Assembly (NCBI GenBank): GCA_041687695.1
Contig: JAWLBL010000004.1
Span: 64,001-128,000, forward strand
DNA: 64,000 bases
From: Myxococcota bacterium
Lineage (GTDB): Bacteria > Myxococcota_A > UBA9042 > PHBI01 > JAWLBL01
Direction of reading: 5' to 3'
Shown here: positions 1 through 64,000 of the stretch, piece by piece
How positions within the stretch are numbered: the stretch's first letter is position 1
How the letters are laid out: each line of letters begins with the position of its first letter
Notes under the pieces: generated by a model
Database searches by the model: none
What the model was told of the DNA's origin: nothing
The model's input: only the letters and a program-made list of their open reading frames with translations
Program-made: the position numbers and the translations under genes

Positions 1-111
1 GCCGGCGACGCAGCACGGACCCTCCACGGCCGCGAGTGCCGGCAGGGAGACCAGCGCCGACGCGATGAGCGCGAGCGCGGCCCAAGAGTGTCGTATCCCT
101 CTTCCTCTCAT
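1..111 (-). CDS. Secreted protein, 5' part only (runs off the window edge)
   Basis: Manual translation MRGRGIRHSWAALALIASALVSLPALAAVEGPCCVAG: basic N-terminus, hydrophobic core and ALA signal-peptidase site. GGAGGAG RBS at 121-127 on the minus strand. Confidence 0.7.
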   Translation of the reverse strand, partial: MRGRGIRHSWAALALIASALVSLPALAAVEGPCCVAG

Positions 112-165
112 GGCGTGTGACTCCTCCGTTGGTCGCCGGACGACGCGCCCGGTCCCTCCCGCTAG

Positions 166-181
166 AGCAACCGCCGTGCCG
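166..181 (-). promoter_or_regulatory. Putative sigma54 (-24/-12) promoter
   Basis: Minus strand reads CGGCACG-GCGG-TTGCT, matching TGGCACG-N4-TTGC(T/A) with correct GG-N10-GC spacing, ~55 bp upstream of the ATG at 111. Confidence 0.6.
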
Positions 182-423
182 ACCTCCAGGAGAGTCCCAA
201 CCGCCTTGAATCACACGAAGGTGACCTCCCCACCCGCCCCGCCCCGCCGCGCGCGCGCAGCCCCCCCGCCGCGCGCACGCACCGCTCGTCCACGCCCGCC
301 CGCCCCTCACCTCGCCAGCAGCCCTGAGCCCGCGCAGCGACACCCCGCGCTGGTCCAGCGCCCGCCCTGGCTCAGCCCGGGCGCTGTCTTCCCCCGCCCG
401 TCGTCGCTGCCTACACTTGCGCC

Positions 424-990
424 ATGACCTGGACCACCGAGCCGGCCTCCGAGCCGCAGCGCCCGCTGAAGCGCACCGAATACGACCAGCTGGTCGCCTC
501 CGGGGCGTTCACGGACGAGCACGTCGAGCTGATCCACGGGAGGATCCTGCGCACGGGCCCGCAAGGCGACCGACACGCCTGGTGCATCCAGAGGCTGACC
601 AGGCTGTTCAGGTCGCTCCCCGCCGAGGCCGACCTCCGCGTCCAGAGCCCGTTCGCGGCGTCCGACGACTCGGAGCCCGAGCCGGATCTCGCCGTCGTGG
701 CGGCTCGAGACGACGACTACGCCCATCCATCGGCTGCCTCCTTGCTCATCGAGGTCTCCGACGACTCGCGTCGACGCGACCTCGGCCTGAAGGCCGACCT
801 CTACGCCTCCGCCGACGTGCGGGAGTATTGGGTGGTCGACCTGAAGGCCCGCTGCGTCGTCGTCCACCGCGACGCCGATGGCTCCCGATGGACCCAGATC
901 ACCACCGTCCGCCCCGGCGGCAGCGTGTCACCCGTCGCCTTCCCGGACCTCGTGCTCCCGCTCGACGCCTTCCTCCCCGCCGCGGCATGA
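424..990 (+). CDS. Uma2/DUF820 family PD-(D/E)xK endonuclease-like protein
   Basis: Motifs VELIHGRI, EPEPDLAVV, LLIEVSDDS, K..LYA...V.EYWVVDL. Confidence 0.9.
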   Translation: MTWTTEPASEPQRPLKRTEYDQLVASGAFTDEHVELIHGRILRTGPQGDRHAWCIQRLTRLFRSLPAEADLRVQSPFAASDDSEPEPDLAVVAARDDDYAHPSAASLLIEVSDDSRRRDLGLKADLYASADVREYWVVDLKARCVVVHRDADGSRWTQITTVRPGGSVSPVAFPDLVLPLDAFLPAAA

Positions 991-1035
991 CCTGGAGTCG
1001 CGCCTCCCTGCGCAGGTCCATCGGGCCGGCCGGCG

Positions 1036-2361
1036 TCAGTCCGCGCCGGGGGGGCGGCGCTGCCAGCGGGTGATGAGCAGGGCCGGGACGAGGGTCGCCG
1101 CCGAGAGCCAGGCGAGGATGCGGAAGGCGCCGTCCCAGCCCAGCTCGGTGGCCAGGGCGGCCATGCCGACGCCGCCGAGGACGGCGCTGAAGAGGTAGCC
1201 GATGCCGTCGAGGAGGCCGGCGGCCGCGGCGGCGGCCTGGCGCCCGCCGAAGTCGATGGCGCCGGCGCCGGCGATGAGCGAGTAGGGCCCCATCAGGGTG
1301 AAGCCGACGACGCCGACCAGGACCAGGGCGGTGGTCGGGTCGGCGCCGAGCGGGCCGCCGAGCAGGAAGAGGGCGACGGTCAGCGCGGCCAGGAGCAGGA
1401 CCGAGATGGGGCCGCGGCGCCCCTTGGAGACGTAGTCGCTGTAGAAGCCGGCGAAGAGCGTGCCGGCGATGCCCGCGGCCGGGAAGAGCGAGCTCTTGGC
1501 GAGGGCCGCGCCGGCGTCGTCGCCCAGGCTGAGGAGGTAGCTGGTCGTCCAGGTGAGGAAGGCCAGGCGCAGGCCGGTCAGGCTGATGGAGAGGATGGCG
1601 AGCATCCAGAAGGGGCCGTTGGTCAGCAGGCGCTTGATGACGTCGCCGGTCAGGCCCGCCTCGCGCGGGGGGCCGGCCTCGGCGGCGTCGAGCGGGGGCT
1701 CTCCGACCGTCTCGGGCGCGCTCTTGAGCGTGAACCAGGCGACGCCCGCGAAGACCAGCGTGATGACCGCCGGGACGAAGAAGGCGCCGCGCCAGCCGAA
1801 GCCGGCGTCGACCACCAGGGCCGACAGGTTGCGCGCGACGATGTCGCCGGCCGAGAAGCTGAGGCTGAGCACCGCCATGACGCCACCGACCCGCCAGGTG
1901 GGGTACCACTGGGCGGTGACCTGCACCATGCCGACCCACCCGCCGGCCTGCAAAAAGCGGTTGGCCGACCAGATGACGATGAAGGCCGTCATGCCCCCGA
2001 ACAGGCCGAACAGGGCCGAGAAGAGGGCGGCCCCGAGCAGGCCGACCAGGAACAGGACGCGCCCGCCGACGATGTCGGCCAAAAAGCCGTGGGTGAACTT
2101 GCCGGCCGCGTAGAACCAGGTCGACACGGTGACGACGGAGCCCAGCGCCATGTCGCTCAGGCCCAGATCCCGGCCGATGAGCGGCATCACCGCGTCCAGG
2201 TTCGCGCGGCACAGGTAGTAGGCGACGTAGCCGACGAAGAGCGTCCAGAAGGTCGCGCGGCGCCAGCGCAAGAACCGGGGAGACCGGCGCTCGGCCTCGC
2301 GACGTGGCGGCGGCGGCGAGGGCGCCGCCGGGTTCACCTCGGAGACCGAGCGGGTCGTCAT
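1036..2361 (-). CDS. MFS transporter, OPA (GlpT/UhpC-like) family
   Basis: GYVAYYLCRAN, YAAGKF..G.LAD, FLQAGGW and AAAAAGLLDGIGY signatures; about 12 hydrophobic segments. Confidence 0.85.
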   Translation of the reverse strand: MTTRSVSEVNPAAPSPPPPRREAERRSPRFLRWRRATFWTLFVGYVAYYLCRANLDAVMPLIGRDLGLSDMALGSVVTVSTWFYAAGKFTHGFLADIVGGRVLFLVGLLGAALFSALFGLFGGMTAFIVIWSANRFLQAGGWVGMVQVTAQWYPTWRVGGVMAVLSLSFSAGDIVARNLSALVVDAGFGWRGAFFVPAVITLVFAGVAWFTLKSAPETVGEPPLDAAEAGPPREAGLTGDVIKRLLTNGPFWMLAILSISLTGLRLAFLTWTTSYLLSLGDDAGAALAKSSLFPAAGIAGTLFAGFYSDYVSKGRRGPISVLLLAALTVALFLLGGPLGADPTTALVLVGVVGFTLMGPYSLIAGAGAIDFGGRQAAAAAAGLLDGIGYLFSAVLGGVGMAALATELGWDGAFRILAWLSAATLVPALLITRWQRRPPGAD

Positions 2362-2368
2362 GCGGCGG

Positions 2369-5300
2369 CTACTCGCTGAGCGCCTGGATGGCCGAGGTCG
2401 CCCCCGGCGGGGCGGTGAGGCACTCGCCCTCGATCTTCACGGCGCACTCGTGGCCCTGTCCGTCCAGACGCGGCAGGCACGTCTGGCCCTTGGGGCACCG
2501 CGCGTTGGCGGGGATCGTGTCGTCGTCCGGGTCGCAGGCGCTGGGGCAGAAGGCCGGCAGCGGACCCGGGCGCGACCACACGCCGTCGCCGTCGACGTCG
2601 AGCAGGACGGCGTTGGTGGCGGCCATCGGGAAGATCGGGAAGAAGTCGGGGACGATGGGGGAGGGCGAGAAGAACAGGGCGAAGGCCTCGATGGCGCTGA
2701 AGGCGAGCGAGGCGACGCGCGGCAGCTGCAGCTCGCCGAAGGCGACCTCGAGGTAGACCGGGTCCATCAAGAGATCCTCGCGGGTGCCCAGCGCGATGAC
2801 GCTGACGAAGCCGTCCGCGTCGGGGGCCGGCACGGTCACCGTCTGGTCGAAGTCGACGATGACCTCGGGGCCGTGGTCGAGCTCGGCGACGTGTACCAGC
2901 TGCCCGGAGACGTAGACCTCGACGCGGTCGACGCCGAACCAGCTGGCGGTCTGGACCTTGACGTGGACGTCCATCGGCTCGCCGGCGGCGACCGAGGCGG
3001 TCTCGCCCGGGCCCTTGCCCGCGACGGTGACCTCGACGAAGGGCCCGAAGGTCGGCAGCGCCTGCCCGTCCACCAGCGCCCGCGCGACCTGCGTCGGCTC
3101 GATCTGCTGGGGCGTCGGCGCCTCGCTCTTCACGTAGGTCCGCGGCAGGCCCGGCTCGCGCTCGAAGCCGTGCGAGTCGCTGGCGGCCGTGATGGTGACG
3201 TTCAGACCGAGGTCCAGCCACTTCATCCAGTCGTCGTAGGTGCCCGGGTGGTGCACGCACGGCTTGTCGGCAATCTCCGCCGGGATGTCGCCGGTGTGCT
3301 GCGACGGGTCGCAGGCGCTCTCGTCGGCCGCCCCGCCCGCCTGGTGCTCCCAGTAGGCGGCGTGCTCCTCGGGCGTGCGGATGAGGATCTCGCGCGCCGT
3401 CAGGAACGCCAGCCGCCGCCGGTAGCGCTGCTTGCACTCGAAGAAGATCTCGCCCTCGGGGCAGGAGGCGAGCGGGTCGTCGCCGGTCAGCTCGGGGCAG
3501 GCGCTGTCGAGGGCCATGACGCTCTCGGCCGCGTCGAGGCGGTCGTTGCAGCGGTTGTAGAGGATGACCTCTCGGTTGGTGGCCTGGCGCACCAGATCGA
3601 AGCGCTTGGAGTTGAAGACCTCCATGGCGTCGAAGTCGCAGGTCGACCGGCTGAGCAGGACGTTGCCCGCCTCGAGGAAGTCCGGGGTGCGGGTGAGGTC
3701 GAACGGGTTGACGCCCAGCTGCGAGATGTAGCCGATGAAGCCGTCGCGCGGGTGCGCCATGATCTTCACGCCGTCGGCGTCGGCGCGGATGTGCTCGTCC
3801 AGCTCGTCCATGAGGGCCGGGCCGTCCTTGCAGGACCAGTCGGGCGCGCCGTTGTCCGGGATGAGGTTGCGGTCGTACGACAGGGGGAAGGCGATGAAGT
3901 GGCCGAGCTCGAGGGTCGACAGCTCGACGCCGATGGCCGTCTTGAGCCACTGCTCGGCGCGCAGATCGCGGACGGTCGGGGCGTAGTCGGTCACGACGTC
4001 GTGGTCGGTCGCGACCGCCAGCTCGAGGCCCTCGACGATGGCGTTGGTGACGCGCGTCGCGAGCTTGAGGCCCGAGTCGAAGCTGGGCTCGGCGTGCAGG
4101 TGGAAGTCGCCCGAGATCCAGCCCCCGGTGTCGACCTCGCGCCGCAGCACGGCCTCGACCGTCTGGACGCGGCCGCTGACCGCCTCGACGTCGATGCGCG
4201 CGACGCTGTACTCGGGCCCGCGGCTGACGACCAGCTGGTAGCGGCCGGGCTCGATCTCGACCTCGCCCTGGCCGTCGAGGGTCGTCTCGAGGTGGCGGAT
4301 GCCGTTGCCGAGGCGCCCCTCGCCCATGTACGGGCGGCGCAGGCCGTCGCGCGTCGCCAGCGTCCCGTCGGCCAGGACCGGCAGGAACGACAGCTTGGCG
4401 GGCAGCCGCGCCCCGCCCTGGTCGAGCACGACGAAACGCACCCGGGCCGGCGCCGGCAGCCGCGGCGCAAGGCGCGTCGTCTGGCCGACCTCGACGGTGA
4501 CGCGCTGCACGGGCGAGGTGACCGTCTGCGCGTCGTTGGTCGCGACGACGAGGTAGCTGCCCTTGGGCATGGTGGCCGAGAAGTCGCCGTCCTCGACCAT
4601 GTCCAGGCCCACGTCGGCGTCGATGACGTTGAGCAGCCCGACGTTGCCCGTCGCGCGCCGGTTGGCGTCGGCGATTTCAAAGGTGTCGGCGAAGTCGCGG
4701 GTCGGGTCGGGGTCACGGAAGACGAAGACGCGGCCGTTCTTCTCGGGGCTGCCGGCGGCGTTCGTCACGACGCCCGACAGGCGCCCGACCGGCGTGCCGC
4801 GGACCTCGAACATCACGTCGGCGATGGAGGCGATGTCGCCCTTGCCGACCACGAAGTAGCGCTCCCAGGACCACTGCCCCTGCTGGGTGCAGGGCGAGTC
4901 GTCGCCGTCCGAGGCGCTGCAGCTGGTGCCCGAGGTGACGAAGGCCGTGGCCGACGAGGTGATGATGGGGACCAGGACCTGCGGCTGGTTGGGGGCGTTG
5001 GCCCCGGCGCCCTGGCCCTGGGGCGGGCGGGGCGCCGCGGTGAAGTAGCCGTACGAGACGGCGCCGCCCGCGGCGGCCATGAAGTCGAAGGGCAGCGGGT
5101 AGGTGAAGGTGTCGCGGCCCTCGAACAGGGCGTCGAAGACGGCCTTGTCCTCGTCGAAGCCGATGCCGGGCGCGAAGATGTCGTTCTGCCCGCCGAAGAA
5201 GACGAAGTCGCCCGCGACCACGCCGGGGGCGAGGTCGGCGGCCGGATCGCCCAGCAGCTGCATGAAGATGGGCGTCGAGTCGGTGAAGTGGGGCAGCTCG

Positions 5301-5998
5301 GTGGGCGCCTCGGGGGCGCAGGCGCAGACCTGGCAGCCCTGGGTGTCCCAGGCGTAGCCGCCCGGGCAGGTGAGGTCGCAGTCCAGCGCCGGGCAGCTGC
5401 CGTCGTCGCCCGGGGCCGAGATGCGGCGCGCGACCGAGACCATGCGGACGTAGCGCTTGCCGGGCTCGAGGATGTAGTCCGTCTGCACCTCGAGGTGCAG
5501 CTTCACGTTCGGGAAGAGCAGCGAGAGCAGCGGGTCCTGCAGGATGGACAGCGCCTCGAGGAAGAACGAGCCGTCGGCGGTGACGCGCAGGACCGCGCGC
5601 TCGCCGTCGGAGCCGTCCTCGAGGATCTCGATGCGCGTCTCCTCGGGGCGCGGCACGAGCAGGTTCGCGAACGGGAACATCTCGGCGAACTGGTCGTGCC
5701 CGCGGCCGCCGCGAAAGCGCGCGTCGGGGCGGACGAGGTCGGCGTCGACCAGGGTGCCGCCGAAGACGCCCGGGCCCGGCGAGGACTGGTGGCCGAGGAT
5801 GCCGAGGCGGATCTGGTCGTTCTCGAGGATGAAGTCGCCGACGCGGGTCATGGCGACGTCGCCGCCGATGAGCTGCTCGGGGGCGGTGGCCTGGAAGGCG
5901 CGGAGCGGGGCCTTGCGGTCCTCGGTGCAGCCCTGCGAGGCGACGAGCGCGACGAGGGCGGCGGAGAGGGCCGCCCGGTGGGCGAGCGGCGTCCTCAT
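2369..5998 (-). CDS. Large lipoprotein with PHP-type (CehA/McbA-like) metallohydrolase domain
   Basis: Start MRTPLAHRAALSAALVALVASQGC (lipobox-like). PHP motifs GDFHLHAEPSFDS, ATDHD, GVELS..GHF, AHPR, EVFN, AASDSH. ATG overlaps the upstream stop (ATGA). Confidence 0.8.
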   Translation of the reverse strand: MRTPLAHRAALSAALVALVASQGCTEDRKAPLRAFQATAPEQLIGGDVAMTRVGDFILENDQIRLGILGHQSSPGPGVFGGTLVDADLVRPDARFRGGRGHDQFAEMFPFANLLVPRPEETRIEILEDGSDGERAVLRVTADGSFFLEALSILQDPLLSLLFPNVKLHLEVQTDYILEPGKRYVRMVSVARRISAPGDDGSCPALDCDLTCPGGYAWDTQGCQVCACAPEAPTELPHFTDSTPIFMQLLGDPAADLAPGVVAGDFVFFGGQNDIFAPGIGFDEDKAVFDALFEGRDTFTYPLPFDFMAAAGGAVSYGYFTAAPRPPQGQGAGANAPNQPQVLVPIITSSATAFVTSGTSCSASDGDDSPCTQQGQWSWERYFVVGKGDIASIADVMFEVRGTPVGRLSGVVTNAAGSPEKNGRVFVFRDPDPTRDFADTFEIADANRRATGNVGLLNVIDADVGLDMVEDGDFSATMPKGSYLVVATNDAQTVTSPVQRVTVEVGQTTRLAPRLPAPARVRFVVLDQGGARLPAKLSFLPVLADGTLATRDGLRRPYMGEGRLGNGIRHLETTLDGQGEVEIEPGRYQLVVSRGPEYSVARIDVEAVSGRVQTVEAVLRREVDTGGWISGDFHLHAEPSFDSGLKLATRVTNAIVEGLELAVATDHDVVTDYAPTVRDLRAEQWLKTAIGVELSTLELGHFIAFPLSYDRNLIPDNGAPDWSCKDGPALMDELDEHIRADADGVKIMAHPRDGFIGYISQLGVNPFDLTRTPDFLEAGNVLLSRSTCDFDAMEVFNSKRFDLVRQATNREVILYNRCNDRLDAAESVMALDSACPELTGDDPLASCPEGEIFFECKQRYRRRLAFLTAREILIRTPEEHAAYWEHQAGGAADESACDPSQHTGDIPAEIADKPCVHHPGTYDDWMKWLDLGLNVTITAASDSHGFEREPGLPRTYVKSEAPTPQQIEPTQVARALVDGQALPTFGPFVEVTVAGKGPGETASVAAGEPMDVHVKVQTASWFGVDRVEVYVSGQLVHVAELDHGPEVIVDFDQTVTVPAPDADGFVSVIALGTREDLLMDPVYLEVAFGELQLPRVASLAFSAIEAFALFFSPSPIVPDFFPIFPMAATNAVLLDVDGDGVWSRPGPLPAFCPSACDPDDDTIPANARCPKGQTCLPRLDGQGHECAVKIEGECLTAPPGATSAIQALSE

Positions 5999-7179
5999 AG
6001 GCCGAGCTGCAGCTGCAGGAGCAGCGTGTCGTTGTCGAGCGAGGGGCCGTGCAGCTCGCTGCGGTGGATGTAGTCGAGCTGCAGCTTGGCGAAGTGGCGG
6101 TTCAGATAGACCTGCAGGCCGCCCTGGACGACGAGCTGGTCGCCCGCGTCCTCGAGGCCGGTGTGGTCGTCGATGAGCTCGGCGCGGACGGTGGCGCCCA
6201 GCAGATCGCCGAGCAGCAGGTAGCCGGTCTCGGCGACGAAGGCGCGGCGGTCGACGCCGGCGGGGAGGTCGGTGGGGGTGTTGGGCTGGCTCGACGGCGT
6301 CGCCGAGTCGAAGATGGCCTCGGCGACGAAGTGCCACCCGCGGGCCTTCATGACGAGGTCGGCTTCCCACGCCGTGGTCTCGACCGAGTAGCCGTCGCCG
6401 AAGAAGAACGAGCCGCCGACGCCGAAGACGAAGTCGCCGCGCTCGAAGTCGGGCAGGCCGGGGCCGACGTCGCCCAGCGGCTGCACGTCGACGCGCGCGA
6501 CGTAGGCGAGGCGGTCGAAGCGGTTGCCCTCGAAGCCGCTGGGGTTGGCGTAGCCCTCGTGGAAGTTGGCGCGGCGCTCGGGGCCGTTGTAGGCGCCGAG
6601 CGCGTACTTCAGCAGGCCGTGCGAGAGGGTGCCTTCGAGCGTCAGGCCGACCAGCCGGAACGGCGCCATCGCCTGCACGGCCAGCGGGCGGTCGATGAGC
6701 GCCCCGTCGGAGGCCGAGTGCAGCGCGAAGCGCGAGAAGGGCACCTTGCGGGCGCCCAGGACCAGCCCGACCGGCGTGCCGAGGCGGTAGCCGATCCAGG
6801 CGTCGAGCATCTGGACGTCGTCGGCGGCGGTCTCGGCGCTGACCTCGAAGGACAGCTTCGGCGCCAGCGCCCCGACCAGGCCGAAGCGGGCGCGACGCAT
6901 GCGGAAGCCCTCGCGCTGGGCCGGGTCACCGTTCTCGAGCAGGTTGTCGTCGCCCGTGACGATCGCCGCCTGGCTCTGCAGCAGCGCATAGGGCGCCAGG
7001 GTCACCCCGTCGCTCGACCACTCGAGCAGGGAGGGCCGCAGCAGCTCGGGCGGCCGGTCGGCCAACGGATCGACGTCGGTCGCCGTCGGCAGGTCGTCGT
7101 GCGCGAGGGCCGGGGCCCCCAGGGAGGTGGTCAGCGCCAGCAGGGCCGCGGGCAGCGTGGACAGGAAGGGGTGTCGCAT
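5995..7179 (-). CDS. Outer-membrane porin, phosphate-selective OprO/OprP-like
   Basis: Signal peptide MRHPFLSTLPAALLAL..ALA; GFRMRRARFG, MLDAWIGY, GARKVPFS; amphipathic beta-strands; C-terminal LQLQLGL. Confidence 0.75.
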   Translation of the reverse strand: MRHPFLSTLPAALLALTTSLGAPALAHDDLPTATDVDPLADRPPELLRPSLLEWSSDGVTLAPYALLQSQAAIVTGDDNLLENGDPAQREGFRMRRARFGLVGALAPKLSFEVSAETAADDVQMLDAWIGYRLGTPVGLVLGARKVPFSRFALHSASDGALIDRPLAVQAMAPFRLVGLTLEGTLSHGLLKYALGAYNGPERRANFHEGYANPSGFEGNRFDRLAYVARVDVQPLGDVGPGLPDFERGDFVFGVGGSFFFGDGYSVETTAWEADLVMKARGWHFVAEAIFDSATPSSQPNTPTDLPAGVDRRAFVAETGYLLLGDLLGATVRAELIDDHTGLEDAGDQLVVQGGLQVYLNRHFAKLQLDYIHRSELHGPSLDNDTLLLQLQLGL

Positions 7180-7337
7180 CGAAGGAGGCCTCGGGTCCGG
7201 TGGAAAGCCTGCGACACCCATAGCGCGGATGCCGCCCGCTGCAAACCCGTACCCGTGCGCCGTCGTGTGACGATTTCGCAACGCGGTCGCGTCGGGTCGC
7301 CTGGCCTCGCCTCGGAGGCGCCAGCGACGCCGCGGCC

Positions 7338-9266
7338 TCAGTCGATCATCTTGTAGCCGCCGCCGGACGGGCCCTGCTTCGGCTCGCGGGCCTCGGGCGC
7401 CGGCTCGAGCGTGACGGCGCGCCGGGCGCCGCGATCGGCCGGGGTCAGCTGCAAGGTGGCCGTCTTGTGACCGCGCGCGGCGATCCTCAGCTTCGGGGGG
7501 GCCTCGTCGGCGGCCCAGCGGACCTCGACCGGCGTCAGGCCCAGGCGCGTCTTGCCGTGGTAGACGGCGGCCCGCGGCGCGGCGTCGACGGTGGCCGGCG
7601 CCAGCGCGGCCGGCTGGGCGGGCTCCGCTTCGGGCGCCTCGACCGCGGCGGGCGGGGGCTCGGGCGGCGTCGGCTGGGCCTGCGCGGCTTCGGCGATCGG
7701 GTCGGCGGCAGGCGTCGGTGCCTGGGCCGGAGCCTCGGGCGGCGCCTCGGCCGGCGCGTCGACCTCGGCCGTGGCCTGGGCCGGGGCCTCGGAGGGGGCC
7801 GGGGCCGGATCGTCGGCGGTGACCGTCGCCGTCGGGGGCTCGGCCGGCGTCGAGGGCGAGGCCGGCGCCTGATGGACGGCCTCGGGCGCCCCGGCCACGG
7901 GCGCGGCGGGCGGACGGGCCATGAACCAGCCCCCGGCGCCCAGCGCCAGCAAGGCCACGGCGGCCGCCGGGTAGCGCCAGAACGAGGGCTTGCCCGAGGA
8001 CGCCTCGTCGTCGGGCGCCTCGCTCGGGACGTCCGCGTCCGTCCCGAGCCCCCACTCGGCGCGATCGGCCGCGCGGTGGGTGTCGACGGGGTCGGGGCCG
8101 GGCGCCGCGGCGGGCTCGACCGGCGAAGCCGCGGCGGCGGTCGTGGGCGCCGCGATGGCGGGCAGGTCGAAGCGGCTCGAGCGCACCTTGGCCTCGACGA
8201 CGAGCTCGTGGGCCTGGTCGAGGGTCATGGGCAGGGTCGCGGAGTGCACCTCGCCCTCGCCGCCGGCCAGCGGGGCGTCCGCGCACGCGTTGAGCGCCCG
8301 CAGCAGGGCCTCGGCGCCCGCCGGCCGCTCTTCGGGCTTTTTGGCGAGGCACCACATCACGACGTCGGCCAGCGGCCCGGTCAGCACCTGCCCGTCGATG
8401 GAGGGTGGCTTGGGCATCTCCATCACGTGGGCGACGACGTAGTCGGTCGGCGACTTGCCCTCGAAGACCGACCGGCCGGTCAACATCTCGTAGAGGATGG
8501 CGCCCAGCGCGTAGAGATCGGTCTGCGGCGTGATGGCCGTCCCTCGCGCCTGCTCGGGCGCCATGTAGCGGGGCGAGCCGATGATGGCGCCGGTCTTGGT
8601 CAGGTTCAGCTCGGCCGCCGCCGAGCCGGAGACCTTGGCGATGCCGAAGTCGAGGACCTTGATGACGTCGCGCTTGCGGCCGATCTGGACGACGAACAGG
8701 TTCTCGGGCTTGAGATCGCGGTGGACGATGCCCTGGTCGTGGGCCTCGCCGAGCGCCTCGCAGATCTGCACGGCCAGCTGCACGATGCGCTTGGGGTCGA
8801 GCGGCGCCTCGCGCTTCATCAGCGCCGACAGCGGCTCGCCCTCGAGGTACTCCATCACGAGGAACAGGCGCCCGTCCTCGCTCTGCCCGAAGTCGATGAG
8901 GCCCACGATGTTGGGGTGGTGGAACCCCGACATGGCGCGCGCCTCCTGCTGGAAGCGGGCCACCTCGCGCAGGTTGTCGTTCAGATCGGTGTTGAGGACC
9001 TTGAGCGCGACCGGCCGTCCGACCGCCAGCTGGGTCGCCTTGTACACGGCGCCCATGCCGCCGCGGCCGATCCGCTGCTCGATGCGATAGCGCCCCTCGA
9101 AGATCGTGCCGATGAGCGGGTCGCGGGCCGCCTTCTTCTTGCGGTAGCGCTCCGCGTCCACCGTCGGGAAGCCATCGGCCGGGCACACCGAGTCGTCGGT
9201 CGTCGCGCGACACTGCGGACAGATTCTGGTGGCCGGCGCGGACGGATCGGACCCTGACTCGGACAT
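7338..9266 (-). CDS. Membrane Ser/Thr protein kinase (Pkn2/PknB type)
   Basis: N-terminal CPQC..CPADG zinc ribbon; GRGGMGAVY, VALK, HRDLKPEN, DFG, YMAPE; one TM helix, Pro/Ala linker, PEGA-like C-terminus. Confidence 0.92.
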   Translation of the reverse strand: MSESGSDPSAPATRICPQCRATTDDSVCPADGFPTVDAERYRKKKAARDPLIGTIFEGRYRIEQRIGRGGMGAVYKATQLAVGRPVALKVLNTDLNDNLREVARFQQEARAMSGFHHPNIVGLIDFGQSEDGRLFLVMEYLEGEPLSALMKREAPLDPKRIVQLAVQICEALGEAHDQGIVHRDLKPENLFVVQIGRKRDVIKVLDFGIAKVSGSAAAELNLTKTGAIIGSPRYMAPEQARGTAITPQTDLYALGAILYEMLTGRSVFEGKSPTDYVVAHVMEMPKPPSIDGQVLTGPLADVVMWCLAKKPEERPAGAEALLRALNACADAPLAGGEGEVHSATLPMTLDQAHELVVEAKVRSSRFDLPAIAAPTTAAAASPVEPAAAPGPDPVDTHRAADRAEWGLGTDADVPSEAPDDEASSGKPSFWRYPAAAVALLALGAGGWFMARPPAAPVAGAPEAVHQAPASPSTPAEPPTATVTADDPAPAPSEAPAQATAEVDAPAEAPPEAPAQAPTPAADPIAEAAQAQPTPPEPPPAAVEAPEAEPAQPAALAPATVDAAPRAAVYHGKTRLGLTPVEVRWAADEAPPKLRIAARGHKTATLQLTPADRGARRAVTLEPAPEAREPKQGPSGGGYKMID

Positions 9267-9346
9267 GGCCCCCCCTAGGCCCCTAAGCCTAGGCAACGTG
9301 GCCCCGTCTTGGCAAGGCGCCGCCCCGCGCGAGGCGTGCGTTCGGG

Positions 9347-9781
9347 TCACGCGCCGGGCAGCGCCGCGCCGATGGCGGCGGCCACGCGCGCCATGTGGGC
9401 CTCGTCGTCGTAGGGGTGGCGCGGCCAGAAGAAGCCCTTGAGGCCGTCCTTGGGGCGGCGCGGCACGACGTGGACGTGCAGGTGCGGCACGCTCTGGCTG
9501 ACGCGGTTGTTCATCGCGACGAAGGTGCCGCCCGCCTCGAGCGCCGCCTCGACGGCCACGGCGACGCGCCGGACCAGCAGAAAGAGCGGGCCCACGACCG
9601 CTGTGGGGAGATCGGGCAGCGTGGCGTGGTGCTCGCGCGGCACCACCAGGACGTGCCCTGGGAAGAGCGGCCGGTGATCCAGGAAGGCGAACCCGTCGGG
9701 GCCGTCGTAGACGACGTGGGCGGCGCGCGCGCCCGAGAGGAGGTCGCAGAAGACGCAGCGGGCGGGGGCCGTAGGGGGCAT
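9347..9781 (-). CDS. HIT family nucleotide hydrolase
   Basis: CVFC, FLDHRPLFPGHVLVVP, QSVPHLHVHVVPR (HxHxH triad). Confidence 0.92.
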   Translation of the reverse strand: MPPTAPARCVFCDLLSGARAAHVVYDGPDGFAFLDHRPLFPGHVLVVPREHHATLPDLPTAVVGPLFLLVRRVAVAVEAALEAGGTFVAMNNRVSQSVPHLHVHVVPRRPKDGLKGFFWPRHPYDDEAHMARVAAAIGAALPGA

Positions 9782-9931
9782 GCGGGGGCGGGCCTCGTGT
9801 TGGACAGGGAGTCGTCCAGCTTTACCGCCTCGGGGGCGCACGCCCCAGCTTGCGCCTGCAAAGGCGGCCACCTATCCTCGACCCGAGCGCCCGGGCAGCG
9901 GCGCGGCCCCCCTCTCGAGTGAGACGAGCGC

Positions 9932-10426
9932 ATGGAAGGTTCCTCCAAAGGCTGGCAGGGCGCGCTGGGCGCGGTCCTCAAGGCGCTGGGCGCCGCGTTC
10001 GCCGAGCGCTTCGAGGAGCAGCTGCGGGCCGCGGCGGCCCGCGAGCTGACGCAGGATCCCATGGACGCGCGCAAGGCGGCGGCGACGCGCTTCCGCGAGG
10101 CCTGGGCCGAGCGTCCCTTCGCCTTCGACCGCGACACGACGGCAGCGCTCGAGCGCGAGCTGGCCGAGGCCCTGCTGAGCGGGCGGCCCGAGGCCTTCCT
10201 GACGCGGCTGCGGGCGGCCCAGGACGACGGCGGCTGGGCCCTGCTGCAGCGTCTGGCCTTCTATCAGCGGGTCGCCCCGCAGGAGGGCATGTCGCTGCAG
10301 CTCGGCGACGGCCGCGTGGACGTGCGCGCGGCGCCGCCCGTGCCGGCGCCGCGCCCGCGCCCCAAGCTCGAGCTCATCCGCGGGGGGGCCGACGAGGGCG
10401 GCGCCGAGCGGTCGCCCGAGGCCTGA
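9932..10426 (+). CDS. Hypothetical helical protein
   Basis: ORF with genome-typical codon usage filling the gap; ends with PKLELIRGG. Confidence 0.6.
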   Translation: MEGSSKGWQGALGAVLKALGAAFAERFEEQLRAAAARELTQDPMDARKAAATRFREAWAERPFAFDRDTTAALERELAEALLSGRPEAFLTRLRAAQDDGGWALLQRLAFYQRVAPQEGMSLQLGDGRVDVRAAPPVPAPRPRPKLELIRGGADEGGAERSPEA

Positions 10427-10517
10427 CGGGGCCGCTCGCCGGGGCAATGGGACGTAAGGCACCTGGGGTTGCCAGCGGGGCGCCCGGTCGGCTTTGATGG
10501 CGGCCGGAGGTGTCAGC

Positions 10518-11306
10518 ATGATTCGGAAGGCATCAGCGGGCGCGTCGCGCAAGGCCCAGGCCGTCCTCGTGGCCGGGGCGCTCGCCGTCACGGCGGGCTG
10601 CGGGATCCCCAAAGAGCAGTACGATCGGGACGTCGGCGCGCTCGAGCAGCAGATCGCGACGCTCGAGCAGGATCGGACGACGGCCGAGCAGCGCGCGGCG
10701 CAGTGTGAAGAGGGGCGCGCGACGTGCGAGCGCGAGCTGCGCGCGATCCGGAGCCAGGGGGCGCAGCTCGACGAGGGCCTGCGGCGGGCGCTCGAGCGCA
10801 TCGGCGAGCTCGAGCAGGTCGCCGCGCGCCAGCAGGCGGTCTTCGACCGGCTGCGGCAGTCCCTCGACGCCCTCATCAAGGCCGGCAAGCTGTCGGTGGC
10901 CATCGTCCGCGGCCAGTTCACCGTCCAGATGGCCGACAAGATCCTGTTCGACTCCGGCAGCTCGAGCCTCAAGCGCGAGGCCGAAGACACGCTGCGCGAG
11001 CTGGCGAGCATCCTGGGCAGCATCCCGGACCGGCGCTATCAGATCGTCGGCCACACCGACAGCGACGGCGACCCCGACTTCAACTGGCGCCTGTCGGGGG
11101 CGCGCGCCCGGTCCGTGCATCAGTTCATGGTCAAGGAGGGGCTCGCCCCCGAGCGCGTGTCCTACTCGGGTTACGGGCAGTTCCAGCCCAACGCCCCCAA
11201 CGACACGCCCGAGAACAAGGCGCAGAACCGGCGCATCGACATCGTGCTCATCCCGAACATGGAAGAGTTCATGGCGCCCATCGACAACGGCGGGCCGGAG
11301 TCCTGA
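10518..11306 (+). CDS. OmpA/MotB-family lipoprotein with coiled coil
   Basis: Lipobox VTAGC, long coiled coil, ILFDSGS, IVGHTDS, NWRLSGARA, NRRIDI. Confidence 0.9.
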   Translation: MIRKASAGASRKAQAVLVAGALAVTAGCGIPKEQYDRDVGALEQQIATLEQDRTTAEQRAAQCEEGRATCERELRAIRSQGAQLDEGLRRALERIGELEQVAARQQAVFDRLRQSLDALIKAGKLSVAIVRGQFTVQMADKILFDSGSSSLKREAEDTLRELASILGSIPDRRYQIVGHTDSDGDPDFNWRLSGARARSVHQFMVKEGLAPERVSYSGYGQFQPNAPNDTPENKAQNRRIDIVLIPNMEEFMAPIDNGGPES

Positions 11307-11366
11307 GCCGGCGGGCGGGGGGGCGCCGCGCGTGCCCCTCGCCTGCGTCGGGCGCCTTCGGCGGGG

Positions 11367-12599
11367 TCAGCTGCGCTGACGGACGGCCCAGTACTGGACC
11401 ACGCGCCGGTACTCGGGCGCCTGGTGTCGCGAGTGGCCGGTCAGGTCCAGCTCGACCATCAGGCGGCCGGTGGCGGCGTCGGGCTTGAGGCGGCTGACCA
11501 CGCCGACCACCTGCACGTGCGCGTCCGTGATGGGGTCGCCCGGCAGCGCCGCGCGGATGACCTCGCCCATCTGGATGGCCTCGATGGACGGCACGACGAA
11601 GACGCAGTGGCTGTGGCCGATCCAGCTGCAGACCATCGCCAGGGTGGCGTCGCGCCAGGTGAAGTAGCCGCGGCCGGGCTCGCGCTCGAAGAGCGGGCGA
11701 CGCGCGCCGGTGGTGCCGTCGAGGGTGATGGGCGAGCGCACGCCCGAGCGGTGTCCCGCGGCCGCGCCCGGGGACGTGGTCGGGCGCGACGGCGGCGGCG
11801 TCCGCGGTGGCTCGGGGTCGCGGAGCGTCACGGGCCGCTGGAAGAGCGCCTCGTCGGCGTAGACCGGGCGACGTCCCGCGGTGGGCAGGGGGGTCGGCTC
11901 GGGCCGGTCGAAGGGCCGGGGTGTCGGCTCGGGCCGGGCGATGGGCGCCCCGAGCGGCCGCTCCTGGGTGGCGAAGGGCGAGGCGGCGCGCGGCTTGGGG
12001 TCCGTCTCGACCAGCATGCGCGGCTGCGTCTGCTTGGTCGGGTCGGCGGCGGGCGGCTCGCTTCGGAGATCCAACAAGGTCTCGTCCAGGGCCCGTTCGC
12101 TGGCATTGACCAGGCGGATCTGCTGGGCGGCGACGTCATAGATGAGCCGGCGCTGCGGGCCGAGCTCGTCGTCGTCGGTCCGCAGGTGGGCGCGGATGCC
12201 GAGGATCTCCTCGAGCGCCCGCGCCAGGTAGCTGCGGCGCTGCGCGGCCAGGACCACCAGCCACTTGACGTCGACGAAGCGGGTGTCCGGCGTGCAGGGC
12301 AGCTGCGACGGGCCGGCCACCTCGGCCATCAGGTGCACGGCCGGCGCCGGCTCGAGCAGCTCGAGCACGATGCGGTCCCCCAGCAGCGGAGGCCGCAGGG
12401 GCAGGGTCACCTGCAAGACGCCGCCCACGGGGTCGGCCGCGATGAGCTCGTACAGGTCGTGCGTGCCGCGCGCCCGCACCCGGACCGGCGCCTCGAGCAT
12501 GCGTAGCCCTCGCCCCGACGTGTGCGCGGGGTTCGCTACCCCCGGGCCGAAGGCCTGGGTCAGTCGCGGGTCGAGGAAGCGGCTGGGGTCCGTGGACAT
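11367..12599 (-). CDS. Hypothetical protein, possibly with PilZ-like beta domains joined by a Pro-rich linker
   Basis: Coherent ORF with beta-rich N- and C-terminal regions. The PilZ assignment is weak. Confidence 0.55.
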   Translation of the reverse strand: MSTDPSRFLDPRLTQAFGPGVANPAHTSGRGLRMLEAPVRVRARGTHDLYELIAADPVGGVLQVTLPLRPPLLGDRIVLELLEPAPAVHLMAEVAGPSQLPCTPDTRFVDVKWLVVLAAQRRSYLARALEEILGIRAHLRTDDDELGPQRRLIYDVAAQQIRLVNASERALDETLLDLRSEPPAADPTKQTQPRMLVETDPKPRAASPFATQERPLGAPIARPEPTPRPFDRPEPTPLPTAGRRPVYADEALFQRPVTLRDPEPPRTPPPSRPTTSPGAAAGHRSGVRSPITLDGTTGARRPLFEREPGRGYFTWRDATLAMVCSWIGHSHCVFVVPSIEAIQMGEVIRAALPGDPITDAHVQVVGVVSRLKPDAATGRLMVELDLTGHSRHQAPEYRRVVQYWAVRQRS

Positions 12600-12794
12600 G
12601 GGGCTCGGGGCTGGAGAAGCCCCCCGTCATGGCGTCGGGGGCGAGGACCTCTGGCCCAGAGCCTAGGGCCGAAGCCTGACCGGAGCAATGGCGCGGCCTG
12701 GGGGGCTCTTGTAACTGACCTCCGTTCGTCCTCGGGGTTGGGATCCCGACGAGGCGTCTCTTAGACTCTGGCGAGCCCAGCGGGAGAGGCGCCC

Positions 12795-13967
12795 ATGATG
12801 TCGGTCACCTTGTTGTCCCTGTTCACCGCGTTGAGCGCGACGGCCCTGCCCGGGGTCGACCCGGCGGACGTGCCCGCGCCCGAGCTGAAGCCGGGCGGGG
12901 CGGCGGCCCCCAGCGACGCCGAGCGGGCCCGGCAGGCCCGAGGGCGCTGCGAGGCCGGAGACCTGGCCGGGTGCGTGGCCCTGGGCGTGGCGCTGCGGGA
13001 CGGGCAGGGCGCGCCGCGCGACGTCAAGCAGGCGCTGGGGCTGTTCGAGCGGGCCTGCGAGGGCGGGCAGGCGACCGGCTGCACGCACCTGGGCGCGGCG
13101 GCCTTCCAGGGCCAGGGCACGGCCAAGGACGCCGCGCGGGCGGTGGCGCTGTTCCGGCGCGGCTGCGACGGCGGCGACCCGCGCGGCTGCACGGCGCTGG
13201 GGATGGCGCACGAGCTGGGGGCGGGCGCCAAGGCCGACCCGGCGCGGGCGGGCGCGCTGTACGCGAAGGGCTGCGACGGCGGCGACGCCTGGGGCTGCGC
13301 GAACCTGGGCATGCTGCACGGGCGCGGCGAGGGCGTGGCGCGCGACGAGGTGCGGGCGCGGGCGCTGCTCGAGCGGGCGTGCAAGGCCGAGTACGCGACG
13401 GGCTGCACGCTGTTCGGCGAGGCGCTGGCGACGGGGCAGGGCGGCCCGCGCGACCCGGCCCGGGCGGCCGCGGCCTTCTTGAAGGCGTGCCAGGGCGGAC
13501 ACGCGCCCGGCTGCACGCGGCTCGCGCGGCTGCTGGTGCGCGGCGACGGCGTCCCGAAGGAGGCCGCGCAGGCGGCGGAGCTGCTGACGGCGGCGTGCGA
13601 CGCGGGCGACGCGCAGGGCTGCGACGACCTGGGGGTGATGTGCGCGGCGGGCAAGGACATCCCGCCCGACGTGCACTGCGCGCAGACCCGGTTCCGGGCG
13701 GCCTGCGAGCGCGGCGCCCCCAGCGGCTGCCGCCACCTCGGGCAGCTCCATGCGCGGGGCACCCGCGGGACGCCCGAGCCCAAGCGGGCCGCGCCGTGGT
13801 ACACCAGGGCCTGCGACGCGGGCGACGGCGAAGGCTGCGCCCTGCTGGCCGCGCTGGTCGAGGCCGGCTCCGGCGCGCCACGGGACCCGGCCAAGGCGGC
13901 CGCGCTGCGGGCCCGCGCGTGCCAGGCGGGCCACCGGGCGTCGTGCGGCGAGGCCGCGACCCCCTGA
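12795..13967 (+). CDS. Secreted Sel1-like repeat protein (Cys-paired, Hcp type)
   Basis: Signal peptide; ~9 repeats of ~36 aa (GC..LG.....G.G...D...A..L...AC). Confidence 0.9.
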   Translation: MMSVTLLSLFTALSATALPGVDPADVPAPELKPGGAAAPSDAERARQARGRCEAGDLAGCVALGVALRDGQGAPRDVKQALGLFERACEGGQATGCTHLGAAAFQGQGTAKDAARAVALFRRGCDGGDPRGCTALGMAHELGAGAKADPARAGALYAKGCDGGDAWGCANLGMLHGRGEGVARDEVRARALLERACKAEYATGCTLFGEALATGQGGPRDPARAAAAFLKACQGGHAPGCTRLARLLVRGDGVPKEAAQAAELLTAACDAGDAQGCDDLGVMCAAGKDIPPDVHCAQTRFRAACERGAPSGCRHLGQLHARGTRGTPEPKRAAPWYTRACDAGDGEGCALLAALVEAGSGAPRDPAKAAALRARACQAGHRASCGEAATP

Positions 13968-13968
13968 G

Positions 13969-16746
13969 TCAGCGCTCGAGCAGGGCGGGGACCGGCGCGT
14001 CGCGGAGATCCGGCGCCTCCCAGCCCGGGCCGAAGAAGCCGCCGGCCAGGGCGACGCGCGGGTCGAGCACGCGGTTCCAGAACTCGGCCCGCATGCGGGC
14101 GTCGTAGACCAGGAAGTCGGGGACGTGCTCGGGCAGATAGCGCGCCGAGAGGGTGCCTTCGGCGGTCACCCCGGCGTGCAGGACGACGTACTGGTCGGGG
14201 TCGAAGGGGCTGGAGTGGATGAGCGAGACGCCCACGTCGGCGCCGGCGAAGCGGCGGCCGCCGAGGGTCAGGGCGTCGGGCTCGAAGCGGACCGGCAGGC
14301 GGTCGGCGACGCTGGCCGTGACGGCGTTCGAGGCGGGGTTGCCGACCAGGACGACGCCGCGGCCGGTCAGGTCGTCGGGGCGGACCTCGGTGTCGGCCAG
14401 CACCGGCATGCGCAGGTCCGCCCAGGGGCTGTAGGCGCGCAGGGCCTCGGCCGTCAGGCGGTTGGCCTCGGTCTGGGCCGGGTCGCGGGTGCCGTAGACG
14501 ACCACGAAGGGTCGGTACCACAGGTCGTCCAGTGGACCCGACACGCCGTGGCGCTTGCGGCCGCGCGCGTCGGGTGGGGCGTCGGCGAAGGCCCAGGCGC
14601 CGTCGGCGCGGACCAGGTGGAGCGGCGCGTCGCCGGCGCGCTCGGGCAGCGCGTGGCCGTCGACGACGAGCGCGAGGCGCTCGAGCGGGCTCGCGGCCAT
14701 GCGCGGCGCGTCCAGGGTCAGGGCGGCGACGTTGGTGGTGCGGACGGTCACGCGCGCGCCGGCGCGGCGTGCGTCCACCTCGGCGTGGCGCAGCGGGTCG
14801 GCGATGACGTCGAGGCGGACCCAGTGGCTGCGGTCGTAGCGGTACGAGCCCGTCCTCAGGCGCACCGACGCCGGGTGGGCGGGGACGCGCCGGGAGGCCA
14901 GCCAGCCGAGCAGCTTGCCGTCGGCGTAGGCGTAGTCCCAGACGTTGTGGCCGAGGTCGGGGACGTCCAGCTGCGCGTCGTAACCCAAGCGCGCATAGCG
15001 GTCGGCGACGCCCTTGGAGCGGAACGGGCCGTCGCGGCGGCCGTGCACGATGCGCAGCGGCAGGTGCAGGCCGCTCTCGACGTGGTTGGCGATGTCCTTG
15101 AGGGCCAGCAGGGGGCCCTCCCAGGGGTGCTTGCGAGCGCCGCGGACGGCCGTGGCGGTCTGGATGTTGGGGTAGCCGCACAGCGGGGCCGCCGCCGCGA
15201 AGCGATCCGGGTGGTGAAGGGCGGCCGTGAAGGCGACCGTGCCACCCAGCGAGAAGCCGGTGATGGAGACGCCGCGCGGGTCGACGCGGTAGGCGGCGCG
15301 GACCTCGTCGACGACCCGCAGGACGTCGAGCTCGCCAGGGGGACGGTGGCCGACGTCGCCGTAGCCGGAGGGGGCGACGACCAACGCGCGGGCGTGGCGG
15401 ATGGGGGTGGTCAGGACGTCGTAGTCGTCGCCGGGGCGGGTGGGGACGCCGGCCGTGATGCGCAGCGTGTCCTCGGGCGAGTAACCCAGGCCGTGGGAGG
15501 CGACGACCAGGGGGAAGTCGCGGTCGGGGCGGCGCGCGTAGGCGGGCGGGACCCACAGGACATAGGGGCGGAGCTGGCCGTCGAGCTCGGAGACGTAGGC
15601 GCGGGTGACGACGCCGGTGCGGTCGCTCCAGGGGGGGCGGCCGGCCTCGGCGGCCGTGACGAGGGCGTCGAGCTCGTCGAGGCGGCGTCGGAGGCGGTCG
15701 GCCGTGTCGGGGGCGGCGTCGGGGGCCGTCAGCAGGGCGGCGAGGCGCCGGCGCAGCAGGGCGAAGCTGGCGCGGTCGCCGGCGGTGAGGGGGGCGGCGT
15801 CGGGCAGGGCGTCGAGGCGCGCCGTCAGCGCGTGGAAGCGGGCGAGGGCGTCGGGGCGCGGGCGGAGCTGCAGGGTGGCGCAGGGGGCGCCGTCGACGCG
15901 GAGGGTGACGGTCACGGGATCGGGGGTGTCGGCGGTGAGGTCGGCGGTCAGCGGGGGCCAGGGGAAGGGGGCGTCGTGGGCGGCGAGGAGCTGGCTGGGG
16001 GTCGCGGGGCCCTCGAGGGTGAGCGCGACCCGGCGGGGGGCGGCCCAGGCGGCGGGGACCAGCCCGGAGGCGGCGAGGCGGCCGTGGACGGTGAAGCCGG
16101 CGGGGGAGGGGGCGGCGGTCAGGGTCGGCGTCAGGGTCGCGCAGGCGTCGTCGGCGACCGTTGGCGCCGCGGCGGGGAGGGACCAGGCGAGCCCCGCGGG
16201 GGGCTGGTTGTCGGGCGTGCGGACGCGCAGGGCGAAGCGCAGCGGGCCGGGCGGGAGCTGCTCGAGGCGGACGACGACCTCATGGCGGCCGGCGGCCAGG
16301 TCGACGTCGACGTGGCGGTCGTCGAGCACGAGCCACTTGGGGTCGATCGAGGTCGCGACGCGGACGCCGTCCACCCACAGGTCCATGCGGCCCGAGACGC
16401 TGCTGCGCAGGCGGTAGGTCCCCGGGGCGGCGACGTGGAGATCGGCGGCGAGCAGGTGCACGCGGGTCGGGTCGCGCTTTCGGGCGCGGCGGGCGGGCTC
16501 GAGGTCCAGGGCGGGGCCCGGCGCGGCCAGCACGCGCCACGACGCGGACGGGACGGCGGCCACGAGGGCGTCGACGGGGCCATCGGGGCCGGCGCCGGCC
16601 GGGTCGGTCAGCGGGCCGGTGGCCAGCCAGCGGTTGACGAAGCCTTCGGGCGTGGGCGACCAGCGCGCGGCGTCGTCCGCGGCAGCGGAGGGCCGCGGCG
16701 CGAGCGCCACGAGGGCGAGCAGCCATCCGAGGGCGAGCCACCGCAT
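13969..16746 (-). CDS. Secreted multidomain alpha/beta-hydrolase (esterase/peptidase)
   Basis: Signal peptide MRWLALGWLLALVALA; PA14-like N-terminal region; HGLG, nucleophile elbow GFSLGG, VHGRRD, LGHNVW. Confidence 0.8.
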   Translation of the reverse strand: MRWLALGWLLALVALAPRPSAAADDAARWSPTPEGFVNRWLATGPLTDPAGAGPDGPVDALVAAVPSASWRVLAAPGPALDLEPARRARKRDPTRVHLLAADLHVAAPGTYRLRSSVSGRMDLWVDGVRVATSIDPKWLVLDDRHVDVDLAAGRHEVVVRLEQLPPGPLRFALRVRTPDNQPPAGLAWSLPAAAPTVADDACATLTPTLTAAPSPAGFTVHGRLAASGLVPAAWAAPRRVALTLEGPATPSQLLAAHDAPFPWPPLTADLTADTPDPVTVTLRVDGAPCATLQLRPRPDALARFHALTARLDALPDAAPLTAGDRASFALLRRRLAALLTAPDAAPDTADRLRRRLDELDALVTAAEAGRPPWSDRTGVVTRAYVSELDGQLRPYVLWVPPAYARRPDRDFPLVVASHGLGYSPEDTLRITAGVPTRPGDDYDVLTTPIRHARALVVAPSGYGDVGHRPPGELDVLRVVDEVRAAYRVDPRGVSITGFSLGGTVAFTAALHHPDRFAAAAPLCGYPNIQTATAVRGARKHPWEGPLLALKDIANHVESGLHLPLRIVHGRRDGPFRSKGVADRYARLGYDAQLDVPDLGHNVWDYAYADGKLLGWLASRRVPAHPASVRLRTGSYRYDRSHWVRLDVIADPLRHAEVDARRAGARVTVRTTNVAALTLDAPRMAASPLERLALVVDGHALPERAGDAPLHLVRADGAWAFADAPPDARGRKRHGVSGPLDDLWYRPFVVVYGTRDPAQTEANRLTAEALRAYSPWADLRMPVLADTEVRPDDLTGRGVVLVGNPASNAVTASVADRLPVRFEPDALTLGGRRFAGADVGVSLIHSSPFDPDQYVVLHAGVTAEGTLSARYLPEHVPDFLVYDARMRAEFWNRVLDPRVALAGGFFGPGWEAPDLRDAPVPALLER

Positions 16747-16805
16747 CGGGCCCAGTATCGGACGGGGCGCCCGGCGAGGCAACGAAGGCGCCGTGGCGGG
16801 GCGGC

Positions 16806-17768
16806 TCAGCCTTCGCAGGTGAAGGACTGGACGAGCCACTCCTCGGGGGCGCCGTCGCCGTCCCGGTCGGTGTCCCAGCGCAACAGGCGACCGTCGTCGT
16901 CGTAGGTGTAGACGGTGGTCTCGTCGACGACGCCGTCGGCGCCCTTGTCGAGGCTGACGGAGGCCTTCTGGCCGTCGTCGCGCCAGGCGTAGGTGATCCG
17001 CTCGTCGGGCTTGCCGTCGGCGCCGTGGTCGACCGTCTCGGTCGCGAGGCGTCCCTTCGCGTCGTAGGTGTAGGCGGTCACGAACTCCTGGGTGAAGTGC
17101 GCGATGGCCAGGGACTCCTCCTTGCGCACGAGCAGGCCGCTGGCGTCGTAGGCGTAGCTCCGCACCAGCTCGGGCGCGGACTGTCCGGCGCCGAAGACCT
17201 CTTCGGTCGTCAGACGGCCGGCCTCGTCGTACGCGAAGGCGACGCGGTGGTCGACGACGCCGTCGAGGTCGGCGTCGTACTCGATCGACCGCTGTCGGCC
17301 GGCGCCGTCCCACGTGATGCGCTTCTCGGCGTCGTCGGTGCCGTCGGCGCCGCGGTCGATGCGCTCGACGACGACGCGCCCCTGGCCGTCGCGCTCGAAG
17401 GTCGTGCGCTCGATGGCCTCGAGCGGGTCGCCCTCGGCGCGCTCGAGCGTGGCCAGGTGCCCGGCGTCGTCGTAGGTGTGGGTCAGGGTGTGGTCGCGGT
17501 AGGGCTGCGCCGGGAAGCGGACGTGCTCGACGGCGAGGCGGTCCTGGTCGTCGAAGGTGCGCGTCGTCACGCGCGCGGGCGCCTCGGCCCCGTCCTTCCA
17601 CTGCTCCACCGAGCAGGCGAGCGGGATCGGCGCGGGCGCGTCCGGGACGTCGCCCACCACGTCGCCGGACCCATCGTCCGGCGCGCTCGACCCGGAGGCG
17701 TCGCACCCGGCGGCGACGGCCGCGGCGGCGAGGGCGATCGCGAGGGCGAGGGCGGTGCAGCGCATCAT
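16806..17768 (-). CDS. YD-repeat lipoprotein
   Basis: Lipobox AAAGC; repeated YTYDxxGRL and DxxADGxxD motifs. Confidence 0.8.
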   Translation of the reverse strand: MMRCTALALAIALAAAAVAAGCDASGSSAPDDGSGDVVGDVPDAPAPIPLACSVEQWKDGAEAPARVTTRTFDDQDRLAVEHVRFPAQPYRDHTLTHTYDDAGHLATLERAEGDPLEAIERTTFERDGQGRVVVERIDRGADGTDDAEKRITWDGAGRQRSIEYDADLDGVVDHRVAFAYDEAGRLTTEEVFGAGQSAPELVRSYAYDASGLLVRKEESLAIAHFTQEFVTAYTYDAKGRLATETVDHGADGKPDERITYAWRDDGQKASVSLDKGADGVVDETTVYTYDDDGRLLRWDTDRDGDGAPEEWLVQSFTCEG

Positions 17769-17980
17769 GGCTCCGTGGCGGGCCGCCTGGCCGGGCGGCC
17801 GAGTCGGCGAAACCTACAGGCCGGGGCGCTCCATGCCAAGCGCCGTTCCCGCAAACGAACCGGCCCTGGCGCGGTCACAGATTCGACGGCCCGACCGATC
17901 CCCGCGGCCTCGCGGGCGTGCTATACGGGGGACATCGCTTCGAAGACCGCCCCCCGCTCGCCTGCCAGGCGCCCCCCTGC

Positions 17981-18060
17981 GCCCGGTCACGAGTCGCGTT
18001 GCGCGCCCAGTCACGAGCCGCGTTGCGCGCCCAGTCACGAGCCGCGTTGCGCGCCCCGTC
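17981..18060. repeat. 24-bp tandem repeat, 3.3 copies
   Basis: GCCCRGTCACGAGYCGCGTTGCGC at 17981, 18005 and 18029, with a partial copy at 18053. Confidence 0.9.
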
Positions 18061-18091
18061 GGCCACGCTGGTCCGAGGATCCCACGGCACC

Positions 18092-24826
<6,735 letters not shown>

Positions 24827-24827
24827 C

Positions 24828-31505
<6,678 letters not shown>

Positions 31506-31535
31506 CGCCCTCGGCGGTGCCCCCGGTGTGGGGAT

Positions 31536-31578
31536 CGGTTGGCCCGCGGCCGCGTCGTCCACGGCCGCGGGCCAACCG
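31536..31578. terminator. Perfect 17-bp inverted repeat between convergent genes
   Basis: CGGTTGGCCCGCGGCCG, 9-nt loop, CGGCCGCGGGCCAACCG. Confidence 0.65.
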
Positions 31579-31661
31579 CGAGTCCGGCCACCGACGTCGC
31601 TCACCCCCCTGACCGGAGCGACGTGGCGCCCGAGCTCGACTACGCAGAGCCCGGGTGGGGC

Positions 31662-32090
31662 TCAGCCTCCCGGCGCTGGGTCGAGACCCAGCTGACGGAG
31701 CAGCCCCAACGTGTCCCAACACGCGTGCTGCTCGATGAACTTGCCCTCCTGGACGCGGAAGAGGACCGCGCCCGAGACATCCGCCGACCGCCCGGTCGGC
31801 GCGAGCCCCAGCAGGGGGCCCCGGTGGGTGACGAGGCTGCGCCAGCGCGCCGCCCCGCGGTGGCCGTCGACGATGACGTCCTCGATCGAGACCCGGAGAT
31901 CCGGGAACGCCTCGCGGTAGAGGGTCACGAGCCGCGCGACACCTTCGGGTCCGAAGGGCTGGTCGGGCACGAACGGGTCGTAGGCCACGAAGCGCTCGGC
32001 GTACAGCTCGAAGGCCACGGCGACGTCTCCGGCGTTCCACAGCTCGTCGACACTGCGGCGCACTAGTTCGTGGACGTCCTGCGAGGCCAT
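31662..32090 (-). CDS. SnoaL-like ester cyclase (NTF2 fold)
   Basis: ELWNAGD, AFPDL, THRGPLLGLAPTGR, EGKFIE..WD.LGLLRQLG. Confidence 0.9.
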   Translation of the reverse strand: MASQDVHELVRRSVDELWNAGDVAVAFELYAERFVAYDPFVPDQPFGPEGVARLVTLYREAFPDLRVSIEDVIVDGHRGAARWRSLVTHRGPLLGLAPTGRSADVSGAVLFRVQEGKFIEQHACWDTLGLLRQLGLDPAPGG

Positions 32091-32275
32091 TGAACCCCCT
32101 CGTAATGCGAGTGCGTCGACCCTAGCCGCGCCGGACCGCCCGCGCAAAGCCGGGGAGTCATTGGAGCGCGGCCACGGCGCAGGCCCGCCAGCTGCGGTGA
32201 CCGCCGGGGCCCCGCCCGCGGGATGAAACTCGCTCAGAGACGCGAAATCACTGACGATCGAGGCCCGCGCTGCGG

Positions 32276-34255
32276 CTAGGGGCAGCAGCACCCCGCGGTG
32301 CCGCACGACAGCGTCACGACCAGGGTGTAGGGGCCGTAGTCGTAGTCGTCGTCGAAGGCCATGCGGCCGTCGACGACCACGGTGTGCCACCCGTCCACCG
32401 TCGCCACCCAGGTCAGCGTCTCCTGGCCGCCGTCGCCCTTGTCGTTCTTGCACGTCAGCGGCGACCCGCCCGACTTGCACTGGGTGCCCGCGTACAGCTT
32501 CATCATCAGGTTCATGTCATTGTACTGCGGGGTCAGCTTGAACGTGACCGTCTCGCCCGCCACCAGCCAGATCCGATAGAACTGGTCGTACTTGGCGTCC
32601 CAACAGGCCGACTCGTTGGTCGACAGGTCGTCGTTGTTCTTGGCCTTGGTCGTGTCGCCCATGAAGTAGGCCCCGACCAGCGCGTCCTTGCGGCCGACGA
32701 CCTTGGCCGACGAGCAGGTGTTGGCGTTCGGCGTCAGATCGCTCTGGCAGCCCTGGACCTGGCAGTCGGGCACGCAGCTCACGCCCTGGCAGTGCTCCTC
32801 GGCCGGACAGTGCAGATCGCTCAGGCACTCCCCGCACGTCGACCCGTCCGGCGCGCAGTACGGCGTCGCCCCGCCGCACGGCTGGCAGGTCGCCCCGCAC
32901 GCCTCCACCGTGTCGCACTTGACGCAGCCGCCGCCCTCGCAGCGCCAGCCCGGCCCGCACGAGGTCGCGCTGCAGACGCACTGGCCGCCGCTGCAGACCG
33001 GCGTCGCGCCGCCGCACTCCAGACACGACGGCCCGCAGTGGTCGGGGTCATCGTCCGAGCACGACGTGCACTGCTTGCCGTCGCAGTACGCGCCCGCGCC
33101 GCACGACGTCGCGCTGCACACGCACACGCTGCCGGCGCACACGGGCTTGTCCCCCCCGCACGGGGCGCAGGTCGGCCCGCACGCCGCCGCCGTGTCACAG
33201 GCCACGCACCCGCCGCCCTGGCACAGGGACCCCGCCCCGCAGTCCTCGTCGGTGCCGCAGGCGCACTTGCCGTTCACGCACGTCGGCGTGCTGCCGGTGC
33301 ACACGGCGCAGCTGGCGCCGCAGTGCAGCGGGTCGCTGGCCCCGCACGCCACGCACTGACCGGCCGAGCAGTACTTGCCGGCCCCGCACTGCGCGTCCGC
33401 CGTGCAGAAGCACTGGCCGTTGTTGCACACCGGCGTCGGCCCCAGCGTGCAGTCCACGCAGTCGAACCCGCAGTGCGTCGCCTGGTTGCACGTGACGCAG
33501 GCGCCGCCCTGGCAGGACGTCCCCGGTCCGCACGAGCCGGCGTCGCAGACGCACTGGCCGCCGTCGCACACCGGCGTCGCCCCGCCGCAGGGCGCGCAGG
33601 TCGGCCCGCAGGCCGCCGCGGTCGCGCAGGCCACGCACGTCCCGCCGACGCACTGAGCGCCCGCCCCACACGGCACCTCGTCCGAGCAAGCGACGCAGCC
33701 CGCGCCGTCCGCGCTGCACGTCTTCCCGGTCGCCGTGCAGTCGACGCAGGCGGCCCCGCACCGCGCGTCGCTGTCGCACGGCTCGCACACGCCGCCGTTA
33801 CACCACGCGCCCGCGCCGCAGCTGACCGGCGTGCACACGCACTGCCCGTCGACGCACACCGGCTCGTCCACGGGGCACGCGTCGCAGCCGCCCCGGCTCG
33901 TGTCCGCCGGCGGCCGGCTCGCGTCTTGCGGCGCGCTCACGTCTTGCGGCGCGCTCACATCCGGCGTCGGCTCCTCGGCGTCCTCGCCGACGTCCTCGAC
34001 GCTGCCCGCGTCACCCGGCCCGCTGCCGTCCGGCGTCCCGACCGGCCCGGCGTCCTTGCCCGGCCCGAACACGACCTCGAAGTCCCCCGTCGTGTCCACC
34101 GCCACGTCGGCCGCGCCGCCCTCGGGGTCCCCCGAACAGGCGATCATCCCGGCGGCCGCGGCCAGCGCCCACACCAGGGCCGCCCATCGCGCCCGCCCGC
34201 GGCGGGGGTGGTCCAACCCATCGGGTCGCGGCGTCGGCGTGGTCGTCGGCGTCAT
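32276..34255 (-). CDS. Cys-rich repeat lipoprotein with C-terminal PPC-like domain
   Basis: Lipobox MIAC, Asp/Pro linker, ~8 repeats of ~47 aa (C..C.....CG..C..CGG..PVC..G.CVC...SCG.G..C.GG.C), then a PPC-like beta domain. Confidence 0.8.
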   Translation of the reverse strand: MTPTTTPTPRPDGLDHPRRGRARWAALVWALAAAAGMIACSGDPEGGAADVAVDTTGDFEVVFGPGKDAGPVGTPDGSGPGDAGSVEDVGEDAEEPTPDVSAPQDVSAPQDASRPPADTSRGGCDACPVDEPVCVDGQCVCTPVSCGAGAWCNGGVCEPCDSDARCGAACVDCTATGKTCSADGAGCVACSDEVPCGAGAQCVGGTCVACATAAACGPTCAPCGGATPVCDGGQCVCDAGSCGPGTSCQGGACVTCNQATHCGFDCVDCTLGPTPVCNNGQCFCTADAQCGAGKYCSAGQCVACGASDPLHCGASCAVCTGSTPTCVNGKCACGTDEDCGAGSLCQGGGCVACDTAAACGPTCAPCGGDKPVCAGSVCVCSATSCGAGAYCDGKQCTSCSDDDPDHCGPSCLECGGATPVCSGGQCVCSATSCGPGWRCEGGGCVKCDTVEACGATCQPCGGATPYCAPDGSTCGECLSDLHCPAEEHCQGVSCVPDCQVQGCQSDLTPNANTCSSAKVVGRKDALVGAYFMGDTTKAKNNDDLSTNESACWDAKYDQFYRIWLVAGETVTFKLTPQYNDMNLMMKLYAGTQCKSGGSPLTCKNDKGDGGQETLTWVATVDGWHTVVVDGRMAFDDDYDYGPYTLVVTLSCGTAGCCCP

Positions 34256-34445
34256 CGGCGGGCCCTCCTCGCGAGCGGGGCGATCAGACTGGCCCGAAGC
34301 CGCCTTCGGTTCAAGGGCCGCGGCCGAGCCGCGGGCAGGAGCCCGTCCGCCCGGCCCGCAGCTCCACGCCCATCGGCCCCGGCACCGGCCCCCGCCTCTC
34401 CGGACCATGGACACCCACCCGACCGCCGGGCTAGCTTGCCGCCCC

Positions 34446-35315
34446 ATGAAGGTCCATCACCTCAACTGCGCCACCCTGCGCCCCTGGGCCGGCAAGACGC
34501 TGCTCGGCCCCGGCGACGCCACCACCGACGCCCACCTGCCCGGGTGCATGGTCTGCCACTGCCTGCTGGTCGAGACCTCGGCCGGCCTCGTGCTGGTCGA
34601 CTCCGGCTTCGGCCTGCAGGACGTCGCCCGCGCGAACGAGCGCCTCGGCCGCGCCTTCGTCGCCATCTCGCGCCCGCGCCTCGACCCCGCCGAGACCGCC
34701 GCCCACCAGGTCGAGCGCCTCGGCTACCGCCGCGAGGACGTCCGCCACGTCGTCCTGACCCACCTCGACCTCGACCACGCCGGCGGCCTGTCCGACTTCC
34801 CCCAGGCCAGGGTCCACCTGCACCGGCGCGAGCTCGACGCGGCCACCCGCCCCGCCAGCCGCAAGGACACCATGCGCTACCGCGCGGCCCAGTGGGCCCA
34901 CGGCCCCGACTGGCGCCCCTACGAGGCCGACGGCGAGACCTGGAACGGCCTGTCCTGCGTCCGCCCCCTCGACGGCGTCCCCGACGACGTCCTGCTCCTG
35001 CCCCTCGACGGCCACTCGCGCGGCCACTCCGGCGTCGCCATCCGCGCCGCGGGCCCGGGCGGCGACGGCTGGCTGGTCCACGCCGGCGACAGCTACTTCC
35101 ACCGCGACGAGATCCACGCCCGCCCACCGCGCTGCCCCCGCGGCCTCCAGCTCTTCCAGCGCTTCACCCAGGTCGACGGCCAGCGCCGCCTCGACAACCA
35201 GCAGCGCCTGCGCGACCTCGTCGACGCCCACCCCTCCGTGACCGTGTTCTCGGCCCACGACCCGGTCGAGTACGCCCGCCTCACCGCCGCCCCCTCCGCC
35301 GCGGCCGCCGCCTGA
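34446..35315 (+). CDS. MBL-fold metallo-hydrolase
   Basis: MKVHHLNC, VDSGFG, THLDLDHAGG, GHSRGH, HAGDS, FSAHD. Confidence 0.92.
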   Translation: MKVHHLNCATLRPWAGKTLLGPGDATTDAHLPGCMVCHCLLVETSAGLVLVDSGFGLQDVARANERLGRAFVAISRPRLDPAETAAHQVERLGYRREDVRHVVLTHLDLDHAGGLSDFPQARVHLHRRELDAATRPASRKDTMRYRAAQWAHGPDWRPYEADGETWNGLSCVRPLDGVPDDVLLLPLDGHSRGHSGVAIRAAGPGGDGWLVHAGDSYFHRDEIHARPPRCPRGLQLFQRFTQVDGQRRLDNQQRLRDLVDAHPSVTVFSAHDPVEYARLTAAPSAAAAA

Positions 35316-35326
35316 CGGACCTCCTC

Positions 35327-36064
35327 ATGCGCACGACCCAGACCTCCTTCGGCGAGCTGACCTGCCGCGTCGTCGGCGATCCCGACCAGTCCCCCACCCT
35401 GGCCGTCGTCCTCTGCCACGGCTACGGCGCCCCCGGCACCGACCTCGTCCCGCTCGCCGCCGAGCTCGCGCGCGCCCACCCGCGCCTGCAGACCGGCGTC
35501 CGCTTCGTCTTCCCCGAGGCGCCCCTGTCGCTGGCGAGCCTCGGCTACGGCGGCGGCCGCGCCTGGTGGCACCTCGAGATGGAGCGCTTCATGATGTCGC
35601 CCGGCCCCGCGCTGGTCGACTACCTGCGCCGCTCCGAGCCCGAGGGCCTGCCCGCCGCGCGCCGCAAGCTGCGCGCCAGCCTCGACGCCCTGACCGCCCA
35701 GACCGGCCTGCCCATGGGGCGGGTCGTCCTCGGCGGCTTCTCGCAGGGCGCCATGCTTGCGACCGACACGGCCCTGCGGCTCGAGGAGGCGCCGGCCGCC
35801 CTGGTCGCCTTCTCGCCGACGCTGCTGAGCGAGGACGCCTGGCGCCGCGCCGCCTCGGTCCGCGCCGGCCTGCCGGCCCTGGTCTGCCACGGCCGCCAGG
35901 ACCCGCTGCTGCCCTTCGCAGGCACCGAAGCGCTGCGCGATCTGCTGCGCGACGCCGGCCTCGACGTGACCTTCCTCCCGTTCGAGGGCGGCCACACCAT
36001 CGGCCACGAGGGGCTGACCCGCCTCGCCCACCTGCTCGAGCGGCTGCAGGGCGAGGCGGGCTGA
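35327..36064 (+). CDS. Phospholipase/carboxylesterase
   Basis: LCHGYGAPG, FPEAP, AWW, GGFSQGA, HGRQDPLLP, FEGGHTI. Confidence 0.92.
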   Translation: MRTTQTSFGELTCRVVGDPDQSPTLAVVLCHGYGAPGTDLVPLAAELARAHPRLQTGVRFVFPEAPLSLASLGYGGGRAWWHLEMERFMMSPGPALVDYLRRSEPEGLPAARRKLRASLDALTAQTGLPMGRVVLGGFSQGAMLATDTALRLEEAPAALVAFSPTLLSEDAWRRAASVRAGLPALVCHGRQDPLLPFAGTEALRDLLRDAGLDVTFLPFEGGHTIGHEGLTRLAHLLERLQGEAG

Positions 36065-36076
36065 CCGACTCGCGGC

Positions 36077-36523
36077 CTAGTCGTCGCTGCGGCGCAGCAC
36101 CAGCACCGGGCAGTGGGCGTGCCGGATGACGGTCTCGGCCACCGACCCCAGCAGCAGGCGCTTGATGCCGCTGCGCCCGTGCGACGGCAGGACGACCAGC
36201 TCGGCGTCGACCTCGGCCGCGAAGTCGCAGATGGTCAGGCCCGGTGAGCCGAAGCGGATGGCCAGCTGCGTCCCGGTCAGGCCGCGCTTGTCCAGCTCCT
36301 TGGCGACGGCCTCGCGCACCGCGGTCGCCCGCTTCTGGTCGTTCAGCTCGCCGACCAGCACGCCCGGCGCGACGCTCGACAGCGGCTCGAGCACGTAGAC
36401 GAGCTTGACGACGGCGGGGTCCGAGACCATCTGGCGCGCCGTCTCGGCCGCCAGGTACGAGGCCTCGGAGTGATCGATGGGGACGACGATGCAGCGGCTC
36501 GGAGGCCAGTTGGTCATGACCAT
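36077..36523 (-). CDS. Universal stress protein
   Basis: IVVPIDHS, VVLPSHGRSGIKRLLLGSVAETVIRHAHCPVLV. Confidence 0.93.
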   Translation of the reverse strand: MVMTNWPPSRCIVVPIDHSEASYLAAETARQMVSDPAVVKLVYVLEPLSSVAPGVLVGELNDQKRATAVREAVAKELDKRGLTGTQLAIRFGSPGLTICDFAAEVDAELVVLPSHGRSGIKRLLLGSVAETVIRHAHCPVLVLRRSDD

Positions 36524-36721
36524 GGTCGTTCACCTCCCCGGCAGCGGGGGCGTAGGTTGAGGGCGTTGGGAGACTTCCGGCCGTTATAGACGACCCGCGA
36601 AGCGGCGGACAACCCGCGTGTCGCGGACGGCGGCCCGCCCGGCGGCCGTGACACGCCCATGAAGCCCTTCGGCGGATTCCGAGAGGCATCGAGGGCCGGG
36701 CCGTGGCATCCTGCGCCGGTG

Positions 36722-37783
36722 ATGACGTTCCGCCTGCCCCACCTAGCCGCTCTGTTCGCCGTCCTCCTGCTCGCCTGTGGCGACGGCCCGGGCGCCAACC
36801 CGCCTGCCTCCGACGCCTCGGACGCCGCCCAGGCCGACATCGCGCCGCAGCCCGACGCCGACGCCTCACCCGACGGCGTCGGTCACGAAGACGCCGCGCC
36901 CCCCGACGCCATCGCGCCTCCGGTCCGCAACCCCCGCGCCCTGCGCGTCGCGACGTGGAACGTCAAGCGCCTGTTCGACACCACCTGCGACACCGGCAAG
37001 TGCGGCGGCTGGAACGACTACGAGGAGCTGCCGAGCGCCGACGAGTTCGCCGCCAAGGTGGGCGACGTGGCCGACCGCATCGACGACTTCGCGGCGGACA
37101 TCGTCATCTTGCAGGAGATCGAGAGCGACGCGGCCCTCGACGCCGTGGTCGCCGCCCTCGACCCGCAGGGCGACACCTGGAAGACGTCGCACCTCGGCGA
37201 GATCGGCCCGGACTACGCCACGGTGGACGTCGCCATCCTGGCCCGCTTCCCCTACATCGGTGCCTATCACCACCGCGCCAAGACGCCGCTCCTCCTGGCC
37301 GACGGCACCGAGGAGAAGTTCGCCCGCGAGTTCCTCGAGGTCCACCTGAACGTGCCCGACGCCGACGGCGCGCTGCCCGAGCGGGTCGTCGTCTTCGCCG
37401 CCCACTTCAAGTCCAAGGCCAACGACCAGCCGCAGCTCCGCCTCGCCGAGGCCAAGGCCGCCCACGACATCGTGGCCGCCCGCGCCGCCGCCACCCCCGA
37501 CGCCCTCATCATCCTCGGCGGCGACCTCAACGACGTGCCCGGCTCCGCGCCGCTCACGGCGCTCGAGGGCTCGGGCGCCCTCTCCCGCGTCGCCGCCGAC
37601 GTCCACGCCGACTATCGCTGGACCTTCAACTTCAACGGCAAGCAGCAGGCCATCGACCACCTCTTCCTCGCCACGGGCGCCTCGGGCCAGTACGTCCCCG
37701 GCTCGGCCCACGCCCGCCGCGATCACCCCAACGGCCTGGGCCTCAGCGACCACGCCGCGCTGCTGGCCGACTTCCTGTTCTGA
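36722..37783 (+). CDS. Endonuclease/exonuclease/phosphatase-family lipoprotein
   Basis: Lipobox LLAC; ATWNV, LQEIE, AHFKSK, GGDLND, IDHLF, SDHA. Confidence 0.9.
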   Translation: MTFRLPHLAALFAVLLLACGDGPGANPPASDASDAAQADIAPQPDADASPDGVGHEDAAPPDAIAPPVRNPRALRVATWNVKRLFDTTCDTGKCGGWNDYEELPSADEFAAKVGDVADRIDDFAADIVILQEIESDAALDAVVAALDPQGDTWKTSHLGEIGPDYATVDVAILARFPYIGAYHHRAKTPLLLADGTEEKFAREFLEVHLNVPDADGALPERVVVFAAHFKSKANDQPQLRLAEAKAAHDIVAARAAATPDALIILGGDLNDVPGSAPLTALEGSGALSRVAADVHADYRWTFNFNGKQQAIDHLFLATGASGQYVPGSAHARRDHPNGLGLSDHAALLADFLF

Positions 37784-37969
37784 CCCGACGCGGCGCCCCG
37801 CCGGCGCGCCGGAAAACGCTGGGGCGGCCGTGGCGCGCCGCGGGCGCTCGGGTGTACCTTTTCGAAGGTCGTCGCGGCCGCCACCGGCCTCGCGCACGGG
37901 GGACTGCAGACAGCCACACGCGGGCGCGTCAGGGCTCGGGGGAGCCCTGGCGCGTCACACCCAGCGGCC

Positions 37970-39688
37970 CTACCTCGCCACGGCGGCGACCCGGTCCCTG
38001 CGGTAGACGTCGTGCAGGAAGTGCACCCGCCCCGCGTCGTCCACCCGCGCGGTCACGTAATCGACCACGATGGGCACGCGCCGGTCCAGCGGGATGGGCG
38101 TCTCCTTGTAGTGCTTCATGACCCGCGCGTCCTCGGCGGCCTGCCAGCTGCCGTCGCGCTCGAGCAGCAGGCGCGCCAGGTCCAGCGGCTGGTCGACCCG
38201 CATGCACCCGTGGCTGAAGGCGCGCCGCGTCGCCTTGAACTTCGTCTTGGCCGGCGTGTCGTGCAGGAAGACGAAGTCGCGGTTCTCGAAGATGATCTTC
38301 ACCTTGCCCAGCGCGTTGCCCGGCCCCGGCTCGCGCCGCACCCACTGCCGCGCCGGGTCGTCGCCGCCCATCACCTCGAAGCGGTGCCGCGCCCAGTAGT
38401 CGGGCGCGTCGGCCTCGGCCTCGGCGGCGTATTTTTCGGCGTCGGGCTTCAGCTCGCGCTCGAGGATGCGCCGCGGCACGTTCCAGTACGGGTTGTAGAT
38501 GACCTGGTGGATGTACGACACCAGGGTCGGCGTGGCGTTCACCATCCGGCCGCGCTCGCGCTGGGTCCCGCCGACCACCACTCGGAAGCGGTGGACCCGC
38601 TCGGGGCCGTCCCAGACCTCGCCGTGATAGTCGGGCACGTTCACGAAGACGGCGTAGGGGAAGTCGTTCAGCGCGCTGGCCCGCCAGCGGTCCAGGTTCA
38701 GCCGCAGCGTCGCGATCCGCTCGGTGACCGGCACGGCCAGCGCCTCGAGCAGCGCCTTGTCCACGAGCCCCTTGTCGCCCCGCCGCGGCGGCTCCAGCTG
38801 ATAGGCCTCGCGCGCCCGGCGCAGCGCCTCCGTCAGCGCCTCGTCCCAGGTCTCGCCGCCGGCCGCGGGGTCCAGGGCCTGGTCCTCTTGCGCCAGCCGC
38901 GCCCGCAGCGCCGCGACGGCCGGGTGCGCCTTGCCCGGCGTGGCCTTGAGCGCCTCGCGCGGCACCTCGACGAACCCGCCGGCCGCCGCCAGCGCCTCGT
39001 AGCGGGGCAGGGCGACGCGCAGCCGCTCGTAGGGCTGGCGCGTCGGCGGCAGCGTCGCCAGCAGCGCCGTCGGGTCGTCCCAGGTCGCCAGCGCCTCCAC
39101 CAGACGCGCCTGTTGCCGCGCCGGCTCCTCGGGCGGGTGGACGCGCGTCGCGCCGTGCGCCTGGGCCAGCGCCAGCAGCAGGTGGGCCAGCGCGTGCTCG
39201 GCGTGCACCAGGGTCCGGGCGCGGGCGCGATCGGCCGTCGGCTCGCCCGTCCAGTCGGTCGCCAGCGCCTCCTCGACCAGCCCGGCCAGCTCGTCGCGGT
39301 GGACCTGCGGCACCGCGCTCGGGTCCAGGCCGTGGGCCGGCAGCTCGGCGGCGGCGGCCAGCAGCGCCTCGGCGCGCGGGGCCAGCCCGTCGGGGGTCGC
39401 CAGGACCAGGGCGTCGCCCGCCGAAGCCTGCAGCGCTCGCAGCCGCTCGCGCGCCGCCTCGGGCAGCGGCACCGGCCCGCTCAGCGCGGCGTCCAGCAGC
39501 TCCGTGAGCGCGGGCGCCTGGGCCGGCGGCGGCGGGGCCGGCGCCTGGACCGGGGCCGCCTCGGCGGCCGTCGCCTCGGTGGGCGCCGTCGCCTCGGGCG
39601 GCGAGGGTGGCGGCGGCGCCGGAGCGTCACCGCGGCAGGCCGGCAGGGTCAGGGCGAGGACGAGGAGCCAGCGACCAGGAGGTGTCAC
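37970..39688 (-). CDS. L,D-transpeptidase (YcbB/LdtD-like) lipoprotein with peptidoglycan-binding domain
   Basis: GTG start, lipobox LPAC; VNVPDY, NPYWNVP, PGPGNALG.VK, FLHDTP, SHGCMRV. Confidence 0.9.
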   Translation of the reverse strand: MTPPGRWLLVLALTLPACRGDAPAPPPPSPPEATAPTEATAAEAAPVQAPAPPPPAQAPALTELLDAALSGPVPLPEAARERLRALQASAGDALVLATPDGLAPRAEALLAAAAELPAHGLDPSAVPQVHRDELAGLVEEALATDWTGEPTADRARARTLVHAEHALAHLLLALAQAHGATRVHPPEEPARQQARLVEALATWDDPTALLATLPPTRQPYERLRVALPRYEALAAAGGFVEVPREALKATPGKAHPAVAALRARLAQEDQALDPAAGGETWDEALTEALRRAREAYQLEPPRRGDKGLVDKALLEALAVPVTERIATLRLNLDRWRASALNDFPYAVFVNVPDYHGEVWDGPERVHRFRVVVGGTQRERGRMVNATPTLVSYIHQVIYNPYWNVPRRILERELKPDAEKYAAEAEADAPDYWARHRFEVMGGDDPARQWVRREPGPGNALGKVKIIFENRDFVFLHDTPAKTKFKATRRAFSHGCMRVDQPLDLARLLLERDGSWQAAEDARVMKHYKETPIPLDRRVPIVVDYVTARVDDAGRVHFLHDVYRRDRVAAVAR

Positions 39689-40686
39689 GCCGCGTCGACC
39701 GTGAGGCGAGGGGACACCTCGCCGGCGAGGAGCTTGAAGAAGGGCTCGGTGCGGGCCCAGGCCATGCCGTGGTGCACGCGCCAGGCGGGCAGGGGGTGCG
39801 TGCGCCGGTTGTTGTTGAACATCTCGGTGATCTGCAGGAGCAGGTCGCCGTCGCGCAGCTGCTCGGCCTCGTTGGCCTGGTCGATGAACGCGGCGACGTC
39901 CATCTCCTCGAGGTAGCGGCTGTTGCCGCCCGACAGCAGCATGTGCGTGCGCACGAAGGTCTCGAGCGACCCCGTCGTCAGCAGCTCGCCGCGGTCGGCC
40001 GAGAGCTCGGACATCTGGTACCAGCGCGTCAGCGCCACCTGCAGCGGGGCCAGCAGCGCGCCCGCGATGCCCAGCAGCCGCTGCAGGATGGCCAGGCCGC
40101 CGTTGATGACGAGGATGGCGATGGTCCGGTACAGCACGTGGCCCAGCTTCACGTGCGTCAGCTCGTGGCCCAGCACGCCGGTGATCTCGCGCTCGCCCAT
40201 GCCGTCGAGCAGGCCCGACGTCACCCCGACCATCGGCGCGCCCGCGCCCATGGCGAAGGCGTTCATCCCCGGGTCCTGCACGATGAACAGCGGCGGCGGA
40301 TCCACGTCCACGCGCCCGGCCGCCTCGAGGTAGCTGCGCCACAGCCGGGGCGCCTGCTTCTCGTCGATGCGCACCGCGCCGGCCAGCATCTGGAAGCGGG
40401 CCAGCTTGTCGAGCGTCGCCGCGAAGACGGTCGACACGACCTTCTCGGCGTAGGGGATCGCCTTGAGCGCCTTGAGCGCCTCGCGGTCCCAGGGGTGCGC
40501 CAGATCCTCGGCCCGCACGTTGGTCAGCGGCTCGCCCGACACGCGCAGCAGCGGCACGAGGCACCGTCCGCACTTGACCGCCGCCAGGTCCGCGAGCGCG
40601 CGCTCGACCGGGAAGCGGTTGCCGGAGCCGCAGGCGCGGCACTTGAGGGTGACGGACTCGACCGTGCCATCGTACTTGGGCGGCAT
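39685..40686 (-). CDS. M48 family metallopeptidase with N-terminal zinc ribbon
   Basis: CRAC..NR..CGRC; NAFAMG, HELTH, ELSADR, THP. Confidence 0.9.
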   Translation of the reverse strand: MPPKYDGTVESVTLKCRACGSGNRFPVERALADLAAVKCGRCLVPLLRVSGEPLTNVRAEDLAHPWDREALKALKAIPYAEKVVSTVFAATLDKLARFQMLAGAVRIDEKQAPRLWRSYLEAAGRVDVDPPPLFIVQDPGMNAFAMGAGAPMVGVTSGLLDGMGEREITGVLGHELTHVKLGHVLYRTIAILVINGGLAILQRLLGIAGALLAPLQVALTRWYQMSELSADRGELLTTGSLETFVRTHMLLSGGNSRYLEEMDVAAFIDQANEAEQLRDGDLLLQITEMFNNNRRTHPLPAWRVHHGMAWARTEPFFKLLAGEVSPRLTVDAA

Positions 40687-40774
40687 GCGGCTCCTCGCGG
40701 GCGGCAGCGCGGGCGGACCCCGGTAGCCTGCGCCCCTGCGGCGGGCTACTCCAGGCAGGCCGCCCAGCGGCGGG

Positions 40775-43700
40775 CTACTCCAGGTAGCCCTGCATGAAGG
40801 TGTGACCGCCCTGGCGGGTGAGCGCCTCGACGATCGGGACGATGACGGTGCCCTCGGCGAACATCGGGCTCATCGAGTGCATGTCCAGCTCGGGGACCAC
40901 GATGTTGCCCAGGGGCTTGCCCAGCATGTCGGCCAGCACGCCGTCGATGAGCTGGGCCTCGAGCAGCTCCTCGAGCGCCTCCTCGGCGCCCTCGAAGGCC
41001 TCGGGCACGTACGCCCAGTGGTACTCGAGCGTGTCGAGCCCCAGCGGCACGATGGCGATGGCGTCGCCCTCGTCGGTGGGGATCATGACCAGCTCGGCCG
41101 ACAGCTCGGCCGCGATGTACACGCCCATCTTGCCCGGCTGGTCGCCGAAGATGAACGACTCCAGCTCGACGTCGACGAACAGATCGCCGATCTGCAGCTT
41201 GACGATGCCGCTCGGGTCGCAGCCGTTCAGGATGGGCGGCAGCAGGAAGTCGGTCGTGATGGTGATGCTGTCGATGGGCAGGCCGCCCAGATCGAGCCCC
41301 TCGTCACCCAGCGAGCTCTCGTCCAGCGTCAGGTTGGTCACCCCGCTGTACCAGAGCGCCGTCAGCGCCAGGTTCAGGAAGTCGTCGAACAGGCCCACCT
41401 CGAACTCGCTCGCGCCCGGCAGGCTCCAGCTGATGGGGTAGCCCTTGACGCAGGTGCCGCGGCCGATGGAGCCCAGGATGGTGTGCGGCACCTGCTGCGA
41501 GGCGAGGAAGCGGGCGCCCAGGCCCAGGCGTCCGCCGTCGGGCGTGAAGGCCAGCGAGTGGATGCGCGAGTCGAGGGTCAGCGACAGCGGCGGCATCCCC
41601 GGCATGAGCGGCTCCATCTCGAAGGTCTCGCTCAAGGCCAGCGACTCGAGCAGGCCGCCCAGGGTGTCCTCGAGCTGGCCGGCCAGCTGGTCCTCGAAGG
41701 CGTCCTCGATGGTGCCCGTGAAGATGTTGACGACGAAGTCGATGAGCCAGTCGAAGAGCCAGCCCAGGATGCCGTCGATGTTCACGTCGATGTACTCGAG
41801 CTCGACCTTGGGGTTGGCCAGGCTCACGTTCAGGACGGCGTTGGCGGCCGAGGCCAGCAGATCGGCCCACAGCTTGAGCTTGTCGATGGAGATCGAGCCC
41901 GACAGATCCGGGCACAGGTCGACGCCGAGGACCTTGCACTCGCCCTCGAGCTTGAGCTTCATCGACGCGTTCTTCGCCTCGAAGTACACGCCGAGGCCCC
42001 CGTACTTGGGGGTGAGCGACAGCTTGGGCGGGTTCATCTTGAAGTTCGACATCTTCAGGTCGTAGTCGCCCGAGACCTCGATCTTGGGCGGCAGGGCCGA
42101 GTTGATGTCGAAGCTGGCGACGACGCCCTCGAGGATGGTGGCGAGATCGTCGGGGTGCGTCGGGTTGTGTACGCCGTCGTCGATGAAGTCCTTGGCCAGC
42201 CAGACCTTCAGCGCGTCCGGGATGAAGGGCAGCTCGGGCTTGAGCGGGTACCAGAGCTCGGCGAAGTAGAAGGACTGCGTGATGGTCGTGACGGAGCCGG
42301 AGTCGTCCTCGGCCTCGACCTTCAGGACGTTCAGCCCCCACTGCGGGATGATGATGCGCGTGAAGGAGCCGTCCTCGTTGAGCTTGGCCGGCTGGCCGTT
42401 GACCCGCACGGCGGCGATGCCGGCGATGGTGTCGTTGGCGATGCCCTCGACCGTCAGGCTGGGCTTGGAGTTCTGGATGGTCGCGCCGCGCAGCGGGTGC
42501 AGCACGGTGACGGCCGGGGGCGAGCCCTCGATGGCGAGCTCGAGCGTGGCCACGACCGACGGGTCGTTCTCGAGGCGGCCGGTGATGAGGTAGTAGCCCT
42601 CGACGTAGAACAGGAAGCTGGTCGCGGACTGCTTCTTGTGGTCCTGGTCGGGGCTGACCTCGAGCGGCAGGACCGGCGCGTCGGGGACCAGGTTGCCGTA
42701 CTGGTCGTGGGCGATGACCTGGATCTGGACCAGCTCGTAGACCGGGAAGAACGGCTTGGGCGGCTGCGCCTGCAAGGCGAGCGTCACCGGCGCGTCGGGC
42801 AGCACCTCGAGCAGCGCCCCGTCGATGACGAAGGCGCCCCAGTCGAGGCCCACCGGCACGCAGCGCACGTTGAACTTGCCGGCGGTCGTGCCGGTGACCT
42901 TCAGGCCCAGCAGCCCCAGCGACGACGGCAGGTCGATGGCCATCGGCAGGTCGGGCACCACGTTGCCGTGCTTGTCCTCGGCGTGGCAGGCGACCGAGGT
43001 GTCGTGGCCCGCGACGATGGACGGCGACCCAAGGGTGGTCACCAGACGATAGGGCAGGCCGTGCTCGACCGTGACCAGCACCGGCGCGTCGTCGGTGGCG
43101 CCGCCCTTTTGGGCGCAGACCACGATGTAGGTGCCGACGCTCAGCGCCTTGATCGCGAAGTTCGCCTCGACCAGGCCGCCGTCCGGCCCCGGCGCGGCCC
43201 CGCCCGACGCGATGAGCACCAGCCAGCCGTCCTCGATGTCGTTGCCGTAGGCGTCCACGCCGTGGCAGGTCGCGGTCGCCGTCTGGCCGGCCTTGAGCAC
43301 GCTGGGCGACACGGCGGTCGTGATCTCGACCGCCACCCCCGGGTGCACCAGCACCTTGGACGGCGTCGGGTCCGTCCAGCCGGTCGCCTCGATCTGGCAG
43401 CGCACCCGGTACTCGCCCGCCGTCTCGAACACGACGTGCTCGCCCTGCAGCTTGGGCGGCGAGGCGCCTTCGGGCGCCTGGAAGATCTCCCAGCGGGTCG
43501 CCGGGGCCTCCTGCCCCTCGGCCAGCCCCTGCACCGTGCAGAAGACCTGCACCTGCTCGCCGGCCGCCGGGCCGTCCTTGCTGACGCCCGTCTCGACGCT
43601 CAGCTGCTCGAGCGGCGTCTCCTTGGGCGGCAGCTCCTGCTCGACGTCGTTCGCCCCGACGTCGGCCTGGTGTTGGCCCTCCGTCGCGTCCGAGCACGCG

Positions 43701-43783
43701 GAGGCGCCCCACACGAGGGCACAGGACAGCAGGGTGAGCAGCGTGGAAGGCCACGACGCACGAAGGCGCGAGGTCTCGGGCAT
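40775..43783 (-). CDS. Large lipoprotein: Ig-like repeats plus putative BPI/LBP-like C-terminal region
   Basis: Lipobox ASAC; repeated C...D.YGN/D.HGN/DQYGN Ig-like units; C-terminal ~480 aa with a BPI-like pattern. Confidence 0.75.
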   Translation of the reverse strand: MPETSRLRASWPSTLLTLLSCALVWGASACSDATEGQHQADVGANDVEQELPPKETPLEQLSVETGVSKDGPAAGEQVQVFCTVQGLAEGQEAPATRWEIFQAPEGASPPKLQGEHVVFETAGEYRVRCQIEATGWTDPTPSKVLVHPGVAVEITTAVSPSVLKAGQTATATCHGVDAYGNDIEDGWLVLIASGGAAPGPDGGLVEANFAIKALSVGTYIVVCAQKGGATDDAPVLVTVEHGLPYRLVTTLGSPSIVAGHDTSVACHAEDKHGNVVPDLPMAIDLPSSLGLLGLKVTGTTAGKFNVRCVPVGLDWGAFVIDGALLEVLPDAPVTLALQAQPPKPFFPVYELVQIQVIAHDQYGNLVPDAPVLPLEVSPDQDHKKQSATSFLFYVEGYYLITGRLENDPSVVATLELAIEGSPPAVTVLHPLRGATIQNSKPSLTVEGIANDTIAGIAAVRVNGQPAKLNEDGSFTRIIIPQWGLNVLKVEAEDDSGSVTTITQSFYFAELWYPLKPELPFIPDALKVWLAKDFIDDGVHNPTHPDDLATILEGVVASFDINSALPPKIEVSGDYDLKMSNFKMNPPKLSLTPKYGGLGVYFEAKNASMKLKLEGECKVLGVDLCPDLSGSISIDKLKLWADLLASAANAVLNVSLANPKVELEYIDVNIDGILGWLFDWLIDFVVNIFTGTIEDAFEDQLAGQLEDTLGGLLESLALSETFEMEPLMPGMPPLSLTLDSRIHSLAFTPDGGRLGLGARFLASQQVPHTILGSIGRGTCVKGYPISWSLPGASEFEVGLFDDFLNLALTALWYSGVTNLTLDESSLGDEGLDLGGLPIDSITITTDFLLPPILNGCDPSGIVKLQIGDLFVDVELESFIFGDQPGKMGVYIAAELSAELVMIPTDEGDAIAIVPLGLDTLEYHWAYVPEAFEGAEEALEELLEAQLIDGVLADMLGKPLGNIVVPELDMHSMSPMFAEGTVIVPIVEALTRQGGHTFMQGYLE

Positions 43784-43966
43784 GGGGACGCTCCGGAGCG
43801 ATGGCCGCGGTGGCCGAGCCGCGATACTATACGGGTCCCGGCCCGTGACTTACAACGCGCGCGGGATTTCGGGCGCTGGATTCCGGGGCCGGGGATGGCT
43901 AGCCTGAGGCGCATGGAGCGCGGCATGACGGGTCGAAGGGGGGCGAGCGTGGGTCGAATGGGCCGG

Positions 43967-45028
43967 ATGCATCGGGTGATCGTCGCGCTGGGCGCGGGCC
44001 TCCTCGTCGCCGCCTGCGCGGGTGACGGCGGCGTGACCGGCGGGGACGACGGGGACGGCAAGGGGCCGGACATCCAGATCGGGCAGCCCGATCAGGGCGG
44101 CTCGGACGGCGAGCAGGTCGACCAGACCGGGACGCCGGACGTGACCCCCGATCCCGGCGAGCCCGAGGTCGCCGAGCCGGACGTGTTGCCGGACACGGGC
44201 CCCGACGTGACGGCCGACGTCAAGCCGCCCGAGGACGTCGCGCCGCCCAAGGACCAGGCCGTCTGCGAGCCGAACTGCGAGGGCAAGGTCTGCGGCTCCG
44301 ACGGCTGCGGCGGGATCTGCGGGTACTGCACCTATCCGAACGTCTGCGACAAGGAGGGCCAGTGCGTCGAGGTCTGCCCGCCCCAGTGCGAGGGCAAGTT
44401 CTGCGGCCCCGACGGCTGCGGCGGCACCTGCGGCGAGTGCGAGGGCGACCTCGCGTGCGGCGACGACGGCCTGTGTTACGAAGAGGACTGCGTCCCGGAC
44501 TGCTCGGGCAAGAAGTGTGGCTCCGACGGCTGCGGCGGCGACTGCGGCGTGTGCCCCGAGCTGCAGATCTGCATGGGCGACGGCGCCTATTGCGACCTCG
44601 GCCCGTGCGGGACGGTCAAGTCCACCGGCGAGTGCCAGGGCCAGACGGCCGTGTGGTGCGAGAACAAGATCGATCTGAAGGAGCAGGACTGCTCGCAGCT
44701 GGTCAACCACCACTGCGCCTACGACGGCTGGGACAACCGCTGGAAGTGCATGGAGATCCCCGAGTGCGTCCCCAACTGCGCCGGCAAGGTCTGCGGCGGC
44801 GACGGCTGCGGCGGCTCCTGCGGCGCCTGCACCGACGGCTGGTCCTGCGAGGTCGGCCAGTGCAAGCCGGTGAAGGGAGCCAAGTGCGGCTCGGTCACGC
44901 ACCTCGGCCTGTGCGACGGGACCTACCTGTGGTGGTGCTCGAGCAACGTCTTGAACGGTATGGACTGCGCCGTCCAACCAGGCTCCAGCAAGTGCGGCTG
45001 GGTGGATGGGGCTTACGACTGCAAGTAG
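43967..45028 (+). CDS. Cys-rich repeat lipoprotein (CGxDGCGGxCG repeats)
   Basis: Lipobox VAAC, Asp/Pro linker, four C.P.C.GK.CG.DGCGG.CG.C repeats. Confidence 0.85.
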   Translation: MHRVIVALGAGLLVAACAGDGGVTGGDDGDGKGPDIQIGQPDQGGSDGEQVDQTGTPDVTPDPGEPEVAEPDVLPDTGPDVTADVKPPEDVAPPKDQAVCEPNCEGKVCGSDGCGGICGYCTYPNVCDKEGQCVEVCPPQCEGKFCGPDGCGGTCGECEGDLACGDDGLCYEEDCVPDCSGKKCGSDGCGGDCGVCPELQICMGDGAYCDLGPCGTVKSTGECQGQTAVWCENKIDLKEQDCSQLVNHHCAYDGWDNRWKCMEIPECVPNCAGKVCGGDGCGGSCGACTDGWSCEVGQCKPVKGAKCGSVTHLGLCDGTYLWWCSSNVLNGMDCAVQPGSSKCGWVDGAYDCK

Positions 45029-45218
45029 TCGTCTGACCTGGCGCACCCGTTCGGGCGACCGCAGGCCAGGTAGCTTCATCGGCTGCTTGGCCGCGGTCTA
45101 GAGAGTTCAGCCCCGGCCTTGACCGCCATCATCGAACAGCGGAACCGCGAATGCTCGTTCAGGAGGCCGCAGCCACACTTCGTACGTGCACTCCTGCCGC
45201 GTGGGCATGGCGTGCGCG

Positions 45219-46811
45219 CTAGCGGCAGCAGCGGATGCCGGCGCTCACGCAGAACTCCTCGCATGTGTGGGTCCGAGATGACGCCCTCAGGCCCGCCGAG
45301 CCATGACCATACGTCCCCCCCTTCATGACCCTTTCGGTCATGTTATCGAGTTGAACACAGGACGTGACCCAGGCCGAGCCGTCGATTGGGGCGCCCTCAT
45401 GGCTCTCATGCCAACAGTCGGCGACCCACTCGTGCACGTTGCCAGCGAGATCGAGGATGTTGTAGGGGCTCTTCCCTTGAACGATGGAGCCCACGGGCCA
45501 TGGCCCTGACTCGGTGCCGCAGCTGGAGCCAGTACCGTCGTTCATGACGGCGTACTCACAGGTGGCCGGGCTGTTCCCCCACGGGAACAGAGCCCCGTTC
45601 GGGCCGCGCGCCGCCTTCTCCCACTCAGCCTCTGAACAGAGCCGTGCTCCAATCCAGGCGCAGTAGGCGTCGGCCTCGATCCATAGTGTCTTGAATATGG
45701 GATGGTGCTGCTTGCTGGGATCCGCGAGGTCATCAGATACCTTCACCGGATCAGTACAACCACCCGCCGCGACGCAGGCCCTGTACTGCTGGTTCGTGAC
45801 CTCAGTGACCCCGATCGAGAACTCGGGCACGGTCACCGAGCGGTACGGGTGCTCGCTCGGCTCGCAGTCGGCGTCGACGGTGGCGTTGCAGCCCATCATG
45901 AAGGCGCCGGCCGGAACGCTCAGCATCGGCGTAGGCTCGATACACGCGCCGGCAAGACAGGCGCCGGGCGCGTCGCTGCACGAGTACCCGTCCGGGGCTG
46001 TCGACCAGATGGATGGTGACGCTGGATCACACACGGAGCAGCCGTGACCTGGCTTGGGATCACCGGAGCTCCAGCACGCACCATCAATCAGGCAACCGCC
46101 GTCGGCCAACTGGAACGTGCACTTGTAGTTGTCGGATCCCAGGGACTCGCACAGCCCGGTCGTGCACGTGAGCCCGTCGTCACAGGCCGCAGCAACGCCG
46201 GGGGTGCACACTCCGTCTTGGCATGCATCGCCGATCGTGCATCCGTCGTCGTCGGCATTGCAGCTCGTCCCGTCCGGCTTCGAAGGATACGAGCACGTCC
46301 CGGTGGCCGGGTCGCAGGTGGCTTCGAGTCGACACACGTCGGCGGGCTCACAGAGGACGGGATCGCGCCCCACGCACTCACCGCTTTCGCACTGGTCGGT
46401 CAGCGTGCAGGCGTCGCCGTCGTCGCACGGTACGTCGTCCAAGGGCACCACGACGCACTTGCCGTCCGCGCAAACACCTGCCGTACACGCGGTCTTGAGG
46501 GACTTACAGTCGTCTTGCGTGGAGCATTCGTCCGTCACGGTGTCCGGAGCCGTCGACACGTCCTCGTCAGCGGCATCCAGACTTCCTTTGGTTTCGGAGT
46601 CCACCTCGGCGGCGTCCGCGACGTCCGAGGAGGTCGCGTCATCGAGCGAGCCGTCGGGACCCAAATCGTCAGCCTTGCCATCCGAGGCTTGGCATCCGGG
46701 TTCCCACGGAGCCTCTTCACACGAGTTCACTTGCGTGAAGCAGGCGTTGAGTGCGAGCACGTTCAGCGCGAGCGCAGAGACCGCAGTGACAGGTCCTCGA
46801 AGCTTCGTCAC
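45219..46811 (-). CDS. Cys-rich lipoprotein with C-terminal FGE-sulfatase (SUMF1-like) domain
   Basis: Lipobox LNAC; CDDG..CT repeats; VPAGAFMMG, EVTN, RLCSEAEWEKAARG, FPWG, DLAGNVHEW, GIRCCR. GTG start with GGGAG upstream is inferred. Confidence 0.85.
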   Translation of the reverse strand: MTKLRGPVTAVSALALNVLALNACFTQVNSCEEAPWEPGCQASDGKADDLGPDGSLDDATSSDVADAAEVDSETKGSLDAADEDVSTAPDTVTDECSTQDDCKSLKTACTAGVCADGKCVVVPLDDVPCDDGDACTLTDQCESGECVGRDPVLCEPADVCRLEATCDPATGTCSYPSKPDGTSCNADDDGCTIGDACQDGVCTPGVAAACDDGLTCTTGLCESLGSDNYKCTFQLADGGCLIDGACWSSGDPKPGHGCSVCDPASPSIWSTAPDGYSCSDAPGACLAGACIEPTPMLSVPAGAFMMGCNATVDADCEPSEHPYRSVTVPEFSIGVTEVTNQQYRACVAAGGCTDPVKVSDDLADPSKQHHPIFKTLWIEADAYCAWIGARLCSEAEWEKAARGPNGALFPWGNSPATCEYAVMNDGTGSSCGTESGPWPVGSIVQGKSPYNILDLAGNVHEWVADCWHESHEGAPIDGSAWVTSCVQLDNMTERVMKGGTYGHGSAGLRASSRTHTCEEFCVSAGIRCCR

Positions 46812-47056
46812 CCAGCTCCCGCGACTGGTTTGCGTCAACCCCGACCGTGGCACGACGCGACCCAACAGGCAAGCGTACCCGATCGGCCTGCGAAGGCTCG
46901 GCATTCGGTCTTACCGACCGCCTGGCAGCAGGGAAGCCACGGCGCTATGCTCGGGATGGATCGTTTCCCCATGAACTCGTGGAGTTCCATCTTGAGGGCT
47001 TCCATGCAGCCACGACCGTTCGTTTTGACGTTCGACGCTTCCCGGAAAGCTGCGCG

Positions 47057-49084
47057 ATGAACCTGGGCGCGGCGGTCGCGGACATGGTCCGGGGCCTGAA
47101 CCCGCAGCAGCGGGCGGCGGTGGTCCACCGGGGCGGGCCGCTGCTGGTGCTGGCGGGGGCGGGCAGCGGCAAGACGCGGGTCATCACCGTGCGCATGGCG
47201 CACCTGGTGGCCGAGGGGCTGGCGCCCGAGAACATCCTGGCGCTGACCTTCACCAACAAGGCCGCCGGCGAGATGGCCGAGCGCGTCGCCGGGCTGGTCG
47301 GCCACGAGGCCGCGCGGGCGATGACGGTCGGGACCTTCCACTCGCTGGGCCTGCGCATGGTCGAGGAGGACGCCCGCCGCCTGGGCTTCAGCCGCCAGTT
47401 CACGCTGCTCGACGCCGCCGACCAGGCCAGCGCCGTCCGCCACTGCCTGCGCTCGCTGCGCATCGACCCCAAGCGCCACGACCCCGCGGTCTTCCTCACC
47501 GCCATCTCGAACGCCCGCAACGCCGGCCAGACCCCCGACGACGTCGCCGCCCAGCCCGGCCGCCGCATCACCGCCCAGGTCTACGCCGCCTACCTCGCCT
47601 GGCTCGAGGCCTACCAGGCCATCGACTTCGACGACCTCATCCTGCGCCCCGTGCAGCTGCTGCGCGAGCACGCCGATCTCCGCGCCAAGTGGCGCGCCCG
47701 CTTCCGCACGGTGCTCGTCGACGAGTACCAGGACACCAACGGCATGCAGTTCGAGCTGATGCGCCTGCTCGTCGAGGAGCACCGCAGCCTGTGCGTCGTC
47801 GGCGACGACGACCAGGCCATCTACGGCTGGCGCGGCGCCCAGGTCTCCAACATCCTCGACTTCGACCAGCACTTCCCCGACGCGACCATGGTCGCGCTCA
47901 CCCAGAACTACCGCTCCAGCGGGCACATCCTCGAGGCCGCCAACGCCGTCATCCGCCGCAACGACGCCCGAAAGGTCAAGAGCCTTTGGACCGACGTGGG
48001 CCTCGGCGAGCGCGTCCAGGTGGTCGCCTGCAAGGACGCCCAGGCCGAGGCCGCCTGGGTCGCCGGCGAGATCTCGCGCCGCGCCAGCGTCGAGGGCCGC
48101 CCCTTCCGCGACTTCGGCGTCCTGTTCCGCACCGGCAAGCAGTCCGATCTGGTCCAGGACGCCCTGCGCATGGCCGGCGTCCCCTTCGCCGTCGTCGGCG
48201 CCTTCGACTTCTACGAGCGCAAGGAGGTCAAGGACATGCTGTCCTACCTCAAGCTCGTCACCAACCCGCGCGACCAGAGCGCGCTCATGCGCGTCATCAA
48301 CTTCCCGCAGCGCGGCATCGGCCCCAAGACCCTCGAGACCCTCCACGCCTTCGCCAAGGCCAACAACGTCTCGCCGCTGGCCGCCATGCAGCTCGCCGAC
48401 GAGATGGAGGGCCTGACCCAGCGCCAGGTCGAGGCGATGCTCGACTTCCACGACGTCATCACCGAGGCCGGCCGCCGCTACGCCGAGGCGCCCGATCTCG
48501 CCGGCCTCGTCGCCTGGATCTGCGAGCGCACCGGCGCCCGCGAGGCCTGGATCCGCGACCCGACCGAGGGCCCCGGCGGCCACGCGCGCTGGCGCAACAT
48601 CGAGGCGCTGATGCGCTCGATGCGCTCGTTCCAGCAGCGGCGCCCCAAGACCGAGCTGCGCGACTACCTGCGCCTCATCGCGCTCGACAAGCACCAGGAT
48701 CAAGAGGAAGGCGCCGCCGACGCCGTGACCCTGATGACCCTGCACGCCTCCAAGGGCCTCGAGTGGCCGGTCTGCTTCGTCATCGGCTGCCAGGACGGCG
48801 TCGTCCCGCACCAGCGGGTGCTCGAGGAGTCCGGCGGCGACGTATCGGAAGAGCGGCGCCTGTTCTACGTCGGCATCACCCGCGCCCGCCGCCACTGCTA
48901 CCTGTCGTACGGCAAGACCCGCCGCAAGTTCCAGGGGTCCGAGCCCGCCCGCCCGTCGCGCTTTCTGGCGGACATCCCGGCCACCCACCGCGAGGACAAG
49001 GACCTGTCGCGCGGCCAGGGCGAGGTCGAGCGCGAGGAGGCCCGCCGCCGCTTCGCCGAGCTGAAGGCCCGCCTCGGCGGCTGA
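47057..49084 (+). CDS. UvrD/Rep/PcrA superfamily 1 DNA helicase (Rep-sized)
   Basis: LNPQQ, AGAGSGKT, TFTNKAA, DEYQDTN, VGDDDQ.IYGWRGA, QNYRS, TLHASKGLEW, EERRLFYVGITRA. Confidence 0.95.
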   Translation: MNLGAAVADMVRGLNPQQRAAVVHRGGPLLVLAGAGSGKTRVITVRMAHLVAEGLAPENILALTFTNKAAGEMAERVAGLVGHEAARAMTVGTFHSLGLRMVEEDARRLGFSRQFTLLDAADQASAVRHCLRSLRIDPKRHDPAVFLTAISNARNAGQTPDDVAAQPGRRITAQVYAAYLAWLEAYQAIDFDDLILRPVQLLREHADLRAKWRARFRTVLVDEYQDTNGMQFELMRLLVEEHRSLCVVGDDDQAIYGWRGAQVSNILDFDQHFPDATMVALTQNYRSSGHILEAANAVIRRNDARKVKSLWTDVGLGERVQVVACKDAQAEAAWVAGEISRRASVEGRPFRDFGVLFRTGKQSDLVQDALRMAGVPFAVVGAFDFYERKEVKDMLSYLKLVTNPRDQSALMRVINFPQRGIGPKTLETLHAFAKANNVSPLAAMQLADEMEGLTQRQVEAMLDFHDVITEAGRRYAEAPDLAGLVAWICERTGAREAWIRDPTEGPGGHARWRNIEALMRSMRSFQQRRPKTELRDYLRLIALDKHQDQEEGAADAVTLMTLHASKGLEWPVCFVIGCQDGVVPHQRVLEESGGDVSEERRLFYVGITRARRHCYLSYGKTRRKFQGSEPARPSRFLADIPATHREDKDLSRGQGEVEREEARRRFAELKARLGG

Positions 49085-49116
49085 CCGGGCCCGCCGCGGC
49101 GAGGCCCGGTCGTTTT
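49083..49116 (+). terminator. Intrinsic terminator
   Basis: Stem GACCGGGCC/GGCCCGGTC followed by GTTTT directly after the helicase stop. Confidence 0.7.
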
Positions 49117-49288
49117 CGCGGATGAACATCGCCGGGCCGTTGGTTGGATGCCAGCCGGCCCTCCCTTATGATGCCGCGCGTCTACCGGCCCGGCGTTGTC
49201 AAGCGCGTCGCGAGCCGGCAGTCTGACCGACTCCGTCACCCAGCACGCCACCCCTGGCGGCCGCCCCCCAGCAAAGGAACCCCAGCCC

Positions 49289-50062
49289 ATGCGCACTCCC
49301 GTCGCCCTGCTCGGTGCCCTCGCGCTCGGCCTCGTCACCCTCGGCCCCCTCCCGGCGGCCGCCCAGGCCCCGGCGCAGATCCTCAACCTCACCGATCGCC
49401 AGGTCGAGGCGAACGGGACCCTCAACGTCTCCGCCGCCCAGAAGCTCGTCGCCAAGCTCATCCAGCTCGACGCCCAGGCCGAGGCGCCGATCTTCCTCAC
49501 CATCTCGTCCACCGACGGCACCGCCCAGGGCGTGCTGCTCGTCGCCGACACCATCCGCTCGCTGCGCAGCCCGGTCGTCGGCGTCGTCGTCACCCAGGTC
49601 CACGGGCCCGGCGCCGCGCTCGCCGCCTTCACCGACCGGATCATGATGTTCCCCTCGTCGGGCCTGGTCTTCACCGAGCTCGAGTACGAGGGCGTCAAGA
49701 AGCCCAAGGCCGCCAAGGCCGGCGCCAACGGCGCGGCCGCCGAGTCCGACGTGGCCGCCGAGACCAACGGCGAGGACGTCCTGCTCCAAAAGGCCCGCCA
49801 GCAGTACCTCGACCGCTTCAACGCCCAGCTGGCGTCGCGGCTGAACCTCAAGTCGGCCGCCGACCTCGTGCGCCGCATGGAGGCCGGCTACTTCGTCACG
49901 CCCGACGAGGCCGTCCGCCAGAAGGTCGCCCACGCCGTCGTCGACCGCATCACCTACGCGACGCTCCCCGAGGAGAAGCGCGAGGTGAAGATCACGACCA
50001 CCGACAAGCGCACCCGCACGGTCGACCCCTCACCGCTGCTCCAGGGCCGCCGCCCGAACTGA
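49289..50062 (+). CDS. Secreted ClpP/crotonase-fold protein, probably catalytically inactive
   Basis: Signal peptide (..AAAQA); ClpP-like core LVAKLIQLDAQ..PIFLTISSTDG..DTIRSLRSPV; catalytic Ser and His positions replaced. Confidence 0.75.
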   Translation: MRTPVALLGALALGLVTLGPLPAAAQAPAQILNLTDRQVEANGTLNVSAAQKLVAKLIQLDAQAEAPIFLTISSTDGTAQGVLLVADTIRSLRSPVVGVVVTQVHGPGAALAAFTDRIMMFPSSGLVFTELEYEGVKKPKAAKAGANGAAAESDVAAETNGEDVLLQKARQQYLDRFNAQLASRLNLKSAADLVRRMEAGYFVTPDEAVRQKVAHAVVDRITYATLPEEKREVKITTTDKRTRTVDPSPLLQGRRPN

Positions 50063-50188
50063 CGCGCCGGGCCCCTCCGATCGGCCGGCGACCACCCCCG
50101 GCCGGGCCCGACCCGCGCCCCCGCGCCAGGGTCGGCCGGCTGCGGGGGCCACCTTGACTTTCCCCGGGCCGCGGCCCAGAACGTCACC

Positions 50189-51271
50189 ATGACCGATCAG
50201 CCGACCCCCAAGCGCGGGGCGAGAAAGCGCGTCGGCGCGCGCACCAAGCGCGCCGCCCGGCCCGCCGCCAGCCCCATCCGCGTCGCCCTCACCGGCGCCC
50301 GCACCTTCCTGGGCGAGCGCCTCGTGCAGGTCCTCGAGGCCGACCCCCGCGTCGCCCACATCCTGGCGCTCGACATCGCGCCGCCGCGCTCGGGCCGCGG
50401 CAAGACGCGCTTCGCGCGCCTGGATCTGACCGATCCCATGGCCGACGAGCGCATGGCCGACCTCCTCAAGGAGGACGGCATCGACGTCCTGTGCCACCTG
50501 GCCTTCCTGTCCAAGCCGTCGCACAGCCGCTCGTGGGCCCACGAGCTCGAGGCCATCGGGTCGCTCTACGTCATGAACGCCGCCGCCGAGGCGCAGGTCC
50601 CCAAGGTCATCCTCGGCTCGACCACCATGGTCTACGGCGCCTACTCGACCAACCCCAACTTCCTGACCGAGGACCACCCGCTGCGCGGCAACCCGGCCAG
50701 CCGCTGGGTCAAGGACAAGGTGTCGGCCGAGCGCGAGCTGATGAAGCTCAAGCGCGACTGCCCCGACATCATCACCACCTCGCTGCGCTTCGGCGTCATC
50801 CTGGGCCCGACCGTCAAGTCCTTCTTCACCCGCATGTTCGGCCGGCAGGTCGTCGTCAGCCTGATGGGCTACGACCCGCTGATGCAGTTCCTGCACGAAG
50901 AGGACGCCGTCCGCGCGCTGGCCAAGGCCGTCTTCGAGGACCACCAGGGCGCCTTCAACATCGTCGGCGACGGGGTCCTGTACTACTCGCAGGCGCTCAA
51001 GCTCGGCGGGCGGGTCCCGATGCGGATGCCCCACGGCTTCGCCTACCCCTCGGCCACGCTGCTGTGGAACCTGCAGGTCGTCGACACCCCCGGCCCCTTC
51101 CTCAACTACTTCCGCTACTCGTGGCTGGCCGACGGCAAGCGCGCGAAAGAGGTCATGGGCTTCGAGCCCGAGCACAGCTCGCGCGAGGCGCTCACGGACT
51201 TCTACGCCTCCTGCGAGGCCCGCCAGGCCGAGGCCAACGAGCAGCTCACCCCGCGCGAGGTGGCGTCATGA
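50189..51271 (+). CDS. NAD-dependent epimerase/dehydratase (extended SDR)
   Basis: VALTGARTFLG, CHLAF, GSTTMVYGA, QFLHEEDA. Confidence 0.9.
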   Translation: MTDQPTPKRGARKRVGARTKRAARPAASPIRVALTGARTFLGERLVQVLEADPRVAHILALDIAPPRSGRGKTRFARLDLTDPMADERMADLLKEDGIDVLCHLAFLSKPSHSRSWAHELEAIGSLYVMNAAAEAQVPKVILGSTTMVYGAYSTNPNFLTEDHPLRGNPASRWVKDKVSAERELMKLKRDCPDIITTSLRFGVILGPTVKSFFTRMFGRQVVVSLMGYDPLMQFLHEEDAVRALAKAVFEDHQGAFNIVGDGVLYYSQALKLGGRVPMRMPHGFAYPSATLLWNLQVVDTPGPFLNYFRYSWLADGKRAKEVMGFEPEHSSREALTDFYASCEARQAEANEQLTPREVAS

Positions 51272-52374
51272 GCTCGAGCCCGATCGAGAGCGGCCGCGGC
51301 AAGTCCGGCCGAGCGGCCGGAGGCGACGCGACCGACGCCCAGCCAGCCCCGTCCCCCGCCGACCAGCCGCCGCCGAAGGGCGCCGACCAGCCGCCGCCGC
51401 CGGGCGCCGACCACCGCCCCGGCGCCTACGAGGTCTTCGAGTCCGAGACCGACGCGCTGTCCATCGAGCACCTGCGCGACCTGTGGGAGCGCTTCGCCAG
51501 CCACCCCGCGGTCGCCAAGGCCCTGGGCGCCTCGCGCGAGCTGGGCCTCGAGCAGGCCCGCAGCCTGACCCAGCGCCTGCTGCGCGTCGACGTCGACCGC
51601 GCCATCGACCCGTTTGGCTGCGACCCCGAGTTCGTCGACCAGCTCTTCCCCATCGCCCGCTGGTTCCACGACAAGTACTTCCGCTGCGAGAGCCGCGGCG
51701 TCGAGCACATCCCCAGCGACGGGCGCGTGCTGCTCGTCGCCAACCACTCGGGCACGCTGCCCTACGACGGCGCGATGGTGGTGACGGCCGTCAAGTGCCG
51801 CCACGCCTCGGGGCGCCTCGTGCGACCGCTGGTCGAGGACTTCGTCTACCACTTCCCCTACCTCGGCATGTTCATGGCGCGCGTCGGCGCCATCCGCGCC
51901 TCGCAGGAGAACGCCCAGCGCCTGCTCGAGGCCGACGAGCCGGTCCTCGTCTTCCCCGAGGGCGTCAAGGGCATCGGCAAGCTCTACCGGCGCCGCTACC
52001 GCCTGCAGCGCTTCGGCCGCGGCGGCGCCATCAAGCTGGCCATGAACACGGGCGCGCCCATCATCCCGGTGTCCATCGTCGGCGCCGAGGAGTCGATGCC
52101 GCTCATCAGCAAGATGACCTGGCTCGCGCGGCCGCTGGGGCTGCCCTACATCCCCATCACGCCGACCCTGCCGCTGCTCGGGCCGCTGGGCCTCATCCCG
52201 TACCCGACCAAGTGGTACGTCGACTTCGGCGAGCCCATCGACATCGCCGAGTACGGCCCCGACGCCGCCCAGGACCGGGTGCTGGTCAACAAGCTCAACG
52301 AGCGCATCCGCGCCGTCATCCAGGACATGATCGACCAGCGCCTGCGCGAGCGCCACTCGGTCCTGTTCGGCTGA
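51268..52374 (+). CDS. Lysophospholipid acyltransferase family protein
   Basis: DPFG.D, VANHSGTLPYD, VFPEG, FGRGG, PIIPVSIVGAEE; ATGA overlap with the epimerase gene. Confidence 0.92.
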   Translation: MSSSPIESGRGKSGRAAGGDATDAQPAPSPADQPPPKGADQPPPPGADHRPGAYEVFESETDALSIEHLRDLWERFASHPAVAKALGASRELGLEQARSLTQRLLRVDVDRAIDPFGCDPEFVDQLFPIARWFHDKYFRCESRGVEHIPSDGRVLLVANHSGTLPYDGAMVVTAVKCRHASGRLVRPLVEDFVYHFPYLGMFMARVGAIRASQENAQRLLEADEPVLVFPEGVKGIGKLYRRRYRLQRFGRGGAIKLAMNTGAPIIPVSIVGAEESMPLISKMTWLARPLGLPYIPITPTLPLLGPLGLIPYPTKWYVDFGEPIDIAEYGPDAAQDRVLVNKLNERIRAVIQDMIDQRLRERHSVLFG

Positions 52375-52393
52375 GCCGCCGAGGGGGCCGCCC

Positions 52394-53425
52394 GTGAGTC
52401 GCCAGCGCTTGGTCGACCTGCGCTCGGACACGGTGACGCGTCCGACCCTGGGCATGCGCGCCGCGATGGCTCAGGCCGAGGTGGGCGACGTCTGCTTCGG
52501 CGACGACCCGACGGTGACCCGCCTCGAGCGCGCCGTCGCCGAGCGGCTGGGCAAAGAGGCCGCCCTGTTCGTCCCGACCGGGACCATGGCCAACCAAATC
52601 GCCGTCGCGGTCCACACCCGACCCGGCGACGCCGTCCTGCTCGACCGCCGCGCCCACATCGCCCTGTGGGAGGCCGGCGCCTCGGCCGTGCTGGCCGGCG
52701 TCCAGCTGGTCGGCGTCGACTCCGACGACGGCCTGCCCACCCCCGACGCGCTGGCCGCCGCCGTCTACGCCCCCCACGTCAAGGCGCCCCAGCCGCGCCT
52801 GCTCGCCCTCGAGGACACCCACAACGCCGCCGGCGGCCTCGCCCACAACGTCGCCGCGCTGGCCCCGGCCCTCGACTTCGCCCGCCAGCGAGGCCTGGCC
52901 ACCCACCTCGACGGCGCCCGCCTCTTCAACGCCGCCGTCGCGACCGGCGACGACGTGGCCTCCCTCGCCGCCGGCTTCGACACGGTCAGCCTCTGCCTCT
53001 CCAAGGGCCTGGGCGCCCCGGTCGGCTCGCTCCTGGCCGGCCCCCGCGACCTCATCGCCCGCGCCGACGCCTGGCGGCACCGCCTGGGGGGTGGCTGGCG
53101 CCAGGCCGGCGTCCTCGCCGCGGCGGGCCTCCACGCCCTCGACCACCACCCGGCCCGCCTCCCCGAGGACCACGCCCGCGCCCGCGTCCTCGCCGCCGCC
53201 ATGACCCAGGCCGGCGTCGCCCACCCCGTCCACGACGTCCAGACCAACATCGTCTACTTCCACGTCGACCCCGCCTGGGGCACCGCCCAGGCCTTCGCCG
53301 CCGCCCTGGCCGACCGCGGCGTCCTCGTCGGCGCCACCGCCCCCCAGCGCGGCCGCCTGGTCACCCACCTCGACGTCGACGACGCCGCCCTCGCCCGCGC
53401 CAGCGAGGCCCTCGCGGCCCTCTGA
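52394..53425 (+). CDS. ltaE: Low-specificity L-threonine aldolase
   Basis: DLRSDTVTRPT, GDDPTV, FVPTGTMAN, HLDGARLFNA, CLSKGLGAPVGS, GGGWRQAG. Confidence 0.93.
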   Translation: MSRQRLVDLRSDTVTRPTLGMRAAMAQAEVGDVCFGDDPTVTRLERAVAERLGKEAALFVPTGTMANQIAVAVHTRPGDAVLLDRRAHIALWEAGASAVLAGVQLVGVDSDDGLPTPDALAAAVYAPHVKAPQPRLLALEDTHNAAGGLAHNVAALAPALDFARQRGLATHLDGARLFNAAVATGDDVASLAAGFDTVSLCLSKGLGAPVGSLLAGPRDLIARADAWRHRLGGGWRQAGVLAAAGLHALDHHPARLPEDHARARVLAAAMTQAGVAHPVHDVQTNIVYFHVDPAWGTAQAFAAALADRGVLVGATAPQRGRLVTHLDVDDAALARASEALAAL

Positions 53426-53482
53426 GCCGGCCCACCCCGCCGCCTCCAGCGCGAAACTCCACCGCGAGCAGCGTCGGCCGCG

Positions 53483-53860
53483 CTCTTCGATGAAGAATCC
53501 GACGGCCCAGCCCCGCCGAGACGATTCTTCGATGAAGAATCCCGCTGTCGAGCCCCGCCGAGACGATTCTTCAATGAAGAATCCCGCTGTCGAGCCCCGC
53601 CGAGACGATTCTTCAATGAAGAATCCCGCTGTCGAGCCCCGCCGAGACGATTCTTCAATGAAGAATCCCCATGTCGAGCCTCGCGCTGCGGTTTCTTCAT
53701 CCCAGAATCGTCCCCGCCACCCTCGCGCTGCGGTTTCTTCATCCCAGAATCGTCCCCGCCACCCTCGCGCTGCGGTCTCTTCGTTCCAGAATCGTCCCCG
53801 CCACCCTCGCGCTGCGGTCTCTTCGTTCCAGAATCACCCCCGGCACCCTCGCCCTCCGGC
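53483..53860. repeat. Array of nine 42-bp units with palindromic core
   Basis: Each unit is a 17-nt YTCTTC-N5-AGAATC core plus 25 nt; units 2-5 contain the perfect palindrome GATTCTTC-N3-GAAGAATC. Confidence 0.95.
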
Positions 53861-53864
53861 CACC

Positions 53865-55160
53865 TCATCGAAGGCTCGTCCCGTCGCCGGCCGCCCCCGG
53901 CTTTCCAACGGCCCCCTCCGCGCCCTCGGTCCACCCGCCCCGGGGCGGAGCCGTCCGCGTCCGCCGCTCGGCCATCTTCCGCGCCACGAACCCGGCACCC
54001 AGCTCCGTCCGGGCGACGAACAGGTTGTGCGCCTGACACACGACCCGAACGTTCGCGATGGAGTGAGCCCCGCCCTTCGCGAACGCCTCGTCGTGGTGCA
54101 GCTCCAGCCGCCGCGTCTCGGTGCACCGGCCCCCCGCGCCCACGAACGTGCACCGCAACCCGTCCCGCGCGACCACGGCCCGCCTGACCTCCGCCGGAAT
54201 GGCCCGCCCCCGCCCGCCAACCAGCTCGCCCGACCCGCTGGCCTGCCCGACCGACTCACCGGCCTGCTCGACCGACCCGCCGGCCTGCTCGACCGACTCA
54301 CCGGCCTGCTCGACCGACTCACCGGCCTGCTCGACCGACTCACCGGCCCGTTCCGCTGGGTTCGTCATGGCCGCGCTCTCGGCCTGCTCGACCGCCTTGG
54401 AGACCGCCTTCTTCGAAGGTCGCTTGGCCCCCACCCCGAACCGCTGCTTCTTCTTCGCGGCCAGGAACACATCCAGCGCCATCTCCAGCAGCGTCTCGTA
54501 GTCGCCTGACGCGACCCGATGCCCCGAGATCGCCATCGCCTCCTCCAGCTTGGCGGCCACCCGCGCCCCGACGGTCACCTGCACCCGATACCGAGCCTCC
54601 GAGAGCGGCTCGACCCGATGCTTCGGCTTCGGTCGCTCCAGCGCCAACTCGCTCTCTCGCGCCTTCGGCTCGGCCAGGGTCTGCTTCGCCGCCTCGTCCC
54701 GCCCGCCCCGGGGCGGCGGCAGCTTCACCACCCGCGCCGGCACGTCCGGCCGCGGCGCCCACCGCGCCACCAGCTCCACCAGCTCCCGCTTGCTCTTCCC
54801 AGCCGCCTCGGCCAGCCGCTCCACGGCGTTCCCTTCCCCGAGATGCGGTCCGATGACCCTCATCCCGCTCAGGCTCAGCCGTCCGTCGGCCAGCATCGCC
54901 CCCATCTCGGGCCACCGCCTCACCCACTCGACGGCCTTCACGTAGTTGTAGGCCTTGTCTTCTCCGAAGCCCCACCGGTCGCGGCACCACGCGAACAGCG
55001 ACGCGCTGCCGTCGCCCAGATGAAGCTCCCGCGCCTCCACCTCGGCCAGGTGGACGACCAGGTTGGCCGTCGTCCGCCGCTCCAGGTGTACCAGCTCACC
55101 GACCCGCCCCAGCAGCCGCTCGTCGGACAACTTCTCCAGCATCTTCAGCCCCTTGCGCAT
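53865..55160 (-). CDS. HNH endonuclease-domain protein (N-terminus resembling DUF222/13E12-type proteins)
   Basis: C-terminal IPAEVRRAVVARDGLRC..C....LELHH....AKGG....N...CQAHN; helical N-terminus LSDERLL..LVVHLAEVEAR; GGGAGG RBS. Confidence 0.88.
   Translation of the reverse strand: MRKGLKMLEKLSDERLLGRVGELVHLERRTTANLVVHLAEVEARELHLGDGSASLFAWCRDRWGFGEDKAYNYVKAVEWVRRWPEMGAMLADGRLSLSGMRVIGPHLGEGNAVERLAEAAGKSKRELVELVARWAPRPDVPARVVKLPPPRGGRDEAAKQTLAEPKARESELALERPKPKHRVEPLSEARYRVQVTVGARVAAKLEEAMAISGHRVASGDYETLLEMALDVFLAAKKKQRFGVGAKRPSKKAVSKAVEQAESAAMTNPAERAGESVEQAGESVEQAGESVEQAGGSVEQAGESVGQASGSGELVGGRGRAIPAEVRRAVVARDGLRCTFVGAGGRCTETRRLELHHDEAFAKGGAHSIANVRVVCQAHNLFVARTELGAGFVARKMAERRTRTAPPRGGWTEGAEGAVGKPGAAGDGTSLR
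54241..54345. repeat. In-frame 21-bp tandem repeat x5 inside the HNH gene
   Basis: GCCTGCTCGACCGACTCACCG units encoding (GESVEQA)n. Confidence 0.92.
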
Positions 55161-55414
55161 CGCCCACCCCTCCCAATCGAGGCCCGAAGCATACCACGGG
55201 GGTCCCGGCCCCCTCGGAACGCCCCCTGGACGCCCGTTCAGCGCCTCCGGACGACGCGCGACGACCCTCTCCCCGGATCAGCGCGTCCTGGAGCCCGCCA
55301 GGCCGCTCCCAGGGCCCGTCTACCTCCGACCTCCGATCGCCCGCCGAGGGCTCCAAGAATCCGTCAACAACTATTTCGCCCCTCGTCCCCTCTCGAGGTC
55401 GATTTTGCCCCCTC

Positions 55415-55910
55415 CCGCCCCGGGACGACGAGCCGCCCGGGATCTCCGCCCCGGGACGGCGACCCGCCCCGGGGGTCTCCGCCCCGGGACGACGACCGGC
55501 CCCTGGGCTCTCCGCCCCGGGACGACGCCCCGCCCCTGGGATCTCCGCCCCGGGACGACGACCGGCCCCTGGGATCTCCGCCCCGGAACTACGACCAGCT
55601 ACCGCCCCGGGACGACGCCCGCTCGTACTGTCGCCCCGGAACTACGACCAGCTACCGCCCCGGGACGACGCCCGCTCGTACTGTCGCCCCGGAACTACGA
55701 CCAGCTCCCGCCCCGGGACGACGCCCGCTCGTACTGTCGCCCCGGAACTTCAACCAGCGCTCCCGCCCCGGAACTACGACCAGCTACCGCCCCGGGACGA
55801 CGCCCGCTCGTACTGTCGCCCCGGAACTACGACCAGCTACCGCCCCGGGACGACGCCCGCTCGTACTGTCGCCCCGGAACTTCAACCAGCGCTCCCGCCC
55901 CGGGACGACG
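55415..55910. repeat. Composite non-coding array: 18 copies of YCGCCCCGG(G/A)AC with four linker types
   Basis: Unit lengths 31,33,33,33,33,24,29,24,29,24,29,26,24,29,24,29,26, then a partial unit. Confidence 0.95.
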
Positions 55911-56202
55911 ATCCGCGCACCCAACCACAGCCTGCCTCCACCTCCGCTCCCACCCATAACCTCAGACTATCACGCCCCCATGCCGCACCCCCGCTCACCC
56001 CAGCCCCTCGCGACCCAGTCCGCGCCTCGGGACGCGCAGCGGCCCGGACGCCCCCGTCCGGGCCGATATCAGCTCTCCCAGCCGCAGCGGAGGCCGGGGT
56101 CAAGGGCTTTGTCGTCCGCGAGGAATTGGCCGGCCGAAGGACGGCCAAGGGGGGACAAAGCCCTTGATGCCGGCCGAAGCGGAGGCTACCGCGCCTCCTC
56201 AA

Positions 56203-56345
56203 CCCGCTCGTCCCGCTCGTCCTGCTCGTCCTGCTCGTCCTGCTCGTCCTGCTCGTCCTGCTCGTCCCGCTCGTCCTGCTCGTCCTGCTCGTCCTCCTCG
56301 CCCCTCTTCGTCCTCCTGGTCCTCCTGGTCCTCCTGGTCCTCCTC
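56203..56345. repeat. 9-bp pyrimidine-rich tandem repeat
   Basis: (CCYGCTCGT) x ~10 grading into (CCTCCTGGT) x3. Confidence 0.9.
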
Positions 56346-56574
56346 CCCGATAGCGTCCAGCGCCGCCCCCAATCCCCCTCACCCCCCCCCCCGGAATCCC
56401 CACCCCCCACCCACTGTTTCGCCCCCTCGGCCGAACTTCCCGGTGGACTCCACCGCCTGAACGGCCCCAAAGTGCGCCCCGACGCGACCGAGCCTCGCGC
56501 CGCCCCCCAAACGCGGGCCCACCCCTCGCTCCCCACGAGCGCGCCCCCGGCCCGGATCACCTCAGAGCACAGCC

Positions 56575-57495
56575 ATGACCGAACGAGCGTATCGCGCTGG
56601 CTTCGTCGCCATCGTCGGCCGGCCCAACGTGGGCAAGTCGACGCTGATGAACCAGATCGTCGGCGAGAAGATCGCCATCGCCACCCCCAAGCCGCAGACG
56701 ACGCGCGAGCGGATCCGCGGCATCCGCACCTTCGACGACTGGCAGGTCGTCTACGTGGACACGCCCGGCATCCACGAGGCGCGCACGGCCCTGAACAAGT
56801 TCATGGTCGACACCGCCGTCGGGACGCTGTCGGACGTCGACCTCACCTACCTGCTGGTCGACGCGGCGCACATGAACGCCAAGCCCGACCAGGTGCTGGC
56901 CGAGACCGAGCGGGTCGTGGCCGCCATCACCGCCGCGGGCGCGCGCACCTTCCTGGTGGTCAACAAGATCGACCGCCTGAAGGACAAGGCCGCGATGCTG
57001 CCGCTCATCGAGCGGCTGACCGCCCTGTACCCGTTCGACGAGGTGGTGCCCGTCAGCGCCGCGACCGGCGACGGCGTGGCGCAGCTGCTCGAGCTGACGC
57101 GCCCCCACATGCCCGAGGGGCAGGCCCTGTTCCCCGGTGACGAGCTGACCGACCGCTCGATGCGCTTTCTGGCCGCCGAGCTGGTCCGTGAGCAGCTGTT
57201 CATGCAGCTGTCCGACGAGCTGCCCTACCACGTCGCCGTGAACGTCGAGGACTGGCAGGAGCGCGACAACGGCACCGCCGCCATCCACGCGACCATCCAC
57301 GTCGCGCGCGACAGCCACAAGGGCATCGTCATCGGCAAGGGCGGCCAGCGCCTCAAGACCATCGGGCAGAAGGCCCGGCAGAACCTGGAAGACTTCATGC
57401 AGCGCAAGGTCTGGCTCGAGCTGCACGTGCGGGTCGAGGACGACTGGACCGACCGCGCCGCCGCCCTGCGCAAGCTCGGCTACACGGAGAGCTGA
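56575..57495 (+). CDS. era: GTPase Era
   Basis: GFVAIVGRPNVGKSTL, KPQTTR, DTPG, NKID, SA, ELPY and KH domain KGIVIGKGG. Confidence 0.97.
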   Translation: MTERAYRAGFVAIVGRPNVGKSTLMNQIVGEKIAIATPKPQTTRERIRGIRTFDDWQVVYVDTPGIHEARTALNKFMVDTAVGTLSDVDLTYLLVDAAHMNAKPDQVLAETERVVAAITAAGARTFLVVNKIDRLKDKAAMLPLIERLTALYPFDEVVPVSAATGDGVAQLLELTRPHMPEGQALFPGDELTDRSMRFLAAELVREQLFMQLSDELPYHVAVNVEDWQERDNGTAAIHATIHVARDSHKGIVIGKGGQRLKTIGQKARQNLEDFMQRKVWLELHVRVEDDWTDRAAALRKLGYTES

Positions 57496-57496
57496 G

Positions 57497-59170
57497 ATGC
57501 CCAGAACCCACCACAGCCACGGCATCAAGCCCATCCTGGCCATCGTCGGCCGCCCCAACGTGGGCAAGTCGACCCTGTTCAACCGCCTGGTCGGCCGCCG
57601 CATCGCCATCGTCCAGGACATGCCGGGCGTCACGCGCGACCGCCACTACGGTGACGGCGACATGCTGGGCCGGCAGTTCATCTGCATCGACACCGGCGGC
57701 TTCGAGCCCGAGACGACCGACGACATGCTGCAGGCGATGCGCCGGCAGGCCCAGGTCGCCATCGAGGAGGCCGACGTCATCATCGCCGTCTTCGACGGGC
57801 GCGCGGGCCTGCTGCCCGCCGACCGCGAGATCACGCGCATGCTGCAGCGGACCGGCAAGCCGGTGCACTACGCGGTCAACAAGATCGACGGCGCGCGCCA
57901 CGAGGCGCTGGCGGCCGAGTTCTGGGAGCTGGGCGTCGACATGATCTGGTCGATCTCGGCCCAGCACGGCGCGGGCGTGCTCGACCTGATGGAGGTGGTC
58001 ATCGAGGACCTGCCCGAGCTGGTCGACGACGTGCCCGAGGACCTGCCCGAGCACAGCCGCATCGCGGTGGTCGGCAAGCCCAACGCCGGCAAGTCGACCC
58101 TCATCAACCGCATGCTGGGCGAGGACCGCCTGCTCGCCAGCGACGTGCCCGGCACGACCCGCGACAGCATCGACACCTGGCTCGAGCTGCCGCCGGACCG
58201 GCAGGCGATCGCCGCCGCCGAGGCCGCGTTGGCCGAGGCCGAGGTGGCGCTGGCGGCGGGCGACGACGCCGACGAGGACGCGGCCTGGGACGCGCCCGGC
58301 GAGACCGACTTCGAGCTGATCCCGTTCTCGGACGACGAGTGGGAGTCGGGCGAGGCGGCGCAGGGCTGGGAGGACGGCGGCGAGGCCGACTTCGACTGGC
58401 CCGAGGAGGTCGCGGAGGCGGACGCGGCCGAGAGCGACGCGCCGACGGACGAGCAGATCCACGCCGAGCGGCTGGCCGCCCTCGAGCGGGCGCGGCAGCC
58501 GCGGCGCTACCTGCTCATCGACACGGCCGGCGTGCGGCGCCGCAAGTGGATCCGGACGGCGCTCGAGCGGTACAGCATCGTCCAGAGCTTCAAGAGCATC
58601 GACCGGGCCGACGTCGCGCTGCTGATGCTGGACGCGACCAGCGGCGTGACCGACCAGGACGCCAAGCTGGCGGGCCTGGTGCAGGCCAAGGGGCGCGGCG
58701 CCATCATCCTGGTCAACAAGTGGGACGCCGTCCCCGACAAGGACACCTACACGGCGGGCCGCTACGTCAAGGAGCTGCGCGAGGCGCTCAAGTTCATGAG
58801 CTACGCGCCCATCCTGTTCATCTCGGCCCTGTCGGGCCAGCGGGTCCACCGCATCCTGGCGACCGTGGACCGCGTCTCGCACAACCGCGAGCGGCGCGTC
58901 CCGACGGGCGAGCTGAACCGCTTTCTGACCCGGCTGACCCAGAAGTTCCAGCCGCCCAGCCACAAGGGCCGGCGCCTGAACATCTACTACGCGACCCAGG
59001 TGTCGGCCTCGCCGCCGACCTTCCTGCTGGTCGTCAACTACCCCGAGGCCATGCACTTCTCGTACGAGCGGTTCCTGCACAACCGCATCCGCGAGCAGTG
59101 GGACTTCGAGGGCACGCCCATCCGCATCGTCCTGCGGCGCGCCCGCCGAGGCGGCCCGGGCCAGGGCTGA
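57497..59170 (+). CDS. der: Ribosome biogenesis GTPase Der (EngA) with acidic insertion
   Basis: Two G domains (GRPNVGKS/DTGG/NKID; GKPNAGKS/DTAG/NKWD) and KH-like C-terminus (PPTF, FEGTPIR). Confidence 0.96.
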   Translation: MPRTHHSHGIKPILAIVGRPNVGKSTLFNRLVGRRIAIVQDMPGVTRDRHYGDGDMLGRQFICIDTGGFEPETTDDMLQAMRRQAQVAIEEADVIIAVFDGRAGLLPADREITRMLQRTGKPVHYAVNKIDGARHEALAAEFWELGVDMIWSISAQHGAGVLDLMEVVIEDLPELVDDVPEDLPEHSRIAVVGKPNAGKSTLINRMLGEDRLLASDVPGTTRDSIDTWLELPPDRQAIAAAEAALAEAEVALAAGDDADEDAAWDAPGETDFELIPFSDDEWESGEAAQGWEDGGEADFDWPEEVAEADAAESDAPTDEQIHAERLAALERARQPRRYLLIDTAGVRRRKWIRTALERYSIVQSFKSIDRADVALLMLDATSGVTDQDAKLAGLVQAKGRGAIILVNKWDAVPDKDTYTAGRYVKELREALKFMSYAPILFISALSGQRVHRILATVDRVSHNRERRVPTGELNRFLTRLTQKFQPPSHKGRRLNIYYATQVSASPPTFLLVVNYPEAMHFSYERFLHNRIREQWDFEGTPIRIVLRRARRGGPGQG

Positions 59171-59187
59171 CGTGGAGTCCTGACGGG

Positions 59188-59218
59188 GCGGGGCTGACCC
59201 AGCGGGGATCAGCCCCGC
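59188..59218. terminator. Hairpin between convergent der and transporter genes
   Basis: GCGGGGCTGA/TCAGCCCCGC 10-bp inverted repeat. Confidence 0.5.
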
Positions 59219-60798
59219 GTCAGCAGGAAGATCATCGTCACGACGATGGCGGCCGGCGCGACGAAGCGGAGCGAGACGCCGACGACCGCGAGCAGGGCCT
59301 TGCGGTCGCGGCCCAGCTCTTCCGCCAGCACGCGCTGGCCCAGGCCGTAGCCGACGAACACGGCGACTAGCAGGCCGCCCAGCGGCAGGGCCCAGTTCGA
59401 GACCATGTGGTCGAGCAGATCGAAGATGCCGCGCTCGCCGAAGGTGACGTCGCTGAGGACGCTGAACGACAGGGCGCTGAGCACGCCGAAGGCGAAGATG
59501 CCGCCGCCGGCGAGCAGCACCGCGCCCGGGCGCTTCATCCCGCGCTGGTCGATGAGGTGGCTGACGACGACCTCGAGCAGCGACACGGTGGAGGTCAGCG
59601 CGGCGAAGGCCACCAGGACGTAGAAGACGACCAGCAGGATGTTGTCGAGGGGCAGCGTGTCGCCCAGCGGCAGGCGCTGGGCCATGCCGTCGAAGATGGC
59701 GGGGATGGCGACGAAGAGGTTGCCGGCGCCCGAGCCCTCCATGACCAGATCCAGGCTGAAGATGGCGCCGATCATCACGAAGGCGGCGGTGGCGGCGACC
59801 AGGGTGTCGGCCACGGAGACCGCCAGGGCGGCCTTGGGCAGGTCGACGTCCTTGGGCAGGTAGCTGCCGTAGACCAGCATGGCGCCCATGCCGAGCGACA
59901 GCGTGAAGAAGCCGTGTCCGATGGCTTCGAGCACGGCCTCGCCGGTCAGGGTCGAAAAGTCCGGCTTGAACAGGAAGGCGAGGGTGTCGCCGGCGCCACC
60001 CAGCTGGGCGACCTCGACGGCCAGCGCGACCAGCATGACCAGCAGCGCCGGCATCAGGATCTTGGCCGCCCGCTCGATGCCGCCCGACACGCCGCCGGCG
60101 ACGATGCCCATGGTCAGCAGCAGGAAGAACATCAGGAAGCCGACCTGCTTGGTCGGGTTCGAGACGAACTCGCCGAAGAGCTGCCCCGGCAGGATGCGGG
60201 CGCGCCAGGCGTCGACCGCGGCGGCGTCGCCGACGGCGGACAAGGGCAGGGCGGCGGCCGCGGCCTGGTCGAGGCCCTGCTGCTGCGCGAAGGCCTGGAT
60301 GACGGCGGCGTCGCTGACCTGCGACAGGTCGTCGAACTGGCCGGTCGCCGCCTTGCCGACGTACTCGACCGTCCAGCCGGCCACGACCCCGTAGTAGCTG
60401 AGGAGCACGAAGCCGGTGACGACGAAGAGCAGCCCGGCCAGCCACCATGGCGTGCGCGGCTTGAGGGCGTGGAAGGCCGCCACGGGCGAGCGCTGGGTGC
60501 GGCGGCCGACGAGCAGCTCGGCCATCATCACGGGCAAGCCGATGAGGGCGATGGCGCCGAGGTAGACCAGGATGAAGGCCCCGGCGCCGGCCCGGCCGGT
60601 GGCGCCTCCGCCGTACTCGTAGGCGATGTAGGGGAACTTCCAGAGGTTCCCCAGGCCCACGGCGCTGCCGGCGGCCGCCAGGACGAAGCCCAGGCGGCTG
60701 TTCCAGTGGCCGCGGCCGTTTTGGGTGTCGCCGCTGTCGGCCGAAGTCGCGTCGTCGGCGTTCACGCGCCCCTCCGGGGCCGGTCCCTGGGTGCTCAT
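59209..60798 (-). CDS. Sodium-dependent transporter, NSS/SNF family
   Basis: WNSRLGFVLAAAGSAVGLGNLWKFPY, FFTLSLGMG..YGSY, AALTS.VSLLE. Confidence 0.95.
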   Translation of the reverse strand: MSTQGPAPEGRVNADDATSADSGDTQNGRGHWNSRLGFVLAAAGSAVGLGNLWKFPYIAYEYGGGATGRAGAGAFILVYLGAIALIGLPVMMAELLVGRRTQRSPVAAFHALKPRTPWWLAGLLFVVTGFVLLSYYGVVAGWTVEYVGKAATGQFDDLSQVSDAAVIQAFAQQQGLDQAAAAALPLSAVGDAAAVDAWRARILPGQLFGEFVSNPTKQVGFLMFFLLLTMGIVAGGVSGGIERAAKILMPALLVMLVALAVEVAQLGGAGDTLAFLFKPDFSTLTGEAVLEAIGHGFFTLSLGMGAMLVYGSYLPKDVDLPKAALAVSVADTLVAATAAFVMIGAIFSLDLVMEGSGAGNLFVAIPAIFDGMAQRLPLGDTLPLDNILLVVFYVLVAFAALTSTVSLLEVVVSHLIDQRGMKRPGAVLLAGGGIFAFGVLSALSFSVLSDVTFGERGIFDLLDHMVSNWALPLGGLLVAVFVGYGLGQRVLAEELGRDRKALLAVVGVSLRFVAPAAIVVTMIFLLTRG

Positions 60799-60817
60799 CC
60801 GTCGTCCCGTCGTGGTC

Positions 60818-61375
60818 TCAGTAGCTGAAGACGCTGTAGGTCAGCGTGATGTCGAACGGGCCCGTCGTGTCGTCGAGATCCGTCAGCAGGGCGAAGTAGC
60901 GCCCGACCAGTCCGACGCTCCAGTCGCGCGAGGGGCGGTAGTCGAAGCCGAGCCCGGCGTGCACGCTGAGGTCCAGGGCCGGACCGTCGCCGCCCGCGTA
61001 CGCGTCGGGGCCCGAGGTCCGCAGCAGCCCGCCGACGCCGGCGGCCAGGAAGGGCACCCACTCGAGCGCGTCGAGGATGTAGCGCGCTTCGCCGAAGGCC
61101 TGGGCGACGCCCTCGAGGTCGGGATCGCCGCCGAAGGCCACGCCGCCCCGCGCCGCGGCGCCGAGCTGCCAGAAGTCGGTCAGGGCGTAGCGCCAGCCCA
61201 CGTGCAGCAGGGGCGCCTGGCGGGTCAGATCCTCGTCGGCGACGTCGGTCACCCACGCCAGGCCCGCCAGGCCGAAGGACCAGGTGGTCTCTCCCTCTTC
61301 GGCGTGGGCGCGGGGCAGGGGGGAGGCGACGAGCATCGCGGCGACCAACGTCGCGCGCGCACCGCGGCGGGGCAT
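60818..61375 (-). CDS. Small outer-membrane beta-barrel protein
   Basis: Signal peptide (..AHA), alternating beta-strands, WVPFLAAGVG, aromatic C-terminus (SVFSY). Confidence 0.75.
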   Translation of the reverse strand: MPRRGARATLVAAMLVASPLPRAHAEEGETTWSFGLAGLAWVTDVADEDLTRQAPLLHVGWRYALTDFWQLGAAARGGVAFGGDPDLEGVAQAFGEARYILDALEWVPFLAAGVGGLLRTSGPDAYAGGDGPALDLSVHAGLGFDYRPSRDWSVGLVGRYFALLTDLDDTTGPFDITLTYSVFSY

Positions 61376-61531
61376 GGGTCCTCCAGCTGAGGGGTTTGGG
61401 GGAGCGGGTCGCTTATAGGAATGCCCGCCGGGTATGTCAACGCGGCCCCCGGTTGACAAGGGCGAGGGCGTTGGCTTAAGTGGCGCCCCTTGCGCAGCGG
61501 CCCCCACTCCAGGGGGCCTTCGGAGGCGAGT

Positions 61532-62329
61532 GTGGCGAAGAAGATGAAGCGCATGTCGAAGGAGGAGCTGCGGGCCCCCGACCAGGTCGAGGTGGCGCTG
61601 CGGACCACCTGGGAGCGGCTGTCGGACCACCGCAACAAGCTGCTCGGCGCGCTGGCCGTGGTCATCGTCGCCGGCGTCGGGCTGTCGGTCTGGCAGAGCT
61701 CCAAGCGCGCGGACACCCAGGCGCGCGCCGAGGCGCTGCGCAAGGCCATGGCCCCGCTCAACGCGCCCATCGGCCCGCCCGACCCGGCCGTCGATCCGGC
61801 GACCACCGTGCCGCTCGAGCGCTTCGACACCCGCGAGGCCGCGCTCGCCGCCGCCGAGGAGCGCCTGAGCGCCTTCCTGCAGGCCCACGGCGATGCCCCG
61901 GACGCGCTGCCCGCCCGGTTCGCCCGCGCCAGCGCCCTGCTCGGCCAGAAGAAGGCCGCCGAGGCCGCCAAGGAGCTCGAGGCCGTCGTCGCCGAGGCCG
62001 GCGACTCGGCCCTGCGCGCCCCGGCGCTCGAGAAGCTCGCGCAGGCCTACGTGCTCTCCGGCGATCGCGCCAAGGCCGTCGAGACCTACACCAAGCTGGT
62101 CGACGGCTCGAAGGGCACCCTGCGCGCGCTGGCCCTCATCGCGCTGGGCGACCTCCACCACCCGCTGGTCGTGCAGGGCGGCGACGTGGCGCAGGCCCGC
62201 AAGTACTACGACGAGGCGAAGACCGTGCTCGGCCCCAAGCCGGCCACCGACCCGAACGACATCTTCGCCCAGTTCAGCGAGCCGGCCATCTACGCCGAGC
62301 TCGACCGCAAGCTGTCGACCCTGCCCTGA
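61532..62329 (+). CDS. YfgM-like membrane-anchored TPR protein
   Basis: KEELRAPDQ N-terminus, single TM helix, TPR-like helices; lies directly upstream of a BamB-like gene. Confidence 0.8.
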   Translation: MAKKMKRMSKEELRAPDQVEVALRTTWERLSDHRNKLLGALAVVIVAGVGLSVWQSSKRADTQARAEALRKAMAPLNAPIGPPDPAVDPATTVPLERFDTREAALAAAEERLSAFLQAHGDAPDALPARFARASALLGQKKAAEAAKELEAVVAEAGDSALRAPALEKLAQAYVLSGDRAKAVETYTKLVDGSKGTLRALALIALGDLHHPLVVQGGDVAQARKYYDEAKTVLGPKPATDPNDIFAQFSEPAIYAELDRKLSTLP

Positions 62330-62418
62330 CGGTCGCGTCGCCGCGGGGGCAGAGCATTGACTCCGCCCCGCGGCTCGTTTGGGATGGGCGCTGACCCGGA
62401 CACGGAGCCCTGCCCCCC

Positions 62419-63558
62419 ATGAAGCCGCCCCTGCCGCTCGCCCTGTGCAGCGCCCTCGCGGGTGCGCTCGGCCTCTTCGCCTGTGGCATCGTCCAGCCCA
62501 TCGGCGAGTGGCCGACGCCGCGGATCGCGACCGACTGGGGGCACCGGTTGTACGCGCTCGAGGCCTTCGCCTATGGGCCGCGCGAACGCGGCGTGCCGCT
62601 GTACGTCGAGGGACCCGCCGCCCCGACCGGCGGGATGGTCGTGGTGCCGTCCCGCGAGCGGCACGTGCGCGCGCTGGACGCCCACGGCGCGCTGCTGTGG
62701 CGCGCCGAGACCCAGGGTCCCAACGTGGCGCAGCCGGTGGTCCTGGGCGAGGACGTCCTGGTGGCCTCGATGAGCGGCCGGGTCCACCGCCTGCAGCAGC
62801 GCAACGGGCGCGCGGTCTGGGTCAGCGACGCGCCGGCCGCGTCGATCCTCTCCGAGCCGCTGGTCCTGGGCGAGCGCCTCTTCGTCACCAGCATCGACAA
62901 CCGCATCACCGCCCTGTCGGCCGAGACCGGCGCCCGCCTGTGGGACCAGCGGCGGCCGCACCCGGGCGAGTTCAGCGTGACCGGGCAGGCCGGCGTGACC
63001 GCGCTGAACGCCGACACCGTCGTCACGGGCTTCTCCGACGGGCGGCTGGTCGCCTACGCGGCCGCCGACGGCGCGACGGTCTGGATGGCCGATCTGGGCG
63101 GCGACGAGACCGAGTTCGTGGACGTGGACACGACCCCCATCCTGGCGGGGGACGTGCTGATCGCGGGCAACTACGCGACGGGCCTGTACGGGCTGGACCC
63201 GGCGACCGGCGACGTGAAGTGGCGGGTCGAGGGGCGCGCGTTCCTGACGCCGACCCTCTTCGAGGGCACGCTGTACGCGCCGCAGGCCACGGGCCGGGTC
63301 CTGGCCATAGACGCGGCCACCGGCGCGGTGCAGTGGACGCTGCGGGTCGAGCACGGGGCCCCTTCGACCCCCGCGGTCACGCGGCGCTACGTGCTGGTGC
63401 CCATCGACACCAGCCTGCTGCTGCTCGAGCGCGGCACCGGCCGCACCCTGACGCGCTTCACGGACACCCACGGGTTCTCGGCGACGCCCGAGCTGGCGCC
63501 GGGCACCGTGTACGCCCAGAGCAACAGCGGCATGCTGTACGCGCTGGGCCTGTACTGA
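62419..63558 (+). CDS. PQQ-type beta-propeller lipoprotein, BamB-like
   Basis: Lipobox LFAC; repeated A(L/I)D..TG...W blades. Confidence 0.85.
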   Translation: MKPPLPLALCSALAGALGLFACGIVQPIGEWPTPRIATDWGHRLYALEAFAYGPRERGVPLYVEGPAAPTGGMVVVPSRERHVRALDAHGALLWRAETQGPNVAQPVVLGEDVLVASMSGRVHRLQQRNGRAVWVSDAPAASILSEPLVLGERLFVTSIDNRITALSAETGARLWDQRRPHPGEFSVTGQAGVTALNADTVVTGFSDGRLVAYAAADGATVWMADLGGDETEFVDVDTTPILAGDVLIAGNYATGLYGLDPATGDVKWRVEGRAFLTPTLFEGTLYAPQATGRVLAIDAATGAVQWTLRVEHGAPSTPAVTRRYVLVPIDTSLLLLERGTGRTLTRFTDTHGFSATPELAPGTVYAQSNSGMLYALGLY

Positions 63559-63699
63559 CGCGCCCGAAGGCCTGGACCGGCACGGCCCCGACGCGCTCGC
63601 CCATGGCGGCGAGCGTGACGAAGGCCCCAACCAATAGTGGCTTTGGGCGCGCGCTCCGGCTTTACTACCCGCCTTCCCACGCGAGCTGGAGAGGTCGGG

Positions 63700-64000
63700 A
63701 TGCGGGTCGAGGGCGTGACGAGGGCGGCGTTGGCCGCGTGCATGGTGCTGGGGCTGGGGGCCGCTTGCGGCGGTGACGAGGGCGGCGGGACGCCGGCCGG
63801 CGACACGGCGACCGGGGGCGACACCGGCAAGGACGGGACCCAGACGGGATCCGACGCGACGGCCGACGCGGGGCCCGACGCGGCGCCGGTCGTGCCGCTG
63901 TGCACGTCGGAAGACGACTGCGCCGAGCAGTCGGGGACGATCTGCTCGTGCAACGGCACCTGCGTGGTGCCCGAGGGCAACGCCTGCGCGACCAACAAGA
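63700..64000 (+). CDS. Cys-rich lipoprotein, 5' part only (runs off the window edge)
   Basis: Manual translation MRVEGVTRAALAACMVLGLGAACGGDEGG..CTSEDDC..CSCNGTC; GGAGAGG RBS. Confidence 0.75.
   Translation, partial: MRVEGVTRAALAACMVLGLGAACGGDEGGGTPAGDTATGGDTGKDGTQTGSDATADAGPDAAPVVPLCTSEDDCAEQSGTICSCNGTCVVPEGNACATNK

Follow-up and report, generated by a model that had tools for sequence, protein, structure and literature searches.

Free-standing HNH homing endonucleases combine an HNH nuclease with a separate DNA-binding part, and host repair drives their spread. In the DUF222-HNH or REP13E12 proteins (PF02720 + PF01844), an N-terminal helical domain is joined to a C-terminal HNH domain; excerpts of two papers describe the mycobacterial 13E12/DUF222 repeats as having no defined function (PMC13061034), as marking inversion and gene-conversion hotspots (PMC13061034, PMC13157036), and as carrying genes that are induced by DNA damage and LexA (PMC13157036). 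In REPtrons and TIRtrons (RAYT and TIRYT, with Y1 HUH enzymes and REPINs), a lone enzyme gene lies between inverted palindromic repeats, and gene-less inverted doublets occur elsewhere in the genome (excerpts of PMC3733652; see also PMC3116915 and PMC3337134). The GIY-YIG nuclease Ssn, a small single-domain protein and not a transposase, is encoded amid its own palindromic NTS/SRM hairpins in an IS-like layout, according to part of PMC11893778; a hallmark of the Ssn-SRM system is site-specific cutting of ssDNA next to the hairpin repeat. ParB binds palindromes via an HTH, and the Noc site (NBS) has the center CCCGGG, as stated in a portion of PMC7383237.

Here, we analyzed a 64-kb window (the whole stretch of DNA under study) in which a 431-aa HNH nuclease gene and several tandem arrays lie between ltaE and era. 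As in the DUF222-HNH/REP13E12 genes, a homologous N-terminal helical domain and a C-terminal HNH are encoded, copies are dispersed (22 in this genome), and a LexA-type box is present; unlike them, the protein falls below the Pfam DUF222 cut-off and has a predicted ribbon-helix-helix (RHH) middle domain. The REPtron and TIRtron layout recurs in part, gene-less doublets included, but the enzyme is HNH, its gene is multicopy, and the downstream arm is optional: repeats flank both sides of the gene at 10 of the 22 copies, the window copy not among them. Since this HNH enzyme has no HUH/Tyr match, covalent strand transfer would not be expected. The likeness to Ssn lies in a non-transposase nuclease gene amid its own palindromic repeats in an IS-like layout, whereas the nuclease fold differs and the protein has three domains and 380-430 aa. 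Homing endonucleases share the pairing of HNH with a separate, here predicted, DNA-binding part, and spread would likewise use host repair, but the copies occupy unrelated sites rather than an allelic one, and the element brings its own recognition-like site, which is missing from two of three empty sites. With ParB, Noc, and KorB (sites parS, NBS, OB), the element shares the fold predicted for residues 26-143 and a palindromic site with the NBS center; it differs in having no CTP-binding N-terminal domain in the model, a nuclease fusion, and middling fold scores. The likeness to IscB/OMEGA is confined to the HNH domain (Z 6.9 over 59 residues), with a score far under the IscB cut-off and no guide-like RNA found. 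Classical insertion sequences have a DDE transposase, absent here, along with TIRs, target-site duplications, and precise ends; the 3' ends here are variable. The literature searched, whose coverage left out most subscription journals, held no description of this element.

Results and Discussion

A putative insertion between ltaE and era

Empty ltaE-era sites, which the first-pass annotation had proposed looking for, do exist: the two genes abut or overlap in 13 of the 14 relatives with both inside the retrieved locus. This comparison suggests that the ~3.1 kb between them in the window is an insertion, with the following features (strand given where assigned):

53426..56574, insertion interval of 3149 bp, from the ltaE stop to the era start; in relatives the two genes abut or overlap
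53484..53859, 42-bp x9 array, two subtypes in a single register; locus-specific (TRF)
53865..55160, minus strand, 431-aa nuclease gene (P0001), one of 22 genome copies
53991..54203, minus strand, HNH domain, residues ~320-390; conserved Zn ligands and catalytic residues, structural matches
54224..54348, minus strand, 21-bp x6 in-frame repeat encoding a 7-residue linker repeat; low-confidence region (TRF)
54411..54587, minus strand, predicted ribbon-helix-helix-like domain, residues 192-250; weak match to 3no7
54732..55085, minus strand, predicted helical DNA-binding domain of ParB/KorB/Noc type, residues 26-143; shares homology with the DUF222 N-terminal part
55188..55196, minus strand, extended -10-like box TGnTAnnnT, 174 bp downstream of TTGAC
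55226..55242, LexA-type box, differing at one position from the SOS box published for M. xanthus
55363..55367, minus strand, -35-like TTGAC with no -10 at normal spacing; conserved among homologous loci
55416..55911, family array with 18 units, each 24-33 bp long; CCCGGG-centered palindrome variants or half-sites
56029..56190, minus strand, structured end module E, a long stem with side hairpins, starting GGTAG; fixed outer end
56206..56345, 9-bp x15 tract immediately outside module E (TRF, 15.4 copies)

The first-pass annotation had described an intact Zn-HNH gene enclosed by two arrays, with an internal 21-bp x5 repeat and a 9-bp tract. The gene (open reading frame 53865-55160, minus strand, HNH/Zn residues kept), the nine in-register 42-bp units (53484-53859), the 18 core units upstream (55416-55911, ~255 bp ahead of the ATG), and the 9-bp tract (15.4 copies at 56206-56345) are all confirmed; the internal repeat is present too, in 6.0 copies by TRF rather than five. 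Its statement that most tandem-repeat DNA of the window lies here is true of strong repeats (TRF score ≥100; 1210 of 1620 bp) and untrue of all TRF repeats taken together (1210 of 2945 bp). The 22 copies, the hairpin end module at 56029-56190, and the leader motifs had been overlooked.

The description of two enclosing arrays was mistaken for the window copy, which lacks the inverted downstream arm seen at other copies. The 42-bp array begins a few bases beyond the stop of the gene and has a 19-bp palindrome within its first subtype. Its units are a different repeat from that of the family array; the only second full array is in the window genome (G000) at C7:54029-54320, where the surrounding 5 kb on either side contain no HNH gene. 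Most likely, the array of the window copy is a separate repeat that was present at, or expanded at, the 3' junction.

The predicted nuclease

The structural model predicts a ParB/KorB-like domain, a ribbon-helix-helix domain, and an active HNH domain. Of 83 aligned homologues, 82-83 retain the HNH/Zn residues C337, C346, H356, C375, H378, and N379, and the domain matches McrA (Z 7.5) and GVE2 HNH (Z 7.4). The linker repeats of other copies differ from those of the window copy. The middle domain resembles 3no7, a plasmid centromere-binding protein that we take to be a ribbon-helix-helix protein, though weakly (profile E 0.026; Z 5.0, rmsd 8.1, 58 aligned). For the N-terminal domain, the top 4 VIA and top 8 Foldseek matches are all ParB/KorB/Noc/Spo0J; these scores are middling (Z 6.0-7.1, where the tool advises caution under 8; Foldseek E >1, with no match at E ≤0.001), the leading ones being KorB (Z 7.1, rmsd 3.6, 97 aligned) and ParB (Z 7.0, rmsd 6.7, 110 aligned).

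In profile searches, only HNH families matched: no DDE, GIY-YIG, or HUH/Tyr match was found, and Y1 transposase PF01797 was not matched at any copy. Pfam DUF222 (PF02720) was matched at E ≤0.01 by 0 of 83 homologues, and five paralogues scored 15-21 bits against its cut-off of 24.4. The hhalign comparison to a DUF222-HNH protein of the same genome gave 97.8% and E 7.5e-13. By these profile comparisons, the family is a sister of DUF222/13E12 and not a member.

Dispersed copies and empty sites

The 22 copies of the window genome lie at unrelated sites and are 51-76% identical, 21 of them full-length. Their dN/dS is about 0.3 (median 0.31 over 210 non-independent pairs). Near-identical copies are absent (lowest dS 0.17), and there is therefore no sign of recent activity. 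All 22 have the family array upstream, and just 10 have at least two downstream units. The two arms of a copy are each other's best match in three of four cases and second best in the fourth. Gene-less inverted doublets (E-array-E) are found at C27:85536-86497, C7:201564-202476, and C3:293000-295046. The upstream end of the cassette is fixed, and its 3' ends vary.

Three of four G221 copies tested are missing from the orthologous site in the congener G228, and a G011 copy is missing in 7 of 7 genomes of the same family; these empty sites come from genomes ~85% identical, where absence could mean gain or loss. One of three empty sites retains a one-mismatch palindrome. On its downstream side, the G221 copy L105 holds a captured host-gene fragment, a frameshifted 97-bp duplicate of the beginning of the gene that lies behind copy L106, and this stretch is missing from the empty site. 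Such flank capture was clear in one of eight copies tested, marginal in another (p 0.015), and absent in six. At least 16 of 200 genomes of the phylum have a match, several with at least eight copies, and 10,748 protein clusters (50% identity) match the profile at E ≤1e-30, named at most "HNH endonuclease" or "hypothetical."

With 22 copies, palindromes of its own, and absence at the same spot in relatives, the cassette is likely a selfish element. The earlier proposal of such an element, with arrays as binding sites or ends, is strengthened by these copies and empty sites and by the family-wide palindrome and the fold predicted to bind it.

The palindrome and the outer end

The site AC-N4-YCCGGR-N4-GT, related to the palindrome of the upstream array, occurs in 54 of 105 homologous loci from several phyla and 0 times in 257,311 bp of outer flank; the loci are kin-clustered, 80 being the best 80 of 580 and mostly Eisenbacteria, and in 51 of the 105 the site is absent from its fixed position. 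Many homologues have a single palindrome instead of an array. Variable positions remain complementary in 34-36 of 43 distinct sites versus 14-27 expected, and such complementary changes suggest that hairpins or copying by fold-back, and not simple binding of dsDNA, are involved.

In the window genome, E is the fixed outer end of the element, lying upstream of 19 of the 19 copies not shortened by a contig end. TRF repeats adjoin 25 of 38 E ends versus 71 of 600 control windows. E is lineage-specific, with another module in its place in G011. The long inverted arms are lineage-specific as well and were not found in G221, G190, or G068 loci.

A predicted damage response and a proposed mechanism

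In the window genome, 20 of 21 leaders have the LexA-type box, which recurs at dnaE2 and recN as well as at four HNH genes of the DUF222 type; the pattern used in this search was partly derived from the same leaders. None of 100 leaders from other lineages has the box. A box with two mismatches is not bound by LexA in M. xanthus, according to part of PMC9705874. We predict from these boxes that the host DNA-damage response switches on the gene.

We favor, with a probability of about 0.62, the explanation that the HNH protein of the cassette binds the CCCGGG-centered palindromes that it carries and that the cassette spreads by nicking and host repair copying into intergenic sites. Its mobility is well supported; its chemistry we infer. 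HNH enzymes in general nick to leave a 3'-OH and form no ligating intermediate. In the window lineage only, LexA repression of the nuclease gene and of dnaE2 would be relieved together by DNA damage. The protein would then dimerize on the palindrome, and its HNH domain would nick, leaving a 3'-OH without a ligating intermediate. Synthesis by a host polymerase would begin at the upstream arm, continue across the gene, and end imprecisely, which could produce one-armed copies such as that of the window, captured flanks, second arms formed by fold-back, and tandem arrays formed by slippage. The first-pass suggestion that repeats expand when DNA is nicked and repaired locally agrees with the locus-specific tracts and the tandemly copied units, and is itself a process that we infer.

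Alternative explanations

An HUH/Y1 transposase could instead move the hairpin arms in trans, in REPtron or TIRtron style, leaving the HNH gene as a passenger or maintenance nuclease comparable to TnpB/IscB for IS200/IS605. The genome does contain 11 Y1 genes as well as the gene-less inverted units, and E has strong predicted folding on either strand (z -4.2 and -5.6), shows compensatory pairs (4 of 52), and begins with GTAG, the REP tag in an excerpt of PMC3733652. We consider this unlikely, however, as neither E nor the array motif was found within 1.5 kb of any of the 11 Y1 genes, E gives way to a different module in G011, and the G221/G228 copies have single palindromes only, yet empty sites were found for them. 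The palindrome, by contrast, accompanies the HNH gene across phyla, even within its linker.

It is similarly improbable that this is a host-kept SOS nuclease family subject to rare duplication or recombination, whose palindromes are autoregulatory operators and whose arrays are by-products of nicking and error-prone repair, not mobility signals. Purifying selection, the absence of near-identical copies, and a LexA-type box common to repair genes would all fit, as would the repressor role of KorB, the top fold match. One family member had no match in 72,556 plasmids and 50,697 phages, and the 13E12 loci of M. tuberculosis recombine often (excerpts of PMC13157036, PMC13061034). Against this, copies sit at unrelated intergenic sites, one of them splitting a conserved gene junction; copy number across the phylum is patchy; the site, not the flanking genes, defines the cassette ends; and gene-less derivatives exist.

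Guidance of the HNH protein by small RNAs from the arrays or leader, which had also been suggested, is unlikely, and we give it very little weight. A constant core with a short variable spacer does resemble an array of that kind, and the HNH part weakly matches the IscB model (22.7 bits, cut-off 175). But 70 of the 96 spacers between cores are repeated identically within their own array, most are 9-14 nt, and many homologues have no array. No structured RNA was found in the leader (folding z -0.9 to +0.3 in four lineages), an Rfam scan of 52-58 kb gave no match up to E 5, and the structural model has no RuvC match.

A last alternative, that the arrays arose by misassembly or are repeats that lie by chance beside an ordinary HNH gene, has a negligible probability of being correct: several copies are cut off by the end of a contig and an arm of one contains an N gap, but the same array core is present at all 22 copies, its units varying in orderly blocks, the site is found again in other phyla, and a low-depth contig from another sequencing run crosses the ORF-array junction (53782-53949, 5 differences). 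The sequencing runs listed comprised one DNA run, with a small share, and none of RNA; joints in that DNA run at 80% likeness were rejected as not credible.

A possible wider class and its split leader

Returning to nicking and host repair copying, the palindrome of 18-20 bp offers a candidate substrate, and with it come the ends of the element, its empty sites, and a predicted inducing signal, so spread of the gene is directly testable. If mobility requires only a nick and host repair, it would be a transposition route beyond known transposase chemistries. Tentatively, and with more doubt than confidence, we suggest that thousands of protein clusters represent a new class of mobile DNA without transposase, integrase, or reverse transcriptase. 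In it, the ends of the element, marked by palindromes, would be held at a nicked target by a ParB-like/RHH/HNH protein, an error-prone SOS polymerase would copy the element in, and the promoter halves would be joined by looping out ~150 bp (14 or 15 helical turns).

These promoter-like halves lie at a fixed spacing of 172/183 bp, a gap that nothing we found explains. The long-spaced pattern was not seen at the 11 Y1 or four DUF222-type loci of the window genome, the latter also being without arrays and E. In G221, 10 of 14 matches to it are family copies, and the remaining matches there and those in four other genomes are near control level. A candidate 10-bp A/T periodicity of the leader has its peak at 10.0 bp, with controls that were not motif-anchored, and at 11.75 in the window genome. 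The TTGAC box itself is present in 101 of 115 homologous loci, compared with 1-6 of 106-124 in control windows.

The HNH gene and its repeats

The first-pass annotation had placed an HNH nuclease gene among four repeat tracts between ltaE and era, and the feature is real: gene and tracts all lie at the positions it had given.

53865-55160, minus strand: ORF of the HNH nuclease gene, 431 aa

Its 42-bp array indeed has nine units in register, and 18 core units were counted in the upstream array. The internal 21-bp repeat is present, although TRF gives six copies and not the claimed five; it encodes a low-confidence linker of the protein model. The statement that most tandem-repeat DNA of the window lies here holds for strong repeats (1210 of 1620 bp) but not for all TRF calls (1210 of 2945 bp). 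Elsewhere in the window, TRF called a 24-bp repeat (3.4 copies, 17979-18060) and a 108-bp repeat (1.9 copies, 13134-13335).

Copies in the host genome

The host genome (G000; 7.97 Mb in 63 contigs) holds at least 22 copies of the gene family at 51-76% amino-acid identity, a floor because arms are cut by contig ends (C10, C11, C13, C30, and C47). All but one (21/22) are full length, the remaining copy having no N-terminus or leader. The median dN/dS among copies is 0.31 (210 pairs, non-independent), and dS is lowest in the closest pair (0.17) and 0.36 between the window's copy and its nearest.

The common layout is a structured hairpin module (E), a spacer, an array of palindromic units, a leader of ~250 bp, and the ORF, optionally followed by an inverted array and inverted E. 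Upstream array units accompany all 22 copies and upstream E all 19 that are not truncated by a contig end, while at least two downstream array units follow 10 of 22 and downstream E, scored as an exact motif, follows 6. The window's copy is one-armed. Among the four both-arm copies scored, the two arms of a copy were mutual best matches in three and second in one. Inverted E-array-E units without a gene occur on C27, C7, and C3. TRF tracts, of which part are duplicated E or other repeat families, adjoin 25 of 38 E ends vs 71 of 600 control windows after stop codons; the window's 9-bp tract is one of them. Outside E ends, the adjoining 100 nt are skewed towards G on the strand that reads inward, with a mean of 0.39 and positive values in 35 of 36.

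The 42-bp array stands outside this layout. G000 has just one other full array of this repeat (C7:54029-54320), and no HNH gene was found up to 5 kb from it. This second array lies between two host genes, has the same TTCTTC...GAAGAATC core, is followed by hairpin-rich DNA, and is possibly a distinct repeat family. G000 also carries eleven Y1/RAYT-like genes (L064-L074), many at contig ends, and a further palindromic repeat family (138 motif matches in 38 clusters, e.g. C15:152871-153496 and C54:78). On C15 and C54 this further family neighbours Y1 transposase genes, and some HNH copies have it inserted within an arm or next to one.

Family spread, palindromic site, and candidate reader

At E ≤1e-30, the family comprises 10,748 clusters. 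It is patchy, with at least 16 of 200 phylum genomes positive, and multicopy in several lineages, among them Candidatus Eisenbacteria (580 loci confirmed; the best 80 of 580 analyzed). Copies in genome G011 (30-40% identity) have a palindrome centred on CCCCGGGG that is repeated in arrays, as well as inverted structured arms of their own; in G221 copies, a single palindrome lies ~255 bp upstream and a second one sits at the end of the ORF. Defined through its fixed positions alone, the site AC-N4-YCCGGR-N4-GT occurs in 54 of 105 homologous loci, which were clustered by kin, vs none in 257,311 bp of outer flank. This strict site was not found in 51 of the 105 loci, and the G000 array unit is a variant outside the pattern. 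Of 43 distinct sites, 34-36 show complementary arms at five variable positions, vs 14-27 when shuffled. Many Eisenbacteria homologues (L125-L204) carry the palindrome in frame within the first linker (+450 to +600 from the start), some twice. In L087 and L088, a variant palindrome centred on TTCGAA lies downstream of the HNH motif; its outer arms are again ACT...AGT.

The HNH Zn ligands and catalytic residues are kept in 82-83 of 83 homologues. Mean pLDDT was 79.9 for an AlphaFold2 model of the whole protein and 95.8 for a separate one of residues 1-150. A structure search of 48,161 chains with residues 26-143 placed KorB (Z 7.1, rmsd 3.6, 97 aligned), ParB (7.0), KorB (6.4), and Spo0J (6.0) first to fourth, all with middling scores. 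Foldseek, which the first-pass annotation had proposed for this domain, returned Noc/ParB/Spo0J proteins as its top eight, every one at E >1. A weak match to a plasmid centromere-binding protein covers residues 192-250. Because ParB uses its HTH to recognise palindromes and CCCGGG forms the centre of the Noc site (PMC7383237), the modelled HNH protein is a plausible candidate reader of the palindromic site.

Empty sites and insertion

Among 19 relatives whose era loci were compared, ltaE lay within the fetched stretch in 14. The two genes abut or overlap in 13 of these (11 with 38-113 nt gaps between matches, two with an N-terminally extended era) and are 778 nt apart in one; the gap in the window's genome is 3149 bp. 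Empty ltaE-era sites, which had been suggested as a check, were thus found and, judged by gene order, the window element is an insertion. The pair (window 52394-57495) is apparently conserved in most same-order relatives and split here; in G011, a small unrelated ORF occupies this position.

In another genus, three of four G221 copies tested are absent from orthologous sites of its congener G228 and one is common to both, and the orthologous site of one G011 copy is without it in 7/7 same-family genomes; genomes with empty sites are too diverged for reading junctions or direction. A one-mismatch palindrome is kept at one empty site and none at two. In G221, copy L106 is followed by the start of a gene; a frameshifted 97-bp duplicate of that start lies behind copy L105 and is not present at the empty site. 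Flank capture amounts to this clear case and a marginal one among eight copies tested. G228 copies L289 (C29) and L268 (C14) match one 1.5-kb upstream flank of G221 L110 at 96% and 89%, which suggests that a copy was duplicated together with its flank. The same IS-like element, whose ORF we take to be transposase-like, lies directly downstream of two G228 copies (L269/L276 and L280; C14, C24).

Proposed mechanism and alternatives

We favour, with a probability of about 0.6, a selfish cassette copied through nick-primed host repair synthesis. A nick would prime synthesis, and the cassette would be copied imprecisely and with errors. Such copying is preferred over cut-and-paste because the upstream end is fixed and the downstream end varies, a flank has been captured, the arms of a copy resemble each other, tracts occur at junctions, and intact copies are highly diverged. 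That the cassette is mobile is quite likely; the proposed chemistry is more tentative, at slightly under even odds.

The main rival is that one of the 11 Y1 transposases moves the element in trans, but neither E nor the array lies near any of their genes (0/11 in G000).

As a second rival, the host would keep the gene as an SOS nuclease and the repeats would be incidental. Guidance of the HNH protein by RNA, an option of the first-pass annotation, is unlikely.

The leader

A LexA-type box (CTGAAC-N4-GTTCAG, at most one mismatch) occurs in 20 of 21 G000 leaders vs 0.01 in shuffles, the pattern being drawn partly from these same leaders, and the window's box is one mismatch from the M. xanthus SOS box (PMC9705874). 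Its 67 non-coding matches in G000 include dnaE2 (perfect), recN, a DEAH helicase, gyrB, and four DUF222-type HNH genes; recA at C27 is absent among them. The box was found in 0/100 leaders of other lineages, so the predicted SOS control would be lineage-specific at most.

A TTGAC stands 170-300 bp ahead of the start at 101 of 115 homologous loci vs 1-6 of 106-124 in controls, with no -10 found at normal spacing after it. In 91 of 122 leaders TGnTA comes 169-175 bp later, and in 11 (one a duplicate locus) 182-186 bp later; these spacing classes differ by one helical turn. Genome-wide in G000, the strict pair has its sole peak at 174-175 bp (21 matches, all family copies; background 0.1 per distance), and with a looser -10 the peak is at the normal spacing of 22-24. 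Looping between the distant boxes is a guess. The sequence between them is neither conserved across lineages nor structured.

Relation to known systems

REPtrons/TIRtrons (PMC3733652, PMC6006769) and Ssn-SRM loci (PMC11893778) have a similar layout, but the enzyme that defines each of them was not found in the element. No published account of it was found in the literature covered, most subscription journals lying outside that coverage. 13E12/DUF222-HNH (PMC13061034, PMC13157036, PMC10589994) is a sister of its family; in a profile comparison (97.8%), a DUF222-HNH protein matched both the N-domain and the HNH, but family proteins fall below the Pfam DUF222 cut-off. Four DUF222-type HNH genes of G000 (L325-L328 on C40, C12, C22, and C16), three above the Pfam cut-off, each have a LexA-type box directly upstream, which on C22 lies within a normally spaced -35/-10 pair.
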